In this document: one piece after another, positions 1-64,000 of the stretch
How positions within the stretch are numbered: the first letter of the stretch is position 1
Layout of the letters: every line of letters starts with the position of its first letter
Assembly: GCA_040217195.1 (NCBI GenBank)
Contig: JAVJNR010000004.1
Location: 640,001-704,000 of the forward strand
Source of the DNA: Leptospiraceae bacterium
Lineage (GTDB): Bacteria > Spirochaetota > Leptospiria > Leptospirales > Leptonemataceae
Length of the DNA: 64,000 nt
Reading direction: 5' to 3'
The notes under the pieces: model-generated
Seen by the model: only the letters and a program-made list of their open reading frames with translations
The model's database searches: none
What the model was told of the DNA's origin: nothing
Program-made: the position numbers and the translations under genes

Positions 1-781
1 AGTGTCCCCGGGTTACGATTACAACGGTGCGTATCTTATCTTCTTGTTTGGCTCCCCCTACAAACCATACAGTTTTATTCCAGGCTCCGGTCTTACCATA
101 CAAATGCAGATCCGGATTACTGCTTCTATCCATTGCCGTTCTGGGCCATTCAATTAAAGGAAGTAACTCTGTGGATTTCGGAAGTTCTTCATTGAGAATC
201 CGTTCCATAAACATGAATTGATGCAAAGGCGTGGTTTTCATATCCCCGCCATGAACGATTTCTTCCATCTTCTCTGGCCATTGCGCAGGTAACTTGCCGG
301 GAAAGTAATCCAGAGCCTCCAGGGAATTACGAAAGAACGATGTACCTTTTTTTCGAGTGAGCTCTATAAAATAATCGTTACTGGAATACAGAAGGGCCTC
401 TGAAAGATTAATTTTCCGTGGAGTACCTTTGATGTATGGATCTTTCACCAGGATTTGAGTGTCTGGACTGAATCCATCTTTCAGCAATGCAAGTGCCAGG
501 GCGGGCTTGATTGTGGAGGCCGGGTCCAGAAGAAGTTTCTCCAGGTCAGTGTTGCCGTATCTTTGAACCGAGGAGCCTTCCTTGACCAGCACCAGAAAGC
601 TGGATTCTACCGGTGGACAGGTGGAGACGGGCAGAGACCGGGCCGAAGGGCTACAGGATGAGACCAGTAGCCAGAGCAGAATTAGAGTGACATAACCCGG
701 GATCTCATATGGCCTCTTACCCGATTGGGCCTTTAAGGTTGACCGCTCACCGGGCAAATTGCAGTTTCGAGTTGCGTTCAT
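1..781 (-). CDS. Penicillin-binding/class D beta-lactamase-like serine transpeptidase-fold lipoprotein (3' end runs off the window; start uncertain, ATG 781 or TTG 757)
   Basis: Not in the ORF track. Manual translation is open from 781 to the edge: LLWLLVSSC (lipobox-like), PASTIK (SxxK), YSSN (SxN), LYGKTG (KTG), WFVG. Confidence 0.75.
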   Translation of the reverse strand, partial: MNATRNCNLPGERSTLKAQSGKRPYEIPGYVTLILLWLLVSSCSPSARSLPVSTCPPVESSFLVLVKEGSSVQRYGNTDLEKLLLDPASTIKPALALALLKDGFSPDTQILVKDPYIKGTPRKINLSEALLYSSNDYFIELTRKKGTSFFRNSLEALDYFPGKLPAQWPEKMEEIVHGGDMKTTPLHQFMFMERILNEELPKSTELLPLIEWPRTAMDRSSNPDLHLYGKTGAWNKTVWFVGGAKQEDKIRTVVIVTRGH

Positions 782-3700
782 GGAATTGCCATCCTTCATA
801 CAGCTGAACTTTCATGCTATAAGCTCCAGTACGGCAACTGCATTCACTTTATTCGCAAGCCTTTTCTTTCTAATTTCCGTGCCGCGACGCTCAGCGGCCA
901 CTATGCATCTGGGACTGGGCCTGATGTTCATAGGCATTGCCAATGTGGCCTACATTGTTACCTCCACAGTGTACCATCCCATGGCAGCATTTCATCGCTA
1001 CCTGACTGTGTCCTTTGTTCCCCTGGCCGCACTTCATTTTGGGCACTTCTTCTGGAATTTTCCGAACAACCCGCACAAAACCCTTTCTCGCTGGTTGCTC
1101 TTATCTCAGTGGACCGTCACTCTCCTGCTAACGGGGCTCTTCATTCACTCCACCGCCGGCGGAGATCGCTGGTTTCGCTTCAGTGCCCATTACTGGGATT
1201 TCGCGGAGTGGGAGCTCAGTTCCTACATCGCCAATCTAATTGCACTCTTTGTTCTAATGGTGCCGGCCATTGCTGTCTGGAAGATGATTCGAAATGACCG
1301 TAAACTGCGCTGGACCATTTTCTGGATGATGCTCGCCTTCCTGGCTGGCACCCTCCTTCCTGCAGTGGCCAACAAGCTCAGTCATGCCGGCCGAATGAGT
1401 CGCGGCACTTTTCAAGTACTCTATAACCTGATGACGATTCTGGGCTTTTTTGCATTAATTGTAATCTACGTTAATAAAACTCTGGATCGCACTACGTTTC
1501 TGGCGAAAATCGTGGGGATTAGCCTGGTTACCATCCTGGTCATCTTTCAGTGGTTGAGCTATGCATCTTATTTGCAGGCAGAAAACGCTTATAACAGGCT
1601 TCGCATCAAAGATATAAAGCTATCCATTGCAACCGGGGAGCATTCACCGGATCTACAGTATCTAATTAAATATGAGCCCGAGCAAGGAGTCTCCTTCGTC
1701 TACCATACAGGGCCACCTGAATTACCGGACAGAATTCGAGATATGTTTAGGGTCGCTTCTTCTGTGGATGTGAAAGCAGCTCAAGGGGTTGCAACCCCCT
1801 TCAATCATGAAGAGTGGGCGGATGGCTATCTGCAAGGGTATGCCCATTATCTAACTTCGGAGGACTCAAAGACTACGGAGGAGAGATTCAAGGATTTACA
1901 GAAGCAACTTCGCATTCGGCGTATTCAAATACGAATGATGCCTCAACGTAAATCGGACCAACTGGAAGCAAATTTGCAGAAGTGGTCTGAATCAGATGGA
2001 ATTCTACAACCGTTCGACCAGGCCGCCTATAACGCCTGGCGGAGAATCAAAGAAGGTTCCAGTACTTCCGAAGAAAAGAAAGAGGAGCTTTTTCGCTATT
2101 ATCTTCCGGTCCATCCAGCCGGGGAACGCTACTACAGGGATGATCCAAATTACGGGCATCTGGTTTGTTTTGCCATACCTGGCTCAAGACCAGGGGAATA
2201 CTATGAAGCCGGGTTTTCCTATCTGGCATATAGACAGCAACAGATGGATGTTGCCCAGGCAGAATTCTGGATGCTCATCGGATGTTTAATCATCGTTCTG
2301 GCAGGTTTCCGGGTATTTTTTAAGCAGACCTTGATCGATCCTCTGCAGGCCCTGCTTAGAGGTGTACAGAAAATCAATACAGGGGACTTAAACATTCGAC
2401 TACCTGTTCAGGTTCAGGATGAAATCGGTTTTCTTACCGGTTCCTTCAATCGCATGGTTACTTCCATTCGGACAGCCCGGGGCCAACTTCAGGATTATGC
2501 CACAACTCTGGAAGATAGGGTACAGGAGCGGACACTGGAACTTCAGGATACAGTAAAGAGAATCCAGGAATTAAAAACCAGACAGGACGGAGACTTCTTT
2601 CTGACCAGCCTGTTAATCCATCCTCTAACGTCCAACCAGGTTCAAAGTCCTGGAATCCAGACCGATATGCTTCTTCTACAGAAGAAGAGGTTTTCTTTCC
2701 GTCGATGGAATGGAGAGATCGGCGGCGATTTTTGCAGCACACATACGATTGAACTTAGAGGTCGAAGATGTATTGTCTTTTTGAACGGCGATGCGATGGG
2801 AAAATCCCTGCAGGGTGCGGCCGGAGCACTCATTCTGGGAAGCGTTTTTGAGTCTATAATTCAGCGAACTGAGCTAAGCCAGGAGATTCAAACACTATAT
2901 CCAGAAATGTGGCTCAGGGATGCATACCTGGAACTTCAAAAGATATTCTGTACATTTGATGGGTACATGATGGCATCTATGGTTCTGGGTGTGGTTGAGG
3001 AGGATTCCGGGCTGATGTATTTCCTGAATGCGGAGCATCCCTGGCCGGTGCTCTATCGAAATTCGACTGCAACCTTTCCAGTAGTTGAACAGGATCGGAT
3101 TATTCATAAACTTGGAATTCCTCATTCAGAGAAAAATTTGCGAATCTACACTCTTCAGCTTCTTCCCGGCGATGTATTCATTTCCGGAAGCGATGGAAGG
3201 GATGATCTAATTATCGGTGCAGATTCAGAAGGAAATCGTATCTACAATATGGATGAGTCCGCCTTTCTTTCCGTTGTGGAGCAAAGCAAGGGTCATCTGC
3301 CTGCCATTCAGGACAATCTGCAGCAGAGAGGCCAGATTTCCGATGATCTTTCCCTGCTTCGCATTGAACTACAGGGACAGCAGGCCATTCCCAGAGTGGA
3401 AATATCGAAACAGGAGCTGGCATTAAAAGCCAGCGACCCATCCAGCTATGAGAGCGCCATAAATGAGCGAATTTCAGATCTACAGAGAAGCGGTGAACCC
3501 GTCCCGGCCGACCTGTATCGCGAGTTGTTTGAAATTTCATTTCGCAACCAGGACTATGAAAAGGCGGCTCGTATCAGCGATGAATGGTTACTAAGGCAGA
3601 ATGGCGATACCAGGTATCTTTATCTGTCTAGCTATGCACTTAAGAGATCGCAGAGAATCGAAGAAGCTCGTATCCAGGCCGAACGAGTGTTGCTTCGAGA

Positions 3701-3866
3701 TCCCCACCATGCAAATAATCTGGTAAACCTTGCAGATATCTATCGAATGCTTGGTCTGGTGGATAAAGCAGAGAATTGCATTGAAAGAGCTCTGGAATTG
3801 AGACCCGGGCATAAGAGCGCTGAATTAATCAAGAAAGCCTTGAGCGAATTGAGGGCCGAACTCTAA
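780..3866 (+). CDS. Membrane-bound SpoIIE/PP2C-family phosphatase with multi-TM N-terminus, HAMP domain and C-terminal TPR
   Basis: HAMP (DEIGFLTGSFNRM); PP2C motifs GGDF, GDAMGK, SDGRDD, DDLSL; TPR-like tail. ATG 780 preferred over TTG 759. Confidence 0.85.
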   Translation: MELPSFIQLNFHAISSSTATAFTLFASLFFLISVPRRSAATMHLGLGLMFIGIANVAYIVTSTVYHPMAAFHRYLTVSFVPLAALHFGHFFWNFPNNPHKTLSRWLLLSQWTVTLLLTGLFIHSTAGGDRWFRFSAHYWDFAEWELSSYIANLIALFVLMVPAIAVWKMIRNDRKLRWTIFWMMLAFLAGTLLPAVANKLSHAGRMSRGTFQVLYNLMTILGFFALIVIYVNKTLDRTTFLAKIVGISLVTILVIFQWLSYASYLQAENAYNRLRIKDIKLSIATGEHSPDLQYLIKYEPEQGVSFVYHTGPPELPDRIRDMFRVASSVDVKAAQGVATPFNHEEWADGYLQGYAHYLTSEDSKTTEERFKDLQKQLRIRRIQIRMMPQRKSDQLEANLQKWSESDGILQPFDQAAYNAWRRIKEGSSTSEEKKEELFRYYLPVHPAGERYYRDDPNYGHLVCFAIPGSRPGEYYEAGFSYLAYRQQQMDVAQAEFWMLIGCLIIVLAGFRVFFKQTLIDPLQALLRGVQKINTGDLNIRLPVQVQDEIGFLTGSFNRMVTSIRTARGQLQDYATTLEDRVQERTLELQDTVKRIQELKTRQDGDFFLTSLLIHPLTSNQVQSPGIQTDMLLLQKKRFSFRRWNGEIGGDFCSTHTIELRGRRCIVFLNGDAMGKSLQGAAGALILGSVFESIIQRTELSQEIQTLYPEMWLRDAYLELQKIFCTFDGYMMASMVLGVVEEDSGLMYFLNAEHPWPVLYRNSTATFPVVEQDRIIHKLGIPHSEKNLRIYTLQLLPGDVFISGSDGRDDLIIGADSEGNRIYNMDESAFLSVVEQSKGHLPAIQDNLQQRGQISDDLSLLRIELQGQQAIPRVEISKQELALKASDPSSYESAINERISDLQRSGEPVPADLYRELFEISFRNQDYEKAARISDEWLLRQNGDTRYLYLSSYALKRSQRIEEARIQAERVLLRDPHHANNLVNLADIYRMLGLVDKAENCIERALELRPGHKSAELIKKALSELRAEL

Positions 3867-3934
3867 TCCTGCTGGGCCATTCCCGGCCTTTTAGCCCTGG
3901 ATATTTGGTAAAACTTTCGGATAGAACGGGCGAA

Positions 3935-4384
3935 TCAGGACTGTTCTTCCAAATTCTTTATGCTCTGTATTTGACGCAGGTTCCACTCATCCTTGCTTAA
4001 TGGAGTGGAAAACCAGGCTTCCAGAATTTCACGGGCCAGAGGCTCGGAGGTTTTTCGCATACTGAGAGCCAGGACGTTGGCATGATTCCATATCCGCGCT
4101 CCCCGGGCGGTTTCCGCATCAGCACACAGTGCTGCACGAATTCCGACTACCTTGTTTGCAGCGATGGTAGCTCCTGTGCCGGTCCAGCACATTACGATAC
4201 CTTCATCGAATTCTCCGGCGGCAACTTTTCGCGCTGCTTGCGCCGTTACATCGGGCCAGTCCTTTTCCTCTCCCGGAGAAGGACCAATATAGACACATTC
4301 ATGGCCTGATTTCTTCACCGCTGCTTCCACAACGGGTATCAGACTTCCGTATTCATCGCTGGAGAAAACAATTCGCATAGACAC
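3935..4384 (-). CDS. rpiB: RpiB/LacA/LacB family sugar-phosphate isomerase
   Basis: CWTGTGATIAANKVVGIRAA and WNHANVL motifs. Confidence 0.85.
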   Translation of the reverse strand: MSMRIVFSSDEYGSLIPVVEAAVKKSGHECVYIGPSPGEEKDWPDVTAQAARKVAAGEFDEGIVMCWTGTGATIAANKVVGIRAALCADAETARGARIWNHANVLALSMRKTSEPLAREILEAWFSTPLSKDEWNLRQIQSIKNLEEQS

Positions 4385-4398
4385 ACTTCAGACTAGCA

Positions 4399-5520
4399 TT
4401 AATTCTTAATACTTGCAAGCATCAAGTTGGATGTCCCTTTTCGATAATTATATCCGATACCAAAAGGCAGAGGTTCGGCAGACTTTCTGTAAGCGGAACG
4501 AAGGTTTGCCTGGTATCTTTTATGGAATAAAGGAATGGGCCTGGTGTAATTACCATAAAGGGTAATGTTCCATTTCTCTGCGGAAAAATAGCCATATGGA
4601 ATGCCAGAATCCGTTTGAAGCACATGCTGACTTTCTTCCAGGATTAGACCACGAATTCGATTAAAGCTGGCATAATGCATCAGATAGGAAGCGGCCTTTA
4701 GATAGGTAACAACGCCCTGCTGCCTCTTAATAAAGGAGTGCAATCGTTTGTTTTTACCGTATGCAGAATCGGAAACATCCAGAGAAAAGTAGATCACTTC
4801 CTGAGGAGCGGCATCGCTGGACTTGCGAAAGTAGAATCGAATGCCGTGGATCGGTCCGCTATAACCCGGAGAACCCGCCGGGGCCTGGACCGTAACAAGG
4901 TTGCCCTCCGCATCCAGCTCCACGTAATCCACTTTAAGTATTTCATTACCGGAGCGGGCAATAAAGGATAATATCAAAGGTGCAGCTCCCATTTGACTGC
5001 GAATCAGATCTACTTTCATATCGTTTGTGCGAAAGAATGACCATTCCAGCACTGCAAACAAAGATTTGCGAATCAGAGTAAGCATATCCGCGGTTTCTTT
5101 CTGAGTCATGGTTAGCAGATCTGGCATCACTCCTGCCGGTTCCAGACCAAAGTGAATGTAGCGATTGGCATTCGGGAAGAAGGTAAATGCATGAAGAAAG
5201 TCCGGGCCTCCAAATGGGTAGAATACCGTTTCTGCATCCTCTCTGGCTTGCTTGAGCTCTGAATCAGCCCAGCTTCGCATGGGATCCAGCCTCTGAGGCT
5301 CCAGTTCAGACCAGCGGCTTTCAAAGAACTGGCGCTGAGCCTTAAAGGCAGCAAGGTTTCGAAGAGAAGAAGGAAGAGCGTCATCCTCCACCGGAAGTCC
5401 GGAGATATATCTGGCCACAGTATCTGCAGTGATAGAAACCTCCGGTGCTGCCTTCAGGTGCGCAGTAGGAGAGCCTAATAATAGAAGAAATAATACCGGG
5501 ACTAGAATTCTTGAATGCAT
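4399..5520 (-). CDS. Conserved hypothetical exported protein (YPFGGPDF motif)
   Basis: Signal peptide after ATG 5520 with AAGGA RBS; conserved-looking blocks YPFGGPDFL, SFFRT, KAASYLMH, QTDSGIP. Confidence 0.7.
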   Translation of the reverse strand: MHSRILVPVLFLLLLGSPTAHLKAAPEVSITADTVARYISGLPVEDDALPSSLRNLAAFKAQRQFFESRWSELEPQRLDPMRSWADSELKQAREDAETVFYPFGGPDFLHAFTFFPNANRYIHFGLEPAGVMPDLLTMTQKETADMLTLIRKSLFAVLEWSFFRTNDMKVDLIRSQMGAAPLILSFIARSGNEILKVDYVELDAEGNLVTVQAPAGSPGYSGPIHGIRFYFRKSSDAAPQEVIYFSLDVSDSAYGKNKRLHSFIKRQQGVVTYLKAASYLMHYASFNRIRGLILEESQHVLQTDSGIPYGYFSAEKWNITLYGNYTRPIPLFHKRYQANLRSAYRKSAEPLPFGIGYNYRKGTSNLMLASIKN

Positions 5521-5684
5521 GTAATCCTTTTCAGGACTGCGTCTGCACAGTAAACCGTTTTCGGTTGGGCTGCCAGGAAATCCCCGGGTGTACGACTCAG
5601 AGTAGGAATGGCCGGGCAGTTGCCCCATACAGCTCCATCGGGAAAATGAATGACCGGACGATCCATGATTGAGTCTCTGTAAAT

Positions 5685-6638
5685 GTGCGACTGGCTTATT
5701 TCATTCTGGGAACCATTCTGCCTCTGTCTGCATTCTTTTTGCCACTGTTCAGACCAATCCAGCCTACCGGTCAGATTGCAGTTTTTTTCATCGCATCGGT
5801 GGCTTCTGGATTGCTACCTACGATTGAATCCATACGACCCAATAGCCGCTTCAGAATCATGGATCCCTTGATACTGTGGCTCCTATATTCAACTACAGTT
5901 GTTCTAATCTTACTGGCAAACCCAGAAAACATCGCACTGAATCTTCCGGATCAGATTCGCGTAGATGCCCTGGAATATAAAAAGATTTTCTGGCAAGATG
6001 CAATCCCATTCGCACTGGGTATCCATCTATTCGTAGATCTGGTAGTATCCTTTGGGCTGGGTATTGGTATTCGTCGTCGAAGATTCATTATTCGCAAAGC
6101 AGCGGCCCATGAGAATATGGCTCAGAGACTGCAGGAGGTTCGAGAAAGGAGCGGGAAACCCACCGGTTTTTCCGAATTTTTTTATAAGAAATTAATGAGC
6201 AAGGCCATAGTATTTATGGGAGAGCGATTTGATATACTTCACTATGCAATATCGGCCTTTACTCTTTCGCAGAACAATGCGATCTATTTTTTTGATTTCC
6301 TGGATGCGCAAGAAGATCAAAGCCATTGGCCAAGGATAATTACCGCCGAACAATTTCTGCATAACCTGTGGCAGACTTCCGTTTTTCAGGGAAAGAGCCT
6401 CTACTACATTCAGCGTCCCGGGGAAATAGACTTTGCTTCCAGCATTCATGAAAATGATGAAGCGAAGCCTGTAGAAGAAGAAAAAGCAGCCGAAATCATT
6501 GCCGAGCTGAATGTTCGCTATCCATTACTGGAAACAAGTATTCCCTCCGCACGCGAAATACCGAACGCTCTGGAAAAGGATTGCAGAGTCATTGAGCTTT
6601 TTCCTTCTCCGGGAGCACGCGATCAGGGTCAACTGTAG
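5685..6638 (+). CDS. Hypothetical membrane protein
   Basis: 317-aa ORF with about four N-terminal hydrophobic segments. Confidence 0.6.
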   Translation: MRLAYFILGTILPLSAFFLPLFRPIQPTGQIAVFFIASVASGLLPTIESIRPNSRFRIMDPLILWLLYSTTVVLILLANPENIALNLPDQIRVDALEYKKIFWQDAIPFALGIHLFVDLVVSFGLGIGIRRRRFIIRKAAAHENMAQRLQEVRERSGKPTGFSEFFYKKLMSKAIVFMGERFDILHYAISAFTLSQNNAIYFFDFLDAQEDQSHWPRIITAEQFLHNLWQTSVFQGKSLYYIQRPGEIDFASSIHENDEAKPVEEEKAAEIIAELNVRYPLLETSIPSAREIPNALEKDCRVIELFPSPGARDQGQL

Positions 6639-6647
6639 CCAGCAGAC

Positions 6648-7370
6648 CTATCTGCGAAGCCAGCCCGTAATACAATAGCGATCCGAATAACATGGCAGTA
6701 CTTCATGCTCCAGATCCGGAGCATAGAAAACAACCATCCGACCTGCCACCGGTTCTACATCCAGAAAGCATTCCTGCCACTTCAAGGAAGCTCCGTTTTC
6801 GCAAGGCAATGACTCCTCTTTAAGCCCCAAATCCATGGTGGATTTGCCGGAACTTCTGCACTGTTTATCCGTGTCCAGATGCGGCGAAGTCAGAGCCCGG
6901 GATGGATCCCAGTAAACTCTGAGCTGCCCGCCATTTTCTTTTTTCCAGTTTCTATTTAAATAGAGAATGAATGTTACGATTCGGTTGTTTCGCCCCTGAA
7001 AATTATCCACATGCCGGCGATAGTGACTGCCTGGCCGGTAAACAGAATAGAAGGCTTCCCATTCTTTGAGGCCCATGAATAGATTTCTATTCAATTGATC
7101 CTTCAGATCTGAAATTAGATTCAGGAAGATCTTTGAAGCCCGGGGCGGTTTGCCTGGATCCAGCCATATCAATTCGCTTTTCCGAATCTTTTGCTTCAGC
7201 TCTGCCGAAGAGCCCACACCTGCATCCTGGAATTCGCCGCGAAGCCGCCGTCCATCAAAGTCTTGAATGATCTTCTGGCAAGATTCATCCTCCAGCACAT
7301 TGTCCAGAATGAAAAATCCTCTGCCTTCCAGGGCAGCCAGTGAAGAAGACCAATCGGCGATGGCTGTCAC
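6648..7370 (-). CDS. 2OG-Fe(II) oxygenase, EGLN/PHD prolyl-hydroxylase-like
   Basis: YRRHVDNF (HxD), ILYLN, GGQLR, HEVLP...R.CITGW. Confidence 0.85.
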   Translation of the reverse strand: MTAIADWSSSLAALEGRGFFILDNVLEDESCQKIIQDFDGRRLRGEFQDAGVGSSAELKQKIRKSELIWLDPGKPPRASKIFLNLISDLKDQLNRNLFMGLKEWEAFYSVYRPGSHYRRHVDNFQGRNNRIVTFILYLNRNWKKENGGQLRVYWDPSRALTSPHLDTDKQCRSSGKSTMDLGLKEESLPCENGASLKWQECFLDVEPVAGRMVVFYAPDLEHEVLPCYSDRYCITGWLRR

Positions 7371-7509
7371 AGAGCCGAAAAACGGAGGTATAAGAAGAAA
7401 AGTAAACTCAAATGCTCAATTCCTGCGAAAAAGACAATTTCTGTCAGCCGATGGCCCCCGGAATTCAGGTCATGAACGGGCATGATTCCCTGGCCGCCTG
7501 CCTGAAAAT

Positions 7510-7914
7510 CTAAGTTGCTTTTCGATTCTGATGGTGCCTTCGGTACATTTGCCGGCTGAGAAAAAACAGTCCAAAGGAGACAATAAAAATCAGCACCCAG
7601 ATCAGAAAGGCCAGATCAATCCGGGTTGGAATTCCGGGAAAGAAACTGTAAATCAAAAGTCCCAGTCCGGCCCCCAGCAAGCCTCCGGGAAGAGTATACG
7701 ACATACAATCACGGAGGGAATCTTTTCGGGCCATTCGAAAGGAAATTCCCAGTCCCAGAGTGGCTGGAATCATGATGGCTAACCCCAGGAATTGAAAAAA
7801 CAAATAAGAAGGAGGATCTATTCTTAGAAGGGAGAATAGAAAGACTACATGGATGAGCACCTGGGTTAGGGCCAGGCTACCTAAATACAGGGCTGTCCAG
7901 CTAATTGATCCCAA
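7510..7914 (-). CDS. Hypothetical 4-TM membrane protein
   Basis: Four hydrophobic helices; fills the gap between neighbouring genes. Confidence 0.55.
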   Translation of the reverse strand: MGSISWTALYLGSLALTQVLIHVVFLFSLLRIDPPSYLFFQFLGLAIMIPATLGLGISFRMARKDSLRDCMSYTLPGGLLGAGLGLLIYSFFPGIPTRIDLAFLIWVLIFIVSFGLFFLSRQMYRRHHQNRKAT

Positions 7915-8013
7915 GTTCAGTCATAATGCGACAGGGACTCAAGATCGAAAGCGAAAAAGGATTTCAATTTCTACTTTTCTACAGAACATGAATCTGCAAA
8001 GTGGAGGCCTATC

Positions 8014-8445
8014 ATGAAACGCTTCATTAAGAAAATCCTGATCCCCGTAGATGGATCTGACACATCCAAGAAAGCCCTGGAGATGGGCCTGGCCATAGCC
8101 GAGGCGGCTGGTGGCAGCGTCACTGTCCTGGAAGTAATCGAAGAATTTGGCCCTCTGCCCGGTTACTACGAAGCAGCACCGGCAGGTGCCAATCGGGTGC
8201 AGTGGGTGGCTGAACAGAGGTTTGAAAAGATCCACACTCCGCTGGACAATACCAGCGTACCCTGGGAAAGAAAGGTGGAAGAAGGCTATGCAGCAGAGAC
8301 CATCTGCAAGGTAGCCGAAGAAGGAAAGTATGATCTGATCCTGATTGGTAGCCGTGGACTGGGCGTCCTGGGGCGCTTCCTACTGGGTTCTGTTTCTGAT
8401 CGTGTTGTACACCACGCTCCTTGCAGCGTAACTGTGGTTCGCTGA
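8014..8445 (+). CDS. Universal stress protein
   Basis: ILIPVDGS and GSRGLG...LLGSVS...[20 protein letters not shown]. Confidence 0.92.
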
Positions 8446-8489
8446 ACCAAAATCTTGCAGTCATTCGTATTCAATAGCAGGAGGAATAG

Positions 8490-9485
<996 letters not shown>

Positions 9486-9506
9486 TTTTCGAAGCCCTGT
9501 TTCTGT

Positions 9507-9534
9507 AAAAGCCCGGGGCTAGCTCCGGGCTTTT
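9507..9534 (+). terminator. Rho-independent terminator after gap
   Basis: AAAAGCCCGGGG-CTAG-CTCCGGGCTTTT hairpin with T tract. Confidence 0.8.
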
Positions 9535-9679
9535 CTATTTATACATTGCAGGTTGCCCGGGCCAGATTTAGAAGCCCTGAACAGGGGCTTAGATTGGAAT
9601 AGACAGGTCTGCATATCGGGCTGTGGACTTGAAACCCAGGAAAGGCGGATTGCTAAAACCATTAGAACAAGAGGAAATC

Positions 9680-10903
9680 ATGGCAGGATTTGCAAGAAAG
9701 ACTATCGAAGACATTGACGTGAAAGGTAAACGAACCCTGGTTCGCGCCGATTTTAATGTGCCCATCAAAGAAGGCAAGGTAACCAACGACAAGAGACTGC
9801 GAGCCACACTCCCTACGCTAAAGTATCTTCTGGACCATGGCGCAAAGATTATTCTAATGAGCCACCTGGGACGTCCCAAAGGTCAGGTAAAACCAGAATA
9901 CTCCCTGCGCCCGGTGCGCGAAGCCCTGGCCTCCTTGCTCGAGCAGGAACTGGGAAAGAAATTTAACGTTCTGTTCTGCTCGGAAAGTATAGGACCGGAT
10001 GCAGAAAAAATGGCCCACAGCCTTAACGAAGGTGAAATACTACTCCTTGAAAACGTTCGATTTCATGCAGGGGAAGAAAAGAATGATCCGGAGCTGGCAA
10101 AATCCCTGGCAAAATTGGGTGAGATATATGTAAACGATGCCTTTGGAACAGCCCATCGAGCACATAGCTCCACTGCAGGGGTGGCCGACTATATTCGGCC
10201 TGCAGTATGTGGTTTGCTTCTGAGAGATGAACTGGTTTATCTGGGTGGAGCGATTACCGAGCCTGCTCGTCCATACGCTGCCATTATTGGTGGCGCGAAG
10301 ATCTCCGGTAAGATAGACGTAATTGAGAATCTACTTCCTCTAGTGGACAAGCTTCTAATTGGCGGAGCAATGATGTTTACTTTTTTCAAGGCCAAAGGGA
10401 TGGAAACGGGAAAGTCTCTGGTAGAAGCGGACAAAGTGGATCTGGCAAAGAGGCTTTTAGAAAAAGCAGGCAGCAAGATTGTGCTACCTGTGGACACTGT
10501 AATAAGTAAAGAGTTCAATCCAGATGAGATGACTGCCGGCAAGCTCGATACCATTCAAGTAAGTGATATGCCGGTAGACGGAATCGGGTTGGATATTGGT
10601 CCCAAAACGATTGAAGAATTCTCTGGCATTCTATCCGGATGCAAGACTATAATCTGGAATGGACCCATGGGAGTCTTTGAGTTGAATGCAACTGCAGTGG
10701 GCACCTTTGCAGTTGCAGGTGCTCTGGTCCGGGCCACGGAAGCAGGCGCTACAACCATAATCGGAGGCGGAGACTCGGCCGCTGCCATCGAAAAGGCAAA
10801 CCTGGAGGACAAGGTGTCCCATGTTTCCACCGGTGGAGGCGCATCCCTGGAGTTGCTGGAAGGTAAGATCCTTCCAGGAGTGGCAGCTCTGGACGAAAAG
10901 TAG
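9680..10903 (+). CDS. pgk: Phosphoglycerate kinase
   Basis: [34 protein letters not shown] 9680 with GAGG RBS. Confidence 0.98.
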
Positions 10904-10921
10904 CTGGAAGGACCTGGCCTC

Positions 10922-11081
10922 TGGATGCCAGGACCCCGGTTCTTTGGTACATAATTGTCCGCCCCTGGTGTAGTTTGCAGGGGCTTTGTACGAAAATACC
11001 CTGCGAAAGGAAATTTTGTCCAATGATGACCAGGCATGGACAAAAAGTACCAATCCATGTTGTGCTTGCACAATGCATCCA
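10922..11081 (+). other. Nested inverted repeats; candidate structured RNA between pgk and the cyclase
   Basis: Five nested stems (see findings). Confidence 0.4.
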
Positions 11082-11095
11082 AATTCGCTTAAGTA

Positions 11096-12946
11096 ATGTG
11101 GGTGCTTCATTTGGGGTCTGTCAGACGTTACATTCCAACTGTTTTCTTCGTTTTCGCAGGGTCTCCGCTGCTTTTTGCAGAGGCCCCTGTCTGGAATTTA
11201 GAATCCCATAGATTAGTTTCCGCACCAGGCATTGTCCAGGCGGCTCCGGCCCCCCTGCATCGCACCTATCCTACCTCCACTACTACCTGGAAAGAAGTCA
11301 GTCTGCCTGGAGATCTTATCCGCCAGGGACTTGGGAGCCAGACCTCCTCGGCCTATTATCGATTTAAGGTCGGCCTGGATTCACAGCAAAATAGATACAG
11401 TATTCGAATCGGAGAGATTAGCGATCGAGACCAGGTATACTTCAATGGGCAGCCTCTTGCTTCGACGGGTGAGTGGGATGCAGAAAGTCCTCAGGCATAT
11501 GATCGAATTCGTATATATGATATTCCTGCAGGTGCTGGCCCTGGACCACATGAAATAGTAGTTCAGGTAAGGAATCTCAATAACGATGAGCTGGGGATCT
11601 ACAGAGGACAGATAATAGCCGGCCCATCGTCCATGATCTGGGAACAATACTACCTGGAAATGCTGGGTCAAATTGCCTTGCTGGCTGCCTATCTAACAAC
11701 AGCCGTCTACTTTCTATTTTTATTTGTTCGTCGTCGAGTTGAAAGAGAGTATGCCTATTTCGGTTTCTTTCTGATTTCTCTTGTAATCTATCACTTCTTT
11801 CGCACACAGTTGAAGTTCGAGTTGCCCCTGGACTTTGCAACAATGAAACGAATTCAGTATGCCTCTCTGTTTGGCATGGTGCCTTCATTCTATTTCTTTC
11901 TGGACTCTTTCTACCGACCACAGCATATTTCGTTTCGCATTTCTCGCATGGCGATGACAGCTCTATTGATCGTTCCGGTAGTCTGCATACTATTGATTCT
12001 TAATTCGCACAAAGCAACCGATTGGGAATGGGCAAATCAAAGCCTGGCACAACCGTCCTGGATCCCCCATACCATCCTTTGTTTTGCAATTCTGGTTGCC
12101 AATCTGCATAAGAGAGATGCCCGATTGATGATTCTTGGATTTCTGGCGCTTCTGATCTGCATGATTCTGGATATTCTACAATCCCAGGGATTAACCAATC
12201 TACCTACTCTAACCCCTATTGGCCTGGCCGTTTTTATCCTTGGCATTGCAGGCGTTCTGGCCAATCGATTCGTTCGTTTGAATCAGGAGCTGGCAGAAAC
12301 CAACGCTTCTATACAGAGATTCGTACCAGCCGGTTTCTTGAACCTGCTCGGTAGAAGTGATATCAGGCGAACGTTCCTGGGTGATCAAGTGGCCGTTGAC
12401 CGGATTACTGTCATGTTTACTGATATCCGCGAATTCACCTCCCTTTCGGAAACCATGAGCCCTTCGGAGAACTTTGCTTTTATCAATTCATACTACAAAC
12501 GTGTGGGTCCGGTTATTCGAGCAAACGGAGGCTTCATTGATAAATACCTGGGGGACGGATTCATGGCCCTATTTCCTGCAGGCGCAGACAGGGCGCTGGA
12601 CGCTGCTATTGAAATGCAGAAAACCTTGATAGAGTATAATAGATCCAGAACGGAAAGGAACTTCCGTCCCATCGCGGTGGGTGTGGGTATTCATTCCGGA
12701 CGTTGCATACTGGGTCTTGTGGGCGAAGAAAAACGAATGGACGGCACGGTGATATCCGATGCTGTAAACGTAGCCTCCAGGCTGGAAAAGCTTACTCAGG
12801 AACATGATTGTTTTGCAATTGTTTCAAAGGAAGCCACTGGAACACTAAAGGAAGAGAAAAAGTACAAATTAAAGGATCTTGGATCGGTTCAAGTTCGAGG
12901 GAGACAGGAATCAGTAAGTATCCTGGGACTGGAAGGTACTCTATGA
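11096..12946 (+). CDS. Class III adenylate/guanylate cyclase with extracellular sugar-binding-like and 7TM (DISM-like) domains
   Basis: MFTDIREFT, DKYLGDGFMALF, GIHSG, DAVNVASRLE; seven TM segments. Confidence 0.9.
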   Translation: MWVLHLGSVRRYIPTVFFVFAGSPLLFAEAPVWNLESHRLVSAPGIVQAAPAPLHRTYPTSTTTWKEVSLPGDLIRQGLGSQTSSAYYRFKVGLDSQQNRYSIRIGEISDRDQVYFNGQPLASTGEWDAESPQAYDRIRIYDIPAGAGPGPHEIVVQVRNLNNDELGIYRGQIIAGPSSMIWEQYYLEMLGQIALLAAYLTTAVYFLFLFVRRRVEREYAYFGFFLISLVIYHFFRTQLKFELPLDFATMKRIQYASLFGMVPSFYFFLDSFYRPQHISFRISRMAMTALLIVPVVCILLILNSHKATDWEWANQSLAQPSWIPHTILCFAILVANLHKRDARLMILGFLALLICMILDILQSQGLTNLPTLTPIGLAVFILGIAGVLANRFVRLNQELAETNASIQRFVPAGFLNLLGRSDIRRTFLGDQVAVDRITVMFTDIREFTSLSETMSPSENFAFINSYYKRVGPVIRANGGFIDKYLGDGFMALFPAGADRALDAAIEMQKTLIEYNRSRTERNFRPIAVGVGIHSGRCILGLVGEEKRMDGTVISDAVNVASRLEKLTQEHDCFAIVSKEATGTLKEEKKYKLKDLGSVQVRGRQESVSILGLEGTL

Positions 12947-13650
12947 AATATCTACGAATTCTGGATGCATTTTCGATTACCAGCTATGCCGGCCTGAGCA
13001 TCTGGTTGCTGATTCGTTCTGCAGAAACGTTCCAGTCTCATCCCAATCCAGGTTTCTTCATCTATATCCCTTTGATTCTTATCCTGGCCTATCTGGCTGC
13101 AGACCTGCTTTCCGGGGTGGTGCATTTCCTGGCTGACAACTTTGGAAGTGCGAATACATTTATTCTGGGCCCTGCCCTGGTTCATCCATTTAGAGATCAT
13201 CATGTTGATCCCGAAGGAATCACCAGGCATGGATTTCTGGAAACGAACGGAAACAATTGCCTCATATGTGTTCCCATTTTGCTGGGCATGCATTATGCTT
13301 ACGATTCGCTGCGACCGGGCTGGGCCTTTATAATGGCCCTGGCAGTGAATGCTACGCTATTCTTTATTTTTCTCACCAATCAGTTCCACAAATGGGCGCA
13401 CCAGACGTTTCCTCCGGCTGCGGTGAGAACTCTTCAGCGAATGGGGCTGATTCTGAGTCCATCCCATCACTCGGTGCACCACAGGGCCCCCCATCTCAGA
13501 AACTATTGTATCACCTCCGGCTGGTTAAACCCGTTGCTCGACAGATCCGGGGTCCTCACAGCCATTCTGAGGATTTCTGGCAAATTGAGCGAATCCACAG
13601 AAAATCAGCTTGAGCAAACAGAGGACTCCAGGCGCAGATTCAACGCCTGA
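12943..13650 (+). CDS. CarF/TMEM189-family lipid desaturase
   Basis: His boxes HFLADNFG, PFRDHH, ITRH, FHKWAH, HHSVHH, YCITSGW; ATGA overlap with the cyclase stop. Confidence 0.85.
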   Translation: MKYLRILDAFSITSYAGLSIWLLIRSAETFQSHPNPGFFIYIPLILILAYLAADLLSGVVHFLADNFGSANTFILGPALVHPFRDHHVDPEGITRHGFLETNGNNCLICVPILLGMHYAYDSLRPGWAFIMALAVNATLFFIFLTNQFHKWAHQTFPPAAVRTLQRMGLILSPSHHSVHHRAPHLRNYCITSGWLNPLLDRSGVLTAILRISGKLSESTENQLEQTEDSRRRFNA

Positions 13651-13760
13651 TGCGGGCACTGTGAAGCCCATTTTGAGCTCAGAATCTTGCTCGCCCATTT
13701 TTCTCCGGGTCGGATTTATTTAGTTGCAATATTAAAACTAAGCAGTAGCCTCCCACCCCG

Positions 13761-14393
13761 ATGGGGTTACTCCAAAAGGATCTACCGGTTTCCTTGATGC
13801 CGGAAAAGGATAACCCCGAGGGGAATCGATTTCAGGGAAAACTTCATGGGGTAAATGCAAAGTTTATCCTGATCGCCACCGAAGAACAGTCCGGAATTAC
13901 AGAAGGACACCCGGTTACAGTGGAGTTCTGGATTGATCGGTCCGCCTACAGGTTTGAATCAAAAATAGCTCGAATCCTTCCTTCCGGAATTGTGGCTGTA
14001 CAGAAGCCAAAGGTCATCCATAAGTCCAGGATTCGAGAAGGGAATCGAGTCTTTCTGGATATGAAGATCCACTTTACTCCCTGGTCCGATAGCGGCCGAT
14101 TTGAAGCTCAGCTACTGGACATAAGCGAAACAGGCGTTCGAATGGTGGGCCGTAAACAGCTTCAAAAAGATGCATTGATCAGCCTGGACTTTTATGTAAA
14201 GGAAGCCAGAGCCAGGATAATTTCTCAGGGGATGGTGATCTGGTCTCAGCCCACCGAGGAAAATGATTACCTATTTGAAAGCGGAGTCCAGTTTACCACC
14301 CTGTCCAATGAGAATCGCAAGAAGCTCGGACGATATTTAAAACAGCTACCAACCACAGAAGGCGAAACGGAGCAATCTGCCTTTTCCGGATAA
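13761..14393 (+). CDS. PilZ-domain (YcgR-like) c-di-GMP effector
   Basis: REGNR (RxxxR) and DISETG (DxSxxG). Confidence 0.8.
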   Translation: MGLLQKDLPVSLMPEKDNPEGNRFQGKLHGVNAKFILIATEEQSGITEGHPVTVEFWIDRSAYRFESKIARILPSGIVAVQKPKVIHKSRIREGNRVFLDMKIHFTPWSDSGRFEAQLLDISETGVRMVGRKQLQKDALISLDFYVKEARARIISQGMVIWSQPTEENDYLFESGVQFTTLSNENRKKLGRYLKQLPTTEGETEQSAFSG

Positions 14394-14440
14394 TCAATGA
14401 TTTTGTTTACAGCAGTAAGGCATTGCATCTCCCTGTTGGC

Positions 14441-15016
14441 ATGAAGAGATTCAAAATTATTGCTGGTATTGTTGCCTCCATGATGTTCGCAACGCAATGT
14501 GCATACCTGCCCGTATTGAACGGCGGTAGCGAATCCGGGGAAACCACCTCACCTTCCGAATCCGCCACACGCACAGCTCTATTCCTTGCAGAGGCTAGAC
14601 TGAAAGGGCATTCGATTGCAATTCTAGGCGAAGAAAGTGCGGATGGAGTGCGTAGATTTTCCGTTCTGAATATATCCGGTAAAACCATTAATAAAGCCAC
14701 GATTAGCTTCTTTGCTCTGGACGAGTCTGGAAATAAGATCTTTAACGATAAGTCTGCCGGGAAAGATGCCCTGGAAGAAAACCTGGTTATTTCCGAACTG
14801 GAAGGGGATATCAAACCGGGTGCCTGGGGCGATGTTGAAATCCAGGAAAGTGAACTGCCCAACTGGGAATCCACCAGGTTCAGGAGTTATGAAATTACAT
14901 TTACCGATGGTAAAAGTGCTCGTTCCAGCGCACCGGCCTCGGAGTATGTACTGGGTGGCGTGGATGCGGCCGAGGCCAGCCGGGCCCTTCGCATGTATGA
15001 TGAGCGTAACAAATAG
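14441..15016 (+). CDS. Hypothetical lipoprotein
   Basis: MKRFK plus hydrophobic stretch plus Cys (FATQC). Confidence 0.6.
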   Translation: MKRFKIIAGIVASMMFATQCAYLPVLNGGSESGETTSPSESATRTALFLAEARLKGHSIAILGEESADGVRRFSVLNISGKTINKATISFFALDESGNKIFNDKSAGKDALEENLVISELEGDIKPGAWGDVEIQESELPNWESTRFRSYEITFTDGKSARSSAPASEYVLGGVDAAEASRALRMYDERNK

Positions 15017-15073
15017 GTTGTTCAAACCAGGCTTCGGGTCATGCTGAATCGACCCGAAGCAAATCTATAAAAG

Positions 15074-15922
15074 ATGAAAGAAGAGTCCCACCAGGTCAGC
15101 TGGAGAAGCAAGCTTTATGAGATTATATTTCTCTCGGATACACCTTCCGGCAAAGCTTTCGATCTAATCCTTATCGGAATCATATTGCTCAGCATTTTTG
15201 TGGTGAGCATTGAGAGTGTAACCGGCTTATCTCCAGACATCTACAGAACTACACGAATCGTGGAATGGGTACTGACCGGTGTATTCACGGTTGAATATCT
15301 GGCTCGCATTCTTTCCCTTCGCAATCCCCGGCACTATATCCTTAGCTTTTTTGGAATAGTAGACCTTCTCGCTCTATTACCTACTTACCTGGCTCTAGTA
15401 TTTGTGGGATCGCAGTACTTGATTGTTATTCGAGGATTACGCCTTCTTCGAATCTTTCGAGTATTGAAGCTGTTTCGCTTCATGGGAGAAGCGAATCTAC
15501 TGTACAATGCTATGCGATCTTCCATGCCCAAGATTATAGTATTCTTAATTACCATAATCAACGCTGCCATTATTTCGGGTACAATCCTGTATCTGGTAGA
15601 AGGGGAAGCCTCCGGTTTCACAAGCATTCCCAGAAGCATTTACTGGGCCATTGTAACCATGACCACTGTGGGCTACGGAGATATTTCTCCCGCCACTCCC
15701 CTGGGTCAGACCATAGCCAGTGTCATTATGATCATGGGTTATGCAATTCTGGCTGTTCCGACGGGCATTGTTTCTGTGGAATTGGCCCAGGCTCAGAATG
15801 CAGGCAGGCTGGCCATTCGCTGCCCGGCCTGCGCACGAGATGGGCACGATTCGGATGCAGAATACTGCAAACATTGTGGTCATGGACTGGAACAGTACAA
15901 AGAGCAGTCACAGAAACCCTGA
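15074..15922 (+). CDS. Voltage-gated potassium channel-like ion transporter
   Basis: S4 RGLRLLRIFRVLK, selectivity filter TMTTVGYGD, C-terminal CxxC...CxxC. Confidence 0.92.
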   Translation: MKEESHQVSWRSKLYEIIFLSDTPSGKAFDLILIGIILLSIFVVSIESVTGLSPDIYRTTRIVEWVLTGVFTVEYLARILSLRNPRHYILSFFGIVDLLALLPTYLALVFVGSQYLIVIRGLRLLRIFRVLKLFRFMGEANLLYNAMRSSMPKIIVFLITIINAAIISGTILYLVEGEASGFTSIPRSIYWAIVTMTTVGYGDISPATPLGQTIASVIMIMGYAILAVPTGIVSVELAQAQNAGRLAIRCPACARDGHDSDAEYCKHCGHGLEQYKEQSQKP

Positions 15923-16009
15923 GACCCCCTTTATTGGCATTGCTCCCGGTGAAAATCTATCTCATTGAATTGCTCTATTCCATACAGGGCGGCCGGGTCC
16001 GAATTGTAC

Positions 16010-17068
16010 CTAGGCCACAGACAGGGTTCGCCTGGCTCTGCGAAAGAAGTGGCCGAAACCTGCAAGCAATCCTGGAACATGATGAATAGAACCCAGAACA
16101 CTGGTCTGGTCCCCGTGAGATAGTAGAGGAGTGATTGTGAGCCGAACGTCTCGGCCCGAGTCCTTAAGCATTCGATGCAATTGCCTGGATTCAGAAGCAG
16201 GCACAACTCTATCATCCTGTCCATGTATGAGAGTTACCGCGGCCTTCAAGTTCTGGATCACTGAAGAATTGGCCACACTCAAATCGTCCGGGCTATGCCC
16301 GCGGACCCTTCCCTGCTTTTCAATAACATTCCAGTGAAATCGTCGCACGGCAACACTGGAACGAATCGATTCAAAAAGCTTTCGATCTGAAGGAGCCATT
16401 CTTTTCAAGCAGGAGGGCAGTTCCGGCTCTCTGTAATGAAAATAGCTATCCTCGATGGCTATCTTTAGAGCCCTTTCCAGTTGCGGATTATGGCCGATGG
16501 AAAGATGCAGATAGTTTAGAAGCAGGATGAGTCTTCCGTACTCATCCACATCGGAATCCACAAAAAGTTTTTCGATTACATTTGGTGCGCTGGCAAAAGA
16601 TCCCAGAGCACAGATGGCATCCACTCCCTGCCTTACGGCCGGGTCCGCCGCCGCAATAAGACTTACAGTCCCGGCGAAAGAAGGCGCGAAAATACTTACA
16701 TGACCATCAGGACACAGATCCTGTTTATTCTGAGCGGCTTCAATGAATGATCGCACCTGCCTGACATTCTGAACGCCAATGCGATAGTTGCAAAGATCCT
16801 GCATAAAGGGCGATATCACTCGATACCCGATGCCGGCCATTGCCTGGTTCAATCTCTGAAACCTGGGGTCCTTGTTCCCCAGAGGCGCCAGGCCATTAAT
16901 GGTTAAAATCACTCCACGACACCGGGAGGCAGGCAATGGAGCACCTCTGAGTAAAGGATCGTATATATCGATGCGAACCTCTCCATCATCCGTATCTAGA
17001 ATATCCTCCGAAAGACGATGAGGACGAAAACGGCCGGTAAGCATTTGAAAAAGAAATCCAGCGGACAT
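16010..17068 (-). CDS. Alpha/beta-hydrolase fold protein
   Basis: APSFAG nucleophile-elbow variant, LIHGQDDRVVP, LSHGD. Confidence 0.7.
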   Translation of the reverse strand: MSAGFLFQMLTGRFRPHRLSEDILDTDDGEVRIDIYDPLLRGAPLPASRCRGVILTINGLAPLGNKDPRFQRLNQAMAGIGYRVISPFMQDLCNYRIGVQNVRQVRSFIEAAQNKQDLCPDGHVSIFAPSFAGTVSLIAAADPAVRQGVDAICALGSFASAPNVIEKLFVDSDVDEYGRLILLLNYLHLSIGHNPQLERALKIAIEDSYFHYREPELPSCLKRMAPSDRKLFESIRSSVAVRRFHWNVIEKQGRVRGHSPDDLSVANSSVIQNLKAAVTLIHGQDDRVVPASESRQLHRMLKDSGRDVRLTITPLLSHGDQTSVLGSIHHVPGLLAGFGHFFRRARRTLSVA

Positions 17069-17118
17069 GCATCCAGAGAGCCCGATCTCATGTCAATTGC
17101 ATGGCAGTAATATGAAGA

Positions 17119-18303
17119 TTAGCTGGCTTTCCGTCTCCATTCCATGGGTGTCCCTCCCTTGTATTCTTTGAACAATCGATTGAATGTAGCCTTGGAGCTA
17201 AACCCGGATTCCAGGGCCACTCTAATGACCGGCCAGTTAGAATAACCAGGGTCCGCAAGGAGCTCGGAGGCATGTTCTACCCGAAGTCCATTAATGTAAC
17301 GATAGAAGTTCTGGTTTATGCCCTGGTTCAGAAGGAAACTTACCTGATGACGGCTCCGACCAAGCATCCTGGCCAGACTTTCCAGGGTTAAGTCCGAATC
17401 CAGATATAGTCTCTGACTTTCAATAGAGTTTCTTAACTCTTGAACCTCCTGGTCGGATGGTCCTTCCGGGACATCTTCCTTCCATTCAAGATTGGCCTCA
17501 CGGGCTGGAATTTGATCGTTCTGAAATATTAGATTCTCTGGCTCAGTTGGCCGATCGTCTGTACCGCCGGAATCGTCGGATTCGGAGTAAACTGGCCTCT
17601 GCCGGGCAAGAAACAGAGAAAAAGATACAATAAGTAATAGAAAGCCAGATCCATGTAGCTCTTGATTCAACTCCGGACCCGATGGCCAGATCGTCCCTGT
17701 GGTACGATGGATGGCTAGAAAAAGGTTAATAAACAAAAACAAAGCCAGTAGCACATAGGCAGATCGCAGGCTTTTCATCTCATTGATTTGCGAAAGTTTT
17801 TCGGCTATTCTCCGATTGTGTTTACGAAGCAGAATAAAGATCAAAGCGCTATATAAAACGGTCATCCCGACGTCCAGAAATGGCATGAAGCCCGGGCCGC
17901 GAGGGGCCGGAGGTCCGGGCGGACCGGAAAGACCGGGGGCTGGTGGCCCTCCTCCGAAATAAGGGATCAATGCGATGACTACAAAGAGCAGGGCCGGCGG
18001 AAGCCACTCGATCATTCGTAGCCTGACATCTGGTCGGGTAAGCTTACGAATAAAAAGATAAAACAGTGGTCCATAGATCAGGGGTATGGCAGGTAAAAGC
18101 AGAAATCGGGGCAAATGCTCTATGAGACCAGCGTTCACCAGAAGAGGCTGCACCAGAGGTCGCAGCATTGTAAATAACCAGACGAAAGCCAGAAAATCCA
18201 GAACCGGTCGCTTCTCCTGCGATGGCCTGGTTAGAATTATCAATGCGGAAAATACAAGGATTGCAAGTCCGGCAACAATTGCATATTTCGTATCGGGAAA
18301 CAT
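17119..18303 (-). CDS. Membrane-anchored AraC-family regulator
   Basis: N-terminal TM helices; C-terminal LYLDSDLTL...GFSSKATFNRLFK...TP. Confidence 0.88.
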   Translation of the reverse strand: MFPDTKYAIVAGLAILVFSALIILTRPSQEKRPVLDFLAFVWLFTMLRPLVQPLLVNAGLIEHLPRFLLLPAIPLIYGPLFYLFIRKLTRPDVRLRMIEWLPPALLFVVIALIPYFGGGPPAPGLSGPPGPPAPRGPGFMPFLDVGMTVLYSALIFILLRKHNRRIAEKLSQINEMKSLRSAYVLLALFLFINLFLAIHRTTGTIWPSGPELNQELHGSGFLLLIVSFSLFLARQRPVYSESDDSGGTDDRPTEPENLIFQNDQIPAREANLEWKEDVPEGPSDQEVQELRNSIESQRLYLDSDLTLESLARMLGRSRHQVSFLLNQGINQNFYRYINGLRVEHASELLADPGYSNWPVIRVALESGFSSKATFNRLFKEYKGGTPMEWRRKAS

Positions 18304-18333
18304 AATGCATCCCCGGGATTGTCTCTGGACTGA

Positions 18334-19077
18334 TTATTTTTCCTGATGCAGAAGTCGAATATCTGCTACAAGACGTTTAAGATCCCCGGATCCTCTTACG
18401 TTGTAAATTCCGCGTAAATATCCATTCCGGTCCACTAGAAAAGCTTCCTCTGAATGCAGAAAGTCCTGGGCTCCTTTTCTGGATCTTAATTCAGTGTCTG
18501 CGCCAAAGGTATCCCTTGCAAGGGAATAGATCCGTTCTCGGTTACCGGTGAGCAAATGCCAGTTCACTTCCTGAATTCCCAATCGCCCAGCATAGTCCTT
18601 CATTACTTTTGGAGTATCCACATCAGGTGTTACTGATAGTGAAATCATTTCAACTTTCTGCAGATCGGAAATGTCATTTTGCACCTGACGGAGTCGAGGC
18701 ATGATCATGGGACAGATGCCGTTGCACTCAGTGAAAAAGAAATTCGCCAGGTAAATATTTCCAGATAGTTCTGAACTACCAAAGCCCTGCCCATTTTGAT
18801 CCACAAAGCTAAATCCAGGAACTCTTCTGGCATCTTCTGGCAATTCCTGTTTTTTCCATACAGGCTGAAAGTCCGAACCCGCCAGGTAGGGCAGTCGATT
18901 GGGATCCCCTTCAGCGAAGCTGCGAATATCCTCTCCGTAACGTTCCCTGGGGTCGAAGTCCTGATTTTCCCTTTTACAGCCTGCAAATGCTATTAGCAAA
19001 ACCACAGCCATGATCGGCGAAATCGTAACTGCCAGGCATTTCGGAAAAAAACGAATCTCTGATTTGATTCCTTTCAT
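18334..19077 (-). CDS. SCO family copper chaperone (lipoprotein)
   Basis: FFFTECNGICP (CxxxC), FLHSE, FAGC lipobox. Confidence 0.9.
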   Translation of the reverse strand: MKGIKSEIRFFPKCLAVTISPIMAVVLLIAFAGCKRENQDFDPRERYGEDIRSFAEGDPNRLPYLAGSDFQPVWKKQELPEDARRVPGFSFVDQNGQGFGSSELSGNIYLANFFFTECNGICPMIMPRLRQVQNDISDLQKVEMISLSVTPDVDTPKVMKDYAGRLGIQEVNWHLLTGNRERIYSLARDTFGADTELRSRKGAQDFLHSEEAFLVDRNGYLRGIYNVRGSGDLKRLVADIRLLHQEK

Positions 19078-19109
19078 ATAATCACTCCTTCTGAGGCCGA
19101 TCTGGACCT

Positions 19110-19682
19110 TTAATTGCGGCTAGCTTTTATGAGCTCAGGAATGGTTGCTTCTACTCCATTGCATAGATCGCTACCTATCAAGCCCACAATTCGATGAGAT
19201 CCTACCTGTACATAGTTGGAGTATATCTGGCCTGTGTATCTCCAGGTCTTATGACCTATTGGCTTTCCGGAAACAAATTGCGAATAGGTATAAAGCTTCC
19301 CGTTTTCATGCCAGGAATAGGCTTCTCCATGCTGCACTCCATCTTCGTATTCTATGAAGAATCGCATCTGCCCGGACCGATACCAGCCGCGATGAATTCC
19401 TGTGCGTTTTCCCATTTCATGGGGGCGCTCCGAGGCCAGCCGTCCATCGTTGTACCATTCCCGTTCAATGCCATGGATCTTTCCGTCTATATACGGAGTC
19501 TCCCGCCAGCCCCCTGGGAGTTCTGTTCGCATGATTCCTTGATAGACATCGCCCTCAAAAAGCATGATTCCATTGCTGATCTGAAAACCGGGATGGGAGT
19601 TCAACACTCCCTCCCGATTCCTTCTACAACCGGGCCCTGCTGCAAGCAGAACCACCAGTAAAATCCAACTGGACGCTCGCAT
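19110..19682 (-). CDS. MORN-variant repeat (YwqK-like) exported protein
   Basis: Repeats GKIHGIEREWY, GKRTGIHRGWY, GVQHGEAYSWH; signal peptide; GAGG RBS before ATG 19682. Confidence 0.8.
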   Translation of the reverse strand: MRASSWILLVVLLAAGPGCRRNREGVLNSHPGFQISNGIMLFEGDVYQGIMRTELPGGWRETPYIDGKIHGIEREWYNDGRLASERPHEMGKRTGIHRGWYRSGQMRFFIEYEDGVQHGEAYSWHENGKLYTYSQFVSGKPIGHKTWRYTGQIYSNYVQVGSHRIVGLIGSDLCNGVEATIPELIKASRN

Positions 19683-19692
19683 TAGAGCTACC

Positions 19693-20535
19693 TCAGTTGC
19701 TAACCGTGCCTTTGGTACCGTGAAAATCCTGCTTGAGCACAAGATAGCCTCCGGAACCTGCATCATAGTTCACATGATAGTGGTAAACACTGGTGCCCAG
19801 CGTTGAGTGAGTATGCGTATGTCCGCCATTGGCATCCAAAGCCGGTGTGCCTGTGCCTGGAGGATTACCGCTGGGATCGTTACGTCCGAAAATGGCGTAT
19901 CCGTCCAGCGCGATTCCAACTAGTTCAGAACCATTGTTGGTAATCTTATAGGGTTCAGTATGATGGTGATACTGTCCGATGTCTGTGGGATGCCCATTGC
20001 CGGAATCCATTGTATCCAGTTCGGCTGCCAGGGTATCTCCGGGCGCGGCTGCATTGTTATAAACCGCCAGACCATTCGTAGTTACTCCCATGGCTCCAAA
20101 GTCGGTGGTACTCCCGCCTGTATCCGGTGTGGCTGGAATGGTAAGTGTAATATTCTGCGAAGAGATGGTATTCGGATTGGCTGAATTTCCTGATGGAAAG
20201 TCATTCAAATAGCAGCCCGAGATCTGACTGTAATATCCATTCTGATACGGTGGAAGGTTACTTGTTTGAAATACGTAGTTTCCTCCGCTGGATGTAATGG
20301 TCATACAGGTGAAGTTATCTTTGATCCAGGAAGGTAGCGATGTATCGTTGTTTGTTACACAGGAGTTACATCCTGCAGAAGAAGATGCAAGAGCCAGCAC
20401 TCCCAGAGCTACTACATCATCGTTACCGTCATCGGATTGAAGCAAATCGCAGCTTCCCACCGAACCTATGGTCAGCGACAACGAAAGTAGCGTTGCCCAT
20501 AGAATGCCTGTTTTTCTATTCTTTAAATCTTTCAT
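19693..20535 (-). CDS. YHYH-family lipoprotein
   Basis: GHP...YHHH, GIALDGYAIFG, LDANGGH, YHYH; lipobox VGSC. Confidence 0.85.
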   Translation of the reverse strand: MKDLKNRKTGILWATLLSLSLTIGSVGSCDLLQSDDGNDDVVALGVLALASSSAGCNSCVTNNDTSLPSWIKDNFTCMTITSSGGNYVFQTSNLPPYQNGYYSQISGCYLNDFPSGNSANPNTISSQNITLTIPATPDTGGSTTDFGAMGVTTNGLAVYNNAAAPGDTLAAELDTMDSGNGHPTDIGQYHHHTEPYKITNNGSELVGIALDGYAIFGRNDPSGNPPGTGTPALDANGGHTHTHSTLGTSVYHYHVNYDAGSGGYLVLKQDFHGTKGTVSN

Positions 20536-20666
20536 GGGAAATCTCCAAATCTTTTGGAACAGCCGAATTCAAAATCCAGCTGCTTTCTACACTCAACAGA
20601 CTGGAAAACGGTCCAGAATCTACAACTGCAAATGCGCCCATGGGGCCCCTAACCCCCTAAAACAGG

Positions 20667-20688
20667 GTCTCATTCGATCCAATGAGAC
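20667..20688. promoter_or_regulatory. Perfect 8-6-8 inverted repeat upstream of the YHYH operon
   Basis: GTCTCATT-CGATCC-AATGAGAC. Confidence 0.4.
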
Positions 20689-21104
20689 AGGGAAGCCCCC
20701 TAATTCGCCTGCATCCTGATTATATGATCCATGGATCGACCTAACGCATAAACTCCATCCCTCCGGGAGTTTCCTGGTTTCGATTAGTGATGGCTTTCGC
20801 CCCCCGGGCCAGGCAGTAGAATAACCTGGCTTATTCCGGTGCCAGGATTACCTTGCCTAAAGCAAAGGAAGGCAAGAGCCATCAGATGCCAGAACGTCGG
20901 GTGAGCATACATCCCGTATGTATGCTGGTACAGGAATTCGGCCTTGCCCCCGGAGCAACTGTACCGGCCAGAATTAACCTCGAATTGATCGCAGAGGTAC
21001 TGCGAGATTGGAACAGGCATGATGCAGGTCTATCTTAGCGCGGTGCATGCACCAGGACTCTCCGGAATCCATCTTCTTAAGAGACCGGCACTTTCCCGGG
21101 AAGC

Positions 21105-21656
21105 TCATGTGGATTGGCCTTTCCGCTGCCTTACCTTGCGGATATAGATTTTCTTTTCTACTCTTGATACCACTCGATCCTGTTCATCAAGAATGGATAC
21201 ATGAAAGGTCTCTATGGTCTTTCTTTTGATGGCTACCTCTTCTCGGATCCTATCCAGTGTGGACTCATCCAGACTGAACTCGGCCCGCACCTTTCCCTGA
21301 CCTGGTCTCACAAACTCAATACTTCCAGCCTGATCCCAGACAATGTAAGAAGGACCCAACCGTTTCATCAGAAGGAACATATAAAATGGATCACACATCG
21401 CATATAGAGAGCCACCAAAATGGACGCCTACGTAATTGGTATTCCAGAATCTCTGCTTCATCTCCACAATAATACGATCGTAGTTCTTGCTCAAATGAGT
21501 CAGCCGAACCCCGGCTCCCAGATAAGGTGAGTACAGCATTATAGCCCATCTCAGCCCAAAGACTTTTTCAGCCCATCGCCAGAGAAAGTACGGCTGAAAA
21601 TCAGTTTCTCCATCTCCAGTGAGTCTTCTCTTTCGGTTTTCAGATTGCTTTTTCAT
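21105..21656 (-). CDS. Hotdog-fold thioesterase-like protein (DUF4442/YiiD-like)
   Basis: NTNYVGVHFGGSLYAMCDPFYM, VWDQAGSIEF. Confidence 0.8.
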   Translation of the reverse strand: MKKQSENRKRRLTGDGETDFQPYFLWRWAEKVFGLRWAIMLYSPYLGAGVRLTHLSKNYDRIIVEMKQRFWNTNYVGVHFGGSLYAMCDPFYMFLLMKRLGPSYIVWDQAGSIEFVRPGQGKVRAEFSLDESTLDRIREEVAIKRKTIETFHVSILDEQDRVVSRVEKKIYIRKVRQRKGQST

Positions 21657-21657
21657 A

Positions 21658-22119
21658 TTAATCTGGATAGGGCAGATAACCCTTCTGCTTTAACTGAATG
21701 TAAAATCCTTCCAGCACAGAAAGGATTTGAGTGGAGTCCGACAGGTTCGACTGCAGTTCCTGTTCTACCTTGCGGTACAGTGCAAGACATCTTCGAGCCA
21801 GAGCCTTTCCTTCTGGTTTGAGGCGAACCGAGTAAGTCCTTCGGTTCTCAATTGAGGCATTACGATCCAGCAAACCCTTCCTGTACAGTGCCTGTACCAC
21901 AGTCGTCATGGTACCCGGGTCCTTTTGTAGATCCCGGGCCAGGGAGCTCATATCGGCATTCTTTCTTCTCTCCAGCAGTAGCAGCACTTCCGCCTGAGCC
22001 CGGCTCATTCCTGGAATACGATTTCGCAATTCTCGACTGATTTGAAGATCCAGAGCTTCTCCGATCCTAACCGAATAGGCCAGCAGACCGGGCATTGAAA
22101 CCTTAGATGTTTGAGCCAC
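21658..22119 (-). CDS. MarR family regulator
   Basis: wHTH pattern, ENRRTYSVRLKPEG. Confidence 0.85.
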   Translation of the reverse strand: MAQTSKVSMPGLLAYSVRIGEALDLQISRELRNRIPGMSRAQAEVLLLLERRKNADMSSLARDLQKDPGTMTTVVQALYRKGLLDRNASIENRRTYSVRLKPEGKALARRCLALYRKVEQELQSNLSDSTQILSVLEGFYIQLKQKGYLPYPD

Positions 22120-22130
22120 AAAACCATTTT

Positions 22131-22161
22131 ACTTGGAGATCCAATTATTGGCAATCCAAGT
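22131..22161. promoter_or_regulatory. Probable MarR operator
   Basis: Dyad ACTTGGAgatCCAATtATTGGcaaTCCAAGT (two TTGG-N4-CCAA units) just upstream of the marR start. Confidence 0.6.
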
Positions 22162-22202
22162 TTCAATCGTAGAACCGGGTATGTATTGGCCCGATAAAAA
22201 CA

Positions 22203-22718
22203 TCAGGCAATGGGATCAGGACAGACAGATCGTAGCTTGCAGGGCTTACAGAATTCACCCATACAAAGTGCATCCAGTCTATCCATCATGGATTGAATTT
22301 GAACTGCATCCGTGGTGCGAACTGCCATTTCAAAGTTCCGTTTATGAATTCCTTTAGCGCCCAGGCCAGCCCCGGTAAGATTCGCAGAGCCAAGCAAAGC
22401 AGATTTACCATCTACGATTACGCATTTGGAATGATTTCTGGGGCACAGGAAGCGCTCAAATCGATCCGATTCCAGTAATTCAGGAAAGCGGTCAAATTCC
22501 TTGCGAAAGAAAGGCCCAGGCTCCTTTGCATGAATTAGCCTTACTTCCACCCCATTTCTTACCAGACCTGCAAATATCTCCAGAATTGAACGGAACTTTT
22601 TCCCGGATTCGATATATGTAGATTTAATGTCTGCCGTAGCAATCCATACAAATCGTCTGGCCTGAAGCAAGTCCTGCTGAAAGGAGGAATAGATCTGCTC
22701 GGAGAAAAGAAGCTCCAC
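22203..22718 (-). CDS. Single-domain phospholipase D-like (HKD) protein
   Basis: HSKCVIVD...GSANLT...NFE. Confidence 0.85.
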   Translation of the reverse strand: MELLFSEQIYSSFQQDLLQARRFVWIATADIKSTYIESGKKFRSILEIFAGLVRNGVEVRLIHAKEPGPFFRKEFDRFPELLESDRFERFLCPRNHSKCVIVDGKSALLGSANLTGAGLGAKGIHKRNFEMAVRTTDAVQIQSMMDRLDALCMGEFCKPCKLRSVCPDPIA

Positions 22719-22783
22719 GTTTCATTCTCGGTGATTTACCGAATATTCTGGACAATCCGGCAATTTTGCACGTAATTCTATCT

Positions 22784-23488
22784 ATGAATCTGCCAACTGA
22801 AGCCATCCTGTATGTGGGCGATCCTATGTGTTCCTGGTGCTATGGATTCAATCCTGTATTGTCCAAAGTGGAGGAAGTTTACAGCGATCGAATGCCGGTG
22901 AAGGCTGTGATGGGTGGTTTAAGACCGGGAGATCTTGCCGAGCCCCTGGATGAAAGACTCAGCAAATTCTTGCAGCACCACTGGCAGCAGGTTGAGCAAG
23001 CCACCGGTCAGCCTTTCAACTATGAATTCCTGAATCGTCCTGGATTCGTATACGATACAGAACCGTCCTGCAGGGCCGTAGTAAGCTTTCGTAATTTTCT
23101 GCCCCAGAGGGAACTATCCTTCTTTTCTGATTTGCAATCGTCCTTCTACCGGGACGGCCAGGATCCCTGCAACACAGATACCTTTGTGAATCTTGTAGAG
23201 AAATACGATCTGGATGGGGAACAATTTCGTGAATTTTTCGACAGCGATGAGGCCAGGTACCAAACAAGCCTGGATTTTCAGCTGGGTCGTGCGGTGGGGG
23301 TCACAGGGTTTCCAGCACTGGTGCATCTAAAAGATCAACGAGCCATGGTCATCTCTTACGGATACACTCCATTTGATCGAATCCAGGATGTGATGGACAA
23401 CCTGATTTTAAAACCGGCCACTGGAGGCGACCGCGATGACGAGGCCTCTTCAGGAGAAGCTTGCGACATAGACTCTGGAGATTGCTAG
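22784..23488 (+). CDS. DsbA-family thioredoxin-fold protein
   Basis: DPMCSWCYGF, GVTGFP. Confidence 0.88.
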   Translation: MNLPTEAILYVGDPMCSWCYGFNPVLSKVEEVYSDRMPVKAVMGGLRPGDLAEPLDERLSKFLQHHWQQVEQATGQPFNYEFLNRPGFVYDTEPSCRAVVSFRNFLPQRELSFFSDLQSSFYRDGQDPCNTDTFVNLVEKYDLDGEQFREFFDSDEARYQTSLDFQLGRAVGVTGFPALVHLKDQRAMVISYGYTPFDRIQDVMDNLILKPATGGDRDDEASSGEACDIDSGDC

Positions 23489-23561
23489 AATCGCATGTGC
23501 GATAATCCGCAAATCGCAATGTTTGCCTGACTTCCTTCAGCCTGGCCTTTTTCAAGCTCAT

Positions 23562-25595
23562 CTACTGTACAAGAAATTCGAAACTTCTTGTTGGTGAAGG
23601 ATTACCTGCATAGTCACGCACCTGCACAGTGGCTGTGTATCGGCCCGGTTTCAATATCTCCTCCGGATAAAAGATTTCATAGCCATACCGGTCCGGATTC
23701 CACTCAGCAAGGGCCGGTTTGCCGTTCACTTCCAGCTGGATACTGCTAACATTGACTCCAGTTCCATAGTCTGCAAAGAAACGTAATGAAAGAAGAACCG
23801 GTCGGCCTGGACTTGTACGGAGAAGTGGAATTCTGCGAATGACCGGGGCAGATAAATCCTTCAGCACTACATACTTTTCTATTGTTCGAATGTAGCCTGT
23901 AATCTTTCCGTTCCGGCTGAAAGCCACAGGATACAGAGCACCCGAATCCGTAATGCGATATAGACCATCGTTATCTTCAAAGCCCTCCAGAGTAATTTGC
24001 AGGGGATCCAGAACAAATATCCTGTTGCGAAATACCATACCAGTCAATTCGTCCAGGTTACGAGCCTTGATCGAATATACCGAGGATAGTCGCTTTAGCT
24101 TTCCAGTGGCAGGCGCCTCTTCGCTTTGAATCACCTGAAATCGAACGGCTCCTGTAAGACTATGAGGACCTACGTGCAATTTCATCTTTTCATCGGAACT
24201 TTCAAGTATCAGATCCTTGCCCGGCCGACCCACTCCGGAGGATGAATCCATGGCATCCTTCAGACGTTCATCCATTGAGTAGGGTGCCCAGCCCAGATTC
24301 TCATGGGACACATTTAGCAGGGACAGAGTAGCCGGCCCACCTTTGAGTTTGAGGTCCACCGTCGAGAGGTTACCCACTGCGTCCTGAAGCTCCAGGCGAA
24401 TTTTTGACTCCTCCCCTGGATCTGGATCTGTGAGTCGGCCAAAATCACTTGATTCCAGAAAAGGATACTTTCCCGGAAGGAGATCGAATGCATTGTGAAT
24501 ATACTGAGTCCCTCCACCGATTCGGGAGGATTCGCTATAGAGCATCAAATGCCTGAAGGATCCATGATGCTTCAAAGTAAGAAAAGAAGAGGAGTATTTG
24601 GAGCGATCATCCTGCAGCAAGCGAAGACTGGAGATCCCCAGACGTGCATACTTGCCGGAAGGATCGAAGTATCGCACTTGCAGACAGGTCTTACCTTGAA
24701 CGATAACCGGCCTGGGCACTTCGTAGATCCGGGAAGAACAATCCTGAATCTTATCCCCGCAACTGGATCGCTCGGCCACAGAAATAACCTGAGGCGCCTC
24801 TTTTCCATTCACGGTTGCGCCAGATTCGCAGGGAATCAACACAATGGACTCCACCAGAGGTGCCCGGCGGTCTTCCAGGGTCAGTCCGTGCTTTAGAGGA
24901 TTCAGAACCAGGTCGCCTTCTAGATATTCAAAATGTAAATGCGATGGACCAGAGCCCGTATCTCCGCTCAGGGCAATCTGTTCGCCTCTCTGCACCGGAA
25001 CCTGATTCGCAGAAAAGCGTAGATCGAATCGCTTTCGAAGCTTGATCCAGTCCTTTAGCTCGGGATGCAGTTCAAATAGCCTTTTCAGAAGCTCAGGGGC
25101 GTATTCAGATAGATGACCATATTTTGATTCACGACCGTCCGGATGCCTTACCCAGATACCATATCCCAGCCCATATCCATCATACAAGATGCGCGAAACA
25201 TAGCCCACGCGAACCGAATAGACGGGATCCCCTTTCTCACTTGAAAGATCGATTCCATAATGAAAATGACTTCTTCTGTACTCTCCTGTGGTCCCGGTTA
25301 ATACCAGAGGAAGATCCAGAGGCGGATGAAGGTTTTGGGCTTCATGTTCAGGCTCTTTGCTGGTGGCTTTACGCTCAGCCTCGGAACCCTGCCCCTCCTG
25401 AGAAGTCTCGGATTCTCCTGCCCGGGGCTGCCTGTCAGGCTTGGCCTCCACCGATTTCTGCTCAACCGGCTCCTGACGCTGGACTCCTCCCTGACACAGG
25501 GCCGAAAAGGAATACAATAATACTAGTGCCAGAAGAATTGAGAATCTATCACGGCTGGTTCTTAACCGTCGAAAAAATGCGACATAATCTATCAT
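23562..25595 (-). CDS. M23 family metallopeptidase
   Basis: HFHYGID (HxxxD), YGHL, GDTG, HLHFE. Confidence 0.88.
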   Translation of the reverse strand: MIDYVAFFRRLRTSRDRFSILLALVLLYSFSALCQGGVQRQEPVEQKSVEAKPDRQPRAGESETSQEGQGSEAERKATSKEPEHEAQNLHPPLDLPLVLTGTTGEYRRSHFHYGIDLSSEKGDPVYSVRVGYVSRILYDGYGLGYGIWVRHPDGRESKYGHLSEYAPELLKRLFELHPELKDWIKLRKRFDLRFSANQVPVQRGEQIALSGDTGSGPSHLHFEYLEGDLVLNPLKHGLTLEDRRAPLVESIVLIPCESGATVNGKEAPQVISVAERSSCGDKIQDCSSRIYEVPRPVIVQGKTCLQVRYFDPSGKYARLGISSLRLLQDDRSKYSSSFLTLKHHGSFRHLMLYSESSRIGGGTQYIHNAFDLLPGKYPFLESSDFGRLTDPDPGEESKIRLELQDAVGNLSTVDLKLKGGPATLSLLNVSHENLGWAPYSMDERLKDAMDSSSGVGRPGKDLILESSDEKMKLHVGPHSLTGAVRFQVIQSEEAPATGKLKRLSSVYSIKARNLDELTGMVFRNRIFVLDPLQITLEGFEDNDGLYRITDSGALYPVAFSRNGKITGYIRTIEKYVVLKDLSAPVIRRIPLLRTSPGRPVLLSLRFFADYGTGVNVSSIQLEVNGKPALAEWNPDRYGYEIFYPEEILKPGRYTATVQVRDYAGNPSPTRSFEFLVQ

Positions 25596-25748
25596 AGGAT
25601 CTCCTGCCCGTTCATCTGCTCGAACCGTCCGGCTTTGCCGCTCGCCGGGCCGGAAACAAAGAATCTGTGGTTATTTTACCTGCCAGAGCAGATTGGAAAG
25701 CGCAAAAATGAGTGGCATCCCCGGGCTATCTGTATTAGGTTTTTTATC

Positions 25749-26492
25749 ATGATTGGACATAGATTCAAAGGCTCATTTCTGACTATTTCCCTGACGTTGC
25801 TCATGGCCACAAGCTCGGCTCTGGCTCAGAATGTGGTTCGATATCGTTCCAATGCTTACGATATCAAATCCGGTAAGTACATGTACACCGAGAATCATGC
25901 CGAACACTGGCAAAATGGAAAACATGCATATAGCATTGTTACCTACACTGACCCTCAGGGGAAGCTGATGGCGATCAAGAAGATTGTGTTCACAGCAAGC
26001 AAAACATCGCCTAACTACGATCTATCGGACAAGCGGTCCGGTCTGGAAGAAGGGGCTCGCATCAACGGCAACTCGGCCACACTATATCACAAGAGCTCCT
26101 CCTCGGATGCCAGGCAGTCCAGGACTTTGAATGTCCCCTCTCCCATGGTTGTGGATGGCGGATTCGATTACTTTGTACGATCCAATATGCAGAGCCTCAT
26201 GGCAGGCAAAACACTAACCGGTAACTTCACTGTTTCCCATCGATTGGACTACTTCCCCTGCAGAATCTACAAAGTGAAAGATCTTACCTTCCTGGAAAGG
26301 GATGCTGTTATGTTCGTGATGGAGCCTACAAATATTGTCATTCGTCAGCTGGCCGATCCAATCTATATAATCTATGATAAGAAAACTGGCCGGCTGCTCC
26401 GCTTCACAGGAGTCTCCAATCTGGAAAAGCCGGATGGAAGCAATTATCGAGTACACATAGTTTTTCGCTATCCGGATGAGCTTCTGAAATAG
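25749..26492 (+). CDS. Hypothetical exported protein
   Basis: Signal peptide ending ALA; VVDGGFDYFVR block. Confidence 0.65.
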   Translation: MIGHRFKGSFLTISLTLLMATSSALAQNVVRYRSNAYDIKSGKYMYTENHAEHWQNGKHAYSIVTYTDPQGKLMAIKKIVFTASKTSPNYDLSDKRSGLEEGARINGNSATLYHKSSSSDARQSRTLNVPSPMVVDGGFDYFVRSNMQSLMAGKTLTGNFTVSHRLDYFPCRIYKVKDLTFLERDAVMFVMEPTNIVIRQLADPIYIIYDKKTGRLLRFTGVSNLEKPDGSNYRVHIVFRYPDELLK

Positions 26493-26504
26493 ATCCCGTC
26501 CGCT

Positions 26505-28097
26505 ATGGCGGATCAAAAGAAAAGATCTCAGAGCGCAAATCGAAACCAGGCAGTGCGCACTCGAAACTGGAAGCCGGAAGATATTCCGGCCCTGGTAGAG
26601 CTGCAAAAAACAGTCTATAGTAGTGCCTACGAAGAAGGGATGTACGGCGCCCGGGTCTTTGAACTGGAACTGGCCGCCTTTCCAGAAGGGCAGATTCTTG
26701 CTGAACTGGACGGTAAGATTGTGGGCTACACGGCCACGCTTATTGTGAACCTGGAAAAAGATACTTATTACACCTTTGTAGAGATAACCGGAAACGGCAC
26801 TTTCACCACACATAATCCAGCAGGAGACACACTCTACGGTGCTGACATGGCTGTTCATCCAGATTATCGCGGAATGGGAGTGGCGCGCAAGTTGTATGCA
26901 GAAAGAAAAAGGCTCTTGCGACGTTTCAATCTCAGACGGATGATTGCAGGCGGACGAATCCCTGGCTATAGATCTTATGCTGGAAAGTTAACTCCGGAAC
27001 AATATGTTGAGAAGGTTGTGGCTCGAGATATTCAGGATCCCACCCTTACGCCTCAGCTAAAAGTAGGCTATCATGTAAAAGAAATTTACATGGATTACAG
27101 TAAGGATCTGGAGAGTTTAAACTATGCAACACTGATAGAATATATAAATCCGACCTTTAAGCCTGAAAGGCATCGGATCTCTTCAGCTCCTGTCACTCAT
27201 CCGGTGCGAAAGGTTCGCATCTGCGCCGCCCAGTATTTCATGCGTCCTATTAAGTCCCTGGATGAATTTGTTCGCCAGGTAGAATTCTATGTCGATACCG
27301 CCAATGAGTACCACTGTCATTTTCTGGTATTCCCTGAACTATTTACGGCTCAATTATTTCTAATACTTGCACCGGAAACTGATGACCGGGAAGCTATGCG
27401 ACGATTGGCCGGGTTTACAGAATCTTACATAGAAATCTTCAAGGAGAAGGCGCGAAAGACAGGCATCTTCATAATCGGCGGATCGCATCCTATAATTGCA
27501 CCGGAAGGAATTCGTAATGTAGCCCATTTGTTTACCCCGGATGGAGCTGTTTTTACCCAGGATAAGCTTCATATTACACCGTCCGAGAGAAAGTACTATA
27601 ACATGATTCCAGGAGATGGACTGAAAGTCTTCGATACTGGTATGGCCCGAATTGGAATTCAGATCTGCTATGATGTGGAGTTTCCAGAGTTGGCCCGCCT
27701 GCAAACCTTTGCAGGTATGGAGACTCTGTTTGTACCATTTTCTACGGAGCACCGAAAAGCTTACCTGCGTGTGCGATTCAGTGCTCAGGCCCGATCCATT
27801 GAGAACTGGTTGTACACCGTGCTTGCAGGTAATGTGGGAAACCTGCCCCAGGTAAAGAGCTTCTTAATCAACTATGGCCAATCCGCCATTCTGACACCAA
27901 GTGATCATCCTTTTCCCAATGAAGCGGTACTTTCGGAGGCGGAGCCAAACACAGAAACAGTGGTCATCTCAGAAGTGGATTTAAGCGATTTGCAAAGACA
28001 GAGAGAATATGGAAGCGTACGACCATTACGTGATCGGCGAATCGATATGTACGAAGTATTGAGCAAAGTGGAAGTAGAACGGATAAAGGTTTACTGA
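26505..28097 (+). CDS. Bifunctional GNAT acetyltransferase / carbon-nitrogen hydrolase
   Basis: VHPDYRGMGV (GNAT); nitrilase triad FPELF, DKLH, ICYD. Confidence 0.92.
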   Translation: MADQKKRSQSANRNQAVRTRNWKPEDIPALVELQKTVYSSAYEEGMYGARVFELELAAFPEGQILAELDGKIVGYTATLIVNLEKDTYYTFVEITGNGTFTTHNPAGDTLYGADMAVHPDYRGMGVARKLYAERKRLLRRFNLRRMIAGGRIPGYRSYAGKLTPEQYVEKVVARDIQDPTLTPQLKVGYHVKEIYMDYSKDLESLNYATLIEYINPTFKPERHRISSAPVTHPVRKVRICAAQYFMRPIKSLDEFVRQVEFYVDTANEYHCHFLVFPELFTAQLFLILAPETDDREAMRRLAGFTESYIEIFKEKARKTGIFIIGGSHPIIAPEGIRNVAHLFTPDGAVFTQDKLHITPSERKYYNMIPGDGLKVFDTGMARIGIQICYDVEFPELARLQTFAGMETLFVPFSTEHRKAYLRVRFSAQARSIENWLYTVLAGNVGNLPQVKSFLINYGQSAILTPSDHPFPNEAVLSEAEPNTETVVISEVDLSDLQRQREYGSVRPLRDRRIDMYEVLSKVEVERIKVY

Positions 28098-28174
28098 AAC
28101 GCTTTTAGCAGCCCGTTTAATCCCTGAATCGAAATACTTCTGATTGTACCGACTGCTCACCGCTCCCTCAGTTG

Positions 28175-28524
28175 AAGCGGAGGATTCAGTCACGGGTTTC
28201 TATTCACCCATCTAAGCGAAGCAATGAGTCACGGACTTCTATTCACTCATTTAAGCGAAGGAATCAGTCACGGTCTTCTATTCACCCATCTAAGCGAAAA
28301 AATCAGCCACGGGTTTTTCTTCACCCAATAAAACTAAGAATCTGGCCAGGGTTTGGATTCGTCTATGAATGCGAAGAATCCGGTCACAGGATATGCTTCG
28401 ACCATAAAAACTAAGACTTTTGTCCCAGGTTCTATTTCGCGCATGAATAATAAGAATCTGATTCCAGGATTGGCTTCACCCGGGAAATCAAAGATAACGG
28501 TCATAGGATTCCATTCGCAAATTG
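28175..28524. repeat. Degenerate 39-bp tandem repeat, about 9 units
   Basis: Units start at 28175, 28214, 28253, 28292, 28331 (38 bp), 28369, 28408, 28447, 28486; first four close to AAGCGAAGGAATCAGTCACGGGTTTCTATTCACCCATCT. Confidence 0.85.
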
Positions 28525-28778
28525 TGACCAGAGGATCGGGCTTACGAATTCTGCGTCTTTTTGCATCATAGATGCAGCAACCTGAACTGCATGGCGAGAC
28601 ACCGGTCTACCCCCCCGGAAGCCGCATCTCTGCTGCAGGTCCAATTTCCATTCAATCGTAAAAACATCCCCGGGCGAACCCTGTACCTTGAATATACCTT
28701 CCCCTTTTCTTTTCTTAATACTTTAATTATATTTACAATAAGTTCGTCCATTACTACGGTAATACTGGAGCAAACGTA

Positions 28779-29270
28779 ATGCCCTTGAATGATCTAGAAA
28801 GGGAACTGGCAGAAAAAAGCGTCTGGCCTACAGAGAGGTTGGTTAAGCAATTAATCAGCGATCATGAGACTTTCTTGAAGAAGAGTCTTCCTGCAATGCA
28901 TGAAAGCGCCCGGTTAGCAGAACACGAGCCGCTCATTCAGTTCGTAAAGACTCTGGATGCAGAGCTAAGAGGCCATTTTCGCACAGAAGAGAATATTGTA
29001 TTTCCGGTTCTAGTATCTCTGGAGCATGAAGATCCGGGCTCTCTAAAGCAGGCCCTACAATATGCCTGTAGACATATGGAGGCCGACCATTCCATGCATG
29101 AAAAGCATCTACGGTTGCTTGCAGCATTTCAACATGAGCTTGAAGATCAAATGGAACGGCCCGAGGTGCTACCTTTAATTCATTGTCTGGATGATTTTGC
29201 CAGAAGGATGTTTCTACACATGAATATTGAAAATCGATTCCTGTTTAAACGATACCTCAATTCAATTTAG
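28779..29270 (+). CDS. Hemerythrin-like protein (Ric/YtfE C-terminal-like)
   Basis: DH, HFRTEE..VFP, HMEADH, HMNIEN..LF. Confidence 0.8.
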   Translation: MPLNDLERELAEKSVWPTERLVKQLISDHETFLKKSLPAMHESARLAEHEPLIQFVKTLDAELRGHFRTEENIVFPVLVSLEHEDPGSLKQALQYACRHMEADHSMHEKHLRLLAAFQHELEDQMERPEVLPLIHCLDDFARRMFLHMNIENRFLFKRYLNSI

Positions 29271-29525
29271 TCCTTCAGCGGAAATAGCTCTGGCCGGACA
29301 TTCCAGAGCTTCTCTGGGTATGCTCACGTCGGGCACCCTGGACTGAAACATATGATCCTTTCCGCGGGCATGCCTTAGAACCGCTTTTCCATCCTTTTCA
29401 TTCATGATCCAGCGATCCGGAGCGATGGAAGCGCATAGTCCGCATCCGATGCATTTCTTTCTATTATACTGAATGCGATAAAATCCGCCCGAGCTTCTTG
29501 CTTCGAATGCATTGTTGTTATTCAT
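29262..29525 (-). CDS. Single-cluster ferredoxin
   Basis: CIGCGLC...ECPARAI; ATGA overlap with the U32 stop. Confidence 0.85.
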   Translation of the reverse strand: MNNNNAFEARSSGGFYRIQYNRKKCIGCGLCASIAPDRWIMNEKDGKAVLRHARGKDHMFQSRVPDVSIPREALECPARAISAEGLN

Positions 29526-30877
29526 GATTGATGCCGGGAGGACTCAAGAGAATCAGCGTAAACGGTATCCAATCGATAGACCTGGTCTCCTCTTCGCACG
29601 CGGCTCGAAACAGGAAACGTTATTACGCAGGGCCCCTTCGCCTCATCCAGGGATTGCCCGTCCCGACGTAAATCCTTCAGCTCCTGTTTGTGGGCTCCAG
29701 TAGTTTTGCCAAAAAATGCCAGTTGATCCCCGGATTTTAGAATGCCAGTCCTGACTTCAACTTCAGCCACCGAAATCTTAGAATAGAAGTTTCTTACCTC
29801 GCCCACAAATACTTTTCGCACAGAGGACTGATTTCCATCACTGGCTGCCCAGCCCTGACGCTCTCCCAGATAATACCCGCTGCTGAAGCCCCGATGGTAT
29901 ACCTGCTGCAGCCTATTCATCCAATCCGGTATGGCTGCTTTATACGATTCAAAGTCTCCCTTCGCGGCCATTTCAAGGGCTTCTCTGTACACCTGCACTG
30001 TATTTTGTACATAGTCCGGCCCCCGGTTTCGCCCTTCCAGCTTTAACATCTGAATTCCGCTCTCCACCATCCTGGGAAGAAAAGGAACCGTGCAAATATC
30101 GTTAGGTGACATGATATACTCATTATCTATTTCCAGTTCCACTCCCCTTTCATCGATAACCCTGTACTTTCGCCTGCAATTCTGGCGACAGGCTCCTCGA
30201 TTAGCGGAAGCCAGGTCCGAGTAAAGGCTCATCCCGCAACGCCCGGACACTGCAATGCATAATGCTCCATGACCGAACACTTCAATCTTTACCAGCTCTC
30301 CGGAAGGCCCTCTTACCTCCTGATGTTGAATCGATTGCACAATTCTTTGAATCATAGTCAGATCCAGTTCTCGGGCCACAACAATTACATCGGCGAACCT
30401 GGACCAGAATCTTACAGCTTCAATATTTGATACGGATACCTGGGTAGAAAGATGTATGTTCAGGCCACGCTCTATAGCTTTTTGAATCACTGCAGGATCC
30501 GAAGCGATAATAGCATCTATCCTGGCTGCTTGCGCCTGGTCCAGCACCGTATCCAGCAGTCGCATATCCCGATCATATATAACCGAGTTCAACGTCAGGT
30601 ATGCTTTTGCTCCGAAACGATGGCACTTTCTGGTCACATAATGCATATCCTGGAGCGAAAAGGCTCCGCTGGCCTGATTTCTTAGATTTAGATTCTCAAC
30701 TCCAAAGTAAATACTGTCCGCACCGGCCTGCAAAGCGGCCGCCACCATAGCCATTGTGCCTGCAGGAGCTACGATCTCAACTGGTCTACTACCCTTAATG
30801 GTACTGGGGGAATTGGAGATTTTTGGTGCCGGAAATGCACGGTTCCTTACTACAGGAATACCAGAATCGGATGCCAT
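29522..30877 (-). CDS. Peptidase U32 family Fe-S protein (TrhP/RlhA-like hydroxylase)
   Basis: APAG, HLSTQ, HGALCIAVSGRC...NRGACRQNCR, KLEGR. Confidence 0.9.
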   Translation of the reverse strand: MASDSGIPVVRNRAFPAPKISNSPSTIKGSRPVEIVAPAGTMAMVAAALQAGADSIYFGVENLNLRNQASGAFSLQDMHYVTRKCHRFGAKAYLTLNSVIYDRDMRLLDTVLDQAQAARIDAIIASDPAVIQKAIERGLNIHLSTQVSVSNIEAVRFWSRFADVIVVARELDLTMIQRIVQSIQHQEVRGPSGELVKIEVFGHGALCIAVSGRCGMSLYSDLASANRGACRQNCRRKYRVIDERGVELEIDNEYIMSPNDICTVPFLPRMVESGIQMLKLEGRNRGPDYVQNTVQVYREALEMAAKGDFESYKAAIPDWMNRLQQVYHRGFSSGYYLGERQGWAASDGNQSSVRKVFVGEVRNFYSKISVAEVEVRTGILKSGDQLAFFGKTTGAHKQELKDLRRDGQSLDEAKGPCVITFPVSSRVRRGDQVYRLDTVYADSLESSRHQS

Positions 30878-30927
30878 GATTCCTTATTTTTCGCAGGCTA
30901 AATTGACGCAAATGATAATCGCAGAGA

Positions 30928-31755
30928 TTATAATGTGATGGGCTCAGCAATCTCCCGGGAGAACTCAGGATGAGCCCGGTTTCTGGTCAGGACGCTTTCC
31001 ACCGGTTTAAACATCCGATAGTACTGCCAATCCTCCTGCGAAAAGTAAGCTGGCTTTAACCGGAGTATTTCCGAATTGCGATTCTCTGGATCCAGGTCCC
31101 GTATCCACCGGAACATATGATTCCAGCTCATTACTTCAAAAATTAGCTCATCCGGAGATGTAGAATGGATGCTGGCCCGGGACTGCTCATTGCCCCTGAC
31201 CGTTTCGGGATCTTGCGCGGCCCCTGGACTCTCTCTGGAAGTTTGTGTATGGTCCTTTTCGGGGCCTGCGAAATGAAAATCCATGGGCTGATGGTCCACG
31301 CCAAACCTGGAAGGATCGTAGTTTCTGGCTGTTTCGAAATGTAGTGAACGAACCCTGTATTTTTCCGGGTCTGCTGCCTGGTCCAGGACCAATGTAATTA
31401 CTTCTACATCCCCCGGTCCGAAAAGGATACTCTGCAAGGAAAGGCCCCCCGTGTAAAACATTCGACTGAGGAAGGCCCCCATTCCCGGAGCATCGTTTCT
31501 TTCAAAGGGCCAAACAAAAAAGTAAGCTATATGTATGTACCCTTCGCTGGAGCGACTCATTCTATAGAGTAGCTTATCCGGACCCAACCCTTCAGAAATC
31601 AGACCAGGAGCGAAACGATGGGCCAGAGAATCATCCCGGATAGGATGAAAACCGGAAACTTCGGAGGTATTCCTTTTCAAACTAGAGGCATAGAAACTGC
31701 CCAGAGCGAGCAATAGAAATGCCATAACTATTGTAGACCAGAGTTTTCGATTCAA
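30928..31755 (-). CDS. Hypothetical exported or membrane-anchored protein
   Basis: N-terminal hydrophobic helix; SWNHMF block. Confidence 0.6.
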   Translation of the reverse strand: MNRKLWSTIVMAFLLLALGSFYASSLKRNTSEVSGFHPIRDDSLAHRFAPGLISEGLGPDKLLYRMSRSSEGYIHIAYFFVWPFERNDAPGMGAFLSRMFYTGGLSLQSILFGPGDVEVITLVLDQAADPEKYRVRSLHFETARNYDPSRFGVDHQPMDFHFAGPEKDHTQTSRESPGAAQDPETVRGNEQSRASIHSTSPDELIFEVMSWNHMFRWIRDLDPENRNSEILRLKPAYFSQEDWQYYRMFKPVESVLTRNRAHPEFSREIAEPITL

Positions 31756-31789
31756 AAGGCAGTCCCCGAAAGAGATCCGGTATCAGACC

Positions 31790-32539
31790 CTATTTTTTAC
31801 TTACCAGCCCTTTGAACGCTTCCAACAAATCAACCGGAAAGGGCAGGATAATGGTAGAAGCATTCTTCTGAGCCATATCGCTCATGGTTTGCAGATATCG
31901 CAACTGAAGTGCAGCCGGATTTTCGCTCATAACATTCGCTGCACCCAGGAGTTTCTCAGAAGCCTGTAGTTCACCCTCTGCATGGATTACCTTGGCCCTC
32001 CGCTCACGCTCGGCCTCGGCTTGCCTGGCAATGGCTCGAATCATACTTTCATCCAGGTCCACATGTTTGATTTCAACATTGGCAACCTTGATTCCCCAGT
32101 CTTCGGTCTGGGCATCGATAATTTCCTGAACATCATCGTTTAGCTTATCTCTTTCCGAAAGCATTTCATCCAGGTCATGTTTACCCAGAACAGATCTTAA
32201 AGTGGTCTGCGATAGCTGGCTTGTGGCACTATAATAGTCCTCCACCCGAATAATGGCCCGCTCAGGATCCACAACCCGGAAATAAAGCACTGCATTCACG
32301 CGAACCGTTACATTGTCCTTTGAAATAACATCCTGGCTGGGCACATCCAGAGTGATAATTCGCAAATCCACTCGTACCATTTTTTGAATTCCTGGTATTA
32401 CAATTACGATTCCCGGGCCCTTCACGGACTGGAACCGGCCAAGAAAGAACACCACTCCCCGCTGGTACTCAGGCAGAATTCGAATGGAAAGAACCAGGAA
32501 GCCCACGATCAGAGCTACTGGCAATATTACTGAGGTCAT
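31790..32539 (-). CDS. SPFH/stomatin-like (slipin) protein
   Basis: [33 protein letters not shown]. Confidence 0.95.
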
Positions 32540-32579
32540 AAATCACTCCTTTCATTTCAACATGCTATTTTTGTTCAAA

Positions 32580-34127
32580 CTATGAATTCGCATCCAGGGG
32601 CTCCACGATAAGCTCCAGCCCTTCTGCACCCTTGACTCGCACCTTCTGGCCCTTTTCCAGAGAACTGTCGCATCTGGCCCACCATATTTCGCCGCCCATC
32701 CGCACTCTGCCACGACCGCGAAAATCGGAGGATACTTCAACGATTCGATCCATGAGATCCTCCCGGCCGGAAATGGACTTCTGCTTTCTCATTCGAACCA
32801 ATCTTGAAAGAACCCAGGCCAGGAATGCAGCCGCCAGAAAAGCCACGCCGCCAATTAGAGAAAGGGAAACAGATAGATTGTCCTCATCCATAAGTATTAC
32901 CGATCCTGCCACAAATGCAACAATGCCGCCGGTACCCAGCACTCCAAAACCAGGAACAAAGGCTTCTGCAACGATTAAGCCAAGTCCCAGTACCATCAAT
33001 CCCAGTCCTGCATAGTTGATTGGAAGCACTTGAAAGGCAAAGAGGGCCAGAAGCAGGGATATGGCTCCTATCACTCCTGGATAAATAGCACCTGGATTCG
33101 ACAGTTCAAAGATGATCCCATAAAAGCCAATGATCATCAAGAAGTAGGCAACATTTGGGTTCGCAATCACCGACAGTAAACGATGTCGCCAGTCTGGAGG
33201 AAATTCCAGATGTATTGCATCCTTTGTATTGAGTCGCAGGGACTCCTGGGCCATGCGAACTTCCCGGCCATGGGCCGCTTCCAGAAGCTGGTCCAGATCC
33301 CTGGCCACCAGGTCGATGACGTTTCTTTCCAGGGCTTCCCGTGCATTTATATTAACTGCCTTTCGCACAGCATCTTCCGCCCAGTCCGGATTTCGATTGT
33401 GGCGCTCTGCCAGGGCTCGTATATAAGCAACAGCATCTTCCAGAACCTTTCGTTCCATTGCGGTACTGCCCTTGCCGGGCTTATCACTTTCTTCTTTCTC
33501 CGGCTTTTCTGAAGGCTCCGGACTTCCAGGCATTCCACCCATTTGAACTGGCGTGGCCGAACCCAGGTGAGTGGATGGTGCCATCGCAGCCACATGACTG
33601 GCATAGAGCATATAGGTTCCAGCACTTGCGGCGCGTGCCCCTGCAGGACTTACATAGGTAATGACCGGTATCGGGGAGTTTAAGATTGCTTTAATAATGT
33701 CGCGCATTGAGGAACTGAGACCACCCGGTGTGTCCATTACGATAACGATTGCATTCACATCCTTTTCCCGGGCCTCTGCGAATCCTCTGAGCAAATAATC
33801 CGTGGTGGCTGGAGAAATAGCTCCTTCCACGTCCAGAATTAGAACACCGGGTCTCTGGTGTTCGGCTGTGGAAGGGCTGTCTTCTGTTGAATCATCGGCG
33901 GAGCCGGACCTATCCACTTCTTCGGTACAGCCCAGCGAAATTGAGCCTAGAAGAATGGAGAATATAAGGGCAGCACCGTAACCGGGCAGTCTTCGAAATG
34001 GAAGAAAATCGCAGTAGAATCCTGAATCGAACACATCCAGATCCTGAGCATATTCAGGAGCTTTGTCAACGTAGAAATTGAAAGAACGGAGAAGCCTGAA
34101 GCCACAGAACCTATTGGCGGGCAACAA
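32580..34127 (-). CDS. nfeD: NfeD membrane serine protease (true start probably downstream of 34127)
   Basis: DTPGG, RAASAG, TM block, C-terminal OB fold (GEIWWAR); adjacent to the SPFH gene. Confidence 0.9.
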   Translation of the reverse strand: MLPANRFCGFRLLRSFNFYVDKAPEYAQDLDVFDSGFYCDFLPFRRLPGYGAALIFSILLGSISLGCTEEVDRSGSADDSTEDSPSTAEHQRPGVLILDVEGAISPATTDYLLRGFAEAREKDVNAIVIVMDTPGGLSSSMRDIIKAILNSPIPVITYVSPAGARAASAGTYMLYASHVAAMAPSTHLGSATPVQMGGMPGSPEPSEKPEKEESDKPGKGSTAMERKVLEDAVAYIRALAERHNRNPDWAEDAVRKAVNINAREALERNVIDLVARDLDQLLEAAHGREVRMAQESLRLNTKDAIHLEFPPDWRHRLLSVIANPNVAYFLMIIGFYGIIFELSNPGAIYPGVIGAISLLLALFAFQVLPINYAGLGLMVLGLGLIVAEAFVPGFGVLGTGGIVAFVAGSVILMDEDNLSVSLSLIGGVAFLAAAFLAWVLSRLVRMRKQKSISGREDLMDRIVEVSSDFRGRGRVRMGGEIWWARCDSSLEKGQKVRVKGAEGLELIVEPLDANS

Positions 34128-34196
34128 GGACAGAAAGACCGAGAATACGTTTGGCCCTATAGTCTGTTTCTATCGAGAAATGGCTTCCTACAGGTG

Positions 34197-34973
34197 TCAG
34201 GGACAGAAAAGCACTTCTTTGATGAGCAGATCATCGTTATAAATAATGCCCTGGTTCATATCCTTGTGAGCATACAGACCGAAGTGCACCTGAGGTACAT
34301 CGCCGAATCCACTCACCGGTGCAGCAGAGACCAGGACGCCATCCTGATAGGCGCGTGCGAATCCATTTTCAGAATCCATGGAAAGACACAATCCAAGTTT
34401 CACCCATTGATTTTGAGGGAAAAAAAGGTCTGTACTCTGGTAGGTCCATTCCTTCTTCCCCACCGTCGGAACATGCATTAGATGAACTATACCTTCATAA
34501 CCCAGATTCACCAGGACTCCATCCCAGAAAGCGTCCTCCGTTCTGCGAGCTACCGTGATGAAGCTGAACCAGTGACCGCTGCCCGTTGGAATCACAATGT
34601 CCTGCAAATACACCTGCAATTCAATGTATACGAGACCGGTAAACGACCCACCTTCCAGTTTATGGAATTGCACAGTCGGGTAGGCTCGATGACTGTCGGC
34701 TGCTGTGGAATAGATCCAGCCTTTATGCGCACTGGTACCGGATACCAATCGTTCTGTACTTAATTCATGCGAAGCGGCGCTCTGGTAGTTCTGAGGTACT
34801 ATGTAGGAGCCATCAAACTCACTCAGCGATTCGAAACTTGTGCGAAACTCACGGCCAGAGAAGGCAAGTGCTAACAGGGCCGGGGCGTCCAGACCATCGG
34901 CACCAGATGCAGAGCAATTCACAAAAAAGAATCCAGGCCATATAATCGAAAGCGCCAAAGCGATTCGTTTCAT
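34197..34973 (-). CDS. Lipoprotein with beta-sandwich (ConA/polysaccharide lyase-like) domain
   Basis: FVNC lipobox; FPQNQWV, YQDG, IYNDDL pattern. Confidence 0.55.
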   Translation of the reverse strand: MKRIALALSIIWPGFFFVNCSASGADGLDAPALLALAFSGREFRTSFESLSEFDGSYIVPQNYQSAASHELSTERLVSGTSAHKGWIYSTAADSHRAYPTVQFHKLEGGSFTGLVYIELQVYLQDIVIPTGSGHWFSFITVARRTEDAFWDGVLVNLGYEGIVHLMHVPTVGKKEWTYQSTDLFFPQNQWVKLGLCLSMDSENGFARAYQDGVLVSAAPVSGFGDVPQVHFGLYAHKDMNQGIIYNDDLLIKEVLFCP

Positions 34974-35095
34974 TTAGTATATATCCCCGTACACTCAGTC
35001 AACTTCAACCGGTCAGACTTAAGATTCCGATTTCACCGGGCGAATGCATCGCATCCGTTCCATAAACAGGGCAAAGAGTTTTTTTTCTATCTTTT

Positions 35096-35566
35096 TCAGG
35101 GCAGCCGGTAGCTTGCATGGCAGGCTGTACAGCGGTTCATTAGTTCACCCAGTTCCCGGATAACCTCTCTATCGCTGGCATCGCTGCGAAGTGTGCGAGC
35201 CAGAGCATCGAATTCACGATGGGTTCCCAGCCCCAGCTCTTTCATAGGCACCGGAAGCTTGAGCAGGATGGTAGACTCTACAGCGGCCAGCTCATCTACC
35301 ATTCCCATTCCCACGCTTTCTGCGGCCACTGCAGCTTCTTCCCGATTCCCGTTTCCCAGAGCTACATGGATTTGTTGTGTAGCCTCCAGCAACTGTCGCA
35401 TCTCTTTAAGTAAGAATTGCTTTTCGCCGGCCGTAACATTGATAACCTGCCGACCGTCCGGTCCCATGCGAGCTACGCCAAATACAAAGAAGTAAGCAAA
35501 AACTCCAATAGTGACAAACCAGAGTGCTGCAAATCCAAAAGCTGCGACTTTATACTTATTTTTCAT
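35096..35566 (-). CDS. Membrane-anchored class II (c'-like) cytochrome c
   Basis: Helical protein with C-terminal CTACH. Confidence 0.8.
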   Translation of the reverse strand: MKNKYKVAAFGFAALWFVTIGVFAYFFVFGVARMGPDGRQVINVTAGEKQFLLKEMRQLLEATQQIHVALGNGNREEAAVAAESVGMGMVDELAAVESTILLKLPVPMKELGLGTHREFDALARTLRSDASDREVIRELGELMNRCTACHASYRLP

Positions 35567-35693
35567 TCTTCACATTCCTTTCGCTCTATAGCGGAGCTTT
35601 TTGGTTTATTTAGGTCTACATTTAAGCGCCTGATATATTCGAACAATGTCTCTTCGCAACACCAGCCTTCAGGCTATCGAAACTCTTCTTTCT

Positions 35694-37187
35694 CTAATCT
35701 CCATTCCAGCGGTAGGTAAGACCGAAATAGATACTCAGCACCCGGGTTTTCTTTTCAAACTGAAATAATGCCGGTCGAAGGGGCTCGGTCTGAAGCGCAT
35801 GACCCAGCCACCATTCCGAAAAAGGCACTCCATGCATTGTTCTGGGGAAGGAATACTGCAAAGCCACATCAAAACTGGAAGGCTGGTCAGCCTCGTCAAA
35901 GAACCAGCCCAATCCCAGGGATAAATGATGCTCCACTGTAGTTCCCAGTAAGGGACTCAGTCCCTGGTGGGTCTGTGGCGTGGCCCCATAGCTGTAACCT
36001 GCGCGCAATGCCAGGTCAGCCAGACGCCTTTCAATTCCAACACTGATGGCGGTTTGATCTCTCCATCGAAGATTCATTCGCAGGTATGGGCTTCTGGAGC
36101 CAATGGGCGTCATAGCCAGGGGTGCATCCAGAGTAAAGAGTAGACTGTTCATTGTGCTGGACCATAAAGTATGGCTAACGTCGGCCAATAGCCTGTAGGA
36201 GCCGGCTCGATATTCCAGACCAACAACGAAGCGGGCCGGCCATTCCATAAAGCGAGATACTCCAGCGTTTGAATCCGGGTTACTGTAAGAATCCACACGG
36301 ATGTTGCCATCCAGATTGAATCGACTGGATGAAGTAAACGAAGCGGCCAGCGTCCAATCCTGCCAATCGTAGCTCAGTCCCAGTTTCGCTCCCAGCGCCC
36401 AGGCAGAGTCAGAGCGATAATGAATACCCCCTGGAAGCAATGCATCGGTTTGCAGGTGATTGTAGGCGCGATCCATTCGCTTGGTTGCATGAACTACATC
36501 AATGCCCAGACCCAGGCTTAAAGAACCCATGCGATAGGCAATGGCAGGCGTGGCTTTAAGGATTGCAAATCGAACATTAATGTCTTCTCCTGCCAGCCCG
36601 TTCTGACTGCCAGCCACCGAATTAGCATCCACGCCATCTGAACGAGCCTCTGCCGCAGGATAGGGCCGTAACATATTTTCAAAACCGGCTCCTCCACCGC
36701 CCTGGGCATAGACTGCAAAGCCAATACTAATCTTTTCGCCCCCGAAACCATACCCAAGAGCTGGCAACGGTGCCACCGGACGAAATGTTCGATCGTTGCT
36801 ATAATAGGTGCCGGTCTGAGGATCTAGATATTTATCCCGGTAATCGATGGTTGCCTGGTTCACTGCAAGACTTGCCTGAAAGGAATGGCCCTTTATCCTG
36901 GTAAGCATGGCTGGGTTTTCCTCCACAACCAGGGGAGAGCCGTACATGCCATAAAATGCCCCGGCCACTCCCGCCTGATCCGCCCCAAAGGCCGGAAGCC
37001 AGATGCCATGAAATGCCTCCACAGACGTTGTTGAGAATAAGAAGAAAACAGAAAGGGTTATAGTCCCTGAAATCCGGATTGCCAGACCAGGAAATGAGGT
37101 GCCCGACCCAGTCTCACTCGCTAAACGACTACCGGACCCACCGCGGTGCAGTCGGGTATATCGCAATTCCCGCTCAGATTTCCTCAT
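35694..37187 (-). CDS. FadL/OmpP1-like outer-membrane transporter
   Basis: GVAGA...NPAML N-terminal motif, beta-strand pattern, LRAGYSYG. Confidence 0.75.
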   Translation of the reverse strand: MRKSERELRYTRLHRGGSGSRLASETGSGTSFPGLAIRISGTITLSVFFLFSTTSVEAFHGIWLPAFGADQAGVAGAFYGMYGSPLVVEENPAMLTRIKGHSFQASLAVNQATIDYRDKYLDPQTGTYYSNDRTFRPVAPLPALGYGFGGEKISIGFAVYAQGGGGAGFENMLRPYPAAEARSDGVDANSVAGSQNGLAGEDINVRFAILKATPAIAYRMGSLSLGLGIDVVHATKRMDRAYNHLQTDALLPGGIHYRSDSAWALGAKLGLSYDWQDWTLAASFTSSSRFNLDGNIRVDSYSNPDSNAGVSRFMEWPARFVVGLEYRAGSYRLLADVSHTLWSSTMNSLLFTLDAPLAMTPIGSRSPYLRMNLRWRDQTAISVGIERRLADLALRAGYSYGATPQTHQGLSPLLGTTVEHHLSLGLGWFFDEADQPSSFDVALQYSFPRTMHGVPFSEWWLGHALQTEPLRPALFQFEKKTRVLSIYFGLTYRWNGD

Positions 37188-37256
37188 GAATGAAATCCTC
37201 CGAACGAAACTGTGACATTGTCTGGCTATTGACTTCGGGATAGTTCCATTGTTTTG

Positions 37257-37385
37257 CGTATGATTGCACGGATAAACCCTGGTCTGGGAAGACTGTGGCT
37301 GGAGCAGACCATTGGTGGCTCATGCCAGACCCTTCTGAGACTGAGTCTCAGTCCAGATCTGGTCCGTGCAGGGTCAAGTCATACG
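37257..37385. other. Multi-stem inverted-repeat element; candidate structured RNA
   Basis: CGTATGA/TCATACG, TGCACGGA/TCCGTGCA, GGTCTGG/CCAGACC, plus internal palindromes. Confidence 0.45.
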
Positions 37386-37401
37386 GCAATTTTTTTGCGC
37401 G

Positions 37402-37436
37402 AAACATAAAGCTCCCTGTCACCGAGGCCAGGGAGC
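37402..37436 (-). terminator. Terminator after the S1P lyase-like gene
   Basis: GCTCCCTG...CAGGGAGC followed by TTTATGTTT on the minus strand. Confidence 0.65.
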
Positions 37437-37481
37437 ACTTGCAGTCCTTGATTCAGATTAATTGCGAAACCAGAAATTGGA

Positions 37482-38933
37482 TTATCTGGATTGCATTTCT
37501 TTCTTGCGCTGGCGATCTACAATCCACTGAACAATTTTTTCTGTGAAGCTTCGTTTCTGAGTTCCGGCCTCATCTGAAACAGTCATATCATTCTGTTCCA
37601 GATCCAGATCCTTGCCGGAAATGCAGTAGGTAGAAGCAAACATTTTACGCACTTCATTTCTGACCATTTTGCGAAAGGGTGCATGGGCCAGCATTCCATA
37701 GGTTGCCGCCTGACCGCTCCTGGAAAGCTCCGGATGCTCCTTCGCATACTCCACACTTTCCTGTAGATCCTGCAGATATTTATCCACAACGTTCAAATGC
37801 TCAGGAGTCACCATTGCATGCAGAGCATCCGGCTTTTGAAGTCGATCGATGTACCAACCTTTCTTTTCCATTAAATCGGCCACTGCGAACATATCTACGG
37901 CCGGATCCGAAGAGCGATAGGCAAAGAGAGTTGCTTTTGGGTCTGCGATGATGGTTAAACCTATTTTGCGAATTCCTTCTTTTAACGCATCCGTGGCCTG
38001 CATGGCTTTTCGCGCCAGCTCCATATACCCCTGCTCTCCCTGAGCCTGCAAAGCAGCGTAGGCTGCAGCATAGGCCCCGCCCGGACGAGTGCCCAGCAAT
38101 GCAGGGGATGCAAAAATTCCGCCCGGCCAGTTCTCATATACAAAGACCTGATGATTAAAATGCTTCTGATGACGGTAAAGTATGCTGGAAGCCCCTTTTG
38201 CTGCGAATCCGTACTTATGAATATCTGCCGAAATAGATGTAACTCCTGGAATGCGAAAATCAAACTCAGGAATATCATGACCCAGCTTTTCCATGAATGG
38301 AAGTAGAAAACCGCCCACGCAGGCATCCACATGCAATGGAATCCTCTTTTTCTCAGCCAGTTCGCCCAGTTCTTTAATTGGATCAATCATACCGTGAGGA
38401 TATTCCGGAGCACTTCCCAGAAGCATAATTGTATTTCGATTAACCTTTCTCTTCATGGCCTCCACATCGGCACCACCGCCAGGGAGCGCAGGAACACGAT
38501 GCAATTTGATCCCAAAGTACTCCGCCCCTTTTAGCCAGGCTACGTGAGCGGTATCCGGGACTACCATTTCTGGTTTGCGTATTCCTTTTTCTGCTCTGGC
38601 AAAATCCCGGTAGGTTTTAACTGCCAGCAGGCAGCTTTCGGTGCCGCCAGACGTAACCACGCCGCAAACCTGGTCATCGCCGTGTAATATTCCGGCCACC
38701 ATTGAGATGATTTTCTTCTCCAGCTGTTTGAGACTCTTGAAAGCTCCTGGATTCAGTCCATTCGCCGAAAAGAATAGATGATATGCCTCATTCAAGAAGG
38801 ACGTGTAATCTTCGCCCAGGTAATATACCAGACTCCAGAGCTTTCCATCTTTGTAGTCCGGATCCAGGCTTCGCATACCTTTTAGCTCTTCCAGTATCTC
38901 TTCAGTTGCTCTTCCAGTTTTATTTAGTTCCAT
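37482..38933 (-). CDS. PLP-dependent sphingosine-1-phosphate lyase-like enzyme
   Basis: TSGGTES, HVDACVGGF, SISADIHKYG, GTRPG. Confidence 0.85.
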   Translation of the reverse strand: MELNKTGRATEEILEELKGMRSLDPDYKDGKLWSLVYYLGEDYTSFLNEAYHLFFSANGLNPGAFKSLKQLEKKIISMVAGILHGDDQVCGVVTSGGTESCLLAVKTYRDFARAEKGIRKPEMVVPDTAHVAWLKGAEYFGIKLHRVPALPGGGADVEAMKRKVNRNTIMLLGSAPEYPHGMIDPIKELGELAEKKRIPLHVDACVGGFLLPFMEKLGHDIPEFDFRIPGVTSISADIHKYGFAAKGASSILYRHQKHFNHQVFVYENWPGGIFASPALLGTRPGGAYAAAYAALQAQGEQGYMELARKAMQATDALKEGIRKIGLTIIADPKATLFAYRSSDPAVDMFAVADLMEKKGWYIDRLQKPDALHAMVTPEHLNVVDKYLQDLQESVEYAKEHPELSRSGQAATYGMLAHAPFRKMVRNEVRKMFASTYCISGKDLDLEQNDMTVSDEAGTQKRSFTEKIVQWIVDRQRKKEMQSR

Positions 38934-39234
38934 ATTTCTTCCTCAATTTTGTCTTAGATGATTCGGTATTCAGTTCTTTCTCAATTCAAAATGTTTGCTG
39001 CCCCGGGATCGTTTAGGTGTTGTCAGATTCGCAAGCGAATCGCCATGCAGCGCTCAGACCGTCCGATTAAAAACCGGTCCCTTCTTCGCGGTCAAAATGG
39101 GTTGATAGATCATGACGTGGAGGACAAAGTCATTAAATGCAGATAACCTCCTGAAAGGGTTAATTCTGTAAATGGTCCGCTACTGTTTTCGCTGCAGCCA
39201 GATTGGTCGTTCCTCCTTGCAGGTCGTTAGAGTC

Positions 39235-40548
39235 TCAGGGCCCGCTGGCTATCGCCTTGAGCAAATAGGCTATGGAGATTCCCAGATAGTTGCCGATTCC
39301 ATAGCCCAGAATTCCGGTGGTCAAACCAGGAACGATTAGCTGTCGATTCTTTAATGCTGAGGCCACTACAGGTACGAAAGGAGGAGAACAAATCGCGGAG
39401 GAGGAGATTACCAGAAATGTATCTACGTCTATCCCGGCCCAGCGGCAGAATAAGGAATGGAGCAATAGACTGCCAATCACTGCACCGGCGATAAAGATAA
39501 TTACTGCAGGATCTATATTCAGTAACCCGGCCACGTCAGTAAGCGATGCCACAGAGACGCAAAATACCAGTATAATGTACATTCCCACTGAAAATGTCTT
39601 TCGAATGTTGCGAATCGTTGGAACAAAGGAAGCGGCTATACCCAGACTGGTTATAGAAAGAATGGTTATGGCAGGAGCTGCATTCTTAGAAAACAGAGAA
39701 CCCAGAAATACGCTCAATCCAACAATGGCAACGGATAGCAATAAAGCGGCCAGTAGCGGCGGCCATACCCGAGGATATATCAAACTGCCATAGTCCTCCA
39801 CTCCCACCGGGCGATCATCGCTTTCGTATGCTTCAGCGATTTCTATAGCTTCCGTAGATTCGTTTTCTCTTTCCGGGGTTGCGACCGTTGAGTTCTTCTG
39901 TTTTGGCTGAAGCCCTCCGGATGATGCTTCTCCACCGGCAGACTGGTTCGATGACGATTGCCCGGACTCTCCATGGTTGCCCTGGATATCGAATGGTTTC
40001 AAGAATCGTCCGAAAAGAGGTCTTGCCAGAGAGAATACAAAAAGCAGATAGAAAAGACCCATCAAGGTGTCGTATGTATGGAATTTAATGTAGAGGTCGT
40101 CCGGTATGAGAAGTGCCGTTTTGACCGCAGCCAGATTAGGCGTCCCTCCGGTATATACGGCCACTGCCATGGCAGCTAATTGATCGCCCTGATCGGTAAG
40201 CCCCTGTAAACTAAAGAATAACAAGGTAGCGACCATCACCACTGATAATCCTGCCAATAGCATGGCCAGCAGGGACTTTCCGGCCAGACGAAATACGGAA
40301 GGCACATCCATGGAGAAAAGCAACATTGGAAGGGCCAGAGCTACTGTAGCTTCTGAAAGTCCTTTCTGGAGATGAAGTGTTTCGGATCCGGTGAGCCCGG
40401 AGTTACCCAGAATAGCGCCCACCAGGTAACATAGAATCACCACACCGATTTTTTTTAGAAATTCGATTCGAGAGCTGAGATAGATCAGCACAGCCGGGCA
40501 AAGAATCAATACCAGACCTATAGTCAGGACTTTTCCATCCATGAACAC
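39235..40548 (-). CDS. DUF819 family membrane protein
   Basis: YTGGTPN, multiple TM segments, GILGYGIGNYLG. Confidence 0.8.
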   Translation of the reverse strand: MFMDGKVLTIGLVLILCPAVLIYLSSRIEFLKKIGVVILCYLVGAILGNSGLTGSETLHLQKGLSEATVALALPMLLFSMDVPSVFRLAGKSLLAMLLAGLSVVMVATLLFFSLQGLTDQGDQLAAMAVAVYTGGTPNLAAVKTALLIPDDLYIKFHTYDTLMGLFYLLFVFSLARPLFGRFLKPFDIQGNHGESGQSSSNQSAGGEASSGGLQPKQKNSTVATPERENESTEAIEIAEAYESDDRPVGVEDYGSLIYPRVWPPLLAALLLSVAIVGLSVFLGSLFSKNAAPAITILSITSLGIAASFVPTIRNIRKTFSVGMYIILVFCVSVASLTDVAGLLNIDPAVIIFIAGAVIGSLLLHSLFCRWAGIDVDTFLVISSSAICSPPFVPVVASALKNRQLIVPGLTTGILGYGIGNYLGISIAYLLKAIASGP

Positions 40549-40579
40549 GTATCTCCTGGCCTTTCTGATGAATGGCCGT

Positions 40580-40617
40580 TTTTCACTATGCTGAAAACTA
40601 TTTCACTACCGTGAAAT
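40580..40617. promoter_or_regulatory. Tandem TetR-type operators
   Basis: TTTTCA-ctatgc-TGAAAA and ATTTCAC-tacc-GTGAAAT, 20 bp apart, between the divergent DUF819 and tetR genes. Confidence 0.7.
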
Positions 40618-40653
40618 TTCTTGCAAGCAGAAAAGTACACGTTTTTATGCAAT

Positions 40654-41301
40654 ATGGAAAAAACAAGGGTGGCCCGAGCCAGGCAGCAGAGACGGGAAAT
40701 GATCCTGGATGAAGCTCAGAGAATCGCCTTTGAAAGAGGCTTTGATTCGCTAACAATCGGAGATCTTGCCTCGGCAGCGGACTACACCAAGAGAGCTGTA
40801 TACTTCTATTTCAAAGATAAGGATGAGATATTCTTTGCTCTTGTTGCCCGGGGCCAGAAGCTACTCAAGGCTGCCCTGGAAGATGTGCAATCTCGCCAGT
40901 TACTGGGCCCCGCCGGAGCTCAGGCTTTCGGAGATTGTTTCTTTCAATTCTCTATCGCCCATCCAGAGTACTTTTCTCTTTTAATGGAATACGAAAGCAA
41001 AAGGCACCGCTATGAAATGGGCAGGACAGAAGAATCAAGAGCCTGGGCGAAATGTCAGAATCTCTCTCTGGACTGTGGGGACATTCTGGAAAGATGGATG
41101 GAGCAGGAGATATCCAGCGGGCGGCTAAAGACTTCCTTGTCTGCCAGACAGTTGATGCTTAGCTTCTGGGCGCAAACCTATGGAATTATGCAGATTATTC
41201 TAATGCGTCAGGATGGATTTGAAGAAGTCTACGATCTGTCCGAAAGGGCTTTCTTTGATGCGTACATGGAGGGAATTGTAAGAGCTTACTGGGATAGTTG
41301 A
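40654..41301 (+). CDS. TetR/AcrR family regulator
   Basis: GFDSLTIGDLA...YFYFKDKDEI. Confidence 0.92.
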   Translation: MEKTRVARARQQRREMILDEAQRIAFERGFDSLTIGDLASAADYTKRAVYFYFKDKDEIFFALVARGQKLLKAALEDVQSRQLLGPAGAQAFGDCFFQFSIAHPEYFSLLMEYESKRHRYEMGRTEESRAWAKCQNLSLDCGDILERWMEQEISSGRLKTSLSARQLMLSFWAQTYGIMQIILMRQDGFEEVYDLSERAFFDAYMEGIVRAYWDS

Positions 41302-41451
41302 ACCGAAGTCGATGGATCGGAAAAAGAGAATAGCCAGTCGAAAGGATGCTATTTCCAGGAAGCCTTCCATTTCCTTTTCGAGGTTCTTACCGGTTCGAAC
41401 CAAAACCGGACTCCGGCCGCCTGCCGTCTCGGAGTCCAGCGTCAATCATAG

Positions 41452-42132
41452 TCAATTGGTCAGTTGTTGTGCCACTGCAGTGATAGCTTCAATGGAAGTG
41501 TTCAACCGGTCTTTTCTATGGACCGGCTCACCTTTCTCATTGAGCATCAGTAGAGTTGTGGAATGAGTAAAATGACCGTCCGGAGTCTGTCTAAACTGAA
41601 AACCAATGGCCGCAGCAAGCAATCGGGCCTCGGTTTCTGTACCGTTTAACAGATGCCAGTTTCCTTCCAGCTTCATTTTCTTCTGAAACTCCTTCAGGAC
41701 GTCCGGTGTATCGTTCGTCGGGTCGATGCTTACCGCAACAAGATGCAAGTTCTCTTTCTGCGAATCGCTCAAAGATTCATTGATTCTTTGCATATCAGTA
41801 GCCATCCGAGGACAGATCATCTTACATCTAGTATAGATCATAGAAAGTAGCACTGGCTTTCCTTCTAAATCTTTCAGCCGCATTTCAGAACCGTTTTGAT
41901 CAGTCCATACAGTATCTATCTGATATATGGAAGGTCCCAGAGGTTCCGGTGGCTTCTCATTGCACCCGGCGAATAGAAATAGAGAGACTATCAGAGGTAC
42001 TATCGCTGCTGCCACAGACGGTAGCATTATTCTACTCTGGCCTTCTTTTGACTGATGGACAGTCCCTGACTCCTTCCAGAAGGGGCCTTTCTCTTTAATC
42101 CGTTGTTCTGACGGTTTGCTTTCTGCTTTCAT
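41452..42132 (-). CDS. SCO family copper chaperone
   Basis: YTRCKMICP, SIDP..DTP, FTHS. Confidence 0.9.
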   Translation of the reverse strand: MKAESKPSEQRIKEKGPFWKESGTVHQSKEGQSRIMLPSVAAAIVPLIVSLFLFAGCNEKPPEPLGPSIYQIDTVWTDQNGSEMRLKDLEGKPVLLSMIYTRCKMICPRMATDMQRINESLSDSQKENLHLVAVSIDPTNDTPDVLKEFQKKMKLEGNWHLLNGTETEARLLAAAIGFQFRQTPDGHFTHSTTLLMLNEKGEPVHRKDRLNTSIEAITAVAQQLTN

Positions 42133-42162
42133 ATTGTCCTCCCGAACAAACTAATCATTGAG

Positions 42163-42918
42163 TTACAAATCTGCTGCGCAGCGAAACCCCAGGTTCCGGG
42201 AAGTGGACCGAGCCTTTAGTCCGGACCTGAATGCGTATCGCATAAAGTCAGCATACAGGGATGGATCGCTGGCCGCTGTGGCTGCCGAGCCGCAGAACAG
42301 GGCACTTTCTTTCGTATCTCTTGAGTCCCCTCCTACAGTGGCTGTGTTAAAATCTTCCGTCCATTCCCAGATCAATCCATGTTGATCAAAAATACCAAGA
42401 GTATTCTGGTACCCCTGACCGATGGGTCGCAGTTCGCTGGATGTCTTTCCATACCAGTTCAGAATTCGACGGGCAAACTGGGCCCTACTTTCGTAAGGAG
42501 CCTCTACACTTGGAAATGCAGCTGCATATTCCCATTCATTGGTTTCGGGTAATCGCAGACCAATCCAATGGCAATACTTTCTGGCTGCGAAATAGGAAAC
42601 GTTGGTTACCGGTTGTTTGTTTTGCATAGATTCCGGTGTCTTCTTCCAGTGATTCAAATAATTCTCATCTGCGAACAGATCTGCTTTTCGAGAGTTGCTC
42701 CACTCAGGGTTCGCCTGCACAAATATATGAAATTCGCGATTGGTCACCGGGAAAGGTTGCATTCTAAATGCCTGGATTCTCAGAGGTTGTTCATCATCCA
42801 GAAAAGGAACAAATACTCCGGCGGGTACTATAACAAGACTGTCCTTTCTGGCTATGGCCATTGCTGGAATAAGAACTAAGATTAAGAATGCAAGGGCCGT
42901 AGCCCGATTGGATTTCAT
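42163..42918 (-). CDS. FGE-sulfatase domain protein (NirV-like)
   Basis: PVTNREF, RLPETNEWEYAA, WEW, GFRCA; directly downstream of nirK. Confidence 0.85.
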   Translation of the reverse strand: MKSNRATALAFLILVLIPAMAIARKDSLVIVPAGVFVPFLDDEQPLRIQAFRMQPFPVTNREFHIFVQANPEWSNSRKADLFADENYLNHWKKTPESMQNKQPVTNVSYFAARKYCHWIGLRLPETNEWEYAAAFPSVEAPYESRAQFARRILNWYGKTSSELRPIGQGYQNTLGIFDQHGLIWEWTEDFNTATVGGDSRDTKESALFCGSAATAASDPSLYADFMRYAFRSGLKARSTSRNLGFRCAADL

Positions 42919-42966
42919 TTTCCTGCCTCCGTTTACCTGAAATTCTAACTCTCTGGATCATAAAAC

Positions 42967-43007
42967 TCCGCATCCAGGCTCTGCTTTCGCTGATCCCGGG
43001 ATGCGGA
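42967..43007 (-). terminator. Hairpin between nirK and the NirV-like gene (terminator or stabiliser)
   Basis: TCCGCATCC...GGATGCGGA 9-bp stem, followed by GTTTT on the minus strand. Confidence 0.55.
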
Positions 43008-43017
43008 ATTCCCTCTA

Positions 43018-44397
43018 TTATCGCTGCGCTTTTACCTCCGCCGGGGTAACCTCATAACCAGGGTTATTCCACTTACTATTGATATAAGTGAGAACATTGG
43101 CTATTTCCGAATCGCTGAGTCCCAGAGCAGGCATAACACCATTGTATTGTTCTCCATTTACTGTTATAGGCTCTCGCAGCCCATGAAGTACAGCTCTAAT
43201 ACTGGCACGCTTATTCTTTAGATAGTCCGAACTGGCCAGAGGTGGAAAGGATCCCTTCACTCCATTGCCGTTCATCTGGTGACAGGCAGCACAGTTATGT
43301 TCGTATACATTTTTGCCTGCCTCAATTCTCTCTGCAACAGTGGCCAGACTCGGAGCCCGGACTTCATCATCCACAGATTGAATCGCACCACCTTCCGGAT
43401 GGTAGATTTCATCGGATACCTTGCCAGAGTAGACGATTGGATCATCCTCTCCTTCCACTTTCAGCATTCCCAGAGCACCCTTGTTAAATGCTCTAAAGAT
43501 TGAGTGGTCCACGAGAATATACGTACCCGGAGCATCCGTGCGAAATTCCACAATCGTGGCTCCACCGGCCGGTATCAGAGTAGTCTGCACATTTTCCTGA
43601 TTGGCCCGGGTTCCGCCTTCCGTATATACCCGGTCAAATATCTCTCCAATGACATGGAAGGAACTCACCAGGTTGGGACCACCATTGCCTACAAACAAAC
43701 GCACTGTCTCCCCTTTGTTTGCAGTGATTGCATTTTTATCGGTGAGAGCGCCCACGGAGCCGTTAAAAACTACGTACTCAGCGTCTTCGCGTACTGCTTT
43801 CTCCATGTCAAAGGGCTGATGTCCTGGCTTTCCGAATCTCTGTTTCGTATAGAATTCAGATTGAAGAACATAGTATTCTCTGTCGACTTCTGGTAGTCCT
43901 CCGGCTGGCTCAACGAGTATAAGCCCATACATTCCGTTGGCAATGTGCATCCCCACCGGTGCGGTTGCGCAGTGATAGATATATAGCCCGGGATTTAATG
44001 CCTTGAACTTGAATGTGGATGTGTGGCCAGGGGCTGTGAAAGAGGAAACGGCTCCCCCTCCAGGTCCGGTCACCGCATGCAGATCTATGTTATGAGGCAT
44101 TTTGCTGTCAGGATGATTACTCAGTTGAAACTCTATTTCATCATCCTCTCGCACGCGAATAAAGGGCCCGGGGACTTTGCCACCAAAGGTCCAGAAGGTA
44201 TACGTCACTCCATCGGCCAGACGCATTTCCACTTCGCTGGTTTCAAGCTTGACGATCACATAAGCCGGTCCCCGATCAATGGGTGCCGGAACATTCGGAG
44301 CAAAGGTTAATTCTGCTTCAATCGTAGGCTTTTCACAGGCCAATAGCCCGGCTACGAAAAGTGGCAGAATGAACCATTTTATTTTTTTGGGATTCAT
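43018..44397 (-). CDS. nirK: Copper-containing nitrite reductase with C-terminal cytochrome c domain
   Basis: [32 protein letters not shown]-terminal CAACH; GGAGG RBS before ATG 44397. Confidence 0.96.
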
Positions 44398-44444
44398 AAT
44401 CGCCTCCAATGATCATAGAGTAAACCAATCCAGCCGTTCAGGCA

Positions 44445-44458
44445 TTGATAACTATCAA
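44445..44458 (-). promoter_or_regulatory. FNR/DNR box, nirK promoter
   Basis: TTGAT-AACT-ATCAA; -10 TACTCT 22 nt downstream. Confidence 0.9.
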
Positions 44459-44474
44459 GCGAAGGTAATGATTC

Positions 44475-44502
44475 AAAAAAATGACCCCTCGAAGGAGGGG
44501 CC
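44475..44502 (-). terminator. Terminator after the alginate-export-family gene
   Basis: GGCCCCTC-CTTC-GAGGGGTC-ATTTTTT on the minus strand. Confidence 0.75.
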
Positions 44503-44623
44503 CATGGGGGAAGGATTCTCGATTAACATGGCTCGAAAGAGGGTCGCAGGGAAATGGAGCTATGCCTGAACTTGATAGGCTTTTACTCATAAGCCTGTGC
44601 CTGCTCTGCCTGGCCGGTGTTTG

Positions 44624-46369
44624 CTAGAATTTTGCAGTAACCATTAGATATGCAAAATCACTCCTGGGGTCGAATGCCGGGTCTCGCAGATCCGGTTGAT
44701 TAAACGTCTCATCCACTCTGTGGCGAATAGAGCTCAGTGCATAAGCCTGACCGTAACCAATGTCCAGCTTAAGTTGATTTACCGATACGGAATAGGTGAT
44801 GTTGTATTCATGGAATAGCTGCGAGCTCAGCTGAGCCACGGAATTCTCGGATATCTTTCTGTTGGCATCCAGAACGGTTGAGTACCTGGAGTTGCTGCTG
44901 GTTTCGGTGCTCATCAGTTCCCCGTCCCCGTCTCGGGCCACTGCCCCGCCATTAGAATAGTAACTGTCCTGAGCCCGGTGTTTCTTGAAATGCCAGTACG
45001 CAATCTTCATATTTCCTGCTTTGCCCAGATCCAGGCCCAGAGTCAGAGCTCGAGCTATAAGATTGCGGGAGCCCACCAGATCCATATCGCCCATGGGACC
45101 ATGATTTGTGGGATAAAGTTGCGTGTAGGTATTGATCCTGGCATCATTTCGGTTCGCATCTCCGCTGGCCAACTCCGCCACCAATCCAATTCGGAAGGTT
45201 TCCAGAGGTTTGAACCCCAGGTCTGCATAGATCGCATACGCTTCATAACTTTGCTTTTCTGTGTACACCGGATCGCCATTTGCATCTACTTGATTCAGCC
45301 AATCCCATCCGGCCTGCACCCTTTCTCCGTTAAAGCCAGTTTGAATAGCCCCTTCCAGGGAATAATCAAACATTGGATGAGCGCTCTTGCCTTTAACAGT
45401 TTTATTGGTGATTCGCAAACCCACTGTGTGCAGATTATCTCTCTGACGATCACGAGCTCTGGGAGGCACTGGGATTCCAGGATAGGGAGATACGCTGGCA
45501 GGGATCCATTTTTTATACACACCTATGTAATATGGCTCCAGCTGAAACTGTGGATGAATGCGAAATTCATTGTAGAATACTGCCAGGTAAGCATCGTCCA
45601 GCTCACGGGCTGTGCTGGCCTGCACAGTACATAGTTTCGTAGTAGGATCGCAGCTAAACGTCAGGCCAGACGGATTAGAGCGACCCACCTGAGTACCGTT
45701 TCCTCCACCATCACTATCTTCTTCAGCAAGCACTGCGCCTGCCATGGAAGTCTTCCAGATTCCCCATTCCATGTGCATTTCCAGAGCATCAAAGCTACGC
45801 CCGACATTGCTCCAGCCTACTTTGCCGATCTGTCGTTCGCTTCCGTAGGCCAGCATCTGACGGCCGAATCGAATTCCCAATGGCCCCAGTAGGTTCTCTG
45901 ACTGGATGTAGGCTTCGCGCATATCCAGGGAATCCTCGGTGAAGTCATTTGCAGTACCAAAACCATTATCTGAACCTGGATTTCCTCCCCATACACGGGA
46001 GTCCTGAATTCGCAACACAATAGATGTATCTTCAGATAAGTTCTTTTCCAGTCCCAGCTGTGCGATACTACCTACGAACTCTCTCGTATCGTCCGTTCTT
46101 CGGTTAAAGTCCGAATTTGCATGAAATTCCGGGCGAATGCGGGCCATTCCAAAAATGGTAAGTCCATCAGTCCAGTTGATTGCCTCCGCTGACAGAGGAA
46201 CGGCGAACAATAAAACAAAGGCTGAAAGCGCCGATCGCCATTTTCCAGGATTCAGGAGCCTGGCTTGCGCCAGCCGCCATTGTTCAGTCTTCCCGGCCTC
46301 CCCGGTCGGTTCCTTCCGGTTCCTGTTTCCGGACCGGACATCACATTGGGAATCATGTTCAGGTTTCAT
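44624..46369 (-). CDS. Alginate-export family outer-membrane beta-barrel
   Basis: QDSRVWG, GRQMLAYGSER.IG..GWSNVGRSFDA, ASGD, terminal Phe. Confidence 0.82.
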   Translation of the reverse strand: MKPEHDSQCDVRSGNRNRKEPTGEAGKTEQWRLAQARLLNPGKWRSALSAFVLLFAVPLSAEAINWTDGLTIFGMARIRPEFHANSDFNRRTDDTREFVGSIAQLGLEKNLSEDTSIVLRIQDSRVWGGNPGSDNGFGTANDFTEDSLDMREAYIQSENLLGPLGIRFGRQMLAYGSERQIGKVGWSNVGRSFDALEMHMEWGIWKTSMAGAVLAEEDSDGGGNGTQVGRSNPSGLTFSCDPTTKLCTVQASTARELDDAYLAVFYNEFRIHPQFQLEPYYIGVYKKWIPASVSPYPGIPVPPRARDRQRDNLHTVGLRITNKTVKGKSAHPMFDYSLEGAIQTGFNGERVQAGWDWLNQVDANGDPVYTEKQSYEAYAIYADLGFKPLETFRIGLVAELASGDANRNDARINTYTQLYPTNHGPMGDMDLVGSRNLIARALTLGLDLGKAGNMKIAYWHFKKHRAQDSYYSNGGAVARDGDGELMSTETSSNSRYSTVLDANRKISENSVAQLSSQLFHEYNITYSVSVNQLKLDIGYGQAYALSSIRHRVDETFNQPDLRDPAFDPRSDFAYLMVTAKF

Positions 46370-46405
46370 AATGCCTTAGAATATTACGGCCGGAGCCGCT
46401 TTTCC

Positions 46406-46419
46406 TTGACATTTATCAA
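46406..46419 (-). promoter_or_regulatory. FNR/DNR box
   Basis: TTGAC-ATTT-ATCAA; -10 TATTCT 22 nt downstream on the minus strand. Confidence 0.8.
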
Positions 46420-46578
46420 ATGATGATGTGAATACCTGGAGCAAGGTAGGCTGATGCGTATCCGACATGGAAAAAACCGCGGCCGATTCTGCGGTCCAGG
46501 ATTGTATTCTTGAACGGATCGTTAGTTCTTGCTCAGCAATGGGCCCATCGGAACGCCTATTCGAATTACTCTTCGCAC

Positions 46579-46592
46579 TTGATACAGATCAA
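46579..46592 (+). promoter_or_regulatory. FNR/DNR box
   Basis: TTGAT-ACAG-ATCAA; -10 TAATAT at 46615-46620. Confidence 0.85.
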
Positions 46593-46626
46593 TTACCGAT
46601 CCTTTTGGGCCGGCTAATATTTATCC

Positions 46627-47091
46627 ATGGTTTTGCGAAGCGAAGATGGTCGGGAGGATGCTTCAACGGATAGAAACCGAAACAGGCGAGTTGCCCTTGC
46701 CAGATATCAGAAGTTACCGTTAATGTATTCTTGCTCTGGATGCTCCAGTGCGGCTCAACTGGCCAATGATTTAGCTCTTCGCGCCGACCGCGAAGAGCTG
46801 GCAGAAATGTCCTGTATTGCAGGCGTTGGTGCCGGAATTAAACCCCTGGTCCATACTGCACGTTCCGGTCGACCTATAATTGCTCTAGATGGCTGTCCGC
46901 TTCACTGTGCCCGAATGGCATTGAAAAATCTAGCGATTATAGCTGATGTACATATAGACCTCTCACGTCATGGAGTGAAGAAGCGATACCATGAATCGGC
47001 CACACCGGATGAATACAAACATTCATGGGAGGCTGTTGTGCAACCGGCGGTCAGCGAACTCATGTTATTGCATCTGGGGTCTGAACAATAG
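46627..47091 (+). CDS. Putative zinc-binding protein (DGC domain)
   Basis: YSCSGCS, MSCIAG, IALDGCPLHC. Confidence 0.8.
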   Translation: MVLRSEDGREDASTDRNRNRRVALARYQKLPLMYSCSGCSSAAQLANDLALRADREELAEMSCIAGVGAGIKPLVHTARSGRPIIALDGCPLHCARMALKNLAIIADVHIDLSRHGVKKRYHESATPDEYKHSWEAVVQPAVSELMLLHLGSEQ

Positions 47092-47307
47092 AATTTCAGC
47101 AATCCACTATAGCTCTAGCTTCAGAGCAATCCTGCGTTTCATACTACAGATTACAAATACCCGAAACTAGAATAGGGACTTTTTCCGGGCCGGATAACAC
47201 AGGAATCAAAAAGTCCGACTCCAGACTGGCCTTTTGCGAGTATTTCCTTTTAGCTTTCTGGATTCTGTATCCGTTTTCTATCGCAAGGAAAATTCGCTTC
47301 AGGAGCT

Positions 47308-47862
47308 CTAAGGATTCAGCTCTGCCAGGATTTCTTTCCAGTTATGTGGATTCCAGTTTCCGGTGCCTTTTATTCTAGCCCTGATCTGACGATCTACGAT
47401 AATATAACTTACAGGAATGGCATTCACCGCATAGGAGCTCCGGAGCTCCTGGGAACGATTGCGAACCACCAGCAAATTTTGGATCACCTCTCTCTGGAGA
47501 AATTGCGAAACGGCCCCATCGTGATTGTCTATAGAAATCGCAATTACTAGAAGTTCCCTTCTGCTGAATTGGCCTTGCAGTTTACTTAGCTCTTTCATCT
47601 CAGCTCTACAGGGAATGCAATACGTAGCCCAGAAATGGACGATGATCAACCTGCTTCTGATCGATAGTAGTTCAACCTTAGATCCATTTAGACTTTCTAA
47701 CCTAAAGTTCGGAGCAGACCGCACATCAACTGGCACATCAAATCCTGCCTCTGTCCAGAAGCTTGAATCTATGGTCTGGGCCCGAAGTTCCGAGCATAGC
47801 AGAAGAACCAGAACCGGGCCAATTGCCTTGAGAAACACTGCTTTTGATCCAATCCCCATCAT
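47308..47862 (-). CDS. TlpA-family disulfide reductase
   Basis: HFWATYCIPCRAEM, AIP. Confidence 0.85.
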   Translation of the reverse strand: MMGIGSKAVFLKAIGPVLVLLLCSELRAQTIDSSFWTEAGFDVPVDVRSAPNFRLESLNGSKVELLSIRSRLIIVHFWATYCIPCRAEMKELSKLQGQFSRRELLVIAISIDNHDGAVSQFLQREVIQNLLVVRNRSQELRSSYAVNAIPVSYIIVDRQIRARIKGTGNWNPHNWKEILAELNP

Positions 47863-47911
47863 AAACCTGACTCCCTGGAGACAATCCTACTTTCTCAGCG
47901 TTCTTTCTGCC

Positions 47912-47925
47912 TTGATTCAGGTCAA
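47912..47925 (-). promoter_or_regulatory. FNR/DNR box, tlpA-like promoter
   Basis: TTGAT-TCAG-GTCAA; -10 TAGGAT 22 nt downstream on the minus strand. Confidence 0.75.
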
Positions 47926-48008
47926 AAAGCGACGGGCTTAGCCTTTTTCTACCGGCATCACCAGATAGAATAAATGCAACCGAAGGCTGGGTTTGCGTTC
48001 CAACGTAT

Positions 48009-48665
48009 ATGCGAGTTACAGATCTATTTGGAGTTCTTCCCACAAGAAGCCAGGAAGCCTGGAATGCATTAACCCATGGTATGGGATTATTCATCAGTAT
48101 TCCTGCCGGTATTGTTTTGCTTTTCAAAGCTTCTCGATCGGACGATGGACTGACCATAATGGCAGCATTGATCTTTTCTGCAGCTCTTTTGCTACTCTAT
48201 GCCTCTTCCACTCTCTATCATACCAGCCAGAGAATTCGACTAAAGTTCGTTCTGCGAAAGATAGATCATTCAGCTATCTACATTTTCATTGCCGCAAGTT
48301 ACACACCATTCAGCCTGATACTTCTTCGAGATCATCCATACCTGGGATGGCCACTTTGCGTATTGATCTGGACTGCCGCTGCGGCCGGTATTCTTTATAA
48401 ATCATTCTTTATCCATAAGTTCGATACCGTTGCCACGCTATTGTATCTTGCCATGGGCTGGGTGGCCATTTTTGGAGTGACAGAAATCATTCAGAGGCTG
48501 GAGCCAGCAGGGCTTCTTTTACTCGTTGCAGGCGGACTCAGTTATACCCTGGGAGTGGGCTTTTACTTCTGGAGTTCCTTACGAGCTCACCATGCAATAT
48601 GGCATCTGTTTGTCCTTGCAGGTTCTCTATTTCATTACTGGACCATACATAGCTACGTACTATGA
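48009..48665 (+). CDS. Hemolysin III / PAQR family membrane protein
   Basis: NALTHG, SSTLYH, DHSAIY, HAIWHLFV. Confidence 0.92.
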   Translation: MRVTDLFGVLPTRSQEAWNALTHGMGLFISIPAGIVLLFKASRSDDGLTIMAALIFSAALLLLYASSTLYHTSQRIRLKFVLRKIDHSAIYIFIAASYTPFSLILLRDHPYLGWPLCVLIWTAAAAGILYKSFFIHKFDTVATLLYLAMGWVAIFGVTEIIQRLEPAGLLLLVAGGLSYTLGVGFYFWSSLRAHHAIWHLFVLAGSLFHYWTIHSYVL

Positions 48666-48688
48666 TCATGGGCCTCCGGTTTCGCATC

Positions 48689-49060
48689 TCAGATTTCGGA
48701 CTCAAGATAGTCCCGAATCAGTCTTAGTTGAGCCCCGGACAGAGGTTGCCTACCCCGGCCACGACGGTAGTGCTCCATTCTGCGAATTGTATTTGTCCAG
48801 CCTCCCGGAACCTTCTGGGCCGGGTTGGGCAAGGCATGACATTCGCTACAAACTTCGCCAAACAGAACTCTTCCTCTGGATAGCTGGTCCCCTGGAGCTA
48901 CCGACTCTGGCGCCAAGCCAAAAACACCTGACAGACAAGAAAAAGAAGGGATAACCCAGAACATGGAAATTGCCAGTAAAGACCGGGCAAACGGCCGCAA
49001 TACCGGAGCCAGCCCGAGTCTGCTGTTCACCATCTGCCCGGTAATTCGTGGCTCCGGCAT
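48689..49060 (-). CDS. Small c-type cytochrome (probable lipoprotein)
   Basis: CSECH...W..TIRRM; GAGG before ATG 49060; start uncertain. Confidence 0.7.
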   Translation of the reverse strand: MPEPRITGQMVNSRLGLAPVLRPFARSLLAISMFWVIPSFSCLSGVFGLAPESVAPGDQLSRGRVLFGEVCSECHALPNPAQKVPGGWTNTIRRMEHYRRGRGRQPLSGAQLRLIRDYLESEI

Positions 49061-49118
49061 TGCCTCTACCTGGCACGATTTTATGAGGCCTGGACTGTCG
49101 CTGTCCGTCTGGCCCAGG

Positions 49119-49199
49119 ACTTTCGCTACTTTCGCTACTTTCGCTACTTTCGCTACTTTCGCTACTTTCGCTACTTTCGCTACTTTCGCTAATTTCGCC
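49119..49199. repeat. 9-bp tandem repeat (VNTR)
   Basis: (ACTTTCGCT)x8 plus one degenerate copy. Confidence 0.97.
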
Positions 49200-49313
49200 T
49201 GTTCATTGCCTTTTTGCATTCAGGGCTCCACTGCCGCCGACCCAAAAATAGAAATCCACTTTCCCATACGAAAGCAGGCCCGGAATTAATCATCCGCGCC
49301 TGCCAACGGGTTT

Positions 49314-50588
49314 CTAGAACCCGAGAGAATCGGGCTGCCCGGAACTCTCGGAATGCCTTACGCTACTGGAAGTGGGAATTTCCAAATAGTAAGCCAGCTG
49401 CACTGTGTACTCCCGGGGCATTTGAATGCCTCGAAACCTCTGTTCCACCGGCACGGCCACCGATAGTTCCAGAACCTGCAATGGAACTGGCTGCCATTGA
49501 ATTCCAGCCGTAATGGAATGAATCTCCCCGCCGTAATTATCCGGGTCCCAGGCAGGACTCATGTATTCAGAGAAGATATTTCCATCCGTTGCTCGGCCCG
49601 CATCTCCGCGGTAAGCCTCTTCATGCTCGCCCTGCAAAGCCCCCTGCCATTGAGAGTTCCATTGAATGTGGGCCACTAGACTGGGCAGCAACTGATACAT
49701 GGCATAAACATCCAATCGGTAAAAGTCACCCAGAGAGTAGTTATGCTTATTTCTGTACGCTCGACCTGTGTATAGAAGAGTGGCCCCCCACCAGTAAGGA
49801 GATGCCGATCCCTGGTAGGCAAGGCCTGCCACCGGATCAAAAGTTCCTGACCCAAGCTGCATGGAATACGGCATAGGCTCGCTGCGACGATCCGGAAATG
49901 AGCTATTAAAGTCGGTCAGGTTTAGAGGAGCCGTGGGATTTCCCAGAGGATGGTTCCTGTTCTTTTCATCGATGGAGCCTGTGGGTAGACTCAGTCCTGC
50001 GATGATGGATAATTGATTGGTGGGAGCCAGAGAGTCATCTTCCAGGACTCTATATTTTCCCATTAGCATTGTATCGCTCATCCCGGATGTTTTCATTGTA
50101 TAATGCGAACGACCTAGCATATTTCGCATCATATAGTTAAACTTCATCTTCATGTACTTTTCCTGATACATGGTCATCAGCATAGCTGCGAAGCGGTCCG
50201 AGAAACTGTAAGCCGCAGAGATGTCGTACATATTCATGTACATCCTTTGCGGAGCTGCCATATATTTTCTTCCGGTAAGCTCTCCTGTAATTCGATTGTT
50301 AATGGCCATGATATTCGCATCCATGGACAGGCTCATACTTCCAGGAACGGAAAGCACAGCTTCCGTGGACAAAGATCCGGAACCTTGAAGTCCTCGCATG
50401 CTCATATGCATTGGCTTTATTTTCAGTCTAAATTCATGGGTTTCCGGTATTCCAGCGCCCAGGATGTTCAGTGGCATGTTACCTCCGCAATGGAGACAGC
50501 AAAGACCCGTGTCGGCCTGAGCCGGCGGTACATATAGTAGAGTTAGCAGGCAGAAGACCATAGCTCCGCCAGTAAGATAATGTTTCAT
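49314..50588 (-). CDS. Met-rich putative outer-membrane transporter (COG4313/MetA-pathway-like)
   Basis: Signal peptide, CCLHC, many Met, GLSLPTG, MQLGSGTFD, beta-strand pattern. Confidence 0.7.
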   Translation of the reverse strand: MKHYLTGGAMVFCLLTLLYVPPAQADTGLCCLHCGGNMPLNILGAGIPETHEFRLKIKPMHMSMRGLQGSGSLSTEAVLSVPGSMSLSMDANIMAINNRITGELTGRKYMAAPQRMYMNMYDISAAYSFSDRFAAMLMTMYQEKYMKMKFNYMMRNMLGRSHYTMKTSGMSDTMLMGKYRVLEDDSLAPTNQLSIIAGLSLPTGSIDEKNRNHPLGNPTAPLNLTDFNSSFPDRRSEPMPYSMQLGSGTFDPVAGLAYQGSASPYWWGATLLYTGRAYRNKHNYSLGDFYRLDVYAMYQLLPSLVAHIQWNSQWQGALQGEHEEAYRGDAGRATDGNIFSEYMSPAWDPDNYGGEIHSITAGIQWQPVPLQVLELSVAVPVEQRFRGIQMPREYTVQLAYYLEIPTSSSVRHSESSGQPDSLGF

Positions 50589-50653
50589 TTTTTCCTCCCT
50601 GATTGGAACGGATTGAGGTCCCGAAACATTGGAGGCATCGGGACCTCCGGCGA

Positions 50654-51103
50654 TTATGCAAATCGCCAGGAAGGAGGATCTCGAGCTCTGGAAACTATGC
50701 TGTCTGTTGCGATCGAAATTGGAGGCGATGCAAAAGCCAGACCGCCTTTCTGAGATTGAATTTGAAGTGCGTAGAAATCTGCTTTGTTCAGATCCTGAAT
50801 GGATAGATAGCCCTGGCAGACGGGACAGACACCGTGATCATGGACCGGTTCTTCATTCGCATCTTTATCCAGGTTAGTCGACGTAGTACCCGGTTTCGCC
50901 GGCTGGACCTGGTGAGCTTCTGATCCGGTCCGGTGACAATCTCCTGGTCGATCCAGGGAACTTTGTGTATTACGGGCAACAGATCCTATTTCCGGACAAT
51001 GATGGAGGGCTGGCACCGCATTGGCCACCAGGAAGCTGGCAAGGACTAACTGCGAAGTAAACAGTCGTGCTGCGGCCTCTCCTGATCTTTTCCAGCGTTT
51101 CAT
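50654..51103 (-). CDS. DUF2946/CruR-like exported leader protein
   Basis: Signal-like N-terminus, HH, HDHGVCPVCQ, C-terminal SRARDPP. Confidence 0.7.
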   Translation of the reverse strand: MKRWKRSGEAAARLFTSQLVLASFLVANAVPALHHCPEIGSVARNTQSSLDRPGDCHRTGSEAHQVQPAKPGTTSTNLDKDANEEPVHDHGVCPVCQGYLSIQDLNKADFYALQIQSQKGGLAFASPPISIATDSIVSRARDPPSWRFA

Positions 51104-51198
51104 ATCGGATTTGCGAATCCGGGATACCGGTGCCTGTTAAAAGGTCTATTCGGCTACCATCATCTGTTAACAGGATATCAGAAATGAAACATTGGGCC

Positions 51199-51212
51199 TT
51201 GATAGTTATCAA
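51199..51212 (-). promoter_or_regulatory. FNR/DNR box
   Basis: TTGAT-AGTT-ATCAA; -10 TATCCT 21 nt downstream on the minus strand. Confidence 0.85.
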
Positions 51213-51341
51213 CCGGGCTTAATTAAATCATTGGCGACATCCTTCATGAGAGTTAACAATCATACTCTCAGAGAAGGTGAATTCTATTTCGCAGCCAATT
51301 GAAACGCCGGAGCTTTCTGTCCCATTACAATAATCGGCAGC

Positions 51342-51641
51342 CTACAACTGTAGAGTTTTACGACCCTCGGGCGAAATCCGCTGCGGAGTCCAGGGAGGAT
51401 CGAATACAAGAGATAGTATGACCTCATGGTCTGGCCATTCTGCTTGAACCGTTGCTTCCACTTCCTCCAGAATGAGCGGTCCCACAGGACAACCCGGCGA
51501 AGTCAGAGTCATCTCAATTTCAATATCCCTGTCATCTATTTTGATCTGATTTAGAAGACCCAGATCTACAATGTTCAGCCCCACTTCAGGATCCAGAACC
51601 TGCCGTAGCTTTTCTTCTATTGAACTCTCTTCGACATTCAT
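51342..51641 (-). CDS. DUF59/SufT/PaaD-like metal-sulfur cluster assembly factor
   Basis: DPEVGLNIVDLGL, TLTSPGCP, FDPPW; ATGA overlap. Confidence 0.9.
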   Translation of the reverse strand: MNVEESSIEEKLRQVLDPEVGLNIVDLGLLNQIKIDDRDIEIEMTLTSPGCPVGPLILEEVEATVQAEWPDHEVILSLVFDPPWTPQRISPEGRKTLQL

Positions 51642-52894
51642 ACAGATCTCCTTCGCAAAACGAATAGTACCAGATGGATAAAATATGTGAAATAAAAACC
51701 AACTGTTAGAAGCAGTGCCAATACACCGGCAATCATTGCATCGCTCCAGAAAATACCCAGAACCAGGACAAGAACGGACAGTGGATAAATCCACAGGATC
51801 ACCGATGCAATCCAGGAAATACCTATATTCTGAGGCAATGGAACCTGCTTACCTCTCGCTCCGGATTGCAAAGCCATCCAGCTCATAAAAGGAAGAATCT
51901 TAAATCCCATACCCAGAGTTGCACTTCCAATGAATCCCAGAAGCATGACCATCACGGAGGCAAATGCAAAGCGATAGGGCTGTATCGTTGCAGTTAATGA
52001 GCCGGAATCGAATATACCGACTGCAAGAAATAGGGCCGCAATCAGAGGGAAGGCAAAGGATCCCAGAAAAAGAATCATTGGAGCCTCAAGTCTTCTTCGC
52101 ATTCTCTTGCGAACGCACTGAAACAGATAAACCAGGAAGCCACCATAACCAGCCAGGATCAGAGCGAATCCCAAAGCTGCGTTTGCAGCCCGGCCAGAGA
52201 TTGCACCTGGAAGTAGTAACAGAGGCGAAACCATCAAAAGAACCCCTGAGTATCTGGCCCATCGTTCGTTCATTCCATGACTCAAAATAAACATAGGCAC
52301 CAGACGAGTTCCCAGAGCCAGAATCATTAGAGAAAACCATCCCAGGATTCCGGTCCAGGCATGCCACTGGACGAAACGGAGCGCAGGCACATGGAAGTAG
52401 TAGCCGGAGGCCATGAGCATACCGGAAAGTGCCATTAGAAGTAGCCACACAGAGCCGATGAGCACCTGAATAGCAGAACTATTCCAGTGACCTTTTCCTG
52501 TGGTCCAGATTAGTTGAGCGATAAGACCCAGTATGGCCAGAAAAAGCAACCCTGCGAACCCGGGCATTAGTCCGGGCTCTATAAGTCGACTCAGTACAAA
52601 GCCAGTAGCTCCAATCCACCATAAAATCGATGTGATCCATGCAAGTAAACGGCTACCCAGCTTGCCTTCTACGACCACCGGAAGTAGCTGGTAGAGCACA
52701 CCCAGAATACAGGGACTGATGGTCAATAGAGTAAAGGTATGTAGAACGACTATGATTCCTGGCTGGTAGTAATGACCCTTAAAGTCATCCACAAAATATA
52801 CAATGCCCGATGAAGTGGCAATCCAGCCAATGAGACCCACGGCAAAGTTGCTTAAGAGCAAATCGTAATGATTCTCTTTTGCTTCCGGAATCAT
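51638..52894 (-). CDS. About 12-TM membrane protein, heme-copper oxidase subunit I/NnrS-like fold
   Basis: HTFTL...LYQLLPV, HAWTGILGW...LVPMF, GFKILPF; ATGA overlap. Confidence 0.7.
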   Translation of the reverse strand: MIPEAKENHYDLLLSNFAVGLIGWIATSSGIVYFVDDFKGHYYQPGIIVVLHTFTLLTISPCILGVLYQLLPVVVEGKLGSRLLAWITSILWWIGATGFVLSRLIEPGLMPGFAGLLFLAILGLIAQLIWTTGKGHWNSSAIQVLIGSVWLLLMALSGMLMASGYYFHVPALRFVQWHAWTGILGWFSLMILALGTRLVPMFILSHGMNERWARYSGVLLMVSPLLLLPGAISGRAANAALGFALILAGYGGFLVYLFQCVRKRMRRRLEAPMILFLGSFAFPLIAALFLAVGIFDSGSLTATIQPYRFAFASVMVMLLGFIGSATLGMGFKILPFMSWMALQSGARGKQVPLPQNIGISWIASVILWIYPLSVLVLVLGIFWSDAMIAGVLALLLTVGFYFTYFIHLVLFVLRRRSV

Positions 52895-53745
52895 GGCCGC
52901 CTGCCAATAAGAAGTCGAACATCTCCTGGTCCCTTGTGCGATATGCAATACTGATAGCCCTGTTCTGCCAGATGAGGAAATAGAAATCGGGGCTCTCTTT
53001 CATGATAGACGTACAGACACTGACTGCTTCGCATCTCCTGCAATTTAGAAAGGATCTTCATCATGGGCTCCGGAGGTGCAAGACCTACGACATTGATTCT
53101 TAGCACAACAGAACGAGCGGACTCAGAACGCCCCCTCACCAGAGCTGATGGCCGGGACTGGCTTTGATTGATGCCATCTTCTGAGATCGCTCTATTGGTT
53201 TTCTTCCCTCGGATAAATCGAGCTTCGAATCCATCCTCTGTTTCAACTATGGTTCCTTCCAGCCCCTTCTTTCTCAGCAAAGGCACCAATGGTTCCGGGG
53301 CAAAAGAATTCAATACGCAGAGTCCATCCCCCGGCTCCATTTGTGCTACCAGTTCCAGAATCTTTGACAGTGGCTCCTGGCCCTTTTCCATAAAGGGACG
53401 TGCATCCAGGTAGTGAATCCGCTCCGGCTCAATGCCTGCATATTGTTCCAGGAATGCCTCATTGTCTTGCTGTCCGGCGAAATCTGATTCCTGAATCTTC
53501 CGGGGCGATCTGCGAACGGAAAGCCCAACACTCTCCAGGGAGTCCAGAATGTCATCTGTACTAACGCCGCCAATTCTAGCTGCCATTGCTATGGTTACCT
53601 GCCCGGCCATGACCTTTCGAAGTACCGGGTTCCGTAATTTCTTGAATCGACCACTTACAGAAATTAAAGCATCAATCGCTCCAGGATGTGCGATAACGCT
53701 TGCAATCCTGGAATTTTCATCAACTGTGTCTCTAAGATCTTTCAT
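52891..53745 (-). CDS. DUF1858 plus tandem DUF2249 domain protein
   Basis: FKKLRNPVLR...VTIAMAARIGG; LDAR...EPL...NSFAPEPL; GLAPPEPM...HEREPRFL. Confidence 0.75.
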   Translation of the reverse strand: MKDLRDTVDENSRIASVIAHPGAIDALISVSGRFKKLRNPVLRKVMAGQVTIAMAARIGGVSTDDILDSLESVGLSVRRSPRKIQESDFAGQQDNEAFLEQYAGIEPERIHYLDARPFMEKGQEPLSKILELVAQMEPGDGLCVLNSFAPEPLVPLLRKKGLEGTIVETEDGFEARFIRGKKTNRAISEDGINQSQSRPSALVRGRSESARSVVLRINVVGLAPPEPMMKILSKLQEMRSSQCLYVYHEREPRFLFPHLAEQGYQYCISHKGPGDVRLLIGRRP

Positions 53746-53804
53746 TCGATACCTCTGTATAGAATTGCCCGGACGGATTCAGACCTTGCCATTGCAGAAG
53801 CGAT

Positions 53805-54074
53805 TCAGCTACAGCAGCCTCCTCCAAAGCCCAGTTGTCCGTCCCCCAGGCGAGTGATCTTCACCTGAAAAAACTGAGGACCTTCTTCCAGATACTCCCA
53901 TCCAAAAGCGTTGGGCAATTCAGCCTGCATTTGGTAATAAAGTGGTTTTGGATCGTGATCATTGTAGATTACAAACCATTCCCCGTTTTTCAGTTCATTG
54001 AACCGGCTGAAAATGGTTGGATGCTTTTCCCGAGGCTCCAGAACTGTAACGTCCAGAATATTTTGTTCGCTCAT
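53805..54074 (-). CDS. DUF2249 domain protein with C-terminal GGGCCS
   Basis: LDVT.LEPREKHPTIF, NDHDPKPLYYQ, WEYLEEGP. Confidence 0.88.
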   Translation of the reverse strand: MSEQNILDVTVLEPREKHPTIFSRFNELKNGEWFVIYNDHDPKPLYYQMQAELPNAFGWEYLEEGPQFFQVKITRLGDGQLGFGGGCCS

Positions 54075-54206
54075 TTTTATCTCCTTGATTGAATTGAATT
54101 ATAGTTTGACATTCATTGCTGGCAGTGGTCCAGAGTTCCGAACCCTTACTCCACCAGATATGCAGTTTCCAGAGTTTAGATTAGGCAGGATTCGCACGGT
54201 TCTGCC

Positions 54207-54220
54207 TTGATCCAGATCAA
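54207..54220. promoter_or_regulatory. Bidirectional FNR/DNR box
   Basis: TTGAT-CCAG-ATCAA; -10 TAAGCT on + (22 nt) and TAATCT on - (23 nt). Confidence 0.88.
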
Positions 54221-54283
54221 TGCGAATACAAAGTAGAAGGACTAAGCTCAGACTCTTCCCGTGAAGCTCTGGAGTAGAGAATA

Positions 54284-54796
54284 ATGAAAGATGCAGAGCC
54301 GTCGAACTCAGGAAAGCCGCCCACCGGCCAATCCCTTCAAGAACTTGTGGAGAAACTCTGCGAAGAGCATACTCGATTCTTAAAGCAAACTCTGCCAGAA
54401 CTACAAGAGCTTGCTTTCGAGATTCAGAATCCACCGTTGGTCCGATTTCTGGAAAACCTGTCCGATGAATTGCACGTTCATTTTCGAATGGAAGAGAGGC
54501 TGGTCTTCCCATTGATTCTTTCGCGTCTGGATCATCCAGGTCAGGCCATTGAACCGGCCCTGAGGCTGGCCTGTGATCATATGCGTGAAGACCATCGGAC
54601 CCATATGAAACATCTGCAGGTACTCCAGGCATTTCGCCAGCAGTTGGACGAGTCCCGGTACGATGCGCATAGAAGTGCTCTGAATGATACCCTGGAAAAG
54701 TTTTGCCTGGAGATTGAAAATCACTGCGACCTGGAGAATAAGTGGCTTTTTCATTACTGGCCCATGCTGGAAGATGAAAGTACAACTCTTCAGTGA
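54284..54796 (+). CDS. Hemerythrin-like protein (Ric/YtfE C-terminal-like)
   Basis: EH, HFRMEE.LVFP, HMREDH, HCDLEN..LF. Confidence 0.8.
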   Translation: MKDAEPSNSGKPPTGQSLQELVEKLCEEHTRFLKQTLPELQELAFEIQNPPLVRFLENLSDELHVHFRMEERLVFPLILSRLDHPGQAIEPALRLACDHMREDHRTHMKHLQVLQAFRQQLDESRYDAHRSALNDTLEKFCLEIENHCDLENKWLFHYWPMLEDESTTLQ

Positions 54797-54872
54797 ACCT
54801 GGAAAATCTACAGCAGGGTCGCAGCGATTGAGGCATTACCTGAGACATTGCCTTTTTGCTTGACGGCCCCAT

Positions 54873-54895
54873 AAGATGCATATTAAATACATGTT
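54873..54895 (+). promoter_or_regulatory. NsrR box overlapping a sigma70-like promoter
   Basis: AAGATGCATATTAAATACATGTT, an 11-1-11 dyad fitting gATGyAT-N5-ATryATc; TTGACG at 54860. Confidence 0.85.
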
Positions 54896-55066
54896 ATGAG
54901 GCCCGGCCAATCAATTTTTATAGATGATGCCAGGTTTATGGCAGGGCCCGGTAATTCTCCTGAGATGACTCTTCAGGCCTCAGCCCGGAAGATGCGGACC
55001 ACATTCGTTTCCGAGCTGTTGAGGTGTATGACCTGTCATGGAGGCCAGGAGCTCAGGAGGGCTGCA

Positions 55067-55510
55067 ATGCAACTAACTACATTTACCGATTATTCATTGA
55101 GAATACTGATTCATGCATCCTTGAAGAGTCCGGATTTATCTACCGTGGCCGAGGTGTCCCGGCAATTTTCCATTTCTAAGAATCATGTGATGCGGATAGT
55201 TCAATTTCTGGGCCAACATGGTTTTCTTCGTAACATAAGGGGAAAGTCTGGAGGGTTTACACTCGGGAAAAGGGCGGAAGAAATATCCCTGGGTGAGGTG
55301 GTAAGATGCACCGAACAGAACCTGACCATAGTTCCCTGCTTTGCAGACGAGGTTCAGGGCGAACGATGCACCATTGAACCATCCTGCCGACTGGCTGGAA
55401 TCCTGAAGGAAGCCTTATCTGCTTTCCTGACGGTTATGGATGGCTATACGGTTCAGGATTTATTGACCGAAAGCCGGGGATTGAGGCAGTTACTGGGGCT
55501 TAAAGGTTAA
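55067..55510 (+). CDS. nsrR: NO-sensing Rrf2 family regulator
   Basis: MQLTTFTDYSLR, SKNHV, RGKSGG, three Cys (PCF...CTIEPSCRL); AGGAGG RBS. Confidence 0.88.
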   Translation: MQLTTFTDYSLRILIHASLKSPDLSTVAEVSRQFSISKNHVMRIVQFLGQHGFLRNIRGKSGGFTLGKRAEEISLGEVVRCTEQNLTIVPCFADEVQGERCTIEPSCRLAGILKEALSAFLTVMDGYTVQDLLTESRGLRQLLGLKG

Positions 55511-55585
55511 ACAGGCAACCCGCTTCTGACTGGATCCGAATGACAGACAAGGACGTAGAAAATTGATAAAATCGAGGAACGAGAT

Positions 55586-56056
55586 ATGAAACCAGGACAA
55601 AGCAAAACAATTGAAAGCGCAATGTCAGTATTCGCATACGTTGCAATGAGCATCGCTCTGATATTGGCACCGGCCTGTGGTGATGGCCATGACTCCCATC
55701 AAAAAAATGAAATACATTCCCATGCAGATGATCAAAAGCATGATGAGTCTCCGGTACAATTGAACAATGGGAAGAGATGGCAGGCTGATTCGGCTACCAA
55801 TGAATCAATCAGGAAAATGCAACAGTTGGCTTCGCAAAGGCCAGGTAATCCGTCCGTTGCTGGCCAAGAGTTACAAAAACAATTCAAGGTCCTATTGAAA
55901 GAATGCACAATGCAGGGACCCGCCCATGAGCAACTGCATGCCTATCTGCGTCCTTTACAGAGTAAAATAAAATCGCTGGAAAACTGCACCGACTGCCAGT
56001 CCAAAATGGAGGATCTCAATTCCTATCTCCATACCTATTCGGACTACTTTCAATAG
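55586..56056 (+). CDS. His-rich helical lipoprotein (DnrO-like)
   Basis: APAC lipobox, His-rich linker, LNNGKRWQAD, CTMQGPAHEQLH. Confidence 0.65.
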   Translation: MKPGQSKTIESAMSVFAYVAMSIALILAPACGDGHDSHQKNEIHSHADDQKHDESPVQLNNGKRWQADSATNESIRKMQQLASQRPGNPSVAGQELQKQFKVLLKECTMQGPAHEQLHAYLRPLQSKIKSLENCTDCQSKMEDLNSYLHTYSDYFQ

Positions 56057-56226
56057 GAATGGAAACCGGAAGCGAATCCAGATTCAAGGTAGACTTTTAA
56101 AGCCTGTCATTTACTGAGCAACCCGGAACTGATCATGATGTTCTGGTTCAAAACCAATCTGAACCAGAACGTGGGAGCTTTCCTTTTCTCGAGCCAGGGA
56201 GAAATCGGCTCTTTACGTAAATCCAT

Positions 56227-56254
56227 AAAAAACCGGCCGGGTATGAGCCCGGCC
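56227..56254 (-). terminator. Rho-independent terminator
   Basis: GGCCGGG-CTCATA-CCCGGCC-GGTTTTTT. Confidence 0.8.
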
Positions 56255-56367
56255 AAATCCCCTATTCTCAAGTTTCTTTGCAGGTAGCGACTGCCTGTTT
56301 CCTGGCAGAAGGACGATTCGAAATAACCGGTTTCGCCCTTTCTGTTAGTCTCAGGCATTGCTGATGT
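56227..56367 (-). ncRNA. Candidate FNR/DNR-activated sRNA (~140 nt)
   Basis: FNR box, extended -10 and intrinsic terminator, with no credible ORF between them. Confidence 0.55.
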
Positions 56368-56401
56368 GGACTTTCTATACCACAGAACAGCCTCCCACTC
56401 C

Positions 56402-56415
56402 TTGACATTTATCAA
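56402..56415 (-). promoter_or_regulatory. FNR/DNR box overlapping a stop codon
   Basis: TTGAC-ATTT-ATCAA (identical to 46406); TGG-TATAGA with the -10 22 nt downstream. Confidence 0.75.
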
Positions 56416-56657
56416 CCCATGGAAAAAAACCATAGTGCTCCGCCGGCAAAAAAGGAAAATAGAATCAGAAGCCAGATTCCATAAATTGGATGCGCGCGTC
56501 TCACTTCCATGAATTCCAGAGCAACTAGAGCAAACTTCGCAGCACTTAAAGCCAGAATCAAGATTAGAGAACCGGTGCGATATTCTGCGAATAGATACAT
56601 CCCCAGGATTAGAAGCAGAAGTACAAATAGAACGATGGTATTCAATTTTCGTATCAT
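56412..56657 (-). CDS. Cytochrome c oxidase subunit IV-like (NorF-like) small membrane protein
   Basis: KFALVALEFMEVR motif; TAATG overlap with norE. Confidence 0.75.
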   Translation of the reverse strand: MIRKLNTIVLFVLLLLILGMYLFAEYRTGSLILILALSAAKFALVALEFMEVRRAHPIYGIWLLILFSFFAGGALWFFSMG

Positions 56658-57247
56658 TACATTCCTCCACGAGCCAGTATGTAAATTGAAGGAAAGACCA
56701 GTATCCAGATCAAATCGCACATGTGCCAGAATACACCGATGGTTTCCACATCTTCATGATCGGCGGCTGAGTATCGCATCTTGCGGATTCCCAGGGCCGC
56801 CACAATCAGAAGAAAGGTGCCCACCACTACATGCAGAAAATGAAAGCCCGTAATTAGCCAGTACATGGTAAAGAATGTATCGTAATTCAGACCATAGCCG
56901 CTATCAAGCTTCTGATAGTATTCGAATCCTTTCAGGGCTAGAAAACCTGCCCCTGTGAGCACCCCCAGCCAGATAAGCAGCGAAGAGCGATTCTTCTGGT
57001 CCAGCCTTAGATTTCGAATTCCTTCGGCAACACACCAGCCTCCCACAATGAGAAGACCTGTATTCACAGTGCCCAGAGTTAGATTCAATGTTTGGGCTGA
57101 TTCCATAAAGGAATTTGCATCGCCGTATCTATAGGCGAAAAATACAATCAGTGCCGGAATAAAAGTCAGCATTTCGATTGATAGGATCATCCAAATCAGG
57201 ATCCCTCCTGGTGGATAATAAATTCTTTCACTTTGTTCGTGTTCCAT
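56657..57247 (-). CDS. norE: Cytochrome c oxidase subunit III family protein NorE
   Basis: YPPGGILIW, TGFHFLHV, FWHMCDLIW; nor context. Confidence 0.88.
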   Translation of the reverse strand: MEHEQSERIYYPPGGILIWMILSIEMLTFIPALIVFFAYRYGDANSFMESAQTLNLTLGTVNTGLLIVGGWCVAEGIRNLRLDQKNRSSLLIWLGVLTGAGFLALKGFEYYQKLDSGYGLNYDTFFTMYWLITGFHFLHVVVGTFLLIVAALGIRKMRYSAADHEDVETIGVFWHMCDLIWILVFPSIYILARGGM

Positions 57248-57373
57248 AGCATACTCACATCAGATCCGCCAGCTCCCTGGTTAGGCATAAGGGCTAATTG
57301 TTTCAGGTAACCAATGCCTGAACTGGAGGATTCTTCATTCACTATAATATAGGGAAAATATTATGGCCGGGCA

Positions 57374-57387
57374 TTGCTACAGATCAA
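57374..57387 (-). promoter_or_regulatory. FNR/DNR box, norE promoter
   Basis: TTGCT-ACAG-ATCAA; -10 TATATT 22 nt downstream on the minus strand. Confidence 0.75.
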
Positions 57388-57507
57388 GGAAGTTCCATTT
57401 TCAGAACGAAACGTTCCTGACCCATTTGTAAGTTCATCCGCTCTTTCATTCTAAGGTCTGGCAGGTAGCCGAATCAATGGTGTCGATACAGGAATGAATT
57501 ATTGAAG

Positions 57508-57580
57508 GGATCTATCATCAGAAAGTATCTATCATTAAGAGGGATCTATCATCAGGAAGGATCTATCATTAGGAAGGATC
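57508..57580. repeat. 17-bp tandem repeat, 4 copies plus a partial
   Basis: GGATCTATCATCAGAAA, GTATCTATCATTAAGAG, GGATCTATCATCAGGAA, GGATCTATCATTAGGAA, GGATC. Confidence 0.9.
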
Positions 57581-57587
57581 AAGGAGC

Positions 57588-58211
57588 TTACTGTTCATCC
57601 AGCAGACGAACGTAGCCATCATTTTCAGTGATCCTACCTTGCTTTTTAAGGGCCGTGAAAGCCCGACTGAAAGCTTCAGCAGATACTCCAAGATACAGAG
57701 CCACCTGGTTTTTGGGAATATTAAGATAGACTTCCTTTTCTGCAGCTCCCAGAGCCTCCAGAAAAAAAACCACCCGCTCCTCTGTTGTATGCAGCATTAG
57801 CAAAGTAGTTTTATTTTTAAAGAACTCTGCATTGGAGACAAAGTCTTCCTGAAAGCATTGCTTTAAATCAGGATGCTTTTGCATCAGGGAAAGGCATTCA
57901 TCTACCGGGATATAGATGACTGCACCGTCGCGAACCGCCTCGCACGATGCAGGATAAACAGGCATGGTCTTCAGCATGGGAAGAGCGGCAATAATGGAAC
58001 CAGGGAAAAAAAAGTTAAGGATGGCTTCCTTTCCAGCTTCATTCAATTGATAGATCTTAAAAATTCCCTTATCTATTACGTAAGGCCCCCGAAACCCATC
58101 TCCCTGCAAAAATACGGTTTCTCCGGCTTCCAGGGTAATTCTCCTGGAAACACTCCGCAGTTTATCGCGACAGGGTTCGGGCACTCTATTCCAGAATTCG
58201 CTCTCCGGCAC
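57588..58211 (-). CDS. Crp/Fnr family regulator (Dnr/NnrR-like)
   Basis: cNMP-type beta-barrel, YPAS, HTH EAFSR (E-x-x-S-R); no FNR N-terminal Cys cluster. Confidence 0.88.
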   Translation of the reverse strand: MPESEFWNRVPEPCRDKLRSVSRRITLEAGETVFLQGDGFRGPYVIDKGIFKIYQLNEAGKEAILNFFFPGSIIAALPMLKTMPVYPASCEAVRDGAVIYIPVDECLSLMQKHPDLKQCFQEDFVSNAEFFKNKTTLLMLHTTEERVVFFLEALGAAEKEVYLNIPKNQVALYLGVSAEAFSRAFTALKKQGRITENDGYVRLLDEQ

Positions 58212-58246
58212 AAGGGCACATTGAAAGGATCGCTGCTAACTTTCAA

Positions 58247-59884
58247 TCAATTGCCGGCAATTCTGCTGTAAAAACTTATTAGTAGCTCGGGCATATGACG
58301 GAGATTCAGGGCTGACTGAGTAAAAGAGCCAAATACATCCCTGGAGCGGTCAAAGGACAACAGATGTATGCCAATTCCCTCTGCCTCCGCTTCTTGAATG
58401 GCATGTCTTACATCTTCCTGACCATAACGACCTTCGTATCTATCATAGTCATTGGGATGCCCGTCGGTAAAAAGCACGATCCATCGATGTCTGCTTCTTC
58501 TTGGTTCCAGAATCGCTGTAGCATGACGCAGAGCCGGACCGATGCGAGTATATCCCCTGGGTTCCAGACCCATTAATCGGTTTCTGGAATTGGTCCAGCT
58601 TTCTTCGAACCCATGTAGCTTATTCACCTGGCAGTTATGCCTGGTTTTTGAAAAGAAGCTGTAGCAGGCAAAAGGAAGGTTAGCATCCGCAAGAGCTTCC
58701 CCGAATAGTAGCATGGCATCCCTTTCTGCATCCAGTACACGAATGCCATTTTTGTAAGAATCTGTGGAAAGACTATTATCCAGTAGCAGGAGCAAGTCCA
58801 CGTCTCGCATATTTCGACGTCGTTTTCTGTATAATCTCTCAGAAGGAGTATGGCCGATGGAGCGATCCACCAGATATTCCACGGCCGCATCCAGATCAAT
58901 ATCGTCCCCCTGCACCTGACGGGGTTCTGGAGAAAAACGATTCAAGATCCGATCCAGATCATGCTTTAGCTTAAGCAAGGTTCCGTGATTTTTCTTGAGA
59001 ATGACTTCTGCACCCTGTTGACTCTGATTGGGCTCAGATTCGGTGACACTGCAATGATCCCTGCGAAAGGTCTTTTTCTTGAAGTCCCATTCAGGATAGA
59101 GAAATGGTCCGCGGGTATCGCCCAGAATTTCTGATGCGAAACCCGCATGATCGGATTTCAAGTAACCTTCTGAGCTTTCTTCTGTGCGAATCACCTGATT
59201 AAACTGTAGCTCCTCCAGGGCCTCCGACATTTCTTCTATCTGGTCAGCACCATCCAGTTCTCTCCAGTTTCCGTTGAATTCTTCCAGGGTTTCAATCTTT
59301 TCAAAGCTATGATTCAGGGTATAATCCTCAATCTCCTTCTTGTTCTCTTTGACCTGGTCAACAGAGGAGTCCATATGAATGCTTTTTTCCGTCTGTCGCT
59401 TCCCAACCTTGATGGGATCGTCGTTTTCAAGATTCTCCGGCTTCAGAAAGGCGCTTGCCGGCAGTCGATTCCCGGAGATAAGCGATTCCAGTCCCAATTC
59501 TTCAAGACCGGAAAAACAGGTACGCTCTTTTTCTGTATGATTTCTAATTACGAATGGATCTGGAGGAAATAGCTCTAAGTGCAGGCAGGCCTGCAGTATA
59601 CGAACATTGTATAGATCCGACAGCAGCCAGTGCACTGAATGCGATCCGGATTTGCGAATCTTTCTTTGCAATACCTTGCTTTTACCGGCCATATAGGCCA
59701 GGGAAGGCAGCCGAATCTCCCCCTCTCGAAATCCACCTTCATCGCCAGACAGTGAAATCTGAATGGAATAACCGGCAAGCAAACAGCCCAGAAGTCGAAA
59801 TCGGTCCAGGTCTAGTTCTTCAATGGATGGAGTGCGACCGAATACTCTCCAGAGCTTCTGAAATATTTTTTGATCCAGTTCCAG
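58247..59884 (-). CDS. norD: NorD VWA-domain activation protein (probable CTG start at 59884)
   Basis: YPEWD, DNSLS (MIDAS), YTRIGPALRHA, TDGHPND; frame open to CTG 59884 behind AGGA. Confidence 0.9.
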   Translation of the reverse strand: MELDQKIFQKLWRVFGRTPSIEELDLDRFRLLGCLLAGYSIQISLSGDEGGFREGEIRLPSLAYMAGKSKVLQRKIRKSGSHSVHWLLSDLYNVRILQACLHLELFPPDPFVIRNHTEKERTCFSGLEELGLESLISGNRLPASAFLKPENLENDDPIKVGKRQTEKSIHMDSSVDQVKENKKEIEDYTLNHSFEKIETLEEFNGNWRELDGADQIEEMSEALEELQFNQVIRTEESSEGYLKSDHAGFASEILGDTRGPFLYPEWDFKKKTFRRDHCSVTESEPNQSQQGAEVILKKNHGTLLKLKHDLDRILNRFSPEPRQVQGDDIDLDAAVEYLVDRSIGHTPSERLYRKRRRNMRDVDLLLLLDNSLSTDSYKNGIRVLDAERDAMLLFGEALADANLPFACYSFFSKTRHNCQVNKLHGFEESWTNSRNRLMGLEPRGYTRIGPALRHATAILEPRRSRHRWIVLFTDGHPNDYDRYEGRYGQEDVRHAIQEAEAEGIGIHLLSFDRSRDVFGSFTQSALNLRHMPELLISFYSRIAGN

Positions 59885-59892
59885 AGTGTTTC

Positions 59893-60684
59893 CTAAAAAT
59901 GCAATGCGATGAAATCCTGAAGTGCATTCAAGGTGTCTCGATCATCCGTCAATGGCTCGGCGATTGCAACCTGACAGGCCAGCCTGGGTGGTAACCCGGA
60001 TTGAATCAACCTGGCGGCATCTACAAGTAATCGAGTAGAAATCGTTTCCTGAATGGGCAGATCCGGAGCCTTTCGAATTCTCTGGGCCAGACGGACCAGA
60101 GCTTTAATACTGGGACCATTGAATCCGGTTTCTCCGATGACGATTTCCATTTCAGTATCTGGATCCGGGTAATCGAAGCTGATGGAAACGAACCTCTGCC
60201 TGGTGGAAGGCTTCATCTCCCTTGTGCCCTTTTGGTAGCCCGGGTTAAAGCTGGCTACAAGCATGAATTCAGGTGGCGCTACCAGCTCTTCGGTTCTACG
60301 TTCAAGAAAGAGGCAACGACGATGATCCGTCAAAGAATGGATGGCGACCAGGGTATCAGGTCTGGCCTCTGCGATTTCATCCAGGTACAGAATGGCCCCT
60401 TCGCGAACGGCACGAGTCATAGGTCCATCGTTCCAGACTGTTTCGCCTCCGGAAATGAGGTATCGACCAAGCAAGTCCACAGCCGAGGTTTCTTCATGGC
60501 ATGCCACATTGATCAGGGGGCGGCCCAGGCTGGCTGCCATAAACTCTACCAGCCTGGACTTTCCTGTACCGGTGGGCCCCTTCAATAGAAGGGGCAACCG
60601 ATTGGCATAGGCATGCTCAAACACTTCCAGCTCCCGACCCACCGGTCGGTAATAGGGAAGGCTTTCACTTGCCACCTGATTCAT
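59893..60684 (-). CDS. norQ: NorQ MoxR AAA+ ATPase
   Basis: GPTGTGKS, YLDE, NPGYQ, KPSTRQRF. Confidence 0.95.
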   Translation of the reverse strand: MNQVASESLPYYRPVGRELEVFEHAYANRLPLLLKGPTGTGKSRLVEFMAASLGRPLINVACHEETSAVDLLGRYLISGGETVWNDGPMTRAVREGAILYLDEIAEARPDTLVAIHSLTDHRRCLFLERRTEELVAPPEFMLVASFNPGYQKGTREMKPSTRQRFVSISFDYPDPDTEMEIVIGETGFNGPSIKALVRLAQRIRKAPDLPIQETISTRLLVDAARLIQSGLPPRLACQVAIAEPLTDDRDTLNALQDFIALHF

Positions 60685-62051
60685 GCATTGGCTCCCAGTT
60701 CAGTGGCATCATCCTGCATATCCTGACCAACCATCTCATCGCTGGGCTGACCATAGCGAATGAATGTGTAGATAAACATCAAAATGCCAATGGCAAACAG
60801 AGAGGCCGCAAGCATTGCTCCGTAGAAATGCACCACGATTTCTTTTTGCACAGCCAGAAAATCCATACCCAGCTTTCGCTCCAGATATACCTGTGCAATG
60901 CCTGATACAGCGAAAGCTCCGGTCATTCCTACCATCCCAATGTTGGAAAACCAGAAGGCCAGATAACCCGTCATATTGTTCATCAGATTTCGACCGGTCA
61001 TATTTGGCATCACATATGAGATGATGGCAAATATCAGCATCGCATAAGCGCCCCAGAAAGCCAGGTGACCGTGCATCGCAGTAATCAATGTACCATGAGT
61101 CCATTTGTTAACTGCCGGCCAGGTGTGTGCGAATCCCAGGAATCCGGCTCCCACAAAAGACATCACTGCGCAACCCAGAGTCCAGTACAGTGCAATCTTA
61201 TTGGGATGGTTTCGTCCTTTTCGGCGATACATATTGATCGCCCAGATAGCCATTCCCAGAAAAGCCAGGGGCTCCAGAGCAGAGAAAAGTCCGCCAATCA
61301 TGAGCCAGTAACCGGGTGTTCCAATCCAGTAGTAATGGTGACCTGTTCCCAGAATGCCGGACAGAAAGGTAAGTCCTACCACAACATAGAGCCATTTTTC
61401 TACAACTTCCCGGTCCACTCCTGTTAACTTGATCAACAGAAATGCAAGCACGGATCCCATGATCAATTCCCAGACCCCTTCAACCCATAGATGGACTACC
61501 CACCAGCGATAGAATGAATCCAGCGTCTGATTATCAAACCAGATCATTCCAGGCAAATACAGCAATGCAGCCGAGAACAATCCGAAGAATAATACCATTT
61601 GAGTGGTGCTATTTTTCTCTGCTTTCCAGATGGTCATCCCAATGATGTACAGAAATAGAAGAATGTTCGCCACCACCAGATAATCCAGCGGTCTGGGAAT
61701 CTCCAGAAACTTCCTTCCTTCCCACCAACCGAAGTGAAAACCAGCCACAGCAACGACACCTACAAGCAGCCAGGAAACGAGCTGCAGTATTGCCAGACGT
61801 GGAGCATAGAGTTCCCTTCCGGATTCTTCTGGAATCACGTAATACGCGGATCCCATAAAGCCAGTTAGAAGCCAGACAACCAGAAGGTTGATATGTGTAG
61901 TTCGCGCTACATTGAATGGAATCCAATCATGCAGACCGTCCATGCCAATCCTTGCAAATAGCATGATAAAACCGTACACCATTTGCAAAGTTAGAAGCAA
62001 CATGGCTGCGGCGAAAAAATAATAAGCAATCTTTTGCGTTTTGTATTTCAT
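60681..62051 (-). CDS. norB: Cytochrome c-dependent nitric oxide reductase large subunit
   Basis: WWVVHLWVEGVWE, GTGHHYYWIG, HGHLAFWG. Confidence 0.97.
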   Translation of the reverse strand: MKYKTQKIAYYFFAAAMLLLTLQMVYGFIMLFARIGMDGLHDWIPFNVARTTHINLLVVWLLTGFMGSAYYVIPEESGRELYAPRLAILQLVSWLLVGVVAVAGFHFGWWEGRKFLEIPRPLDYLVVANILLFLYIIGMTIWKAEKNSTTQMVLFFGLFSAALLYLPGMIWFDNQTLDSFYRWWVVHLWVEGVWELIMGSVLAFLLIKLTGVDREVVEKWLYVVVGLTFLSGILGTGHHYYWIGTPGYWLMIGGLFSALEPLAFLGMAIWAINMYRRKGRNHPNKIALYWTLGCAVMSFVGAGFLGFAHTWPAVNKWTHGTLITAMHGHLAFWGAYAMLIFAIISYVMPNMTGRNLMNNMTGYLAFWFSNIGMVGMTGAFAVSGIAQVYLERKLGMDFLAVQKEIVVHFYGAMLAASLFAIGILMFIYTFIRYGQPSDEMVGQDMQDDATELGANA

Positions 62052-62060
62052 GTAGCCCCC

Positions 62061-62783
62061 CTATTTTAAAGTCATCAGATAGTCCACTATGGACGTCACT
62101 TCCTGCTCATTGAGAGGAAGCTTTGGCATGGTTGTACCTTCTTTTACTGCCTGAGGATCCTTCAGCCATTTCACCAGATAGCCTCGATCAAACCGATTGG
62201 CCACACCGTCCAGGGCCGGGCCCACATTTCCGCCCTTTCCATCTACTTGATGGCAGGCTACACAGAGTGATTTGAACTTTGCCGGCGCCTGAGCCACGGC
62301 CGGAGTATCTGCTGCTTCTGGCAGGGTTGGTGCCTCCGAAGTTCGAGTACCCGGAATGGTACTGGTGGAGATATTTGGCTCCGGGGGCCATCCATTGGTA
62401 TCGATGTTTCCCACCCATTTCAGAAAGGCGATGATATCATCCATCTCCTGGTCATTGAAATCATACTGAACCATTTTCCTTTCACCGGGAAACATGGCCT
62501 CTGGATCCTTGATAAAAATCCGAATCCACTCTTCTCCTCGTTTATCCACGACTTTGGTTAAATCCGGGGCATAGTAGGCGCCTTCACCGAGGATGGTGTG
62601 ACAGCCCATACAGTTTTCTCTTTCCCAGATTTCCTTGCCGCGGATTACAGATTCGCTCAATTCATGCTCATTGGTTCTTTCAGCCATTTGCCGGTGGGTA
62701 TCCACCGTCAGGCCCAGAAAGACGGCGCTAAATAAAGCCGTCCCTCCCAGAAAGAACGCTCTGGCCTGTGATTTAGAAAGCAT
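62061..62783 (-). CDS. norC: NorC with a second, C-terminal cytochrome c domain
   Basis: MLSKSQAR.FF, CMGCHTILGEGAYYAPDL; Pro/Thr/Ala linker; CVACH...MP. Confidence 0.93.
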   Translation of the reverse strand: MLSKSQARAFFLGGTALFSAVFLGLTVDTHRQMAERTNEHELSESVIRGKEIWERENCMGCHTILGEGAYYAPDLTKVVDKRGEEWIRIFIKDPEAMFPGERKMVQYDFNDQEMDDIIAFLKWVGNIDTNGWPPEPNISTSTIPGTRTSEAPTLPEAADTPAVAQAPAKFKSLCVACHQVDGKGGNVGPALDGVANRFDRGYLVKWLKDPQAVKEGTTMPKLPLNEQEVTSIVDYLMTLK

Positions 62784-62839
62784 AGTTCCGCTCCTGCGCT
62801 CAATTTGGTGGAGCATAGACCGAAAAGAGTCTGAATTCC

Positions 62840-62853
62840 TTGATTCAGATCAA
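62840..62853 (-). promoter_or_regulatory. FNR/DNR box, norC promoter
   Basis: TTGAT-TCAG-ATCAA; -10 TATGCT 22 nt downstream. Confidence 0.9.
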
Positions 62854-63173
62854 TGAGGAGAAATTCATCTCTGCTCCACCGCCCTCGGTCATAAGGCCTA
62901 TATTGCTATTGTCCAATGTTTTTAATGGATTCGATGGATTTACGGTGATTAAAATTCAATGAGCATGGCAATAACGTTATAACCAGTCCTTCCTATAAGC
63001 CGTTGCAGGCGTTTAATAATTAAATAGCAATAATGATGGAACGCTAATACGCTATACCATTCTGGTGATTTAATTCGCGCATTGAGATTGGATCATGGAC
63101 CGCCGGGGGGAATGAGCCCCCTTTCGGAGGCCCAACGCCCATGGAAAGGCTTTCCGTCCCGGTAAAGGGTGGA

Positions 63174-63590
63174 TCAATTCTTCTGTTTCTGAACCAGGTT
63201 CTGGAGCCTTTTACGCAGCTCAGGGTCACTATCCAATCGCTGAATAATCTGATTGAACTGGTCAACGGAAAGGCCTGTGCTTTTGATTGCTTTACGCATA
63301 TTCAAACCAGCTTCTTTTTTAAGAGCATCTCTTTCTGATTTAGTCTTCAGACTCTTGAGCTCTGGACCAACATCCTTTCGAATCTGAGCCACTTTACTAT
63401 AGGCCATGGCAAACTTCTGCAATTGTTGATCGCTGGTTTTCTTGTCGCTGGAGGAACTCTCCCCGGCTACCGATTCAGAAGTAACATCGCCGGTAGGTTT
63501 ACCTTCTGCCTTTGCTCCTTCCTGAGCAGGTTCTGCAACGGCTACGGTTGTAACCAATAATGTTAAGAGGAATCCAATAATGTATCTCAT
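63174..63590 (-). CDS. DUF4168-like exported helical protein
   Basis: Signal peptide; SDQQLQKFA...GLSVDQFNQI...DPEL. Confidence 0.75.
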   Translation of the reverse strand: MRYIIGFLLTLLVTTVAVAEPAQEGAKAEGKPTGDVTSESVAGESSSSDKKTSDQQLQKFAMAYSKVAQIRKDVGPELKSLKTKSERDALKKEAGLNMRKAIKSTGLSVDQFNQIIQRLDSDPELRKRLQNLVQKQKN

Positions 63591-63876
63591 CTCTAACTCC
63601 TTGATAGTTTTGACCTACCTCGCCAGACTTCTGGCAATCCGGGGTCCCGGCAGCAAGCCACTGTGGGACGCATCGACCAGATCACTCAGAACTTTAAGAG
63701 CTGATATAGGCCATAGAGGTCACCTCATGAAAGTAGGCGACAGAATCAAGGATGGATCATAAGAATCCTGTCCGACTTTTTTGGCCTCCATTGAATTTGT
63801 CCGACAATGATCGACAATAATCTCTGTCCGACAGCCGGCCCAGAAAGTCTCTGTTCAACGCGTCCCGGCGAAGGAA

Positions 63877-63999
63877 TCAGGGGTTTCGATGACATCGAAG
63901 TGGTTTTCCTTCTGGTGTAAAGAGTGCCTGCAGAGTCAGCGCTTTATCTGGCGCTGTGTTGCGATAATCATGAACGCATTCGCCGGCCTCTGCTTTGCG
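63877..63999 (-). CDS. C-terminal fragment of a possible cupin-like protein entering from the window edge
   Basis: Open frame RKAEAGECVHDYRNTAPDKALTLQALFTPEGKPLRCHRNP*. Confidence 0.35.
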   Translation of the reverse strand, partial: RKAEAGECVHDYRNTAPDKALTLQALFTPEGKPLRCHRNP

Positions 64000-64000
64000 A

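Follow-up and report, generated by a model that had tools for sequence, protein, structure and literature searches.

A 149-codon reading frame behind a Crp/Fnr-type box in a spirochaete genome carries a metal-site-like motif and a terminal Arg-Asp-Pro-Pro, and is followed by a gene for a methionine-rich outer-membrane barrel, which raises the question of whether ribosome arrest on this leader couples the barrel to copper. The window, that is, the whole stretch of DNA analysed, comprises 64,000 nucleotides of contig JAVJNR010000004.1 from a Leptospiraceae bacterium; its features are listed in Table 1. The switch principle itself is already known; the leader most likely adds one more, previously undescribed version to the copper-sensing leader switches on record, and a probable copper-import module would be its target.

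Table 1. Positions of the leader, RNA elements, module genes and regulatory features in the window.
Feature	Position	Strand	Basis
Leader uORF, 149 aa, divergent DUF2946 (CruR/CutF-type)	50654..51103	-	ORF list, alignment
HDHGVCPVC, putative metal site, residues 88-96	50816..50842	-	alignment of 8
RDPP arrest-type motif (in RARDPP), residues 141-144	50672..50683	-	folding, alignment, PMC12992588
Anti-SD on Pro-Pro-Ser-Trp codons, 8-9 bp with barrel RBS	50667..50675	-	folding
Hairpin 1, 6-7 bp, holds leader stop codon	50649..50667	-	folding; in 4 RDPP sequences
Hairpin 2, 10 bp, spacer bringing anti-SD to SD; without U tail	50615..50647	-	folding
Barrel RBS (50601-50593) and competing local hairpin, -6.2 kcal/mol	50593..50612	-	folding
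Outer-membrane barrel, 424 aa, COG4313/PF13557 fold, N-terminal CCxxCGGNM	49314..50588	-	Pfam, alignment, structure comparison
Exported monohaem cytochrome c, CxxCH and invariant Met	48689..49060	-	ORF list, orthologues
TlpA/ResA-like thioredoxin, third module gene	47308..47862	-	profile search, neighbourhood comparison
nirK, Cu nitrite reductase fused to cytochrome c	43018..44409	-	motif scan, Pfam, NCBIfam
Crp/Fnr-family (FNR/DNR-type) box, exact TTGAT-N4-ATCAA	51199..51212	.	motif scan, genus alignment
Probable extended -10, TG-n-TATCCT	51172..51180	-	aligned T-G-x-T-A-x-x-x-T columns; inferred
Crp/Fnr-family regulator without N-terminal Cys cluster, candidate box reader	57588..58211	-	profile search

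The leader and known arrest leaders

The initial annotation had described a leader with a signal-like N-terminus, HDHGVCPVC and RARDPP, and all three are present in the frame 51103-50654. A basic N-terminus precedes a hydrophobic, putative export segment (residues 14-33, hydrophobic window score at least 2.0), and Cys/His sites follow as HxC at 34-36, CH at 56-57 and HxH..CxxC at 88-96. Both CxxC and RxPP are invariant in 8/8 aligned relatives, as are H88, H90, C93 and C96, and eight Cys/His residues (four Cys, four His) are invariant in this alignment altogether. The two motifs are separated by 44 residues in the window leader and by 44-47 in 23/23 leaders measured, giving a Cys-to-Pro distance of 47-50 in every one despite lengths of 112-226 aa; for CruR, a spacing of about 45 residues (+/-2) has been reported (PMC9426467). 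Against the PF11162 (DUF2946) gathering cut-off of 23.7 bits, the Pfam search gave no match at E<=10 for the window leader and none elsewhere in the genome, and Pfam and NCBIfam together returned nothing for the leader; the orthologues L023 (same genus, 23.9 bits) and L009 (26.4 bits) pass the cut-off, four further of the eight aligned leaders match below it, and among 15 leader paralogues one lies above it and eight below. The proposed assignment to the DUF2946 leaders, as a divergent CruR/CutF-type uORF, is thus largely supported by the invariant motifs, the CruR-like spacing and the two orthologues.

The arrest motif varies among 23 members of the leader family (10 RGPP, 5 RAPP, 5 RPPP and 3 RDPP). 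RDPP occurs in none of the 2,872 long ORFs of the genome, against about 6 expected, and it is only partially permissive for arrest in ApdA/ApdP mutants (PMC12992588). The suggestion that ribosomes stall at RDPP therefore holds as regards the RxPP arrest type and the avoidance of the motif in the proteome and is weakened by those mutants, which makes RDPP a plausible though weaker arrest motif.

The leader is the first gene behind the conserved box. Its paralogues stand ahead of MbnP-MbnH, with ten MbnP proteins above the TIGR04052 cut-off behind them, one in the window genome, and one paralogue precedes a TonB receptor whose best match is the OprC family; uptake-type contexts such as MbnP and TonB receptors are also listed for CruR homologues (PMC9426467). 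CruR itself (Bp2923, Bordetella pertussis, PMC9426467) is likewise the first gene of its operon, with an export signal (putative in the window leader), a CxxC, a C-terminal RxPP 45 residues downstream (44 here), an outer-membrane channel next, and paralogues before MbnPH and TonB receptors; its arrest and toeprint are described in PMC12992588. It differs in having RAPP, where the window leader has RDPP and four Cys and four His invariant; in its 162-nt spacer and Rho termination, where here a 65-nt structured spacer is combined with an anti-SD on the stall codons; and in its target, a TonB-dependent receptor rather than a 12-stranded COG4313 barrel. The host belongs to Spirochaetota, a phylum name absent from three supplement files of PMC9426467 on CruR homologues.

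CutF-cutO of Rhodobacter capsulatus (PMC9973294; bioRxiv 10.1101/2025.02.05.636593) shares the Cys-containing leader, exported there and putatively so here, the proline-rich arrest, some 45 residues from metal site to arrest motif, and an SD-hiding stem opened by stalling. It is distinguished by CxxxC and PPP, neither of which is in the window leader (CxxC, RDPP), by copper induction, EF-P dependence and a detoxifying oxidase as target, and by a stem described as intergenic, whereas here the anti-SD sits on the arrest codons. SecM, MifM, VemP and ApdA/ApdP share the RxPP arrest chemistry and the logic by which a stall opens an SD, and they watch secretion and control sec/yidC genes without a metal site (PMC10987492, PMC12992588).

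CruR and CutF respond to copper in opposite directions. The same switch with the polarity of CutF, in which copper would prolong the arrest and the module would be made when copper is present, either to cope with a surplus of copper in the periplasm or to restrict the assembly of copper enzymes to times of copper supply, is considered rather unlikely. CutF, copper-induced through its SD-shielding stem, is the one DUF2946 leader shown to act in this way, 16/30 leaders of this barrel end in PPP as it does, a heavy-metal P1B ATPase gene lies directly downstream of the module in locus L056, in L080 the module stands behind a CopD gene, and a weak RDPP arrest could need reinforcing; but in the window leader CxxC and RxPP are spaced as in CruR, its paralogues head MbnP-MbnH and an OprC-like receptor, and clear copper-resistance genes are rare among 151 neighbour proteins scanned with Pfam.

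Pairing between the stall codons and the barrel ribosome-binding site

The minimum free energy fold of 50720-50570 (minus strand) reaches -48.5 kcal/mol (z -3.52, 0/200 shuffles as low) and contains an anti-SD/SD helix that encloses two hairpins, both at the positions first proposed. Pair probabilities are about 0.6 for the outer helix in the proposed register and 0.8-1.0 for the hairpins. The 9-bp pairing with the RBS was correct as to the helix and overstated in length, since G50667 is needed by both a 9-bp helix and a 7-bp hairpin 1; the real options are 8+7 or 9+6, with energies of -40.0 and -39.5. The initial annotation had also let hairpin 1 extend into GGAGG at the expense of hairpin 2; this alternative costs about 9 kcal/mol more, its pair probabilities stay below 0.01 beyond the first two pairs, and it was rejected as negligible. 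Hairpin 2 was likewise rejected as an intrinsic terminator, having no U tail and being absent from the terminator listing.

A stem hiding the downstream SD is thus present within reach of a stalled ribosome, and its release is predicted to be partial in the window. The RBS is calculated to gain -0.2 to 4 kcal/mol on stalling, depending on the length of coding sequence folded, no gain is predicted in locus L021 either, and the window's residual in the swap test described below is -0.7 (rank 4 of 31). The window is a weak member of the switch set because a local hairpin over the SD (50612-50593, -6.2 kcal/mol), overlooked at first, can hide the RBS again after stalling; the clean off/on switch first envisaged is therefore not what the fold predicts, and RDPP together with the residual hairpin suggests a damped switch in this species.

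Across lineages the signal is clearer. Masking the footprint of the stalled ribosome cuts the cost of opening the RBS by more than 1 kcal/mol in 29/31 leaders, and in 30/31 the RBS is better hidden in the native sequence than in the mean of synonymous recodings. Cognate stall-codon/RBS duplexes average -16.4 kcal/mol against -12.4 kcal/mol for swapped partners, with 0/20,000 permutations as strong, overall and within lineage; within the window genus the values are -14.9 and -11.6. Relatives with a strong predicted switch include L060 and L072, whose helix reaches 14 bp, L084 and L097 of the PPP type and L089 of the RGPP type. Column-wise, covariation of anti-SD and SD is weak in the 6-sequence genus alignment (64% paired vs 59% in shuffled columns, with no two-sided change in the outer helix) because the pairing register shifts. 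At genus level the comparison is underpowered, as the seven loci from a metagenome scan are mostly duplicates or fragments: L021 recurs twice and L022 once in nearly identical form, two loci are fragments, and two are Nitrospinota-like and carry a PP leader.

Pro-Pro codons are intrinsically SD-complementary, and it might be asked whether the leader is real without regulating the barrel here, the pairing being a by-product of those codons. CCT is the first codon in 44% of Pro-Pro steps in the window genome, which favours such a by-product, and its enrichment at the terminal Pro-Pro across lineages (29/51 steps vs 35/154 in neighbouring genes, Fisher p 1e-5) was left unused for the window because of this background. 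The conserved spacing and motif, the avoidance of RDPP elsewhere in the proteome and the swap test make the by-product explanation very improbable, and comparison of sequences across five lineage groups supports selection for the anti-SD on the stall codons.

It is also conceivable that arrest mainly blocks Rho-dependent termination, as in CruR proper, and that in the genus the anti-SD pairing plays a minor part or is being lost. A rho gene is present, the 3' half of the leader shows a mild excess of C (60 C, 48 G), spacers measure 150-450 nt in paralogous and more distant leaders, and little RBS release is predicted in the window and L021. However, the 65-nt spacer (19 C vs 17 G) is almost fully paired and far shorter than the 162 nt of CruR, and cognate pairing beats swapped pairing within the genus too, which leaves this mechanism improbable.

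The envelope module, its promoter and copper

The Met/Cys-rich outer-membrane protein (50588-49314) and the CxxCH cytochrome ending at 48689 were confirmed behind the leader, and the description of the former as a non-TonB barrel stands. It scores 29.5 bits against PF13557 (cut-off 22), with C30, C31 and C34 invariant (CCxxC) and 17 Met conserved in at least 90% of 119 sequences, at alternate positions on neighbouring strands. The top structural matches of its model are the 12-stranded Pput2725 (PDB 4rl8; Z 24.3, rmsd 2.6 A over 254 residues, 11% identity) and FapF (PDB 5o65). Residues 26-50 are non-strand (block pLDDT 55-87), and the FapF alignment begins at residue 26. Compared with these COG4313 channels (PMC4493636), the window barrel adds the invariant CCxxC N-terminus, the Met ladder, and fixed cytochrome c and TlpA partners. 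No solved structure matched the barrel profile by sequence at E<=10; NCBIfam gave no match, and at 424 aa with 12-stranded matches the barrel falls outside the 22 strands, plug domain and about 640+ aa of the TonB-dependent receptors of TIGR01778 (OprC/NosA); in the ESM Atlas the only matches were PF13557 'transporter' clusters with automatic names.

The 176-aa frame of the cytochrome is open from 49219, within a tandem repeat of 9 bp; the spacing to AGAGG and the lengths of orthologues make 49060 the more likely start. A complex prediction for barrel and cytochrome scored 0.00 and gives no verdict, and two metatranscriptome contig sets yielded one 49-nt match, on the tandem repeat only, which is no evidence either way. 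A TlpA-like third gene, overlooked at first, is set apart by an opposite-strand HlyIII-family gene and has its own box with 1 mismatch at 47912-47925. Among the loci listed, beyond which lie 100 further confirmed ones, the barrel is followed by cytochrome c and TlpA in 62/67, and Cys/His-Pro-Pro leaders precede it in 30/35 non-gammaproteobacterial and 0/45 gammaproteobacterial loci; in Gammaproteobacteria the genes next to the module include RegB/RegA-like redox regulators. The barrel is found in vent and sediment bacteria and in nitrifying or iron-oxidising ones. By their result listings, literature searches gave no description of the module and no link between COG4313/PF13557 and copper. PF13557, Phenol_MetA, Leptonema, Leptospira, Mariprofundus and Nitrospina are absent from three supplement files of PMC9426467, which hold accessions and taxa only, and from three small supplements of PMC9973294, whose neighbour table File S1 could already list the class; SphA, MetA, MbnP, Leptonema and PF13557 are absent from the searched supplements of PMC12992588, whose Fig. 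4 could likewise list it.

The exact FNR-type consensus reported upstream of the leader was verified, and it lies in the same position in 6/6 aligned sequences from 5 species; conservation of this box is confined to the window genus. Box-like sites with at most 1 mismatch number 12 in the window against 4.5 expected (0/100 shuffles reach this), and 5 of the genome's 14 exact sites fall within it. With the probable extended -10, missed by a sigma-70 scan because that scan requires a -35 hexamer, the box would be centred near -41, a class II activation spacing. Oxygen sensing, part of the NO/O2 control first proposed, gains no support: among three Crp-family HTH proteins in the 94%-complete genome, none has an N-terminal Cys cluster by eye, and the best Fnr profile score is 54 against a cut-off of 228. 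The recognition-helix motif of the 58211-57588 regulator is presumably DNR/NnrR-like, and the box is probably read by an NO-type regulator.

An exact box also stands at 44445-44458 before nirK, behind which FGE-like and SCO genes follow, and NirK is a candidate co-regulated copper client; the shared box, implying co-induction, fits copper supply rather than detoxification. A general link between barrel and NirK was rejected (NirK-like matches in 4/80 barrel loci; NirK above cut-off in 21/61 searched genomes and the CCxxC barrel in only 7). SCO-like genes occur in 5/80 barrel loci and a PCuAC cluster in 5, and no OprC-family receptor passes the cut-off in the 94%-complete window genome. OprC/NosA (PMC8610252) has a comparable methionine track to a Cys/Met site, with anaerobic induction and copper repression, the regulation expected here too; its 22-stranded TonB-dependent fold is unrelated and the analogy functional only.

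The signal read by the leader might instead be a different soft metal (Zn, Ni, Ag), the disulfide status of the periplasm or the load on secretion, the module serving thiol redox or another substrate. Eight invariant Cys/His ligands exceed the needs of a Cu(I) site, uORFs of the RAPP/RGPP kind are described before thioredoxin and DsbA genes as well (PMC12992588), known COG4313 channels are tied to hydrophobic molecules (PMC4493636), and the RegB/RegA-like neighbours point the same way. Such sensing is nevertheless judged about as improbable as the Rho-based mechanism, as the 17-Met ladder and putative Cys plug offer ligands of the kind that suits Cu(I) or Ag(I) and the MbnP, SCO, PCuAC and NirK contexts all indicate copper.

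Proposed control and wider meaning

The preferred reading, judged just about probable, is that an envelope module of three genes for copper acquisition is controlled in two layers, with copper releasing the arrest. In the first layer, suggested by the box, its spacing and the regulator set, a DNR/NnrR-type Crp/Fnr protein would switch the promoter on during denitrification. In the second, a ribosome on the putatively exported leader would arrest, in keeping with the RxPP literature, with Pro143 (50677-50675) in the P site by analogy with CruR. By the folded geometry it would cover the anti-SD and hairpin 1, leaving the barrel RBS held by the weak local hairpin only and translated. The Cys/His cluster, 47 residues from the P site, would lie just outside the ribosome or translocon, and copper bound there may free the arrest as in CruR, whereupon termination would let the long helix re-form and translation drop. 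The 12-stranded, presumably N-terminally plugged barrel may pass Cu(I) without TonB along its methionine ladder and putative CCxxC plug. Cytochrome c and TlpA may set the redox state of copper, and of the cysteines that bind it, on behalf of NirK, SCO and the CuA oxidase; in Bradyrhizobium, TlpA reduces ScoI and CoxB (PMC6669012).

At least four leader families without mutual BLAST clustering precede the barrel, in Leptospirales, Zetaproteobacteria, Desulfobacterota and Nitrospinota/Nitrospirota. It is tentatively proposed, as possible rather than probable, that the barrel stands as the first example of a widespread copper channel independent of TonB, with a three-cysteine plug, a methionine ladder and a cytochrome c and TlpA of its own; the four families would have been recruited before it, with about 46-58 residues from the last sensor cysteine to the prolines and with proline codons used as a covarying anti-SD, and Gammaproteobacteria would use the RegB/RegA-like pair instead. 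Since RxPP and PPP motifs stand before the same target, the CruR- and CutF-type leaders would form a natural experiment on the direction of the copper response, bearing on why copper lifts the arrest of CruR and brings about that of CutF. As RDPP occurs naturally alongside RGPP, it would make the 'partially permissive' mutant motif testable in a native setting. Ionic copper uptake across the Gram-negative outer membrane is known mainly from TonB-dependent OprC, and a Met-lined barrel marked out in five lineage groups by leaders of the copper type is a candidate second copper route.

Leader gene and putative arrest motif

Re-inspection of the window found every sequence feature of the initial annotation at its assigned position (Table). 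The barrel, the 424-aa outer-membrane protein encoded after the leader, is matched in 19 of 61 related genomes; among the barrel-matching loci, an ORF carrying CxxC and R[DG]PP lies upstream in eight genomes, and none was seen at the loci of the second family. Judged by this conservation, the leader is a real gene. H34, C36, C56, H57, H88, H90, C93 and C96 are invariant across the eight aligned leaders, and the RxPP motif is kept as anticipated (R141, P143 and P144 in 8/8). The leader profile matches 19/61 genomes, paralogues included.

Table. Coordinates of the features discussed; window positions unless a contig or locus is named
Feature	Position	Strand	Remark
Leader ORF	51103-50654	-	CxxC, RDPP
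FNR-type box	51199-51212		exact TTGAT-N4-ATCAA, as first described
Folded leader-barrel segment	50720-50570	-	151 nt
Barrel gene	50588-49314	-	N-terminal CCxxC
Weak terminator-like hairpin	49277-49256		
Nine-base tandem repeat	49119-49198		8.9 copies; lies between the genes for barrel and cytochrome
HlyIII-family membrane gene	48009-48665	+	head-on between cytochrome c and TlpA genes; also in L021/L022, missing in L023/L024
TlpA-type thioredoxin gene	47862-47308		beyond the inserted opposite-strand gene
Crp-family regulator gene	58211-57588		E-x-x-S-R helix
Compact denitrification island	41452-62853		nirK-FGE-SCO, alginate-export-type barrel, DGC-domain gene, DUF2249/DUF1858, FeS-assembly, hemerythrin, Rrf2, norCB-QD-E-like
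Crp/Fnr boxes of the island	between 44445 and 62853		5 exact, 5 one-mismatch
Second leader, own genome	C5:175953-176426 (L130:9954-10427, minus strand)		CxxC, RPPP
Crp/Fnr box in locus L007 (genome G018)	1159-1172		one mismatch
Split leader, locus L070	5424-5833		signal region in one frame, Pro-Pro tail in another, seemingly by frameshift

The second Cys of CxxC lies at a distance of 47–50 residues from the first Pro in the 23 leader family members measured (total lengths 112–226), two Nitrospirota leaders with CxC standing outside this count. It has been reported that CruR, the Bordetella leader, has 45 residues between CxxC and RxPP and tolerates ±2 (PMC9426467), compared with 44 intervening residues in the window leader. 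The latter has no Pfam match, and the DUF2946 cut-off is passed by two of the eight aligned leaders, with four more scoring under it; the window leader is therefore placed with DUF2946, as a divergent member, on the strength of orthology rather than of its own score. Copper binding by the leader is putative, and a response to some other signal seems improbable. Paralogous leaders are followed by ten proteins over the MbnP cut-off, including one in the own genome before an MbnH gene, and a truncated TonB receptor downstream of one paralogous leader scores best, under cut-off, with the OprC family. The second leader of the own genome heads genes for MbnP, MbnH, a lipoprotein and another barrel-like protein, 265 nt downstream, an arrangement kept in genus and family.

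RDPP is present in three species and RGPP in two more distant species of the genus. For ApdA/ApdP, the Ala-to-Asp change is described as partially permissive and RGPP as strongest, and RDPP as under-represented in bacterial proteomes (PMC12992588); in the own genome, the 2,872 non-overlapping ORFs of ≥200 aa contain neither RDPP nor RGPP, where about 6–8 were expected for each. Partial permissiveness, rarity in proteomes and absence from these ORFs together make arrest at RDPP likely, and probably weaker than at RAPP or RGPP.

Leaders across lineages and their predicted pairing with the barrel RBS

Loci were surveyed as the best 80 of 180 confirmed barrel loci in GTDB genomes. A Cys/His ORF whose N-terminus is hydrophobic and whose final 15 residues include Pro-Pro precedes the barrel at 30/35 loci not labelled Gammaproteobacteria/Pseudomonadota, ending 59–168 nt before it, and at 0/45 loci with that label, 38 of which offer at least 700 nt of upstream sequence; L024 and the correct L047 frame were added by hand, and L070 (frameshift) and L096 (contig edge) were left out. 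These leaders form several BLAST clusters plus singletons, their C-termini (n = 30) being 16 PPP, 6 R[ADG]PP, 3 RPP and 5 PP; outside Leptospirales only L066 touches DUF2946, just under cut-off. A histidine-kinase/response-regulator cluster with best match RegB/RegA occurs at 24 of the 80 loci, 23 of them gammaproteobacterial; the two representatives scanned fall below NCBIfam cut-offs. On the locus map, these genes are divergent from a leaderless barrel operon in 15 gammaproteobacterial loci (L029, L031, L036-L039, L041, L054, L056, L062, L071, L075, L081, L086, L093). In L007, the leader–barrel spacer is 342 nt and carries the box listed in the Table; in L008 and L009 (G019, G011), the same leader family stands before a distant His/Met-rich barrel without CCxxC.

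Folding of the leader–barrel segment recovered the three-helix structure first described (z −3.52, 0/200 shuffles), with two amendments: the 9-bp helix and 7-bp hairpin cannot both stand as stated, since G50667 cannot belong to both, and lengthening hairpin 1 into GGAGG, as proposed, carries a penalty of about 9 kcal/mol. The opening cost of the RBS (−18 to +6 around the barrel start), free versus with a ribosome footprint masked to P-site+15, was computed for 31 leaders (30 from the best 80 of 180 loci, plus the window). Masking lowers the cost by more than 1 kcal/mol in 29/31, and in 30/31 the native RBS is hidden more deeply than 40 synonymous recodings leave it on average (p ≤ 0.05 in 16). 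Because proline codons naturally resemble an anti-SD, as also remarked in PMC12697547, partners were swapped among the 31 leaders: cognate duplexes average −16.4 kcal/mol versus −12.4 for non-cognate ones, an advantage reached by 0/20,000 permutations both overall and within lineage, p values that overstate significance since kin are not independent. Cognate pairing is stronger in all five lineage groups, and the effect recurs among unlike leaders. L060 and L072 have an unbroken 14-bp helix between stall codons and barrel RBS, with a predicted release of 10–15 kcal/mol.

Two leaders fall outside the masking trend, one of them that of the window: its predicted stalling gain is −0.2 kcal/mol, or about 4 kcal/mol if the fold ends at 50570 and −0.1 to 3.4 with more coding sequence, and it stays small because the SD can be hidden again by a local hairpin of −6.2 kcal/mol. 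For this leader the recoding p is 0.03 and the swap residual only −0.7. Thus, at the level of predicted pairing, the leader family possesses an anti-SD switch, and the window copy is predicted to be damped. The anti-SD/SD covariation that the initial annotation sought is found as cognate specificity across the family, but the column-wise signal in six genus sequences is unconvincing. Given this pairing, a leader without regulation of the barrel is very hard to credit; Rho attenuation is a somewhat less remote, still improbable, reading.

Barrel module, promoter and NirK

Homologues of the barrel at E ≤ 0.001 number 664; an alignment of 119 sequences shows no change at C30, C31, C34 and 11 Met, with 17 Met kept at ≥90%. 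Its model (pLDDT 87.5) matches the COG4313 channel 4rl8 (Z 24.3, rmsd 2.6 Å, 254 residues) and FapF. Conserved Met alternate along adjacent strands (62/64, 116/118/120, 138/140/146/148), sharing the register of polar residues and not that of aromatic ones in the alignment, which implies a lumen-facing ladder. The lumen of 4rl8 is reported to be filled by its N-terminus (PMC4493636), and by likeness the CCxxC would sit at the Met ladder; in OprC, Cu(I) is described as handled via a methionine track (PMC8610252).

In motif searches of the best 80 of 180 loci, a CxxCH cytochrome and a TlpA-type thioredoxin follow on the same strand at 62/67 loci with at least 1.2 kb downstream; SCO-like genes occur at 5/80 and a PCuAC cluster at 5/80. 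The 151 neighbour proteins scanned (55 + 96, picked from 837 ORFs) also include one heavy-metal P1B ATPase, one CopD, one PepSY_TM and TonB genes, the remainder being mostly unrelated housekeeping genes. The nine-base repeat is absent from the orthologue translations seen, and together with the terminator-like hairpin it may loosen cytochrome co-expression. Where the HlyIII gene intervenes (window species, L021/L022), the TlpA gene has its own Crp/Fnr box. In other Leptospirales (L011, L012, L014-L017), a distant homologue of the barrel carries a fused N-terminal domain resembling, by eye, a PCuAC chaperone; in L017 this homologue stands behind a SCO-like gene.

The window holds 12 FNR-type boxes with at most one mismatch versus 4.5 expected (0/100 shuffles), and five of the genome's 14 exact boxes. 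The leader's box and a TG-n-TAnnnT element 21–22 nt downstream align in 6/6 sequences from five species, which would centre the box at about −41, the class II position; in L025-L100 the 300 nt before leader or barrel hold no box with ≤1 mismatch. Among three Crp-family proteins of the own genome, only the regulator at 58211-57588 has the E-x-x-S-R helix that goes with FNR-type boxes. It has no N-terminal Cys cluster, so of the dual NO/O2 control proposed at first, DNR/NnrR-type NO sensing is likelier than O2 sensing.

The module had also been proposed as a copper route for NirK. As a local client NirK is plausible (nirK and the barrel gene are 4–7 kb apart in five genomes of the genus), but supplying it is not the family's purpose: NirK is over cut-off in 21/61 genomes versus 7/61 for the CCxxC barrel, and NirK is present but the CCxxC barrel missing in the congeneric genome G004 (92% complete). 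Also encoded in the own genome are three P1B ATPases that pass the Cu cut-off and, on contig C4, an oxidase subunit I/II pair.

Proposed direction of the copper response and novelty

A stalled leader would turn the module on and copper would turn it off, the module being a putative uptake module. We lean, slightly beyond an even chance, towards this stall-on, copper-off control of uptake because of the CruR-type motifs, the MbnPH/OprC-type paralogue contexts, the Met ladder and the presumed nirK co-induction. The opposite direction, as in the Rhodobacter leader CutF, is less likely; it draws on CutF as a copper-induced precedent for SD release and on the PPP leaders that would control this barrel in Zetaproteobacteria.

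Leaders of this class, the two polarities and SD release by stalling are already established in the cited texts (PMC9426467, PMC9973294, bioRxiv 10.1101/2025.02.05.636593, PMC12992588, PMC10987492, PMC12697547, PMC4493636, PMC8610252, PMC6669012), and the switch itself is CruR/CutF-like. Among the papers listed by the literature searches there is none on copper and COG4313 barrels or on a barrel–cytochrome–TlpA module, which supplementary lists might carry as a neighbour class. What is new is the target module, with unlike leaders recurring before it whose anti-SD stall codons covary, together with a natural RDPP allele and a genus-specific denitrification promoter.

Follow-up and report, generated by a model that had tools for sequence, protein, structure and literature searches.

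A candidate DNR-activated small RNA gene behind the norEF operon of an uncultured genus of Leptospirales, with a possible target in the aa3 oxidase operon

We describe a candidate small RNA (sRNA) gene that lies at the end of the norEF operon of a Leptospiraceae bacterium. Its promoter geometry, hairpin, seed, and terminator recur in relatives, and on these grounds a real sRNA gene, with transcription inferred, is quite probable; a base-pairing function of the RNA is probable to a slightly lesser degree. The gene appears to be undescribed and is known so far from one uncultured genus: neither this sRNA nor any DNR-activated RNA directed against an aa3 oxidase operon is described in the literature covered, chiefly papers outside subscription.

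The window, the whole stretch of 64,000 nucleotides analyzed, belongs to a 4.6-Mb host genome (G000; 93.7% complete), taken to be that of an uncultured member of the Leptospirales family neighboring Leptospira. Its minus strand carries a denitrification cluster: norC, norB, norQ, a norD-like gene, a Crp/Fnr regulator, NorE-like and NorF-like genes, and, further on, nirK, all named from family matches and context. The sRNA unit follows its host gene, the NorF-like gene (56412..56657, -; COX4_pro-like, below cut-off), which is preceded by the NorE-like gene of the COX3 family (56657..57247, -). The norEF promoter box, TTGAT-N4-AGCAA, lies at 57374..57387 (-), with TATATT 22 nt beyond it. The gene next to the unit is convergent in G000, as it is in the relatives G002 and G005, and its stop codon is at 56056. 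Between this stop and the sRNA terminator, more inverted repeats occupy 56066-56175, and a second terminator-like site is seen at 56081-56066.

The promoter is composed of an FNR-type box and an extended -10. As the initial annotation had it, the box overlaps the stop of the NorF-like gene: TTGAT-AAAT-GTCAA, with 1 mismatch to TTGAT-N4-ATCAA, is found at 56415-56402 (-), over the TGA at 56414-56412. The box centre, 56408.5, falls at -41.5 from a predicted start at 56367 that is inferred from the spacing of the -10. This -10, TG-G-TATAGA (56374..56382, -; TG 56382-56381, TATAGA 56379-56374), comes 22 nt after the box. The same annotation had likened the spacing to that of the nirK and norC promoters, and the likeness stands: the norC box (62853-62840) is followed at 22 nt by TATGCT and the nirK box (44458-44445) by TACTCT, though the nirK hexamer matches at only 3 of 6 positions. 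The 22-nt distance from box to hexamer is more than chance in this genome: a -10-like hexamer stands at that spacing in 9 of 206 box orientations, versus a mean of 2.8 over 16 other spacings. Of the 17 sites in the genome with a box, 22 or 23 nt, and TA, 9 fall in the denitrification cluster; 8 of these have a same-strand gene downstream, and the sRNA site is the sole exception. A general promoter scan leaves the sRNA promoter unlisted, as expected of a promoter without a -35. Elsewhere in the window, a single perfect box at 54207-54220 is shared by two divergent promoters, of a hemerythrin-domain gene (22 nt) and of a DUF2249 operon (23 nt). Outside the cluster, three box+22 promoters extend the regulon (G000:C1:144456, C1:152504, and C2:563657); their genes, named by sequence inspection, encode a FAD-binding-type protein, a hemerythrin-like region, and a membrane protein.

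The most likely activator, judged by sequence, is the DNR/NnrR-like Crp/Fnr regulator of the cluster itself (57588..58211, -). TTGAT boxes are read by an E--SR recognition helix, and among the three Crp-type helix-turn-helix matches of the genome, only this protein has one. Set against the cysteine ligand pattern of the FNR [4Fe-4S] cluster, it has 1 Cys in its first 50 residues and no FNR cysteine cluster. Since the regulator is DNR/NnrR-like and without that cluster, NO or nitrite would, from knowledge of the family, be a likelier signal than O2 itself. The initial annotation had proposed an FNR- or DNR-activated RNA with a logic like that of FnrS; the RNA has a predicted promoter of its own, whose geometry is conserved together with hairpin, seed, and terminator, and the choice of activator has narrowed to the DNR-like protein. 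Between dnr and the norE promoter, at 57507-57575, lie four imperfect tandem copies of a unit of about 17 nt (GGATCTATCATCAG-like), and none are seen in the corresponding stretch of relatives.

The predicted RNA is about 141 nt long (56227..56367, -), with a start predicted from the promoter spacing. It opens with a conserved single-stranded 5' end (56361..56368, -), in which CAUCAG is invariant in 4 of 4 core members, followed by a long hairpin, P1 (56290..56359, -), whose sequence varies strongly among species and of which each version folds. The conserved 3' core, GUCRCUACCUGYAAAGRAACUYGA (56268..56291, -), is an unstructured stretch of 24 nt and holds the near-invariant seed CUACCUGCA (56279..56287, -), which is unpaired in the centroid folds of G002, G005, and G006 and partly paired in G000. 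A weak hairpin, P2 (56256..56277, -), stands ahead of the intrinsic terminator (56227..56256, -), a stem-loop at 56256-56233 with a U-run at 56232-56227 that is common to the norEF mRNA and ends where it had been annotated. The intrinsic terminator, its U-tail, and the conserved single-stranded seed agree with the general kind of Hfq-dependent base-pairing sRNAs. The fold has a z of -2.96 (1 of 200 shuffles) and that of the opposite strand a z of -4.0; folding cannot fix the strand, because the reverse complement folds equally well.

The only ATG-initiated open reading frame (MPETNR...) passes through the terminator, as reported earlier, and no open reading frame is conserved: no start codon or frame is common to all four core members. 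The RNA also keeps its initial description as one of no recognized family. Rfam gives no match at gathering score in the window, 4 weak matches up to E 10, of which none is FnrS, and none up to E 1 in the loci of 5 relatives. Matches to SorY, SorX, RsmZ, and group II were rejected as chance at the level of the terminator; likeness to the motifs of the hammerhead and of the c-di-GMP riboswitch was rejected by Rfam and by want of conservation. A riboswitch or attenuator leader was likewise discarded, with no same-strand gene past the terminator in G000 and a convergent arrangement in G002 and G005. Neither BLAST nor a model of the RNA found a paralogue in the host genome.

Conservation in related genomes, which the initial annotation had named as a check, was found in G002, G005, and G006, and in diverged form in G001 and G004. 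BLAST of a 2.1-kb region against 40 relatives recovered the 3' part of the element in the first three, all of the same genus. Here the full unit (box, 22-nt spacing, -10, hairpin of varying sequence, seed, and terminator) is present in 3 of 6 same-genus genomes, with a perfect-consensus box right after the norF stop in each. TGG-TAT is invariant in 4 of 4 core members, and the sequence of the 22-nt spacer differs. The RNAs of G002, G005, and G006 fold with z of -3.86, -3.11, and -4.45 despite divergent hairpin sequence. G002 and G006 are near-identical at this locus, so the four core members represent about three lineages.

The diverged units of G001 and G004 are likely homologous to the sRNA, as far as their sequences indicate. 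The G004 unit is shorter, with a perfect box, 22 nt, and TATAAA, 70 nt beyond the norF stop; its fold is insignificant (z -0.58), and it scores 12.8 bits with R1, a model built without promoter sequence. The same model picked G001:C592 at 17 bits (E 0.24 in a genome search, 0.0024 in 38 kb), where the unit (L042:834-1034) has a perfect box, 22 nt, and TATGAT upstream, and a fold z of -2.0. This unit is located behind dnr, not norF, and precedes a DUF2249-like gene. The gene lies about 60 nt further on the same strand and has no box of its own; as it adjoins the unit in this manner, terminator read-through may feed the G001 DUF2249 operon. Terminators of the GCCGGG type are common, with 4 in G000, so a similar terminator adds little to the case that the G001 and G004 units are homologous. 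No unit was found behind norF in G001, G003, G011, and G019, nor behind any of 4 boxes in G003 (78% complete). Of 7 genus members, 4 carry the core form, and counting the diverged forms brings the total to 6.

In 42 family genomes, R1 gave 4 strong matches, which are its training set, and 7 weak ones, among which L042 has a full promoter and L039 a poor box. Outside the genus, none was found by the model (42 family genomes) or by a promoter-plus-terminator pattern (151 order genomes). The pattern matched 6 of the 151 genomes and drew a blank in the sister family (0 of 109); it missed G001, whose unit is longer, and its sole match outside the genus, G017, was rejected as the promoter of a protein gene. 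A search of two collections for the exact core pattern gave 2 loci in metagenomes and 3 in genomes; each has nor context, and none adds an independent case to the relatives listed above. The contigs of 3 runs examined for expression do not reach the element, which counts neither for nor against its transcription. The A5 pair counts are not taken as support, as the alignment was fitted to the model and includes one chance match.

A search for targets leads to the operon of the aa3 oxidase, sco-coxBACD. Gene calls by a simple script gave 3935 genes in G000 and 1917 in 2.4 of the 5.2 Mb of G005, and 1603 of 1673 reciprocal pairs were kept as having enough upstream sequence. With the single-stranded core as query, coxA ranked first, or second with a slightly different query and interval, and it alone among the 1603 pairs keeps a conserved complement of 8 or 9 nt to the seed within -30..+45. 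The 9-nt complement to the seed lies at coxA +32..+40 (G000:C4:113864-113872). Complements of 6 nt are found at coxB -12..-7 (over the ribosome-binding site), at coxC -19..-14 (just upstream of the corresponding coxC site), and at sco +15..+20, which gives conserved complements of 6, 6, 9, and 6 nt in sco, coxB, coxA, and coxC; a conserved complement of at least 6 nt occurs in 44 of the 1603 pairs. The best run of three genes was scored genome-wide by a statistic devised after coxA had been seen; 3 of 1500 shuffles of the 9-nt seed match the score, as do 3 of 1200 random 9-mers and, with a 12-nt seed, 16 of 1500 shuffles. Random 9-mers choose the cox run in 57 of 3000 cases. Among all 136 9-mers of the sRNA, the four best are the four that span the seed, and all lead to cox. 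Where the seed varies, the predicted duplexes have a G-U wobble or leave the base unpaired. G000, G002, and G005 have the coxC site; G001 and G004, both of which are without the canonical seed, do not. The diverged G004 unit is complementary to 8 nt of the coxB leader, and its best 9-mer leads to the cox run with a score that is insignificant alone. In G006, coxA was not found, and in G003 its start is unassembled. That the sRNA lowers the aa3 oxidase by targeting cox, taking the whole chain of DNR/NO signal, cox target, and repression together, is a serious possibility on this evidence, if somewhat short of probable.

Energy-based scoring gives a different weight to the run. There the score is insignificant, being exceeded by 14 of 60 shuffles (17 with rounding), and 0 of 60 shuffles ranked the cox genes themselves as high. 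Among 60 shuffles of the whole RNA, 7 attain the same maximum somewhere. It is the coxA 9-mer that carries the signal, which is gone if the interval ends at +30 (705 of 1200). The coxA site is palindromic and makes up half of a 6-bp hairpin in the mRNA, of which the predicted duplex uses the loop and the 3' arm; because of this hairpin, the net gain from pairing is only about -7 kcal/mol, and the G000 co-fold used a different site. Codons 2-14 of coxA are invariant in 5 of 5 genomes, while in the rest of the gene 87 of 441 comparable codons are. Such invariance is not rare at N-termini: among 282 highly conserved pairs, 16 are identical over their first 42 nt. Equal invariance of the site extends to G001 and G004, and G015 and G016, which belong to other genera and are without the sRNA, have a similar hairpin, so the site may be kept for its own sake. 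The invariant codons end in a 16-nt palindrome (G000:C4:113833-113874, L221) that may itself be a regulatory element. The seed, moreover, is anti-Shine-Dalgarno-like, which favors chance matches at ribosome-binding sites.

Neither the 5' CAUCAG nor the 3' half of the core has a conserved target in the 1603-pair scan. A single-genome accessibility scan covered 2070 of 3935 genes and was dominated by the non-conserved parts of the sRNA. At start sites, the best match in a single genome, that to smc, was rejected as lost in G002 and G005, and a site behind a gene near pckA has been seen in G002 and G006. The smc gene has a leader of about 100 nt (G000:C6:64410-64516, L102) that is conserved in 6 genus members, begins near TTGACA, and is possibly structured.

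These results have to be weighed against other readings of the same locus. The region could be merely the 3' UTR and terminator of norEF, with a box that is inactive or blocks read-through. The operon requires a terminator anyway, the unit stands directly after norF in 4 genomes, and the abundance of GCCGGG-type terminators weakens the homology of the G001 and G004 units; yet a perfect box, exactly 22 nt, and a -10 are kept in non-coding sequence in G001, G002, G004, G005, and G006 across a spacer that varies, norF is without such a tail in 4 other genomes, and a 24-nt core is conserved despite being unstructured. Because the unit recurs and moves independently of norF, it is most plausibly a gene of its own rather than an operon tail, and we consider the 3' UTR reading improbable. 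Still less probable is an RNA that acts through a protein, as a CsrA sponge or other decoy, or that encodes a small peptide. CsrA and FliW are present, and the RNAs of G002, G005, and G006 have 5-6 GGA motifs; however, most of these lie in stems, G000 has only 2, and the RsmZ model (RF00166) scores 11.7 bits versus a cut-off of 44. In the same three relatives, an AUG opens a frame, MQ/RSLPA/VKELE, over the core with three silent changes, but G000 has no start codon in that frame, four differences change residues, the frame shifts between G002 and G006, and there is neither a spaced ribosome-binding site nor a stop before the terminator.

If the sRNA is accepted as real and DNR-activated, its targets could still be other mRNAs (ahpC, or genes of G005 beyond the 2.4 Mb scanned), with the cox matches due to chance. 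All the evidence for the gene itself would hold under this reading, which we regard as tentative and rather doubtful. In its favor, energy-based scans give many equal matches and no significant run, and in 6 of 6 genomes positions -9..-3 of ahpC read AGGUAGC, which matches the seed region as a 7-nt complement. That match, however, is the Shine-Dalgarno sequence of ahpC and is equally present in G001 and G004, the smc match does not persist among relatives, and the scan of 1603 pairs returned no second conserved 8-9-nt complement. The slimmest chance is given to feedback of the sRNA on its own operon through the norE leader, where the initial annotation had seen a complement to the 5' segment 56360-56351. 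The 10-nt match (57312..57321, -) is real, and 3 of 300 leader shuffles reach it, a 1% event in G000. The adjoining CACAUCAG also matches the leader at 57263-57256, beside the start codon, so 18 contiguous 5' bases are able to pair with two leader segments, and co-folding gains -9.2 kcal/mol. Yet the 10-mer is unused in this co-fold, and both 10-mers are locked in their own stems in G000. The longest leader matches in 5 relatives are 7, 8, 7, 10, and 7 nt (null 118, 25, 165, 6, and 163 of 300) at unrelated places, including in G004, where the match is equally long; the leaders of relatives, 50-200 nt, are mutually unrelated, and an equivalent pairing was found in 0 of 5. The pairing, unconserved and held in a stem, is judged non-functional and rejected as a conserved function, though it may have an effect specific to this species. 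The norE leader (57245-57345, -), about 100 nt long, contains a long hairpin; over 17 nt (CAGGCA-N5-UACCUG), it is 13/17 identical to the sRNA.

For a base-pairing sRNA with cox as its candidate target, the RNA-handling machinery of the host is of interest. Two hfq-like genes are present: one, canonical, follows miaA, scores above the TIGR02383 cut-off, and can be aligned with Hfq proteins of solved structure; the second (G000:C4:435331-435510, L031) is diverged and below that cut-off. Genomes of this family usually have two or three Hfq matches, and those of the sister family mostly one. Hfq was detected in 149 of 151 Leptospirales, and its occurrence in Leptospira is already published (available parts of PMC11607428 and PMC5243855). 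CsrA, FliW, and RNase III are encoded in the genome; ProQ was not found there. RNase E/G, RNase Y, and RNase J exceed the cut-off in 0 of 41 Leptospirales genomes (G000-G040), which give short partial matches only, and we found no statement in the literature that they are missing from this order. Silencing by the sRNA would need another route, and release of the NarS kind by RNase E is unlikely, as no RNase E/G was found in 41 of 41 genomes.

The mechanism we propose begins with an RNA of about 140 nt, acting in trans, that would be made from a class II promoter at the norF end and share the norEF terminator. An active DNR-like regulator, with NO or nitrite present and O2 low, would have the sRNA transcribed alongside nirK, norCB, and norEF, and Hfq would bind the U-tail of the sRNA. 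The seed might then pair with the sco-coxBACD mRNA over the coxB ribosome-binding site, beside the coxC site, and at coxA +32..+40. Less aa3 oxidase would be made, leaving electrons, haem, and copper for NirK, cNOR, and the cbb3 oxidase. The rationale for such a switch from aa3 to NirK, cNOR, and cbb3 comes from general respiratory physiology. In the host genome a cbb3 subunit is retained with its histidines intact, and bd oxidase was not found in 7 genomes. The full proposal remains speculative, and we hold it as possible at best: a spirochaete DNR/NO-activated, Hfq-dependent sRNA with one 9-nt seed on 3-4 cistrons of the aa3 operon that switches respiration from O2 to nitrogen oxides, silencing without RNase E/G, Y, or J by a translation block, by RNase III, or by a nuclease yet undescribed.

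Compared with known systems, as described in the available parts of the papers cited here, the sRNA would work like FnrS and the Neisseria RNA and appears laid out like DapZ; by sequence it is a member of none. With FnrS of Enterobacteriaceae (PMC8139620, PMC3032703) it shares a class II FNR-type site at -41.5, a stand-alone non-coding RNA, an intrinsic terminator, and a role, here only proposed, in repressing aerobic functions as O2 falls. Unlike FnrS, to which it has no sequence or model match, it has an activator without the FNR cysteine cluster, encoded in a nir/nor cluster, its promoter overlaps an operon end, and no RNase E was found in its host; the FnrS targets given in what is available of these two papers do not include aa3 oxidase. 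The FNR-induced RNA of Neisseria gonorrhoeae (fnrS in PMC3032703) is an independent, non-homologous case with a class II FNR site in a nitrite-respiring host and the same layout of 5' stem-loop, unstructured region, and terminator; it belongs to another phylum and an O2-sensing FNR, and its sequence was compared via Rfam alone. DapZ and MicL (PMC9438474) have their own promoters at the end of the upstream gene and span the 3' region of its mRNA, as here, where the promoter lies at the norF end and the terminator is shared; they differ in regulator, sequence, and targets, whereas here one regulator would drive both the host operon and the sRNA. NarS of Salmonella, PaiI of Pseudomonas aeruginosa, and DenR of Paracoccus denitrificans are tied to nitrate respiration or denitrification (PMC8139620). 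NarS derives from a 3' UTR but is excised by RNase E, PaiI is NarXL-dependent, and DenR works through a GntR regulator. The table of that review, in the part available, lists no sRNA under DNR/NnrR, nor any directed against the operon of a terminal oxidase.

The sRNAs of denitrifiers are few, with mechanisms mostly unknown (PMC8139620, in part), and those of Leptospira have been catalogued with few family matches (PMC5243855, in part). For the RNA described here, an activator is predicted, a seed is defined, and a target can be tested. If the proposal is true, an NO-sensing regulator is tied directly to aa3 oxidase shut-down, with bearing on the split of electrons and copper between O2 and nitrogen oxides in partial denitrifiers. 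The RNA also provides a handle on how Hfq-bound RNAs act where RNase E/G, Y, and J are not found, within a reach that is narrow: one uncultured genus. Apart from the sRNA, the window contains an open reading frame at 48689-49219 (-) in which a perfect 9-nt repeat gives (AKV)x9 near the start, with a CxxCH motif near the end.
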